Source: the human T2T-CHM13v2.0 reference genome, Homo sapiens. From it: 64,000 nt of DNA. The notes beneath the pieces are model-generated. The model was not told the DNA's origin. It was given only the letters and a program-made list of their open reading frames with translations, and did no database searches. The DNA is taken from assembly GCF_009914755.1 (NCBI RefSeq), contig NC_060932.1; one strand, given 5' to 3'. A program made the translations under genes and the position numbers. Of this stretch, positions 1 to 64,000 are shown piece after piece (positions within the stretch are counted from its first letter, which is position 1; the number at the start of each line of letters is the position of its first letter).

Positions 1-485
1 TTGTAAGTACTCTGGTAGTCATTTTTCTAAGGAAAACATTTTATAACTCTTTCAATATATACAGGTTCAAATTTGGCTAACTATGCCTGTGCATACACAA
101 AGGATGAACATGTGTAACCTCTGGTGTTTGTACATCCTAGAGGAGAGTAACATCAGTGCCTGTCCCAGCAGTAGGCTGGCAGGGGACATCTGATGCCAGC
201 AGGAGTAGGATTAAATGCAGCACTCTAGCAGGCGCCCTTTTTAAGGACTCGTTGCCCCCCATGTCATAATGGTTCATTAATTTGGGTTTCCATCTGTTCC
301 TTTTTAATTATGAAAACTGCCATAAACTCATGTTCACTGATAAATGTACATGGCTCAAAGCCCACCATTGACTGATCACACATTTTCACCATATCATCTA
401 GTGATTATTGTTCCACCCATGTTTATAATTTCCTCTTCATCATCACTATAACCCTCATGATTATCTGTATTTAAAACCATTTCTG

Positions 486-1060
<575 letters not shown>

Positions 1061-1099
1061 TGAGACCTTATCTCTTTTTTTTTTTTTTTTTTTTTTTTC

Positions 1100-1612
1100 A
1101 GTGGTTTCTCTGCTTAAGACAGGCACATCAGGGTCTTCACTGTCAATGTGGAATATTTATTTGATGTCGGTTTTATAGTTTTAGTGGATAAACTTTGGGA
1201 ATAAGGTAGTCTTCTTATTAGTGAAATAAAATCCTTTGAAGTCTTCATCTGTAGATTTGGTTTCAAACATCGCTGTAAGCCAGCATCCATGCCACTGCAG
1301 GGAACTCATGCAGCTGCTATGGAGTAGTTATTGACCAGCCAGAAAGTACTTACCTGGTTACTCATGTTTTGTTTGCATAGTAAGGCCTGGGTGAGTTACA
1401 TGTACCTCTCAAACATTTTAGATGTTGCTCTTTCCAGCCACCGCCAGTTTTATCTCATGTGGCCAACAATAGTGGCACACCCCAGAATAGTCAGCCAGTT
1501 CCTCAAAGCCTATGGTTGCTCACTCACTAGCATTGTGAAATGTTTTTCCAGAATATGCCACCAGGAAAGAGCTGTTTCTTCAGCACTGTTGATTTGCTCA
1601 AGACTAAGGTTC
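1100..1612 (-). mobile_element. Tigger/pogo-family (TcMar) transposase relic
   Basis: Frameshifted minus-strand peptides LEQINSAEETALSW, NWLTILGCATIVG/HEIKLAVAGKS and YYANKT resemble pogo DDE motifs (QIxNADETGLFW; RxTxLxCxNAxGxHKxKLxVIGKS; YYANxxAW). Confidence 0.65.
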
Positions 1613-1614
1613 TT

Positions 1615-1812
1615 GGCTGGGCACGGTGGCTCACGCCTATAATCTCAGCACTTTGGGAGGCCAAGGCAGGTGGATCACGGGAGTTCGAGACCAGCCTGGA
1701 CAACATGGTGAAACCCCGTCTCTACTAAAAATACAAAAATTAGCTGGGCATGGTGATGCGCACCTGTAATCCCAGCTACCTGGGAGGCGGAGGCGTCTCA
1801 AAAAAAAAAAAA
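1615..1812 (+). mobile_element. Alu, internally deleted
   Basis: Alu left arm plus a truncated right arm and an A tail. Confidence 0.85.
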
Positions 1813-1889
1813 TACAAAAGTGAGTAACATGTGGAACCACATATACATAGAGGTCCACAACTCAGAGCTTACCATTTATGTTTTATTAT

Positions 1890-2710
1890 TGCTATTTATT
1901 TATTTTAGCTTCATCGGGTACATGTGCAGGTTTGTTACATGGATATATTTTGTGATGCTGAGGTTTGGGCTTTGATTGAACTCATCACCCAAATAGTGAA
2001 CACAGTACCCAATAGGTCATTTTGCAACACTTTTCCCCTATTCCCCCCTCCCCGCTTTTGGAGTCCCCAGTGTCTGTTGTTCGCATCTTAAATTTTTTTT
2101 TTTTAAGAGATGGGGTCTCCCTGTGTTGCCCAGGCTAGTATTGAACTGCTGAGCTCAAGTGATCCTCCCACCTCAGCCTCCCAAAGTGCTGGGATTACAG
2201 ATGTAAGTGACTGCCCCCAGCCAATTGTTCTCATCTTTCTGTCCATCTTTACCCAGTATTTAGCTCTCACTTATGAGTGAGAACACCTGATACTTGGTTT
2301 TCTGTTTCTGCATTAATTTACTTAGAATGACGGCCTCCAGCTGCATCCATGTGGCTGCAAAGAACGTATTTTTGTTCTTTGTTATGGCTGTGTAGTGTTC
2401 TGTGGTATATGTGTACCATGTTTTTTAAATCCAGTCCACTTTTGACGGTCATCTAGACTGATTCTATACTTTTGCTGTTGTGTATAGTGCTGTGATGAAC
2501 ATGCGAGTGCAGGTGTTGTTTTGGTAGAACAATTTATTTTCCTTTGGGTGTATACCCAGTATTGGGATTGTTGGGTCGAATGGTAATTCTGTTTTTACTT
2601 CTTTGAAATATCTCCAAACTGCTTTTCACAGGGGCTGAACTAATTTACAATCCCACCAACTGTGTCAGTGTTTCCTCTTCTCTGCAGCCTTGTCAGCATC
2701 TGTTATTTTC
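1890..2710 (-). mobile_element. L1 3' end fragment (L1PB/L1MA-like), interrupted by an Alu monomer at ~2092-2222
   Basis: gtacatgtgcaggtttgttacat, agctctcacttatgagtgagaac and ctaatttacaatcccaccaac are typical L1 3'-end motifs. Confidence 0.8.
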
Positions 2711-3503
2711 AGGGCTTACAATTCAGAATGAGACCAGAACAGGTACACAGATCATATACTTACAAGGGGCTTCAGAGAAATGAGTGGTTAAGTTTCTGTC
2801 TAGGAACTGGGGAACAAATAGGAGGACTACAGAATAAGTGATACTTGTACCAGACCTTGTAGGATAGGTGGAATTGTATTGGGTGGTGGGAGAGATTGTG
2901 AGGATATCCCTCCTTTGATATCTGTGTTCTCCTTCTTTGTTAGCAATAGAACCCCTAATTTAGCTGAAATAAAAATTAAATTTCCCATTCTCCCTTGAAG
3001 CTAGGAGAGGCCATTGAATGAGTTATGGTCAGTGCAATTTAAGCAAAATGGTGTGTACTTTAGGCAGTGAGGCATAAAGTGTGAGGAGTTTTAAGGTTGT
3101 TGGGTAGCTGGGGGAAGTAGCAAGATAGTGTAGAAAAGAAAAAAACGAAGTTCATGCAATTTCTTACAGCCTGATGCAATACCTTTCCATCTGTTGTTTC
3201 TCAGTAGCACATTCAACATGGAATCGGAGGTGGTCCTGACAAAACAACAGAGGCAAGCCATGCCCTTGTCCCATGGGATTAGTGCCAGCCAGCAACAAGA
3301 AATTTCCTGCAATAGGACTATTGTCCACTAGTCTATCAGTCTGAAGGGGTAAAGGTCAGTGCTGTGGCTTTAACACCTCATAAATGACCCATCCCGGCTG
3401 TCATCCTAAGTGTTAGCCACTAAAGTTTACTTAGTATTTACATTTAAAGGAATTACTATAAAGCCAAATTTTAGCTTATTCCACCTATTAAAAAACAAAA
3501 ATG

Positions 3504-4110
<607 letters not shown>

Positions 4111-6154
4111 AGCCACAAATAATAAACTTGGAAGACCAATGGTTAAACAGTGTATGTTAACGTAGAAGGTTCTATAATAAAAAGTAACCTTACTTCAATA
4201 ACCTAAGGATTTTAGTCCTCTTGTTTTTACCTATTCCAGTCTGTCTTGTGAGAGCTACAGAGGCATTTACAAATATCTTTGCATTAACCTCAAATCAGCA
4301 AGGTAGTCTAACGTACTTACTGGAATTCATACTATAACACAAGTACTGCTGTGGAATACAACTAGAATCCACATTTCTCAGACTAGTATATTTACCTCCT
4401 AATATAACAATTGCGAAATAGAAATTAATGTAAGTTCTGCCAAAGTTGATAGTGAGATATACAAAACTTTGGGTCCAAAATGAATTCTTTTTGTGTAATG
4501 ATCAGGTGGTTGAATTACCAATGTGTATTGGCAATGGCATCCCCCAAAATTGGTTTTAAAATAGAAAATTCAACCACAAAGAATCTTTCAGTCTTAGAAA
4601 AAATTTAGTGCATCAACACTATAGAGCTTACAGAAAATGTCAAATAAATGTACAAATTCTATTAAAAAAATAGGGCAAACATTTTAGTTGGAAGCTAAAA
4701 CTAATGTTATCCTGCTCTTTGTCAAATCCTCCCCTAAATGTTATGAATACATGCATTAGTGTTTTTCCAAGCCCATTTTATAACAAGATGTACAAGTGAT
4801 AATTCTTAAGTTTATTCAGTTTGCTTTAAGAATATAAAATACATCAATCTCTTCATCATGTTTGCTTCTTACGTGCAAGAATATTAGTGGAAGCCTCTTT
4901 ATGCTCATGGTCCCTCTGGGGGCTGTGAATTGATATTCTGCAGCACATGTTGCCAAGTGCCTGTTTTGTCAAGTTTCTTTTTTGATCAGCGAAACTTTGT
5001 AAGTTGTTTCTTAGTTCCAAGACTTTCTAACTTGCTCTGGATTTCTGGGTAAATATTTGTAATTTTTTTTCCAGAATGAAATTCTGCCTGACTTTTAAAA
5101 CTCAAACTTCTAAGTGCACCGACCTGACCAATCTGACTCCCTTCCTGATCAGTGCCATGGAAGCAGTCCAGGCACACCAGAGACACAAAACCAGCCTCAA
5201 AGAATCACTGTAATCTAAACACAGAGGGGCTCGTGTCCCCTAGGGCCCAGACTTGGTTTGAAGCAGAGAACCCTGGCCTGCACTTCCCAGGGTTTCCAGA
5301 GGTGATAGTGCAGAGTAGGCCCTGGGAGACTGGTGGAGAAATAAGCTGCCAGGGAAGCCACCACTTCAGACTCTGTTAATGTTATTTCAGAGGCTGGGAT
5401 GATCACAGACAATCCTGGTCAGCTCTTTAATTACTAATCCATTTTTCACCTTTGCAGACTTCTCTAGAGGCTATTGTTACCCTGTGAGATAGCTATATCA
5501 TTTCATTGATTTCTATGTTATGACATAGTCTTGAATAGAGTTGTCAAACGTTTCTTTGACAGGAATAATTTTATTCCTGTAATTTGGCATTAGAGAGCAC
5601 CCCGCATGGGGATACATAAGCCAGAGTGTTCTGTTTGTATCCCCAGGTTCACCCAAACTGGAAATCTCCCATCCTTTGCTTCCTCCTCCTTTTGCCCTCT
5701 TCCCCTGCACCCCAATCACACTCTTCAATTCTGTGTTCACAGTATCTCCAACATCCTTCTCTTTCCAACCCATTCCCTGTGTTTTACCTTTGGGAGGTGT
5801 TTAGTAAATGCTGACCAACTGATACAATTCATTTCCCTTTTTATTCCTTGCATTTGGATATGACACTAGTTTTAATTTAGTTAAGTTTTATTTAAAACCT
5901 TTAGGCCACGGTGTATTGAAGCAACTTTGGGACACATTCTCTTTAGCCAGATAATTCAATGGCAAAAAAACTTGAAAAACTTAAGTTTTATTCTTGTTAT
6001 AGAGGAAGCAAATTCCTCACTTCTTTTAGGACTATCTTTTGAAATACATGTTATTTCCAGCTTAAAGAACTTAGAAATAAAATCTTACCCCAATAGATGA
6101 CTAGATGTGCCAGTGTAATTATTTGAAAGTCCTTTTAAGTGGTTATTACTTGAC

Positions 6155-6315
6155 TTTTTTTTTTCCTTTTTTAGATAGAGTCTTGCTCTGTCACCCAGGT
6201 TGGAGTGCAGAGGCACAATCACAGCTCACTTCAGCCTTGATCTCGCAGGCTCAACCAGTCCTCCCACCTCAGCCTCCCGAGTAGCTGGGAGTACAGGTGT
6301 GAGCTCCTGCGCCTG
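6155..6315 (-). mobile_element. Partial Alu (right arm/FRAM-like)
   Basis: Poly-T, gagtcttgctctgtcacccagg...cctcagcctcccgagtagctgg. Confidence 0.8.
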
Positions 6316-7216
6316 TGATTACTTTACTTTTTTATTGAATGTACCCCATAATTACTGGTTCTTGTTTATTTTTTCTTTATTTTTCTTTTTATCAGGCAGC
6401 TACCTGAGCCAGAGTAGGCTCAGAGAGACTCCTAGTTCACTTGTTTATTCTCAAGTAAGAAGTCAAACAGTTTAGAATGTCATTCATTTTGTGCAGTTCC
6501 CATGATTTGCTCTGTCATTTTCAGAACTACCAGGAATACATAGCGTTGAATCTGCCCACTTGTTTTGGCTACTGTTGTTCCATCCCAGGGACAGAGAGGA
6601 TGCTCCAAGCCCTCTAGAGTGATAGCCACTCCTCCCAGGCCACACTGGAACCCCCTGGTGGCACTGAACATTACTATCCTGTCTCCTGGAAACAGGTCAA
6701 TATCCTGCATCTGTAACATGCAGCAGGAGAGCCCTGATGTTCTCAATGCTGACCTGAAAGTCAGGAATTCCAGGTGCTCTGTATTATCTGAATTTGTCAT
6801 CCAAATCAACATTGTAAACCAAGCAAGTTAGCAACAAGGTCTAAAGCATGACAAATTAAGAAATCCACACTTGGACCTAAATGTTAGGTCACAAAATTTC
6901 AAAATTAAAGTGGAGCAGATTCAGGAAGGCTCTGTGGGATTTTTTTTTAACATAGAATTTCCTATAGTCTGTTCACTTTGGCAGGTCACACTTCATGTTA
7001 AAATACTCTTCTTGGAGGATGTGACCTCCAAAAGAAAATGTTAAAAGGGGGTAGAGATGGCTGCTGTAACAGTTTGATATATAATGATAACACTACATGG
7101 ATAAGATGATAATAGTAAGTGTGTGTGTATATCTATACATATAGTGATAACACTATATAAGAACCATCTGGATATAACTCGGTGTCTTGGATCACAGATT
7201 GAAAGATCCTAACTAG

Positions 7217-7490
7217 GTGTCTTAGTTCATTCCTGCCCTATAACACAATAGACTGGTAATTTATAAATAGAAATATATTTCTCACAGTTCTGGATGCTGT
7301 GAAGTTCGATTTCAAGGTGCAGGCCAGATTTGGTGTCTGGCAAAGTCTCACTCTACCTTCAAGATGGCTCCTCTTGCAGTATCCTCACATGGCAGGAGGA
7401 GGGGAGGGCCAAGCAGTTCTCTGAAGCCTCTTTTATAAGGACATTAATTTCATTCGTAAGGGCAGAGCACTTAGGGCCTAATCACTGGAG
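7217..7490. mobile_element. MaLR LTR fragment (MST/MLT1-like)
   Basis: tgtcttagttcatt...tttctcacagttctgg...ctcttttataagg motifs. Confidence 0.65.
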
Positions 7491-8819
7491 CAGTGATTGC
7501 AGTCCCTGCATGTCCCCCACCCAGGGTGGTACATGAACCCCAGTATGCAGTAGAAGGGAACAAGGGGAGGGCTGGGGTTTGAGTCCCACTGCTTTCCATC
7601 ATGGCTGCTGTAGCCCAGTGTTGTTGCAGAATGTCTGCCCAGGCATGGGTGCTTCAGGATGCCACTCCAGAGCCCTATTATACTGGACCCTCCACCCCCA
7701 GCTTGCTCCTGGAAAGCTGCACACTGCTCACAGGCTGTGTTGCCAGCCATTCTCTATGAGCATCCCGCAGCTGCCTCTCATTTAGGGTTCTGCATTCAGC
7801 TGCAGCTGAGCCTCCGAAGAAATGAAAGCCTTTAATTCCCATCCCTGCTCATAGTTTTTAGCTGCCTATTAGGACCAATCTCCACACTTAAAGCATTCAC
7901 CTTCATCCTCTCCAGCTCTGGGATCACCTTGCTTAATCCTCTTCAATAGGCTAGAACTAGCCTTAAGAAAATTTAAGAAAAAGCTCTTAAAGTCCTCTAC
8001 TGGATGCCAATGAGACATACAAACAGCCTACTCACAAGTGAGAGAAACCCAACCCAAACTAGCTTAAGCAAAAAGGAATTTTATCTCACATAATAGTCCA
8101 AGGGTAGAGCTTGATCAAGATATTAAATTATGTCACTATGGCAAGTCATCTCCCCTTCTGTCCTTCTTGCACATTGGCTGTATCTCTGTCAACTTCCCCC
8201 ACTTGTGGAGCAAGATAGTTGCCATAGTTCTCGAATCTTCAAGTGTTTCTTGACTGAAGTTAAGTGGGGATGAGTCTCAGCTTCTCTCGGCAGTCCCAGA
8301 AAGCCTCAGTGTATCTTACTAGCTTTGACTGGGGCATAGTCCTATCCTTGAGCTATCCTTGGCCAGGGGGAATGCATATCTGATTGGCCAGGCCTGATTC
8401 ATATGCTTACTCCTGGAGCTGGGAATAGTGAATGCCATCTGAAACTAACCTCGATTCTGGAGGGAGAAATAGATCCCTAGAAGAAAATTGGGATACTGTT
8501 ATCAGAAGGGAAATGGATGCAGAATGTTCACAAATACATCCCTTCTTTACTCAATGTTTTTCTTAATTACAAATAAATTCTTCTGGCCAATGCTCTATAC
8601 AATGCCTTCTCTACTCTCTTCAAGATCCATAACACAGTGCTTATCAAACTTTAAAATGCAAAGAAACCATCTGGGGAATCCTACTAAAAATGCAGATTAA
8701 CATCCTTCAGTAGTGTGATGATGGCTGAAATATGGGAAGAGCAGGTGTCACAGGAGCTCAAATAGGGCTTCTCACTCATTAGCCTCAATTGCCTCTGTGA
8801 AATAGGAGGCAGAAGGCCA

Positions 8820-9810
<991 letters not shown>

Positions 9811-10261
9811 TATGTTAGGGATCTTGAGAGTAGAGAAGGAATCATATAGAGAATTGACCAGTTGCACACAAAAGAATTGCCAAACTGGCACTTGAGCTCG
9901 TACCCCCTCCATGTCTCATGGCCGTGATCCCCACAAGAGTCATTTTTTTTTCCAGTTGCTCTTAGGCAGCTCAAATGTAGAAGCAAGCCTTGCATTCAGA
10001 TTGACTTGTAGTTGGAGGTTAGCAGAACAGGCATGTCGGAAAGAGAAACGATTGAAAGTTGACATGCGACCATGAGAATGGCCAAAATCGTGCAGATGGG
10101 AGTCTGTAGGCCGGATAGGAAGGAGGGTGGCCATGAAGAAAGGTGGTGACAACCTGAATGTTTCTGATAGCATGAAGCAGGTAAGGTGTGAGAAAAAGTT
10201 AGCAGAGTAGTGGTCCAAGATTGCTATATAGAGTCTGTGGAACTGTTAGGTCCAGAGAAAA

Positions 10262-10382
10262 CTGTCCAACAGAACCTTTTGGATGATAGAAATGTTCTCT
10301 ATCTGCACTGTCCAGTATGGTAGCTGCTAGCCACATGTGGCTGTGGAGCACTTGAAATACTACTAGTATGACTGAAGAACTG
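10262..10382. mobile_element. MER3-like hAT-Charlie MITE
   Basis: ctgtccaacagaac...gctagccacatgtggct...gcacttgaaat. Confidence 0.65.
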
Positions 10383-10651
10383 TTGGAAACATTACTAATA
10401 GTTCTAAAGGCCAAAGCTATCTATACAACTAGATGCTCAAAGAAATGTTGCTCTCTTCTCATCCCCACTAACCTATTCCACTTCCTGTCTTCTATTCCAA
10501 CCCTTTTTATCCACCCTCTGTAAGTAACCACTCCTTCATTTCTGGCTTTTTCTTCCTGTATTTCTTTTGCATAATGAGCTGATAGTGGTGTGTTTTCTTA
10601 TATTCCTTTCTTACATGAAGTGTAGCTTACAATAGATACTCTGAATTTTAC

Positions 10652-12811
<2,160 letters not shown>

Positions 12812-12959
12812 TAATATATACAAGCTTTTAAAAACATATATAAAATGTGTATTAAATACATCTTTTGGACAAACAAAACTAAACAGTAAGTTGTACCTCC
12901 TTTTAATATTAATGAGTATAAAGATAAAAGAATCTGACAAGTGTGAAGTTAAAGGACAC

Positions 12960-12965
12960 TTTATT
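12960..12965 (-). terminator. Polyadenylation signal AATAAA
   Basis: Plus-strand tttatt, followed on the minus strand by gtgtcctttaacttca and then U-rich sequence. Confidence 0.8.
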
Positions 12966-12995
12966 TACTGACAGATTGAAAACTGTAACTCCAGG

Positions 12996-13087
12996 TAGTG
13001 CAAAATGCACCACAACCCAATTACAAAGAACAGGTGTTAACACACAATGTTTAAACAATGCTACACTCATTTTTGGCAAAGTGCTGT
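12996..13087 (-). promoter_or_regulatory. Distal 3'UTR miRNA-site cluster (miR-130/301, miR-182/96, miR-17/93/106)
   Basis: Plus strand TAGTGCAA 12996-13003, TTTGGCAA 13072-13079 and CAAAGTGCTGT 13077-13087. Confidence 0.7.
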
Positions 13088-16000
13088 ATTGTTCAGTCTG
13101 TGTACAAAACTGACCATCTATGAACCAATCAGTATAAAAAATTTCTATAAAAACAAAATTTAGACAGTGGCTCAAGAAAACAAGCTGCCATTTATGCATA
13201 GATTGATGTACAGTAACCTAACCAAATGTCCCTTTTGAATTTTCAAGTTACTGAAAAAAAATGTGTCGAGAAACACATTAAGAAGGCACATGTACAGTCT
13301 ACAATACTCTTCAGTCTCCCTAACTCATGCCCTGCCCCTATAAAGGAAATATGTTCACAATTTTACTTGAGAAAAAAAAACAAAGCCACTTAAAAAAAAA
13401 AAAACACACACGCAATTATTAAAGTTCAAAATCTCTGGAGGAAAATACAAGCAAAACCACTCATACACTCCAAGCCTGAAACACACATCTAACCTCCCCA
13501 GGTACTGGTTTGGTTTTCAGAGGTCCACCTAGAAAACAAATACTAAAACTTCAGGCAAAACAGAGCAAAACTGGACATTTAACAATTACACAATTTTTAA
13601 AAGTGTCGTAAAATTCTCAACTATATACAAAACATTGTCCACTTAAGCTGCCTGCCTTTCAAGAGTAACTCTCCTCCCATGCAAAGGATACTGTTGCACA
13701 TAAAAGATATCCTCATCTGCATGTTTTCCAGTACCTCTTTCTCCACCCTAAACAGTTGAAATTTAATTGGTCTCAAATTTCAAGTGAAACTGATACATGG
13801 CAAGGCTGACACCACTGTATCATGTAGGTTTTCTAAATAAAGCATTTTATGTATAATTTTAAGCATTAAAGTAAGTAGATAGGGATGCCATTTCTAATAT
13901 ATCAGCATGGCTGATGGCAGTGAAACCATCCAAGATAGAAGGCCCACTTTTAACAGAGTTTAACCAGTATTTATGGGCCTTATAAAATAAAAAGATAATT
14001 TTAAAGTAACATTACAAACATATACTACTAGTGTCTCCCAGTACAAGGAGCAGTCTCTTGACTCAAAAAATGAAAACTAATATGTGGAAACTCTTAAAGT
14101 TTTCCCACTAATCTATTTAAATGTAAATATCTGTCTTCTAGTTGGAGTCCTTCATGTTTTTGTTTCCAACTCAGAGAAAATGAGAATAATGAAGATACTC
14201 TTCCTTGCTCGTTTTTCTTAAGAGTACATAAAGATAATATATAATGTATTTCATTGAGGAGGAAGAGAAGTAGCAAGGATTTCAATGAAGACATAATGAT
14301 TACAAACCAGTGTACTATACAGATTTCAGAAGCAGAAAAAATGCTGAACAGCCTGCTCAAGTTTTAAATAAACTGTCTTCTCACTCAAAGTACTGATACA
14401 ACAGAGAAGGTATGTAAACAGGAACAGTTTGCATGGGGATTGGAAAAATGTATAGGAAATTAATATTTCTTAAAAGCTCCCTGCGATAGGAAGTCGAAAA
14501 CCCAATCACTTTGCATCTTTCTGCAAAAAATTCCCCACCCAATCAACCATATAAATGCATTGCCACAGAAGATAAATAATGGATGGCTAATTTTCACCTT
14601 ACAGTGCAGTACACAATTAGTTGAGAAAAAAAATAAACATAAGATATATATTATAAAATGTTTTGTCAACAAAAACAAACTTTGAGAAACATGGCGCACT
14701 ATAAAAGCTAAGAAACTCATTCACGAAGCACTGCTTGTGTACACCACATATTCCAGACTTTTTCCAAGTAACATTCTATGTTAACAGTTTAGAGCTACTA
14801 ATTCAGAGAGGTCTTATTTCTCACTGCTTGCATTTTAAAGAAATATGTCTAAAGCGCATTGTAAACCACTAATATTTACAATAGCAAAAAAAAAAAAGCT
14901 CATAAAATGCATTTTGGCCATGTTTCAGAGAATACTTAACAGGTCAACATCGTTCTGTGTTGTGGTTGGCCTTGTGTCTTACATACAGGAGATGCCTAAC
15001 ATCTAATAACCAAGAGTTTCAACTGAATTATATAACCATTTTCTTCAATACTTACATGTGCCAATTTTAGGCAGAAACCACAGTATGATATTCCAGGTGG
15101 TGTGGTAATCCCAACCTTGAAAAAAAGCCCAACGAATGTAATTTTTTGTTTTCTAGGTACAAAGCATAAAAAACTAGCCCCAGGTAAGGCAAACAAAAAG
15201 TCAATAAGGAAATCTGGAAAAAAGGCCATTGCAGTTATACACAAATCTGTTCATGTTGCCAAACAAAATCTCATGGCTGAACTTCTGTAGCTTGTGAGGT
15301 ACTAACAACTTACATGCAATGTATGAAAAAGAGACGCCGTGTAGTCAGAGTTTTACATCCTGAAGACATTAAGCTGGTCTATTTTCAAGTTACCAATGCA
15401 TGGCCCTATAACAAACATCGTATAAAACATACACACCTTCATGGAAACTATCTTATCTCCCAACTCTGGTAAACACAAATAGTAAGAGAAAACAACTTCT
15501 AACTCACTTTGACAAAACTTTACAGACTTGGCCCCTAATTAGACAGCAAATAAATAAAGGGGAAGTCAAAACGGAAGGGGCAATAAGGAGAAAGGGGGAA
15601 TCTAACTCTTGTTCTAAAGAGACATTCTGGCACTTCATCACAGCCAGTAGAAGAACAATGTAAAACCTCCATCTCACTACACATTTGACGTCTTCCACTC
15701 CAAACGCTCTAATCTAGTCAGAAAAGAGCACAGCTCTTCGCTGAAAGTCCCCCAGGGTTCCCTGCATCAAGCCACTACAGGGTTATTGAAAAATATAATA
15801 CTTCACTTAAGGATATGCTGCTTTTCTCCTTGAAAACATTTTGTAGACCTGTACTCATTTAATTAGGGTTGCAGAGGAGATGGAAAAACAAGCTGTTTGA
15901 TTATGAAGGCAACACTTCTGTCAGTAGAATTGCTTTGGATTGTAAATATGTTTACTTCAGAGGAAATCAGTCAGAGTGGATGGCTCAGCAAAACCCATCA

Positions 16001-16970
16001 CAACTGCGGAAAAAGGAAGTGACTGGCTAGAGGTAAGGAAATAGATTTTCTCTAAGTTAACTGGCCTACGTGTGAATCGAACCCTGCACCCTGGCCTCAT
16101 TAGCACCAACACTGTGAAGAACAGCTGTGGCAGAGAAAGTGCCACGGCCCCACCCCATCACCAGATTCAGTAGAAAGGCCCTTGGAATTTCCTACAAGGT
16201 TCAGTTCTGAACAGCTCCACTTCAAATCAGTATAGAATCCTCACAGTGACTCTGTGAGGGAGGTAAATGTCACTGCTCCCCGTTGGTGGGGGAAACAGAG
16301 GCCAGAGTGGTTAAAGATTTTGCCTGAAGTTAAAACAAAAAATGAAAAGTCACTTGGACTGCAGGGAAGAATACTTACAATACAAGGCAATTAAAAAAAA
16401 AAAAAGAAAAAAGTTGAGCCAACCTGTCACTCTTCACTCAGATGCCATGAAAGACATCATCACCAGACAGTCCCCACACTCTTGCCACTTGGCAGGACAG
16501 GCTCCATGACAGAGGATTTTTCACTCTGTGGAAATATAAAGCCTATCTCTTTTCCCATGGGCAGAGAGAAATATGAAGTCACTTGAGTGCCTGGACAAGT
16601 ACTTCCAAATTTATAGCTGATGCGAGGTGAGGAGTGGACAGAATTGGCGGGAAGGAATAGTAACAAATTAAATACTGCACTAATGGGTTAGTTACAGACA
16701 TGAATTTTTCCAAATATAATCTCACAGGTCTAATTTAATCCCTCTGCACGAGACAAGTGCCTCTGTCTACAACACCTGTAATGTCTGTACCACGTCATGC
16801 AGTCACATTGGAATTACTGCATGCACTCTTCACTAAAGCTTAATGTACCTGAATTCCAAATGAACTGTATGACTAATCTGGGGAAAAACCATACACACAG
16901 AATACATCAAGTTTTCTTTCAAAAGAAAGTCCAGCCATAATTCCATTATATCCATGGCAACTATCACCTG

Positions 16971-16981
16971 TTAATGCTAAT
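16971..16981 (-). promoter_or_regulatory. miR-155 target site (8mer, extended)
   Basis: Plus strand TTAATGCTAAT equals miR-155-5p nt 1-11, so the mRNA is complementary. TP53INP1 is an established miR-155 target. Confidence 0.8.
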
Positions 16982-17452
16982 GTTAGTGTATAAAAATGTA
17001 TTCATCATATACAGAGAGATTATCAAGTACTGGTCAATAAAGTGTACAGCTGACCCTGAGAATAAATTTTTGCTTGCTTAAAAGATTAAGTAATACAAAA
17101 TAAAATGAAAATGAAAGATGCCTATTCTCGTACTTGGGAAGAAATGTCTTTAAAATGCTGACTAATGTATAACCTAATATATTTAAAGACACCCCCAAAC
17201 ACTGTAATTATATTGATATGTTTCCAGAAATAATCTGAAAAAGTGTACAAAAAAAGTAAATGTTAAAGGCAAGGCATTATGTGATACACAGCATATAAAT
17301 CTGATTTTCAAGATAGTGTCTAAATACACTGATAAAACTATGTGATTGGTTATCAATTGGTTGTAAAGAGACAACATTTTCACTGTACATATACACACAT
17401 CCATACATGTAAGCACAAACCAAGAGAAACCAACCAACAAAACTTGAAACTA

Positions 17453-17702
17453 TTAGTAATTGTACTGACGCGGGCAGGGCTGATGAACAACCCAGCCATT
17501 GTGCTTGACTTGCCGAGGGTGGCAATCCCTGGTAAGATTTTGGCGACGAAGGCTATTTCTGTTAAGAGGCTGTCTTTCACTGTGTTCTTTTATCCACTGG
17601 GAAGGGCGAAAGCTCTTGGGTTGTTCCAGAAAAGTTGTATGAGCAGCAAGAGCTGCAACATAACAATGAATATGCTGCCCCATTTCATTTTGAGCTTCCA
17701 CT
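17453..17702 (-). CDS. TP53INP1: TP53INP1 last coding exon, alpha isoform C-terminus (R)VEAQNEMGQH...QPCPRQYNY*
   Basis: Acceptor ttttttctgtttcag|AGTGGAAGCT; 112+361+250=723 nt = 240 aa plus stop. Confidence 0.97.
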
Positions 17703-18561
17703 CTGAAACAGAAAAAAGTGGGGATGTATTAAATAACAGAGTATGTTATTAACAAAACTGGAAAAGTTACTTAGCAATTCAATTTGCCACGCTAATTTGT
17801 TTATGGCTGAATGAGAGCTTGTGTTTCATGGCTGACAGACAAGTTTATTATTCTGTGACCCCACTGACTGATAGTGGTGGAAAGGAGAGCCAACTGTTAC
17901 TAGAAAGATGCCATATAAGCCCCAGATGGCTCACTAAGTAGACTGTTTTCTAAAAATACACTTTAAACTTTGAATTTCATTTACGGAGCACACACATTTA
18001 TATAAGCTTGTCTGGGAGGGGAGCTAACATTTATTGAATATCTGCATTTGCCAATTCTTTTGCAAATATATATTTTAATTCTCACCATAATCTTAAAAGG
18101 AAAATATTTTAATTCCCAAATTTTACTGATCAGAAAGCAGTGTGCTCACAATACCTTCACAAGACATTTCCTGTCTATAAGTAAAATGTTCCAGGAAACA
18201 TGCTTTAAATCTTTATTTAATAGAAATTTGCATATGGAAATTCTACTCATTTGCCATTTTTCTAGATAAAAAGCTATAGCTTAATAGAATAAATCTCTTA
18301 AGTTTTTCTTTATCTCACAACAGGGCACATTTTGAGATGGTATTTACATGGCAATATAAGACTCTTGAATAACACAATCTTAAAATTGGCTACACACAGT
18401 ATGATTATGTTTTCCATATAAAAAAGCTAATCAAGTAGGATTGCTGTAAACTATGTCAACACGTAACATGAAGAGCTGTATGATTTTTAAGAGTTATTTT
18501 ACACAGGAAGGGCAGTGACACATTCTGCCTAAAATCACTTGAGGAAACACACATATTTATT

Positions 18562-18592
<31 letters not shown>
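18562..18592. repeat. (CA)n(TA)n microsatellite
   Basis: Direct reading. Confidence 0.9.
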
Positions 18593-18672
18593 AAATTTTT
18601 TTACAGTAGAATTTTAAGAGGCCACAATAAGAAACTAATAGAAAAAAGTTAATATAAAGAAAATTATTTTTA

Positions 18673-18965
18673 GGCCAGGCGCTGTGGCTCGCTCTTGTAA
18701 TCCCAACACTTTGGGAGGCTGAGGCAGGTGGATCACCTTAATAGAGTTCAAGACCAGCCTGGCCAACATGGTGAAACCCCATCTCTACTAAAAATACAAA
18801 AATTAGCCAGGTGTGGTGATGCAAGCCTGTAATCCCAGCTACTTGGGAGGCTGAAACAAGAGAATCACTTGAATCTGGGGGGTGGAGGCTGCTGTGAGCC
18901 AATATCACACCATTGCACTCCAGCCTGAGTGACAGAGTGAGACTCCATCTCAAAAAAAGAAAGAA
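18673..18965 (+). mobile_element. Alu (AluS-like) in the last intron
   Basis: Alu dimer with A tail. Confidence 0.9.
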
Positions 18966-19065
18966 AGTCATTTTTAAAAGGTCAGCATTTGGGTCCTTTG
19001 CCTCCCTATGCATACATATATCACACAGTCTCAAAGTGAATATACTTACTCTGTGCCCGTGAGTC

Positions 19066-19087
19066 TTATAAGCAGCTTTTCCTGGCC
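19066..19087 (-). CDS. TP53INP1: TP53INP1 cassette exon coding part, beta isoform C-terminus (R)ARKSCL*; full exon 19050-19087
   Basis: Acceptor catttgtag|GGCCAGGAAAAGCTGCTTATAA and donor CAGA|GTAAGT at 19050/19049; 473+22=495 nt = 164 aa. Confidence 0.92.
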
Positions 19088-19502
19088 CTACAAATGTTAA
19101 ATGGTGAACTATTAAATCACTAGTAAGATTTAAAATGCTATTGTAACTTTACTATTAGGACGTGGTCAACTTTTATTAAAACTGGTTTACTATGTGCCAT
19201 TAAAGGCACGTACATGTGCTTAAGATAACATGTAAAACCTTCAAAAACAATACTTATAAAGGCTAAAATGCAATGAAATGTATACCCTGAAGCCCACTGT
19301 AATTACAAAGCACCTCAATTTTCTGTGCTTTATGGTAATATCCCCAATGATAGACACAATGGAAGCAATCTGACTTCTGAAAGACATTTGATTCATTTCC
19401 TGCTAAGAAAACAGATATTTACTACAAAGCTAGCCTAATTTTGGTAACACCTGATTTCCACCTTGATTTAGCAAGACTTCCTTATAAGAATTTCAAATCC
19501 CT

Positions 19503-21660
<2,158 letters not shown>

Positions 21661-22070
21661 TAATTATAAATTCTTGAGTGGCATTCCTCAGAGGTAAAAT
21701 CATAATCAGAAGGGAAGAATTTTCAAGAAATGAATCTGAAGCAACTCTAAAGCAATTAAATCAATAGCAACTCCACAAAGTTATATTTTAAATTTTTGTT
21801 GGAATGCCTGAAACACCTCTTAATAAACTTGTAGCACTGAATAAAGTGCCAGTTAAAGTAACATTCCCCACCCATGACCTTACCTAGGATATAGCCTGGC
21901 ATCATGTAACATAAGAAAGTTGTTTTCATTTTGGTACAAGCAAAATGAAATATGTTTAGCCTCATAAAAAATCATCTACAATATTGAGACTTGAGAGTAT
22001 GGCAAACTCTGGTAAAGTTAATAAATTAATGTGCTGCCTAGGGTTTGTTTATATCTGGAAAACAGGAAAC

Positions 22071-22109
22071 GGTAGGTAGGTAGGTAGGTAGGTACATAGG
22101 TAGATAGAT

Positions 22110-22180
<71 letters not shown>
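22071..22180. repeat. Compound (TAGG)n(TAGA)n tetranucleotide STR
   Basis: Long, nearly pure GATA array. Confidence 0.95.
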
Positions 22181-22184
22181 TAAT

Positions 22185-25368
<3,184 letters not shown>

Positions 25369-26151
25369 TGTGATACTGTAAAATATATATTCGGTCTTGT
25401 CAGTCTCCTGGCATACAACTCCTAAAATCCTTGGAACCTCCAATGTGGAAAGCGTATGCTAATTAGTTGACTGGTGGTTGGCAGCAACTAGGCAGCTTCA
25501 GGATGGGATGTGGTCACTATAAAGACCAAGTTACAGTTGGGACTTTTAGCCCCACCCCTCAAACTCCAGAGAGGGGAGAGGGTCTGAAGGTTAAGCCAAT
25601 CACCAATGGCCAATGATTTAATCAATTATGCCTATGTACTGATGCCTCCATAAGACCCCAATAGTACTGAGTTCAGGGAGCCTCTGGAGAGCTGAACATG
25701 TGGAGGTTCCCGGAGGGTGGGGTGCACAGAGGGCATGGGCCTTGCCTTATGCATCCCTTCATCTGTATCCTTTTTAATAAACTGGTAAACATGTTCCCCC
25801 AAGTTCTATAAGATGCTCTAGCAAATTAATCAAACCCAAGGAAGGGGTCATGGGAACACCAGTTTACAGCTGGTTGGTCAGAAGCATAAGTAAAACCTGG
25901 GGCTTGAGATTGGCATCAGAAATGGGAGGCAGTCTTTTGGGACTAAGCCTTTAACCTATGGGATCTGATGCCATCTCGAGGTAGACAGTGTCAGAATTGA
26001 ATTGAATCAGAGGACACTAGAGGGTGTCCACTGCTGGAGGACTGTTTGCTTGGTGTGTGGAAAAAACCCACACATCTGGTGTCAGAAGCACTGGGTGACT
26101 GTGCAGTGTGAGTATTGCAGGAAGAAACTGAGTTTGTTAAATTCTCAGACA
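25369..26151 (+). mobile_element. MER21-like LTR (3' LTR of the element above)
   Basis: Purine-rich PPT gaagactgaggctggac followed by TGTGATACTG...ctcctaaaatccttgg; CCAAT x3 at ~25595-25615; AATAAA at 25776-25781; ends ...CA. Confidence 0.75.
25787..25806. promoter_or_regulatory. p53 response element AAACATGTTC CCCCAAGTTC (minus strand GAACTTGGGG GAACATGTTT)
   Basis: One perfect RRRCWWGYYY half-site plus an adjacent half-site with an intact CWWG core and no spacer. Matches my recollection of the reported intronic TP53INP1 p53 site. Confidence 0.8.
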
Positions 26152-26409
26152 AGGTTTTCAAGGTTACATCATTTGATGAGATGTAGCTAGAAATACTTGG
26201 AAGAAAATAAATTTTAAGACATGATATTCTAGTTGAATTTGATACCCTAAATAATCCAGTCTATAAAGTCAGAGTTATGTTCTAAGATACTTAACAGAAA
26301 TGCCAGTCTTATTTCTAATCAGTAGCAGAATTTTGTAAATGAGAATGCTATTATATAACTGGGGCCATGCTACATCTAACTTTCTTAAAAAAATCTAAAA
26401 TGAACAAGT

Positions 26410-26698
26410 TTTTGTTTTTGAGACAGAGTCTTGCTCTGTCACCCAGGCTGATGTGCAGTGGCACAATCTTGACTCAATGCAACCTCTGCCTCCTGGTTCA
26501 AGCCATCCTCCCACCTCAGCCTCCTGAGTAGCTGGGACTACAGGTGTGCACCACCACACCTGGCTAATTTTTTGTTATTTTTTATACAGACGGGGTTTCA
26601 CCATGTTGCCCAGGGTGGTCTTGAACTCCTGAGCTTAAGTGATCTGCCTGCCTTGGCCTCCCAAAGTGCTGGGATTACAGGTGTGAGACACTGTGGTC
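26410..26698 (-). mobile_element. Alu (AluJ/S-like)
   Basis: Reverse Alu consensus; aacaagtt flanks. Confidence 0.9.
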
Positions 26699-26860
26699 AA
26701 CAAGTTATCTTACGGACCATCTTGTGTACTATGCACATGCTTTCATAAATCTCTAACAAAATTAGTTTTGCATCTTCTAATAACTTAGCTTTGAATTACA
26801 GTAGAGACAAAATGCATGCTCAGTGGACTGCCTACAGAGAGTTAAATACTTGTAACGTAC

Positions 26861-27221
26861 CTGGGACTACTTGGGCTATGTAATTCATCAGTCCCACGGG
26901 TGGCCTCACTGAGACCAGGGCAGGAGTTATGCACAGCATAGACAGACATGCTGGGATGTTCAATGAGAAGGTTTTCCATAGGACTTGTTTCCACCTTGAT
27001 AGTGGTTAATCCACCTGCAGTAAAACATGGGGGTGGGGTGATAAACCAGCTCTCCTCCATTGGACATGACTCAAACTGGAGAAAGCAGGAATCACTTGTA
27101 TCAGCCAAGCACTCAAGAGATGCCGGTAAACAGGAAAAGACTGAAGGGTGCTCAGTAGGTGACTCTTCACTGATGTCCTCCTCTTCTTCTTCTTCTTCTG
27201 CTGAGAAACCAGTGCAAGTAT
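26861..27221 (-). CDS. TP53INP1: TP53INP1 coding exon 3 (361 nt; acidic/PEST region and DOR-family motif ESWFITPPPCF)
   Basis: Acceptor ctag|ATACTTGC continues the phase-1 codon G|AT (Asp); donor CCAG|GTACGT (phase 2); open throughout. Confidence 0.97.
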
Positions 27222-27446
27222 CTAGATCGTAGTCCACATTGCAGTCCACGTGTGTTGTTGAAGAGTCCCACAGGAGGATGATTATCACATTGGGCAGTCA
27301 TTATAAAGTCACCCATCAAATTCACAGCACAGAAAAAGAAGAGATGATACTATTAGCTGATGCTCACGTATCTTCTTTTATTTAGTTCAGAAACCCATTT
27401 ATATTCATCTATATGACTATAAATTTATTTCTGAGCACAGAAATTC

Positions 27447-27465
27447 TGTGTGTGTGTGTGTGTGT
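27447..27465. repeat. (TG)n microsatellite
   Basis: Direct reading. Confidence 0.85.
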
Positions 27466-27824
27466 CACTATATGGGATAGATTTATGTTGGCTTTGCAGG
27501 AGTGATTTTAAGACTGTTTCTATTCTGCTGGATAACTATGTAATGAGACATATTGGTTACTACTTGTCTAATAAAAGGGGCTTCTAATGAAGTGCCCTTG
27601 ATCTAATCAATCTGTGAGAGTTGCAAAACTAAAAAGTCTGATGTCAGTCAATTTCACTGACATTATCTAGCACAGATGGTTTCCTGCAATTTTTTAAAGA
27701 CAAACTCCTGCTTACTTTTAAGGCTGAAAACCCCTCAGTTATTGGTTTCCTTATGCAAAAACTGAGATGCAAGTTTCCATTTTTACTGTGAAGATGAACC
27801 ACCAAGTAACCAAGTGTACCTTAC

Positions 27825-27936
27825 CTATGAAGTCAACAAGAATCCATTCATCATCTTCTTTCTCATTGAATTCTGGTTCTTGGTTGGAGGAAGAACTGAC
27901 TTCACCCACAAACATTTTATTCAGCCTCTGGAACAT
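27825..27936 (-). CDS. TP53INP1: TP53INP1 coding exon 2 (aa 1-37 plus 1 nt), includes the LIR motif EDDEWILV
   Basis: ATG at 27936; 112 nt up to donor ATAG|GTAAGG (phase 1); acidic W-x-x-V LC3-interacting motif. Confidence 0.97.
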
Positions 27937-28086
27937 TGTTAAGGCAAGACTGAGAGTTTGGCTGGATGTCTTTTATAGCTGAGATTTCAAAACCTTGTCT
28001 TTAGTTGGCCCAATGGTACCGACAGGAGATTAAAGTGCACAGGGTGCTTATTCAACTTAGGTGAAAAGCAAGAAGAGTCATTGTAC
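27937..28086 (-). other. TP53INP1: TP53INP1 exon 2, 5'UTR portion
   Basis: Acceptor ctttttctgttttattttag|GTACAATG (AG at 28088-28087), leading to the main ATG in context aacaATGt. Confidence 0.88.
28052..28081 (-). other. uORF MTLLAFHLS* in exon 2 5'UTR
   Basis: ATG ACT CTT CTT GCT TTT CAC CTA AGT TGA; A at -3; ends 115 nt before the main ATG. Confidence 0.65.
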
Positions 28087-29033
28087 CTAAAATAAAACAG
28101 AAAAAGGAAGTTATTTCAAATCAGCATGCACATATATACATAAGTACATACACATACACACATACCCTTAGAAGAAAGCATATGCCTTGGCCTACATTCT
28201 ACAGCTATTCCCTTTCTGCAGGAGTCAAACACAAGAAATGCAACATAATGTTTTGTAAATACTCTTACTCAAATTCAACCTATAAATATCTTAAAATGTG
28301 AAATAAAAGGGAAAGAGTTGGTTCTTTTTCATATTTATGCTTTTATAATAAGGTGAATTTGAATAATATCCTTCAAACTTTTCTGCAAGCAGATGAGCAA
28401 ATTCTAGATAGTAACAGTCTTGCTATATGTTATTCAACTGCTCAGAAGTCCCAGCAACAGTGCCTGGTGACCACCATTATGCCAGGCCCTCATCCTCCTC
28501 TGGCTCATTTTCTCTTCTACTCTGTACTTCTTGTCTATAACTGTAAGCACACCTGATTACACTTAAAATCTGTAAGCCCAGCAAGCATACTTTGACCTTC
28601 TAAACAATTCCTACAGCTGGCATGAAGAAATTTACACTGTAGGAAACTGAGCTTGGCCAAACCTAGAACTGGAAACACCCTTCCTGTGTAGCAGCTCAGC
28701 AGGTGGGTGCTGGGTCAGCCACCTGCATTCAAACCCTGGCTAGCTGCTCACTTGCTGTGTGAGTTAGGAAGTTATGTGACTTCAGCTGGCAACAGCTCCT
28801 ACCTTAGGGAGTTCTGGTGAGTTCTAAATGAAGAACTCCAGGCTTGCTTGATCTTGGAATATTTATCCATTTCTACCTGGCTACCTGATGGGCGTATCAA
28901 ACCAAACACATACCAAAGATAGGTTTTTTACCCCCACAAACTTATTCATATACACTGCCCTTCATCCCTTTCTCAGGAAGCAGCAGCAGCTGGCAGTTAT
29001 TCAGGCCAACACCCTAGCAGTCACCCTTCACGC

Positions 29034-29332
29034 TTTTTTTTTTTTGAGACGGAGTCTTTGTCTGTTGCCCAGGCTGGAGTGCATGCAGTGAGGCGATCTT
29101 GGCTCATTCCAAGCTCTGCCTCCCGGGTTCACGCCATTCTCCTGCCTCAGCCTCCCAAGTAGCTGGGACTACAGGCGCCCACCACCACATCCGGCTAATT
29201 TCTTTTTTTTTTATTTAGTGGAGACAGGGTTTCACCATGTTAGCCAGGATGGTCTCGATCTCCTGACCTCATGATCCGCCCACCTCAGCCTCCCAAAGTG
29301 CTAGGATTACAGGCGTGAGCTGCCGCACCCGC
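29034..29332 (-). mobile_element. Alu (AluY-like)
   Basis: gggttcacgccattctcc and ttagccaggatggtctcgatc diagnostic segments. Confidence 0.9.
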
Positions 29333-29569
29333 ATGCCTTTTGCTCCCTCCTACTCACCCCTCATCCCAACCACCAAGTCCCGTCAACCCCAGGAGCACAG
29401 GCAGCTCGAATCTGCCTGCTTCCATCCACCACTCTCATCCTAGTTTAAGCCAAACTGTTGTCTCTGAGACTTTGCCAAAACTGTCTACTAGACAGTCTCC
29501 CTGATCCTACTCTTGTTAAAGGCAATGGACTTAGCAAAATACTTCGAATAAAGTCCTCAGTCCAGGTCA

Positions 29570-30490
29570 ACTATTATTCTACATGTATTTACTGAGCACC
29601 TGTTATGCATCAGGTGCAGTGCTGGGCACAGGGGAGATGGCTGTGAACAGGGCCCTCCCACAAGTTTAACAATCCAGTGTGATGAATGCCATGGAAGAAG
29701 TATTTGGTGTTCTCCAGGCTACCTGGGTGGACTCCTGCAATGACTTTACTCTTGAGTGGCTGAGGTCAGTAATGGAGGAAGGGGGCAAAGGAACACTATG
29801 GAAGCCTGTGGATGAGTGAGAATGTGGCACCTTCAGTACCGCTCAAGGTCCAGAGGGAGGGTCACAATAGCAGGCTAGGGGAGCTGAGCAGGAACCAGGT
29901 CCTGCAGGGCCTTGTAAGCCTGGAAAAGGGGAAGGGAAAAGTCAAAGACCCAGGTTTCTGGCTTGGCCAACTGAGAGGATGGTGGAACCATTTAGGGAAA
30001 CAGGAATGAATCCTGCAGAAAGTACAGGTTAGGCATTTCGAATATGGTAAATTGGGGGAATATGCAAAATAATGCAGTTGGAGATGTCCAGCAGGCAGCA
30101 GGATATAGAGCTTTGGAGCTCAGGAGTGTGGTCTCAGCTAGGGGCATAGATTTGGGAGCTGATGACACAAAGACAGTGATAAAAAGCATAGGAATGGATG
30201 AGGCTAGGTGTGGAGGCTCATGTCTGCAATCCTAGCATTTTGGGAGGCTGAGGCCACAGGAATGCTTGAGCCTAGGAGTTGGAGACCAGCCTAGGCAACA
30301 AAATAACCTGTTTCTACAAAAAAATTTTTAAAAATTAGCCAGGTACAGTGGTGTGCACCTGTAGTCCTAGCTACTTGGGAGGCTGACGTGGGAGGATCTC
30401 TTGAGTCCAGGTTCAAGGATGCAGTAAGCTATGATTGTGCCACTGTACTCCAGTGTGAGTGACACAGTGAGACCTTGTCTCAAAAAAAAG
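29570..30490. mobile_element. L2 fragments followed by a plus-strand AluJ-like element (~30202-30490)
   Basis: tatttactgagcacc...gtgctggg and ggagctcaggag...gatttgggag are L2 motifs; Alu consensus. Confidence 0.7.
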
Positions 30491-31984
30491 TTATATATAT
30501 GTATGAGATCACCCAGGGCTGAAGAAATGCACCTCACTAATCACCACCTCTTTTTATCACAAGCATCAGCCTTGAATCTACAACTTCAGGCTCCTGACAG
30601 TTCACTTTCAAAATAATCTTTAGCTGTAAAAGTAGTTGGGATCTGTAGCTAATGAGATTCCTGGTTCAGTTCCTTGTGTGTAAACTGAACTGCTACAGTT
30701 GTTTGGCACACTACTACACAAGTTAAACATTTCAAATAAATAACATTAGAACACTTTGTGGTCACAATTCATCTTCTTCAGCCACTAATTATTAAAAATA
30801 GGTAAACAGGAAGTGTCACTTGCATAACCAGTCTTCCTGAAACCTTCTGGAAAGCAGCACGGCCAAATCATGAAGGCTGGAGCTGTAGCAGAATTCAAAG
30901 TCAGCTTTATGCTCTATGTAAGAACAATCAGAAGAAAAGTGTAGTTTGTTTGACCTGCTGTGGTGTGATAGTTATATTCCAAAATAAGTTATCATAAGGT
31001 CTGATGTAAATAAAGATTTTTGAGGATACATGCTTAGAGGGAAAAACATATTTTCAAAATCCTTCCTCCATTTATTTTAAATTGTGGAGGCAGATATTGG
31101 CCCCACGTACAATTCTGTGTCTGCTGAACCAGTTGAGAGAATAAGCCCAATTCTGCAGAGCATGGTGCTGGACTCTAGCCCTGAATCAGCTAAAGCCACT
31201 GGGAGGGGAGAACCACACAGGGGAACCTTTGCTTGTCCTGAACGAATGCCTTGTCCCCAACCTGTGATGCTGCATGAGAGTAAGGCACTGGGGCCCAGGT
31301 CAGATAACTGGCAGCTGTAAGGCCAAAAAACATTGCTGGGGCCACTGCAGTTGTGACAGCTGCTGGGTTCCCACATGCAAATTGCCCCCTCTGGCCACAG
31401 GTCCAAACCCAGGAAGGCAGCTTCTGCCTGGAATATATGCAAGTAGCAAGTAAGATACAGGAAAGGCTTCTCTGGAGGAGCTTTCTAGGGAGCAGTACAA
31501 GTCAGTGCTCTTTTGGTTTCCCAAAGTCAGAGGCTGCCTCCAGATGTCCCATATCTCTGCAAGGACAACCAACCTTGGGCGACAGAGTGCTCAGAAGCCC
31601 AGCCAAGTGAGGGAGGAGCTCATCCTTCATCTCACTCAAGCCACTGCTGGTGTTTACATGGCACATCTGCTGACACCCGTGGGAAGAACACAGAATGGAG
31701 TTCCTGGGGAGGGTTAAAGGGGCCTGGCCATCCACAGCAGCAGTTCTGGCTGTGGCTCTACTACAGGTGGCTGGAGCTAAATTGGCCCTTCTGAGCTTCA
31801 GTCTCACTGTTGGGAAAATGGGGAGACTGTGCTGAATCACCTCGTCACTCTCTTTCCCCACAAACTTCTAGCACAAAAAAGTGAGGCTGGTTTAACTAGC
31901 AAAGCCAAATTCCTTTGGCCCTGCTTTCTGCAGGTGTCACAAAAGGCAAGGAGCTATTGGAGAGACCCTCCCCCCATTGCTAAA

Positions 31985-32482
31985 ACTGTCCACTGAGGTA
32001 GCCACCAGGCACACTGTGCACATGAACACTTGAAATGTGACTAGTATCATCGAGAAACTGCATTTTTCATTTTACTATTTAATCCATTTACTAAGTTTAA
32101 TCCAGTTAAACTTAAAAGCTGATAATTTAGTTTTTTGAAAACTTTCAAGTATGTTTGGAACAGTTAGGGTATGAATCTACTTTTTCACCTATAAATTTTA
32201 CGAAGTCTAAATATAGATCAAGTACTTCAAATGAAAACTTTGTATCTGAATTGAGATGTGCTGTATATGTAAAGTACACACTAGAGTGTATTTCAAAGAC
32301 TTAGTACCCCCCAAAATGCAAAACAGTTTTTATATTGATTACATGTTGAAAAAATAATTTTAGTATATTAAATACATTAATAAAATTAACTTCACCAGTT
32401 TCTTTTTCCTTTTTAAATATGGCTACTAGAAAATTCAAACATACATGTGGCTCACATTATCTATTTCTGTTGAACAGGACTG
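31985..32482. mobile_element. Charlie1/MER33-like hAT DNA transposon
   Basis: ctgtcc...gtagccac...cacttgaaatgtgactagt...gaattgagatgtgctgt...aaatatggctactagaaaatt...gtggctcacatta. Confidence 0.7.
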
Positions 32483-33374
32483 TTCTAGAAAAAGTCTTAA
32501 AGGCCTACCCTCCTACTGATGACCCAGAGACTGTCCCTGCCCAGTCACTGCTACTGTTGACCTTGGCTCCTGCCCAGGGATGGAGGCTCTCAACTGGGCT
32601 GGTTCTACATGGAGGTAAATGGAAAAGTAGAGCTTTAGACTCCTCTCCTCCCCAGATCACCACTAATATTCACAATGCTAGGGCAATCATAGAACGAAAA
32701 TAAAAATTCCAGAGAAAGCATGTGTCCTAAGAGGACAAACTTACAAATACAGTTCTGGAATTCAGCAAAGAGGTGAAGCAAAGAAGGTTAGGTGAAGTAG
32801 CGCTGTTGTTCTTTGAACAGCTTTAACCAGCGTCAGTCCAGCAGTTTCCCCGACAAGAGAAAAGAACCCCTCAATACAGAAAAGAAACAAAGTGTCTGGG
32901 CCCTAGCATTTCAAGAAGGCAGCTTTGTCCTTGTTCTGCTTGGCTCAAAAGACCTCCATCCCTCCCTTTAAAAAATAAATTATGTCTTTTCAATTATAAA
33001 CTGAACAAAACCACATTATAAAAAGTCTAGAAAATAAGAAAAATAAGTATTATTCCATTGCCTTGTTCCCACCACTTAACACATTGGTGCCTTTTCTTCT
33101 GTTTTTTTTTTCTTCTACACATAAGGCTTCTTTTTATCATAGTTATAGTCTTGTGAATGCACTGTTTTGTATCTCACTGTTACTTAACATTTTATCATCA
33201 ATGGTTTTCATATTATTACATGAGTAGAGATGCTTTGTAGGCAGAGAAAGGTGGCTGACTGAGTCTAATACTCACGGGGAAGAGCATTCTAGTTTGACCA
33301 CTTAGAAAAGGAACTGCTAATTTGGAAGATCTTGTTAGCATAATTTATTTTGTCACTTTTAAGACAGCCCACCA

Positions 33375-33880
<506 letters not shown>

Positions 33881-34451
33881 TAGAATAGCAGACCTCGGTT
33901 CATTCAAAGCCAGTTGTGAGACTGTCAACAAGTCATTTAGCATCGCTGCATTTGAGTTTCTTTATCCATAAAATGTCTACTTAATAATTAGAGCTACAAT
34001 TTACAGAATGCTTATTGTATGTAACGGGGCCTTGAAGTACTTATTTGTCCCATTTTACTGATGAGGAAACCGAGGCTGAGGAATTAACTAACTTGTTCAA
34101 AAGTGACAGAGTTGGTTGGGGTGGAGTCAGCATTAGGGCAAAAATCCATCTGATTCCAATTCCTTGTTTTCCCTATACATGCTCTTTTAGGCTCCCAGTC
34201 TCAACTATGGGTCTACGAACTTCAGAAAACAGCCCTTTTCAGTTAGTTTCAGCTGCCAGTAGGCGGCTCCAAAAAATATTAAAAAAAAAAAAAAACCCGC
34301 AAGTTTGATGATCTAACTTCTAAATCTGTGTACAGTTGTGGCTCCTTCACAGTTTCAGGAAATCAGGTGGCTAAACGTACCGTCATTGAAAAGCAGCTTC
34401 AGAATTATCCTTCTTTTTATCCCACCCTCTTCCACTACTTTAAAAACGTGC

Positions 34452-34626
34452 AGATTCTAGTAATTTAAAATGGGTTTTGAACTGGAGAAAAACCAAGCCA
34501 AGAAAGTTATCTCTGCTTGTTCCACTTATATGAAGACTAGATTCAAGTAATTTAAAATGGATTTTGAACTGCAGAAAAAACCAAGCCAAAAAAGTTGTCT
34601 TTGCTTGTTCCACTTATGTGAAGACT
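34452..34626. repeat. Tandem duplication, 2 x ~87 bp
   Basis: 34452-34538 and 34539-34626 both read agattc-agtaatttaaaatgg-ttttgaactg-agaaaaa-ccaagcca...gcttgttccactta-tgaagact. Confidence 0.92.
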
Positions 34627-35479
34627 GTTCAACTAGTGTGCAAGGGAGGTTATTCCCCCAGGGATCCACCCCTGTCTGCCCCTAAGGCTGAAAGACAGTG
34701 GACAAAGACAAGAGTAAGTGGTAATTCATAGCCTGATAATCTTGAATTTTGAAAGCAGACATCAGAGGAAGCAATGGCAGGAAAGAACAAAAGATAGGAT
34801 GAGAAAACAAGACCTTGGTCACAGAAATTAGTAAGGTCCTGGTTCCAGGCAGGGGCCTTTTAAAATTATGCTGCCAGTTCAGAATTACACTGATTGCGAC
34901 TTAAAAGCTTCCCAGTGCTTTTCACATCTGCAAATGAAAATGTATTTCAATTACCAGGCTGGTGATTTCAGTATCGTGGGGGAACTCATTATGACTTCTG
35001 TTCAGTGACCCCAAGGGTCACATTGTTCCCCCTTTTCCCAAAACTATTGTGCATTGAGAAAAGGCTTTTTTAGCAATAGATGCCCAAGTCCTTGGGAGTC
35101 ACAGTTGTAAAGAGGCTCTTCCTTAATCCACTCTGTATTGGAATTAACCTACTGAGCAGATATAATCAGAAAATACAAGCAAAACAGACTCTCCAGGTAA
35201 AATTCAGCTGCCACTTTGAAATACAAACACCATTTCCTTTTATTAATTGGCTGTGTGGCCTTGAGCAACTTAATCTCTCTGTGCCTCGGGTTTCCTATGT
35301 GTAAGATAGCCGGGCCTATTTCATATAAGGTTATTATGAGAATCAACTGGGGCGATAAAGCAAAGCCCCCAGCATAGTATATGGCACATACTCAGCGCTC
35401 AGTAAGCGTGAGCGATCCAAAGGATCTAAATGTTAAGGGCCAAGGAGAGCGCTCTTTCCACAGGTGCAAAGTCAGGTAG

Positions 35480-37150
35480 CGAAGACTGAGTTCAAGCCAG
35501 GTCAAGCAAGGGACAGGCCGCGGACAGGCGGGGGCCGGTGGCCGGGTCACGGAGCAGGTTCCCCATAGCCGCAGGGCCTCCGGAACTCGGAGGGCAGGCG
35601 CAGGGGACGGGATCGCAGGGCGGGGACAGAGCGCCGGGCCACAAGCCCAAGCGCCGCTGTCTTCGGAGATGCGTCCCGGGGGTGGCCGCGGGAGCCCCGA
35701 CGCCGAGTCCCGAAGGGGCGGCCCCATCCAACGGCCGAGAGCAGGCGGAGGAGGAGGAGTGGAGGGGAGTGAGGAGGGGTGAGAGGAGGAGGTCCCGCCG
35801 CGGCCAAGAAAACAAGCCACGCTCGGGGGAGGAGGCAGAGACCAAACTCCCAACCGCCGCCCAGCGCCGGGGCCAGGCCGGGCCCTTGTCCGCGCCGCCG
35901 CCGCCTCTGTCAGCCTCTGTCCGCGCCCTGGGCCCCGGGGGCCGCCGAGGACCGACCCACTGGGTGGGCGGCCGGGCCCGGCGGCGGCGAGGGGAGGCAG
36001 CGAGGGGGCTCGGTGAACGCGCAACCGGCGCCCCGAAGGCAGGGCGCGCGGCCGGCCCCGCCGGGCTCAGGAGCGGGCAGCGCTGCGGCCCCAACCGGCA
36101 GCGAGGCGGCCCTGGACGGACGCCCGCCCGCCCCCCCCCCGGCACTTACGTGGGCCCGGGCCGTGCGGGGCTGCGCGGGGAAGGGAGCGGCCGCCGGCTC
36201 GGCGGGGAAGGACGCGGGCGGGGCGGAACTGCTGAGGTAGCTGCGGTGGGGCCGGGCTGCGCTGCACCTCGTTCAGGTACCCAGACGGCAGGCGCGGGGC
36301 CGGCTCCAGCCCTCGGGTCGCTGCGCCCAGGCCGGCCAGTCCAAGTCCTTTTGTTGTTGTGCAGCGCTCGCAACAGCTGATCGGCCGCTCCGCTCGCCGT
36401 CGGGCCCCGCTGCCCCGCCCCGGGCCGCGCCAGGCCGGGCCCCACCAATCGGCGGTGCGGGGGCCCCGGGGCCGCCCTGCGAGAGGTTGTCACCAACGCA
36501 CGTGACCTGGCGCCCGGCCGGCGGCGCGCTCAGCTCCGAAACAAGCCCGGGCAACAAAAACCGGGAGCTGAGCGTGAAGGCCTGGGCGAGCGGAAGGGTG
36601 GGAGAGAGGGGCTAGGCCGGGGAGGGAAGCGCTGGGGCCGGGGCCGGCTTTCCAGGAGCCGGCGGGAGCGGGGTGCGTAAGAGGCGGGCGAGGAAGAACC
36701 GGCGGGCAACGGGAAGGGCAGAGGTGGATCTCTCCCTCAGCGACCCCTCTCGCCGAGTGAAGGGTCGAGGGTTTGGGGCACAAAGGGCGCAGAACGTTTT
36801 TTCCTGTGAGAGGAACATTAAGACTCCTGGGAGGGCTGGGGCTAACGCCTCCGAGAGCCCCACCTGGTCAGCCTAGGGTTAGACGTGTAGCCAGGGTGCT
36901 GGGAGGGGGCCGCTGCTGGGCCCCAGATAGAGGGGTAGAGGCCGCTCAATCACGGAGCCAGGCCCCACCTGCTGTAGAAACCGCCACCGAGAGCCGGCCG
37001 GGCTTGCTGCACGCTCTGGATTCCGCCTGCCTATAGGCGAGGCACAAGGGACTGCGAGACCAGGCCTGAAGGCAGAGAGGTCAGCAGGCTCGGGGGCCTC
37101 TGCTCCAGCGGACAACAAGCGCACCGGGCGGGAACGGCCGCCTCCCCAGG
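35480..37150. promoter_or_regulatory. CpG island / TP53INP1 promoter
   Basis: Very GC- and CpG-dense. GC box ccccgccc at ~36413-36420, CCAAT at 36445-36449, E-box CACGTG at 36499-36504. Confidence 0.93.
36150..36378 (-). other. TP53INP1: TP53INP1 exon 1 (non-coding 5'UTR); 5' end (TSS) approximate
   Basis: Donor CAC|GTAAGT on the minus strand (GT at 36149-36148) inside the CpG island, downstream of GC/CCAAT/E-box elements. No ATG in this exon. Confidence 0.8.
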
Positions 37151-37939
37151 CGCTGCAGCCTAGCTCTCATGTGACCCACGGAACTTAGCCCCTCTGTTCT
37201 GTTTGCATACCTGCAAATTGTGGGCATTCACGCCGGGACTGCCAACTCACCAGGTTATTTATAGTGACAAGAGAGTGAGACAGTGGGCTTGAAAGTGTTT
37301 TCCAGACCAAGGCTCTGTCCCACATATAGGTGGATTAACTGTCTGGCAAAGGCAGGTGAGTAACGTTGATGCCTATCAGCTCTCATGTGGATACTGTTTG
37401 GACTGGGATGTAGTTCTTTGACCTGGGGTGAGCTGTATAGCAACCCTGGAGGGATGCCTATCACACATTACAGTATCTGAAAGACACTCACATTCTGACC
37501 CTCACAATGTAGTCAGTCCATTTCCAACAATGCTGGTTTTAAAGGATGTAAATTGCAGTGCAGGGAGTTGTCAGACACCAAGGAGTAATGATCAAAATAT
37601 GATGGTCATTGGACCTTATCTTGGGAGAAAGAGCTAAAACTGTGTTCTAGATAGTCTCACAGACTTGAACATGCTTTGGATTTTAGGTTTTTGCAAATCA
37701 GGCTTGTTCTAATATTTTCTCCCACATGCTATGGTAGGAGCCCCATGATCTCTTGTTTCTCCCTAGGAATCCATTGAAGAGGCCATCTCCACATTCAGAA
37801 CCAAGGTATGATGACAATTACAAGGGGCTAATTTTTAAAAAGAAAAAGGCCTACCTTTTTCCAGTTTGATAAGGTTTATCATGGTTAAAGCAACATGTGA
37901 AATCATCATCTTGTTATGATAGAAAAATTCAATATGAAG

Positions 37940-38435
37940 TAGATCATTTTTCCAAAGATGACCACAACAGTATCTCCATCATGAAGTGGGTGTATTTTTC
38001 TTCCCTTTGAATCTGGGCTGACCCTGTGATTGCTCTGACCAATAGAATGTGGCAGAAAGAATGTTCTAGGACTTCCAAGCCTCGTCATTAAGCAAAAGCA
38101 TTAAGCAAACCCCACAGCTTCTGCTTTGTACTCTGGAAAATGCCAGCCACCCATGAGGAGAGACCACCCTGCTAGCCACAGGGAGAGGCTATGTGAAAAG
38201 AAAGAGATGCCTGGCCAGCTCTAGCTCTTCAGCTCATCCCAGCTGAGCTACCAGACACATGAGTGGAAAAGCCCTTAGGAAGTTCCAGCTCCAGCAGACA
38301 CCATACTGAACAGAGGAGAGATAAGCCATCCCCACGGAGCACTGCCAAAATGACGGCATTGTGAACAAATAAATGATCATTGTTTTAAGGCACTAAATGT
38401 TGGGGTAGTTTTTAAAGCAGCGATAACCAAAACAC
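37940..38435. mobile_element. MLT1 (H/G-like) MaLR LTR
   Basis: cccctttgaatctgggctg...ctctgaccaatagaatgtggcagaa...ttttaaggcactaaatgttggggtagttt...gcagcgataaccaaaaca. Confidence 0.7.
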
Positions 38436-38584
38436 AAAGCTAACAGAAATGCCCATCACAGATCAGTGACTCTAAACTCTACCAAATAGTGTTTGTGATG
38501 AAAACATCTTGTCTCAGGAGTCACTTGCTTTCTGTTTACTCTCTTGCTGATTTATAATCTTCCCAGCTGGTGCTTGTTTATTCC

Positions 38585-38817
38585 CAGTGGTGCACCAAGG
38601 AGGGCGTGCCTCAGGGCAGCATAGGTGAAGTCTGTCCCTAGGAGGGAGGAGTACTTTACCACGACATTGTTTGGAACTGTTGGAGCATAATAATAAAAAG
38701 CAAACTGACTTTTAGTCAATTTTATTTTAAAATTCTTTGCAGACACACAAATTTACTGTGTACTGCCTGTACCTGGGGTGGATCACTCCCACTGCCTCCC
38801 TTCCTGGTATGCCACTG
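38585..38817. mobile_element. Non-autonomous hAT MITE with TIRs (MER97-like)
   Basis: Left end CAGTGGTGCACCAAGG and right end CCTGGTATGCCACTG are imperfect inverted repeats. Confidence 0.6.
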
Positions 38818-40061
38818 GTTTACATAAATGCATGCAGTGAAACTCAGGAGTAATGTCATCTCCATAGCGTAGAGCTGTCTGAACACAACCAAACTGTCAA
38901 ATTACACAAATGCAAGCAAGCTTTTCATCTGTTCACTGACAAAGACCCAGCCAGGTTCCCTGCCTGGGCAGATCCAGTGAATCCAACCATCCTTTAATTC
39001 ACAGAATAATTCTTAGCGTGTTGCTATAGTACCCACTTCCAGGCTGACCCCCTGCTGTGGGGGTGACCCTTTCCCCATCTGTCAGAGTTCTCCTGTCTGT
39101 TTTCCATGGAGCTCAATACGCTCCCTTATCTACCCTAACAAAAGGGATTCAACCTCAAGTTTTGTTTGGAAGACTCACAGTGCAGGACCACATTCACACC
39201 AACAAACAGATACAATGCAACTAATGCCTCTGCCTCCTGCTTATGAAAGCAGGCTGTGGCCATAACCCTGCCAGTTGCATCGAGGCTGCTAAAGAATGTT
39301 GTTTCCTACCAACCCATAGGATGGCTACTTGGGGCAGCCTCAGAACACAAAGCAACAAGTTGTTCTGTCTGTACTGAGGAGAATGGCAAAGTGAAGTCCA
39401 CTTAGGTCGTTTTCTATCTACCCATCAACAGTTAGGATCTGCTGGGCTTCTACCATGGACACAGCATGTTGCCAAGTGTCTGGGAAAGACAAGAATTTTT
39501 TTAAATTGCATTTTAGATAAACAATCACTTAGCATTCCAGTGACATCTATTGTCTTAAGGGAAGAAAGGATCTGACTGGGTCTCCAGAAAGCCTGGAACA
39601 AAGAAGCAAGAGATTCTGTGATTTCTGCTTTCTGAAATAAAAACAGAAAACAGGCGTTTAACTGGGCTGCCAGTTACCATCTCAGAAAGGAGTCAAGAAT
39701 TATTCCAGGGCCATAAGTGTAATAGCTTTTCAAGACCCTGCAACCTTTGTGACTTTTGTATGTTTGTCTTTTTGTTTAACCCTATTTCCACGTGGTGATT
39801 AGAAATAAAATCCTTAAAATAAAAAGGGTCTGTGTGCTGGCTGAGGCAGTAGAAAGGAAAAAGGAGGCGGGCCCCCTTCATTCAGTAACCAGTGCTAGGA
39901 GGTAGTCCCCAAGAGGTGGGATAGCCTGCGCTGGATTGTAACTAATGATCGCTTCAGGCCTAGAGTATTTTCTCTAGTTTCTGGAAAGTACTTTCAAGGC
40001 TTCTTAGTTTCTGGCTGAATGTACAGGTAACCCAATTATTTATGTTAAAACTTAGAGCAGA

Positions 40062-40367
40062 GGCTGGGCACGGTGGCTTACGCCTGTAATCCCAGCACTT
40101 TGGGAGGCCGAGGCAGGTGGATCACCTGAGGTCGGGAGTTCAAGACCAGCCTGACCAACATGGAGAAACCCCGTCTCTACTAAAAATACAAAATTAGCTG
40201 GTCATGGTGGTGCATTCCTGTAATCCCAGCTACTCGGGAAGCTGAGGCAGGAGAATCGCTTGAACCGGGGAGGCGGAGGTTGCATGAGCCGAGATCGCAC
40301 CATTGCACTCCAGCCTGGGCAACAAGACGGAAACTCCATCTCAAGAAAAAAAAAAACAAAAAAAAAA
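40062..40367 (+). mobile_element. Alu (AluSp/Sq-like)
   Basis: Alu consensus; TSD-like aaaac-tt-gagcaga flanks. Confidence 0.9.
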
Positions 40368-41052
40368 CCTTTGAGCAGAAAGCAAGGTCATCCCTTACTG
40401 GATATGGTCTAGAGACATGATACAGAATGGCCCTTCATACACCACCCTAGCTCCAAGGAGCCATGAAGCTTGAAGAGGCGCACTGTGTGGGGCAGATGTG
40501 ACTCGTTCTTAGGGCGGTTGTCAGAGATTAGTTGAAGTGTGTGAGCAAAGGGCTTTTGTAACTCCCGCTGCCAAAGCGACTTCTTCACTCACACTGATAC
40601 TTCTGGGCACTGCCCAACAGTCCGCATATGCCAGAGGCAACCTGAGGTGGGTCTGTAATCATGAATTGCTTTGTTAGGGTGACAGCATGAGTGCAAGTGC
40701 CTTTCTGCTCTTCTCAAAAGGATGCAGATGATATGGTTACTACTTACATAAGCCACACACTGCCTAAATAATCTACCTATTTAAGGAAAACTCGTTTATT
40801 GGATTCTTTTTTTTTCTTTTTGCATGAATGAACTACCTTAAATATCCATTTCATTTTGCAAGATGAATTTATGCTTTTAAATGTCCATGTTTCTCATGGC
40901 TTTGGCAAAGCCAGGCCTAAACGTTTTGATCATCCAAGGCAAGGTTTTTTATTTCTATAGTATCCTTTCGGGGCCTCTTTTCCTGCTTTATTCCTCTTTG
41001 ATAGGAGTAGGCATTTATTTCTCTTAAATATCCATTACATTTTGCAAGATGA

Positions 41053-41354
<302 letters not shown>

Positions 41355-42189
41355 CTATTTAACAGTTATTTAATGAGCACTTACTCTATGCCAGGCACCA
41401 GGGATACAGCAGTGAACAAAACAGAAAAGTCTTGGCCCTCAAGAACCTTCCATCTAGTAGAGGAGATACAATAAACAAGTAAATATATAATTTAGTGGGT
41501 GCTGTGAAGAAAGATAAGCTGGGTAAAGGGTTAGAGAGAAGTTGGTGGGGAGGTAGTGTGGTCAGGAGGGCCTCTCTGAGGAGGTGGCATTTGAGCATTG
41601 AGAACCAAAGGGCATAGAAGAGTGGTCCAGGAGCAGGAAGAGCAAGTGCAAAGGCCTGAGGTAGAAGAGTCTTTGCTGTGCTTAAGAGCAGTGCTGTTCT
41701 CAGGCTACACAGTGTAACTGAGGATTTGGCATGATCTGGTATCTGATGGTGACCTGACCAGACCCATAGGTTTATAAGCTGAAGAGCCGTAGAACTTTGA
41801 ATTGTTTTGCTGTCTTTTTGGCTTTTCCAACACTTCCAGAAAGGCCCACAGATCTCTGAGAAGTCACTTTTTGTGTTTATTATTATAACCTGGAACTAAA
41901 TTGTAGAGCCCTGAGAACAGGTGTCACAGAATGGGCCTCAGGTAATCAATTCTGTTGCATCCTGGAGATAAATACACTCTGTGCTGTCTGGTAAGGAAGG
42001 AAAGAACAGATAATTATGGAGTTCCTGCTCTGGAATGGGGACAGTTGCTTATCTTCTAAGTGCCTCAGTTTCCTCACCTGTAAAAGAGGGACAATAATAC
42101 CAGCTCGGAGAGACAATAAAGGCAGAAAGGTGCCTGGCACATGTAGGTCTTTGGTAAGTGTGTGTTCTTACCAGCACATAGACCCTTCT

Positions 42190-42540
42190 TGTCCTAGTTC
42201 ATTTTGTGTTGCTATAACAGAATACCTGAGAATGGGTAACTCATAAAGAACAGAGATTTATTTCTTACAGTTGTGGAGTCTGCCAAATCCAAGGTCGACA
42301 GACCCACAGAAAGGCAAGAAAACGTGCACACACATGAGAGGAAGGGGGTCAAACTCATCCTTTTTATCAGGCATCCACTCCTGTGATAACTAACCCACTC
42401 CTGGGATAACAGCATTAATCCATTTATGAGGCAGAGCCCTCATGACCTAATCACCTCTTAAAGGTCCACCTGTCAACACTGTTGCATTGGGGATTTAGTT
42501 TTTAACACATGAACTTTGGGGAACACGTTCAAACTATAGT
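42190..42540. mobile_element. MST-like MaLR LTR
   Basis: tgtcctagttcattttgtgttgctataacagaatacctgaga...catgacctaatcacctcttaaagg...catgaactttgggg. Confidence 0.75.
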
Positions 42541-43219
42541 GCTTCTCATTTGAAGTATTTTGTCTCTAATCACCATGTGGAAATAGGATGTTATTTATTT
42601 ATCTGTTTCCCTTTTTTGAACCCCAAATAGATTAAAAGGAAATAGGATTTTAAAAGAAAATAAAAGGAAAAATGCTTAAAAGCTTTAATAACTTCTGAGA
42701 ACTTGAGCCCCCTCAAACCATAAAGTCAACAGCAAAATATCTTCATCTTCTTTAATAAGTCTATAAGTAGAAACCACAGAGGTGGTCTTGACCTATGCTT
42801 GAATTTGTGCCTACCTAACCTGCATTTTGTATTATGTGAATGTTTAAAACCATAGTTTGGAAAAGAAGTCCCTCCCTAGCACACACTGATACACCTGAGT
42901 TACTTTACCTGCTCAAACACAAGTGCAATAGAAACCAATCAGTCCTGTAAATTAAACTCCTGGAAGCCATATAATCCATAACTCAGAACAGAATTTAAAG
43001 TGAGAAGCAGCTGAATCAGCTGAATCTAATGGTTAAGAGCCCTAATTCTAGAATCAGACCTTAGTGCAAGCTGAATGACTTTAGGCTTGACCTCTCTTAG
43101 CCTCCATTTCCTGTTGCATAAAATGGGGATGATTAGAATGCCTCCTTCAGTGGTTCCGAGGTTAATGAGATAATGCATGTAAGCATTTAATACAATGCTT
43201 GGCACTATAGTAAGAGCTT

Positions 43220-45200
<1,981 letters not shown>

Positions 45201-45202
45201 AA

Positions 45203-45885
<683 letters not shown>

Positions 45886-46504
45886 TAAGCAATTATTTTC
45901 TTAGAAATTTTGTTGTAAAGGAAAGCAAAAGATCAAAGTGGAACTAGATGTGAATGGGAAGACAGGGAGGTTTTGTCTTTACTTTGGGCTTTTACTATGG
46001 GAGGAATTACAACTACTGGTATTGCTGGTAAGAATGATATGGCAGAGAAGCTGAAAATGGCTGCGGGAAAGAGGGGGTGATTGCGGTAGCAAAGCCTGAG
46101 TACCTGAGAAGGGATGGGATCAAGAAGTATCCAATGACTTACTCAGGTCACATAACCTGTGAGTGATGGGGCTGGCACTTGACCTCAGGAATCCTCACTC
46201 TGAGACTCTCCAGTCCAACCAAGCTGCATTTCAATTCCTGTCTTTGAGAGCAGCAGTAACCATAACAATCTCCCAGGATGTAAAGGAGGAAACACATTCA
46301 CATATCAAATTACAGCTGTCCTGGCTACCTACATACTAGGTACTCAAGGCTTGAAGAGGAGGAAGGAGGTCAATGGGTTCTTGGAAGGGGAAGAGGACAA
46401 ACAGATAAGACTCCATTTGCCTAATTGACAACTAAAACACCCTCAGAAAGTCCAGTTCCAAAGGTGGTTGAATATTTTGAATCCCTGACTTAGCATTGGC
46501 CAAT

Positions 46505-46848
<344 letters not shown>

Positions 46849-48370
46849 TGAACTGACCTTGGCTTTGGGTCCCCCCCAGTTTCGGATGTTTACATTTCAT
46901 CAGCTTTTCATGTGCAGATTATATTCTCTGTCCCCAGCACCAAGGATCACGTGGTTTTGTGATTTTACTTCTACAAACTCTCTTATCACAGCACTTGCAT
47001 GTCCGAGTCCAGATGTTAAACAGATCGATCAATGAGTAAACCTTGGCTTCACATTTTGTGCAGACAAACTTAACCAAGACATATACAAACAAAGTCTCTT
47101 AGCTACTGCATAGCCTCTGTGTCACCAGATCTTTGCCTTAAAAACACTTCCTTCTTTTTTTTGGTAGCAGCTTTATAGAGATAAAATTGACATACTGTAT
47201 ACTTCATCCATTGAAGACGCGCAACTCATTGGTTTTTGGTGCTTTCACATAGCTGCCAACATTTCCTTCTTGACATTGTGGTTTTCACCTGAATAGACAG
47301 GTCAAACTCCCAACCTCAGTACGACTCTGCTATTTTCATCATGGCAATTTCCAAACCCGTAAAGGTTATCTGAAGGCAAATGTAGATATGACTGGGACTT
47401 CCCTGGTGCCTCGTTAGCAGCTGATGACTTGTCTAAGTTCATCCGGTGGAAACTGCTCCATGTCTGTTATATGGGTGGCTGTTGTAGAACTAATGAACAA
47501 GGAATTGAGTGAGCAGTTTTAATACAATAAAGGATGGATGCCTTGCTTGGTGCACAGACAATGACATCTCAGTAATTTTATTCCAATTGGCAGAACGCTA
47601 AATCCCTTTCATTTGTTTCACATCTTCTTACTAACCTTTCTGCTAAATGCTCCATTTCAGTATCCTCCAAAGTGTTTGTTTTGAGACCATGTATGTTTAT
47701 GTCCTCTTTCCTCTCATGGAAACCACCTGTAGCAGCAACCAGTGGAGCTGCTGCAAACATTTGTTTTTGATAACAGTGTATTCTGAACGTCTGTGGTTTC
47801 AATTTCTATTTTTGTCCCTGACTGTTGTAACTTTTCGAACAAACCCTTCATACCTTTTACGGGTAGCTTTGCTTTTCCCAGGCATTTGCACTCTGCCCAA
47901 CACGTCAGCTACATAAACTGTGACAAGGCTATTGCAAGATTGCTCTATAATTATTACCCAAGAAAACATCTTGTGAGAGACCAAAACTCTAAAAGGCCAG
48001 CACATAGACATTTTTCACCTTTTATTAATTATATGCAATAATCTCTGAACACAGAAACAGTGTCAAGAGACTATCATTCTTTTGGAATTTTGACGAACAA
48101 TACAGAGAAGCAAAATAAACCACTCGGTCCCAATTAGAAAATTTTTTCTCTTATTCATCAGTGTTCTCCACTGACACGTAAAATTCACCACTACACTCTC
48201 TCACATTTCATTTTTGTCCTTGAACTCCAGGCTTACCTCATATAAAACTTCTCCTCCTTCCTTAGTACCATCCAACCTTTCATTCATTCAATAAGAACTT
48301 TTACCATTTTAAATCAGTACAGTTGTCTAATGACTTACAGTTTCAACATGTTTTCATCTGCATTGTTTAA

Positions 48371-48718
<348 letters not shown>

Positions 48719-49029
48719 TAGAGCAACCATTATTACTGCCATTTTATAGACAGAAAACTAAGGTCTCTTGGCTAGCCATAACAAAACTTGTACCAAGAAA
48801 TTGATTTGAATTCTAGTCCAGGATTTTTTCCTACCATAATACTGGCCTTCATATTTTGCTATGATTCTCCAGTGTCAGCTGCATCAAAATCCCCTGGAGG
48901 GCTTGTTGTATCACAGATTGCCAGGGCCCGTCTCCAGCATTTCTGATTCAGTAGGTCTGGAGTGAGGCCCAAGAATTTTCTCATTCACACCCACACTTCT
49001 CCACTTTGTCCTTTGCCTTCCCCCTTCTT

Positions 49030-50190
<1,161 letters not shown>

Positions 50191-51103
50191 GAGAAAAAGA
50201 AGGTTAGAAAAAGAAGAGTACATGGCAGTGTGGAGACTGCATGAAAAATGGCATTTAACAAGCATTTTTGAGGCTTACTCTGTAGCTGACATTGTGCTAA
50301 GTGAATGAAGCAGCGGTCCTGCCCCCAAGGTGCTCATAGTCAGGGTGGAAAGACCACCATATAAACATATAAAGAATGCACTGTGAGGGGACAGATGTAT
50401 AAACAAAATGCTATGGAAACCCAGAAAAGGAACCCTACCTAAGGAGGTCAGGGAATGATCCCAGGAGATAACATATGAAAAAGGACTTGAAGGATGAATA
50501 CAGTTATGTCAGGAAGCAAAGAGAAAAAAGCTTTCTGTGCTTGAGTCCCTTCTTTCTTCTACCCTTGAGGGCCAGAGGCTGGCTCAGCTGGAGACGGGTT
50601 GGAACAAGGGCCGTAGCCAGACATCTAACTAGGTAATAGAGGATTCCAAAACCCAAGCTGCCTGCAGAGCCAACTTCAGGAAACTCAAAAGTCCAAAGAA
50701 CCAGGTGGGAAATTGTGAAGGTTGGCAAATACCCATGACAGCAGGTCTAGGGAGCCAGACATCTGGGGCTGAAAGGCAAGAGCCAGAGAGCAGAGGGCAT
50801 TTAGGGAGAACAGGGCAGTAGCTGGGGAAGACAGGTGGAGGCCTGCTTCTCGAGCAGTTAAGAAGCTCAGTGCACAAGCTCAGCAGGTCAATAAATAGCC
50901 CATTTCATTATCTTATCATTCAACTTCATTTTCACATTCAGCCCTCATCCTGTTAGGGCTGTGGGAAAGTCATCTTAGTCCTTCCTGGGGATTCCCCCTG
51001 CACCCAAGGCTGTGCTAAAATTCTGTGGCCTTAGTTAGCCTGAAGGGCCCTTCAGTCCCTGGTGCTGCTGTTTCTGTGACATAGGAACCCTGGCGGTAGG
51101 ACC

Positions 51104-51842
<739 letters not shown>

Positions 51843-53291
51843 ACTCCATCTCCCTGATGGACCATGGGAATTTCCACCCAGTGCCTGATACATCCAGAAA
51901 GCATGGTATAGATCCCTGCCACTGATGGGCGCCAGAGATGTCTCTTTCCTCTTCTCAGGTCCAGCATCTCTTCTTGGTATGAGGGAAATCCCTCCCTCTA
52001 GCACTGTTTCCATCAGAGACCCTCACCTTAAGCTCTGTTCACCTCAGTGAGCTTAGGGCTTGGGAAATATGAGCCAGGAAAGGGAAGAGTCTGCAGTCAA
52101 CTCTGTGGTCATCCTGCCCAGTCGGCCCTGAGGCTGAGAACAGATCCTTTTAGAATGGGGACAGGAAAAAGGGGAACTGCAGGGAGAAAAACAAATTAAA
52201 CTTTGAAACAATTACTGGGCCATATACATATCGAAGGTGATGATATAATTAAAGTACCAGGGGCAGTATACACACATTCCAACAGGTGCAAAGACAGTCA
52301 GGAAAGGGCCTGATCTGTCTGGAGAATGGTGAGTCCCCGGGGAATGAGGAAGAAGAGGCTGGGACAGGGTGGAGGGTGTCAGGGCCTTGATGGACAGCCT
52401 TGGATGACTGCTTCTGGAATTTGGATTTTATTCTGAAGGCCACACAAGTCAGGAAAGGTCAGTAAGCTATGCTGAGACATGATCCTGTTTTTATGTTTAA
52501 GGAAACAACCTTGGTAGAAGGGTGGGAGATTAAGTTGTGAAGAGGCTGTGGTTGGCCATAGGAATAAGCCAGACAAGGGCTAATAAGAGTTTAAGCCAGG
52601 AGTTGCAATGGAGGTAGGAAAGCGAGGTCACGGTTCTGGGATAAAAACTCAACAGAATTTAGTCAATTGGCCATGACGGAATGATGGCAAATGACAGAAA
52701 TTGAAGAAGATTCCAAGATGTCTAGCGTGGAAGACTAGGTAGTTCATAAAGTCATTTACCTGAAGGTGAGAAGTCAGAAGACTGGGAATATGGACAGGGA
52801 TGGGGACAGGTGATGGGGTAGGAGAGAACTCAATGTATTTAGCACTGGTTATATGCCAGCACTGTTTTAGAGATATTTTTGTCATAAAAACGCTATGAAG
52901 TAATATTTTTATGGTCATTTCAGAGATAAGAAAACAAAGGCTGAGAAATAATGTTTGCTCACCCATGGTTACTCAGAAAGTGAGTCAGGATCGGAAACTA
53001 TAGCCAGCTGGCTCCATAATCTGTAACCCATGCTTTGCTCCCTAGTATGCTTCTAAGTGTCATCTAGTTTGGGACATATAGGAGTCACTCAAGACTCTGA
53101 GTCTGGAGCTTGGGAGATACTCATGAGGTACAGGCATCGGTTTGTAAGTCCTTATAAAGGAGATCATTCTTAAATTACAGAAGCAGATGAGATCACCTGG
53201 GGAGAGCATGCGGGGGAAAGAGAAGACAGGGACGGACCCTGGGGACTTCACATGTAAGGCTTATATCAGTCAGGTTGATGTTAAACTATTA

Positions 53292-53610
<319 letters not shown>

Positions 53611-54494
53611 ACACAAAGGCAATGAATAAGATTAGTATTGGTTTCTTCTCATCACAGAGTTCAGCAGTGAGGCTTTCAGGGTTAGACTCTTGGCTTCATT
53701 AGACACTCAGGCTCTCTTTTTCTTCCACCATACTTAGTGTGTGTGGCCTATCCTCAAATTTGCTTTAGTTTCACAAAATGGTCATTTTAGGTCCCATCAT
53801 CCTATTTCAGGCAGCGGGAAAGCGGAAGAGGCCAAAGGAAAAAGGTGTCTGCCAGCCAAGTGGGGCTGCTTTTAAGGAAGTCTTTCCAGGAGACTCACTA
53901 CATAACTTCTGCTTACATTGGCCAAAACTTAGAACTATTTTCAAGGGAGGCTGGAAATGCAGTTCTTAGCTAGGCCCCTCACTGCACCAACTAAATCAGG
54001 TTCCCTTGGTAAGGAATGAAAGGAATGGAAACTGGATAGACCATTGTAATCTCTACCATAAGGGGGTAGGCAGAAGAAAGAAAAAAAGGAACATGCGGAG
54101 AGAGAGAAAAAGGGAATGATGCCATGAAAAGTGTAATCATTAGGATGCTTTTAGTTACAAGTTCTTGAAAGCTGAGACCAAACTAGCTTAAACTTTGATA
54201 AAGTAGCCAAAACAATTTACAGGTAGGGCAGATGTGTTTGTTGGGGCTCTGGCTTTGCAACTTCACTGTTTTCTTGGATATGCCCCTCTGTGTTGGCCTT
54301 GCATTCAGGCTGACCTCACAAATGGCCATGGAGTGGCTGAAGCAGTTCCAGGACTCACATTTGCACACATCATCCACAGCAAGACTGACCATCTTCCTAG
54401 AAAAAGTCCTGAAATTCATTTATTCATTCCAAAATATTTCTGAGTACCTACTGTGTGCCAGGTTTTTTTCTAGGTGCCAGAGATAATGACAGAG

Positions 54495-55315
<821 letters not shown>

Positions 55316-55319
55316 TATT

Positions 55320-57960
<2,641 letters not shown>

Positions 57961-58641
57961 GAGCCAGCACAACTTTGTTAAATTCTGTGCTGGCTTCTCT
58001 GCCAAGTCCTGGGAGTATAAAGATAATTCAGAAAGTCCTTCCCTTGAAGAGTTTGCATCTATGATCCGAAAAACTATTCTGTGTGAGTAAACAATCAAGC
58101 CTCAAAAGCTATAAGCATAATTGGAATCCAAAAATATCACAGCAGAAATGAACACACCTGCAAGGTAAATGTTGACCACACAGCTGGGCCTTCAGTGATG
58201 CTGCCCAGAGGCAATAGGAAATTTTGGAGCGTACTTAGCTGTCAGTTGAGTTCTTGGAAACCCCAGTGCTAGAGTAAAGATGGCCTTGACTCCAAAGGAA
58301 TGAAAGTCAGGGTGTAGCTAATAGAATTCATAGAATGAAGCTGATACTCCCAAACAATATTGTTGCCTAACTTCCTGCTATAAGTGGTTTGGTGTAACAG
58401 TGCCTCTGCCCAGCCTCTGCTCAGAACCACCAGAGTGACTCCAGATGGATCATTGGGCTTCTTCCATCCTGGGTTACTTCTTGAGCCCCACTCTTTGGCA
58501 ATGACTAGCTTGGAGGCTCCTGCTGCAGTGTCAGGATTGGGCCAGTGGGAATGCCTCTATTTTCAGGTTTCTCACAGGTGGAGATGACAGAATGACACCT
58601 CGTATTTCTAGACTCTTTTATGTATATTTCACATATATTTA

Positions 58642-60960
<2,319 letters not shown>

Positions 60961-62937
60961 ACCACTCAGTCTATGGTATTTTCATTATAGCAGCCTGAAC
61001 CAACTAAGATAAGGGTGTTCATGAAAGTGAGGAAAACAAATAATGTCTTTATGGGAACTCCAGAAAGCCACTCAGCCAGTCCTCGAGGTTAGAGCAGGAA
61101 CATCATACCACCCTGCACGGTGGCCATTAGTCAGGAACTGGAAGGTCATTCAGGGCACTGACCAGCTCTTGTGGCCATACCATCTCCTCATCCCTTTGCA
61201 GCAGGTGTCTACTTAGAGCCAAATCTGTTTTTTTTTTTAAATTATCTTTATTATAAGGAAAAAAAAAAACCACAGTAAAACAGACCTGGTAGGTGGTAGG
61301 GGTGGAAGACACGGAAAAATATAATGACCAGACATGGCTTCCTGCGAGGGAGGACAGTGAGTTGGCCTTTACCTCACCTACTTTCCTGATTCAAAGAAAC
61401 TTGCCCCCAGCAAGACTGGGCCCAGGAGCTCCATTTTCCAATCTCTTCTCTTCCTGGGCATTTAAGAAGGGGTATATTGTTCTCCAGCTTTCAAGATATT
61501 GCAGACAGTATGGAGAAGAAGGGAAGGATATTATAGCCGTTTGTTTCAATGCCTTCCCCAGCTCAAGCCCTCAGGATTTGTTGATGCTGCAGATAGGAAC
61601 CCCATGGAATTGGGGCAGCTTAAGCAGCAATACGCTGAGCGGTGAGGCTGTGTTGATGAAGAAGGAAGCAGCATCATACCTGGCATGGAAGCTGTCAGGA
61701 GGTAGAGTGCCATAGGAGAGATGCTAAGGAACTTGTGGGCAGAGGTACCTGGAGCCTGTAGTCCATCCGCTCCCAGTGTATCAGTAGCCAAGCCCTTCCT
61801 TGTTAAGGGGGTCTCAAAGGACGTCCCTTTCCCCGTATGCAGGAAGTACATAGCCTGCCAGCTTCAGAAGCCTGTCCAGCTAGAGGCGTGGTGCTCACTT
61901 CCACACCTGTAGATGTTTGTCCAAGGGTCAACCTGAGATTCAAACCCAGGGCCTTCTGGCCCAAAACAAGTAAGCAAGTAGCAGCCCAGGAAGTCAAACC
62001 AAGATCTGCGAGGTTCCAAAACACCAGCTCCTCGCTTCTTCCTTTCTCAGCCCACCAACATAACCACTTGGAGGAGCCTGAACCAAGTCATGTGTTTGCC
62101 AGTTCCCACTGTCTCATTCCAATGCTGAGTTGCCCCTGGGATAGAGCAAGTCTTCCTCCACCCCCTGTAACTGTTAGGGCCAGGTAGAGACAGAGGGCAG
62201 GTGTGGGTGGGTTGGAGGATCCCCTTTCATTCACATTCAGCAGGTGGCTTTCTTGAGCTTATTTTTCCCTTTAAAGCTGTCCTAATTGCTATTTTAATCA
62301 GATTTTATATTCCTATAAATCTAAGGTGGAGGTTGGGGAGAAAAGAGATGATGGTATGGTGAGGTGTCTACTGAACTGCTCCTGCCAAGGCCCCTCCCCA
62401 TGTACTCTCAACGAAAGTTGCAGGTGAGTCTCCCATGCTGGGAGTCGGAATCCAGCAGAGCCTCAGGCAGCGGGGAGCTATAGCAGTTAGAAAGAGCACA
62501 TTCGCAGAAACCCTGTGACCTGCAGCTGCTGGCCTCCTGGAAGCTTCCTTTGTTGCTCTTGGTTGGAAGACTGTTGTTATGATGCTCTTTTAACTACATT
62601 CACAGGGTCTAGGATTGGGTTAGAGAAAGGGTGAGAGGACAGGTGGGAGGAAAGAGGCTGAATGAGTGCTTGGAAGTGAGGCATCCGAAGGGACTGCCTT
62701 CATGGTCGTGTCTAGCCTGATATTCACAGCATTATTGATTTTTTTTCTTCCAAAAATTACATGTATTTTATTTTCAGCATCTTTTGCTAATTCTTTCTAA
62801 TTATAATGTGCTGTTATTTTACAGCCACCCATTCTCATTTTGTGGATATAATTCCCTGCTTTAGTTTTCTGAGCACAAGAAATCAACTTTGGCTGCACAT
62901 TGGAATATCTGAGAAGCTTAAAAATACTGATGTTTGG

Positions 62938-64000
<1,063 letters not shown>

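What the first reader, a model, noticed from the sequence alone, without database searches (positions are those of the whole stretch)
25369..26151. p53 response element of TP53INP1 lies inside an endogenous-retrovirus LTR
Seen: the best p53 site I found in the gene (25787-25806, AAACATGTTC CCCCAAGTTC, no spacer) sits 5 bp after the AATAAA of a MER21-like LTR, ~10.5 kb into the gene. Known: TP53INP1 is a direct p53 target, and ERV LTRs can supply p53 sites (best known for LTR10 and MER61). Inference: p53 inducibility here is partly wired by an exapted LTR from a family not usually cited as a p53 carrier. The CATG core may have arisen by CpG deamination of CGTG/CACG, which would make the site copy- or lineage-specific.
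Basis: partly seen in the sequence, partly recalled or inferred. Interest (0 to 1): 0.75.

Follow-up and report, generated by a model that had tools for sequence, protein, structure and literature searches.

The report
Known p53 site in old LTR
The p53 switch inside the TP53INP1 gene does lie in the end-piece of a retrovirus remnant roughly 70-90 million years old, but this was published in 2011, so the finding is correct and ordinary.

Summary
The 20-mer AAACATGTTC|CCCCAAGTTC is at 25787-25806, 5 b after an AATAAA. It lies in a real, old dispersed repeat: 3406 first-look candidates, and all 40 scored hits were 66-76% identical.

It is already in print. Cui et al. 2011 (PMC3032802, Table 1 row 19) list the reverse complement of this 20-mer as the functional TP53INP1 p53 element inside MER21B, LTR/ERVL. 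Veprintsev & Fersht 2008 list its p53 affinity.

I add three points:
- **Not a solo LTR.** It is the 3' LTR of a 5'-truncated provirus remnant, about 22467-26151.
- **Age.** Copy divergence gives about 63-114 Myr. This fits the printed Euarchontoglires range.
- **Copy-specific site.** Only 1 of 68 copies carries the full site. The second core does not show this pattern.

The motif alone is no better than chance. p53 ChIP signal over the LTR could not be checked, and print reports p53 binding at the promoter.

The parts
22467..24192 (+). Internal remnant of the provirus, piece upstream of a nested masked repeat.
   Evidence: dispersed repeat with 199 and 247 first-look candidates and hits 67-81% identical. 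In one search no hit starts before query 281, which is window 22467. 21668-22068 is unique. Hits are colinear at the same other loci as.
24193..24475 (.). Nested 283-b masked repeat. It is Alu-sized, but I did not type its family.
   Evidence: RefSeq soft-mask table.
24476..25368 (+). Internal remnant of the provirus, the piece that abuts the 3' LTR.
   Evidence: 157 and 94 first-look candidates, hits 71-82% identical; 22 of 39 non-self hits run across the junction into the LTR, so the same juxtaposition exists at 22 or more other loci, for example the chrX copy L002.
25369..26151 (+). 3' LTR, MER21B by print. It is antisense to TP53INP1 and sense to NDUFAF6. The true 3' end is 26149-26151.
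   Evidence: There is no second copy in the 64-kb window. CpG count is 4 observed against 41 expected from base composition.
25776..25781 (+). AATAAA poly(A) signal of the LTR, shared by the family.
   Evidence: AATAAA at the aligned place in 19 of 34 copies (set 1, window copy included) and 24 of 34 (set 2).
25787..25806 (.). p53 response element, two decamers with no spacer. It is the published p53DINP1/TP53INP1 site.
   Evidence: Half-site 1 (25787-25796) is perfect. Half-site 2 (25797-25806) has its core intact and 3 mismatches in the purine positions.
26144..26149 (+). CTCAGA, the LTR's terminal motif.
   Evidence: the same or a one-off motif ends L003, L026, L028, L001 and L024, and is directly followed there by a 5-b target-site duplication.

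Best explanation
The region is the 3' LTR of a 5'-truncated endogenous-retrovirus remnant of the MER21 group. Print names the LTR MERB21B's family as MER21B. The remnant spans about 22467-26151 on the + strand. It entered what is now the TP53INP1 intron, antisense to the gene, roughly 70-90 million years ago, in the Euarchontoglires stem. Just past the LTR's poly(A) signal lies a 20-b p53 response element with no spacer. This is the long-published p53DINP1 site. A p53 tetramer binds it, and it most likely acts as an intronic enhancer about 10.6 kb downstream of the promoter, adding to p53 induction of TP53INP1.

The virus did not bring the site in ready-made. The short-form copies of the family carry a near-site at this place. 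The window's copy differs from most of them by transitions, one of them at a CpG that yields the CATG core.

Shown here: the sequence, the repeat's reality, its bounds, its age and the copy-specificity of the site. Taken from print: the family name, in-vitro p53 binding and listing as a functional element. Inferred: the enhancer action and its share of the induction.
For: - **Identity with the published site and family.** (Cui 2011 Table 1 row 19: MER21B, LTR/ERVL, spacer 0; their reference is Okamura 2001).
- **In-vitro binding.** (Veprintsev & Fersht 2008 table): the p53DINP1 20-mer has listed logKd -6.78 and predicted -6.25. It is mid-range among the sites tabulated; the p21 5' site is -7.14 and Bax B is -6.24.
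- **TP53INP1 as a p53 target.** It was found in 10 of the genome-wide sets counted in Fischer 2017 Table 1. It is among 86 targets common to mouse and human in Fischer 2019.
- **Repeat is real and old.**. For 34 copies the mean pairwise K2P distance is 0.343. Star-tree branches average 0.172, and the window copy's branch is 0.157. At recalled rates of 1.5-2.5e-9 per site per year this gives 63-114 Myr.
- **Printed range.** MER21B is Euarchontoglires-specific per Dfam, as quoted in PMC12129452. It was active between the dog split and the human-mouse split (PMC1857806).
- **3' LTR of a truncated provirus.**
- **Site arose after insertion.**: the full site is in 1 of 68 copies and a perfect half-site in 9 of 68. 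Short-form core 1 is CATG 9, CGTG 6, TGTG 6, other 7 of 28. Core 2 is TGAG in 45 of 68 and CAAG in 3 of 68.
Against: - A 17-of-20 match with both cores intact is expected about 0.8 times per gene of this size by chance. The sequence by itself proves nothing.
- I found no passage that places a p53 ChIP-seq summit on the LTR.
- The one paper that places p53 ChIP-seq binding here puts it within 900 b of the shared TP53INP1/PTSL promoter, in 11 of 17 data sets (PMC10173889). A perfect half-site lies there at 36539-36548.
- RefSeq lists no functional element over the LTR.
- Okamura 2001 is not held. Its binding and reporter data are known to me only through citing papers and recall.
- Both copy samples were picked as the best matches to the window's own copy, which may inflate CATG counts.
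- Short-form copies are not closer to each other than to long-form ones: 0.353 against 0.344. The short form may therefore have arisen more than once.
Confidence: 0.8

Rival explanations
1. The LTR site binds p53 in the test tube but adds little in cells. On this reading, p53 induction of TP53INP1 runs mainly through promoter-proximal binding.
For: - PMC10173889 (passages read) reports p53 binding within 900 b upstream of the PTSL start in 11 of 17 ChIP-seq sets. PTSL shares its promoter with TP53INP1.
- A perfect half-site AAACAAGCCC lies at 36539-36548, followed by a degenerate second half.
- Fischer 2017 (passage) states that binding within 2.5 kb of the start correlates best with activation.
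- The LTR motif is no better than chance, and its second half-site has CCC in the purine positions.
Against: - The promoter motif is weaker than the LTR motif on the same count: 4 mismatches with one core broken, against 3 mismatches with both cores intact.
- The LTR 20-mer has a listed affinity in the range of accepted sites and is on the curated list of functional elements used by Cui 2011.
- The two readings are not exclusive.
Confidence: 0.3
2. The p53 site came in ready-made with the LTR's progenitor, as proposed for the LTR10/MER61-type families. On this reading MER21B would be a general p53 carrier.
For: Nine of 68 copies have a perfect half-site at this place, and most short-form copies are a few transitions from a full site. 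Cui 2011 recounts the progenitor model for ERV LTRs.
Against: - The full site (both cores, at most 3 mismatches, no spacer) occurs in 1 of 68 copies, the window's own.
- Core 2 reads TGAG in 45 of 68 copies.
- 33 of 68 copies carry 4-10 extra bases inside what would be half-site 1.
Confidence: 0.03
3. The 20-mer is a chance motif with no role in cells. On this reading its place on lists of functional elements rests only on early reporter and gel-shift work.
For: Searches show the chance expectation. I found no ChIP placement in print. RefSeq lists no functional element there.
Against: - Affinity is listed for the site.
- It was curated as functional.
- The gene is a reproducible direct target.
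- It is the only spacer-0 site with intact cores in the gene.
Confidence: 0.1

Closest known systems
The TP53INP1 (p53DINP1) p53 response element as listed in MER21B by Cui, Sirotin & Zhurkin 2011 (Biol Direct 6:2), citing Okamura et al. 2001
   Same: It is the identical 20-mer (reverse complement of 25787-25806) with spacer 0, and the same repeat family and class call.
   Different: Nothing of substance differs. This report adds that the LTR is the 3' LTR of a truncated provirus, an age estimate, and counts showing that the site is specific to this copy.
p53 sites carried by primate ERV1 LTRs (the LTR10/MER61 type; the Haussler group's model as recounted in Cui 2011; family names partly recalled)
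   Same: In both cases an ERV LTR supplies a p53 site to a host gene.
   Different: In those families the site is held to have been present in the progenitor and so occurs in many copies (passage). Here it is in 1 of 68 copies. This family is also older (Euarchontoglires), and RepeatMasker calls it ERVL rather than ERV1.
p53 sites made in Alu elements by CpG methylation and deamination (Zemojtel et al. 2009, as recounted in Cui 2011)
   Same: A CG in the family corresponds to CA/TG in the CATG core of the site. For half-site 1 of short-form copies the counts are CGTG 6, CATG 9 and TGTG 6 of 28.
   Different: The carrier is an LTR, not an Alu. The second core (CAAG here, TGAG in 45 of 68 copies, and no copy with CG at that dinucleotide) does not fit a CpG origin.
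MER21C-derived first exon and promoter of GPR1-AS/Liz (eLife 2025, PMC12129452)
   Same: An old MER21-group LTR was taken over for host gene control in Euarchontoglires.
   Different: There the LTR acts as a promoter for a transcript. Here it carries a transcription-factor site inside an intron.

Membership tests
MER21B LTR | Assignment by RepeatMasker or CENSOR against the family model | not testable with these tools
   No Dfam or RepeatMasker is available here. In print, Cui 2011 Table 1 row 19 gives MER21B, LTR/ERVL, as a single agreed call.
MER21B LTR | Full-length similarity to many dispersed copies, with a shared sharp 5' end | tested here: met
   3406 candidates, and the 40 scored hits are 66-76% identical, many spanning query 1 to about 720; 16 of 39 hits start at query 176-185; 12 of 23 copies share the window's first seven bases.
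MER21B LTR | LTR signals: a poly(A) signal shared by the family | tested here: met
   AATAAA in 19 of 34 and 24 of 34 copies. The TATAAA at 25518-25523 is in 1 of 34 copies only, so I do not take it as the family's TATA box.
MER21B LTR | Age and range: Euarchontoglires | tested here: inconclusive
   One search gives 63-114 Myr from copy divergence at recalled rates. This is compatible (print). No other mammalian genome is on hand to test orthology.
ERVL (class III) as against ERV1 (class I) | Length of target-site duplication (5 b for ERVL and 4 b for ERV1; this rule is recalled, not from a call) | tested here: inconclusive
   6 of 23 copies have at least 4 of 5 matching bases directly after the ...CAGA end (L016 has 5 of 5). 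I noticed the motif anchor by eye after the run. With floating offsets, at least 4 of 5 bases match in 16 of 24 true pairs against 30% of control pairs. This fits 5 b. Print disagrees on class: RepeatMasker says ERVL, while the Repbase table in Kojima 2018 lists MER21I with MER21A-C among ERV1. Settling this needs the inner genes, so I stopped.
Solo LTR | Host DNA and a target-site duplication on both sides | tested here: not met
   The upstream flank is the repeat's internal part. There is no duplication at the window copy: 0 of 5 or 2 of 5 bases match.
Functional p53 response element | Two RRRCWWGYYY decamers with a spacer of 0-13 b | tested here: met
   17 of 20 positions match, both CWWG cores are intact, and the spacer is 0. 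This is not above chance.
Functional p53 response element | p53 binds the DNA in vitro | not testable with these tools
   In print: logKd -6.78 is listed for this 20-mer.
Functional p53 response element | p53 occupies it in cells (ChIP) and it confers p53-dependent activation | not testable with these tools
   Okamura 2001 is not held. I found no passage placing a ChIP summit on it. Supplementary tables of ChIP-seq papers, which may hold this, are closed.
Progenitor-borne LTR p53 site (LTR10/MER61 type) | The site is present in most copies of the family | tested here: not met
   1 of 68.
CpG-deamination-made p53 site | CG in family copies where the site has CA or TG in a core | tested here: met
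   Core 1 meets the test (CGTG 6, CATG 9, TGTG 6 of 28 short-form copies). Core 2 does not (TGAG 45, CAAG 3 of 68, and no CG at that dinucleotide).

The most novel reading that the evidence does not exclude
The p53 element of TP53INP1 was put together after insertion. The starting point was a near-site that short-form MER21B copies carry just past their poly(A) signal, and the changes were a few transitions, one of them a CpG decay. The intronic p53 input would then be younger than the roughly 70-90-Myr-old insertion, and possibly limited to part of the Euarchontoglires. Other lineages, such as the mouse, where the gene is also a direct target, would rely on a different site. I found no main-text statement of this origin; it may be in the closed supplements of Cui 2011.
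Probability: 0.4. Interest if true: 0.3.

Novelty: already known. Interest (0 to 1): 0.15.

Why it matters
It is a clean textbook case of a retrovirus remnant supplying a working control site to a tumour-suppressor pathway gene. It differs from the better-known LTR10/MER61 cases because here the site was made by later mutation of the LTR, not carried in by the virus. The core fact (p53 element of TP53INP1 inside MER21B) has been in print since 2011, so the finding opens no new question. What stays open is when the site became complete, and how much of the induction runs through it rather than through the promoter.

Tried and rejected
**Solo LTR.** This was my first reading, after one search found no second LTR in the window. 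I rejected it when one search showed the upstream flank to be repeated and one search showed 22 of 39 hits crossing the junction.

**TATA box at 25518-25523.** Rejected as a family feature: it is present in 1 of 34 copies.

**CpG origin of the second core.** Rejected. TG outnumbers CA 45 to 3, and no copy has CG at that dinucleotide.

**Subfamily split between short and long forms.** There is no signal. Mean K2P is 0.353 within short, 0.336 within long and 0.344 between them. The breakpoints of the 8-b difference are ambiguous by one base. The six TGTG copies favour a CG start over a CA start.

**Target-site duplication at the window's copy.** None was found. None is expected for a 3' LTR of a truncated provirus.

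**Literature.**
- Horvath 2007 (PMC1934401) does not mention the gene.
- Jegga 2008 and Okamura 2001 are not held.
- PMC3652520, PMC6292694, PMC4033189, PMC8287911, PMC6147888 and PMC2632907 say nothing on where p53 binds.
- Fischer 2019 marks conserved sites in bold, which the text copy does not show.
- The 20-mer occurs in 4 held papers only.
- For every paper I saw passages found by 'find'. I read none in full.

**Rows dropped before counts.**
- From (40 non-self hits) I fetched 37. I left out the two pieces of one split copy on chr11 and one partial copy on chr13.
- From (39 non-self hits) I fetched 34. Four were already in hand, and one did not reach the site.
- Four twins from segmental duplications (L013, L019, L022, L031) were dropped from all counts.
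- For the duplication test I used 23 of the 37 copies. The other 14 were twins or incomplete at one end.

Full report
**1. The observation**

One search shows AATAAA at 25776-25781, then five bases, then AAACATGTTC (25787-25796) and CCCCAAGTTC (25797-25806) with no spacer. The first decamer fits RRRCWWGYYY perfectly. The second keeps its CAAG core and its pyrimidines but has CCC where purines belong. The site is 10,568-10,587 b from the TP53INP1 start (36374, minus strand). It lies in the intron between exons 26861-27221 and 19050-19087.

On a simple count there are four spacer-0 sites in the 64 kb with both cores intact and at most 3 mismatches. Only this one is in the gene; the other three look Alu-like. 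The motif is not above chance:
- Matches with at most 3 mismatches: 17, against 25.8 +/- 4.8 in shuffles.
- Strict criterion: 4, against 2.1 +/- 1.5 in first-order Markov simulations, or 0.78 expected per gene span.

The weight of the finding therefore rests on outside evidence, not on the motif.

**2. The repeat is real**

The 783 b found 3406 first-look candidates in the same genome. The 40 scored non-self hits are 66-76% identical, and many cover query 1 to about 720.
- **5' edge.** The edge at 25369 is sharp. In a query across it, 16 of 39 non-self hits begin at query 176-185, where 180 equals 25369. Twelve of 23 copies start with the window's own first seven bases.
- **3' edge.** The edge is 26149-26151. 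Several copies end in a ...CAGA motif like 26144-26149, and 26152-26375 is unique in the genome.
- **CpG decay.** The LTR has 4 CpG against 41 expected from base composition.
- **Masking.** The RefSeq soft-mask table shows no masked stretch of 100 b or more between 24475 and 26376, and no RefSeq functional element lies on the LTR.

**3. It is already in print**

Cui, Sirotin & Zhurkin 2011 (PMC3032802; passages read) list 24 functional p53 elements that lie in repeats. Row 19 of their Table 1 reads: TP53INP1, GAACTTGGGG GAACATGTTT, spacer 0, MER21B, LTR/ERVL. They cite Okamura et al. 2001 for it. That 20-mer is the reverse complement of 25787-25806.

Their list derives from the Riley et al. 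2008 collection of functional elements. Each element was extended by 250 b and run through RepeatMasker and CENSOR. Veprintsev & Fersht 2008 (PMC2275157) tabulate the same 20-mer as 'p53DINP1', with logKd -6.78 taken from their reference 29 and -6.25 predicted. The 20-mer occurs in four held papers in all.

TP53INP1 was a target in 10 of the genome-wide sets counted in Fischer 2017. It is one of 86 direct targets common to mouse and human in Fischer 2019.

**4. The LTR is not solo**

- The 224 b downstream are unique.
- The upstream DNA is repeated: 24780-25368 (157 candidates), 24476-24800 (94), 23400-24192 (199) and 22467-23410 (247).
- In one search no hit begins before query 281, which is window 22467.
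- 21668-22068 is unique.
- The hits are colinear at the same other loci. Twenty-two of 39 hits to a junction query run from this upstream repeat straight into the LTR. One of them is the chrX copy whose LTR I hold as L002.
- No second LTR lies in the window.

The element is therefore a 5'-truncated provirus remnant of about 3.7 kb (22467-26151, + strand). It is antisense to TP53INP1 and sense to the long NDUFAF6 intron.

I did not list frames, translate or fetch copies of the internal part. It could hold an envelope or pol remnant, and the notes bar that route.

**5. Family and class**

The name MER21B comes from print. Kojima 2018 pairs MER21A-C with the internal model MER21I/MER21-int, but places them in the ERV1 part of its table. 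RepeatMasker says ERVL.

From LTRs alone I could test the target-site duplication. With floating offsets, at least 4 of 5 bases match in 16 of 24 true pairs against 30% of mismatched control pairs. Five of five match in 3 of 24 against 1.4%. In six of 23 copies the match sits directly after the ...CAGA end; I noticed that anchor by eye after the run. A 5-b duplication fits ERVL by a rule I recall but did not verify. Settling the class needs the inner genes, so I stop there.

**6. Age**

I compared 34 copies after dropping four segmental-duplication twins.

| Measure | Value |
|---|---|
| Mean raw pairwise difference | 0.268 |
| Mean pairwise K2P distance | 0.343 |
| Mean star-tree branch | 0.172 |
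| Window copy's branch | 0.157 |
| Age at 2.2e-9 per site per year | 71-78 Myr |
| Age at 1.5-2.5e-9 per site per year | 63-114 Myr |

The rates are recalled. The copies were the best matches to this copy, so the sample is biased. Print agrees: Dfam gives MER21B as Euarchontoglires-specific, with 2894 human and 1535 mouse copies, as quoted in PMC12129452. Lunter 2007 finds it active between the dog split and the human-mouse split. No other mammalian genome is on hand, so I could not test orthology of this insertion.

**7. Origin of the site**

I compared 68 copies, the window's included. The stretch from the bases after the poly(A) signal to the end of the site comes in several lengths:

| Length relative to the window copy | Copies (of 68) |
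|---|---|
| Same length ('short form') | 28 |
| 4-5 b longer | 15 |
| 8-10 b longer | 18 |
| Other | 7 |

The extra bases fall inside what would be half-site 1.
- **Core 1.** In the 28 short-form copies it reads CATG 9, CGTG 6, TGTG 6, other 7.
- **Core 2.** It reads TGAG in 45 of 68 copies, TAAG in 4 and CAAG in 3 (the window, L018 and L067). No copy has CG at that dinucleotide, so a CpG origin is not supported there.
- **Whole site.** A perfect half-site is present in 9 of 68 copies. The full site is present in 1 of 68, the window's own.

The site is therefore specific to this copy and arose after insertion. This differs from the progenitor-borne model recounted for ERV LTRs in Cui 2011. It resembles the CpG model described there for Alu. 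Short-form copies are not nearer to each other than to long-form ones, so the length forms may have arisen more than once. The AATAAA is a family feature (19 of 34 and 24 of 34 copies). The TATAAA at 25518-25523 is not (1 of 34).

**8. How it most likely works, and what speaks against**

The best reading is an intronic p53-bound enhancer about 10.6 kb from the promoter. Evidence against, or limiting it:
- I found no passage that places a ChIP-seq summit on the LTR.
- PMC10173889 reports p53 binding within 900 b upstream of the PTSL start, which shares the TP53INP1 promoter, in 11 of 17 sets.
- A perfect half-site lies at 36539-36548 with a degenerate partner.

The share of induction that runs through the LTR is therefore open.

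**9. Verdict**

The additions here are the truncated-provirus context, the age, and the counts showing a post-insertion, partly CpG-driven origin of the site. They are minor and may partly be in the closed supplements of Cui 2011.

Noticed in passing
window 36539-36558: AAACAAGCCC|GGGCAACAAA: a perfect p53 half-site with a degenerate partner. It lies in the bidirectional TP53INP1 / NDUFAF6-alternative (PTSL) promoter, where PMC10173889 reports p53 ChIP-seq binding in 11 of 17 sets.
   Followed up: partly
window 49430-49449, 51283-51302, 59760-59779: Three spacer-0 p53-like sites with both cores intact and 3 mismatches each. Their sequences look Alu-like. They lie outside TP53INP1, in the NDUFAF6 intron.
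   Followed up: no
window 17815-17846: Two p53 half-sites with one mismatch in all and a 12-b spacer, 113 b from the last exon of TP53INP1.
   Followed up: no
window 22467-26151: The RefSeq soft-mask table shows no masked stretch of 100 b or more in this 3.7-kb retrovirus remnant except the nested 283-b repeat at 24193-24475. An unmasked stretch in that table is therefore not evidence of unique DNA.
   Followed up: yes
L001-L071, columns aligned to window 25790-25791: Copies of the family differ by about 0, 4 or 8 extra bases (a TAAG-like unit) just after the poly(A) signal. The groups do not differ in overall distance, so slippage may have recurred.
   Followed up: partly
L067 (G000:C17:10093230-10093426): This copy has the same second half-site as the window's copy but still reads CGTG in the first core.
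   Followed up: no
L011/L013/L019 (chr1 121.1, 142.96, 148.92 Mb); L018/L022 (chrX 102.53, 102.37 Mb); L030/L031 (chr3 132.8 Mb, chr21 30.8 Mb): These LTR copies are 99%, 93.5% and 94.9% identical within each group, far closer than the family's roughly 73%. They were probably carried along by later segmental duplications, one of them between chromosomes.
   Followed up: no
L057 (G000:C8:96190313-96190529): Another copy of the same LTR family lies about 126 kb from the window's copy on chromosome 8.
   Followed up: no
window 25518-25523: The TATAAA in the LTR is found at that aligned place in this copy only (1 of 34), so it is not the family's TATA box.
   Followed up: yes
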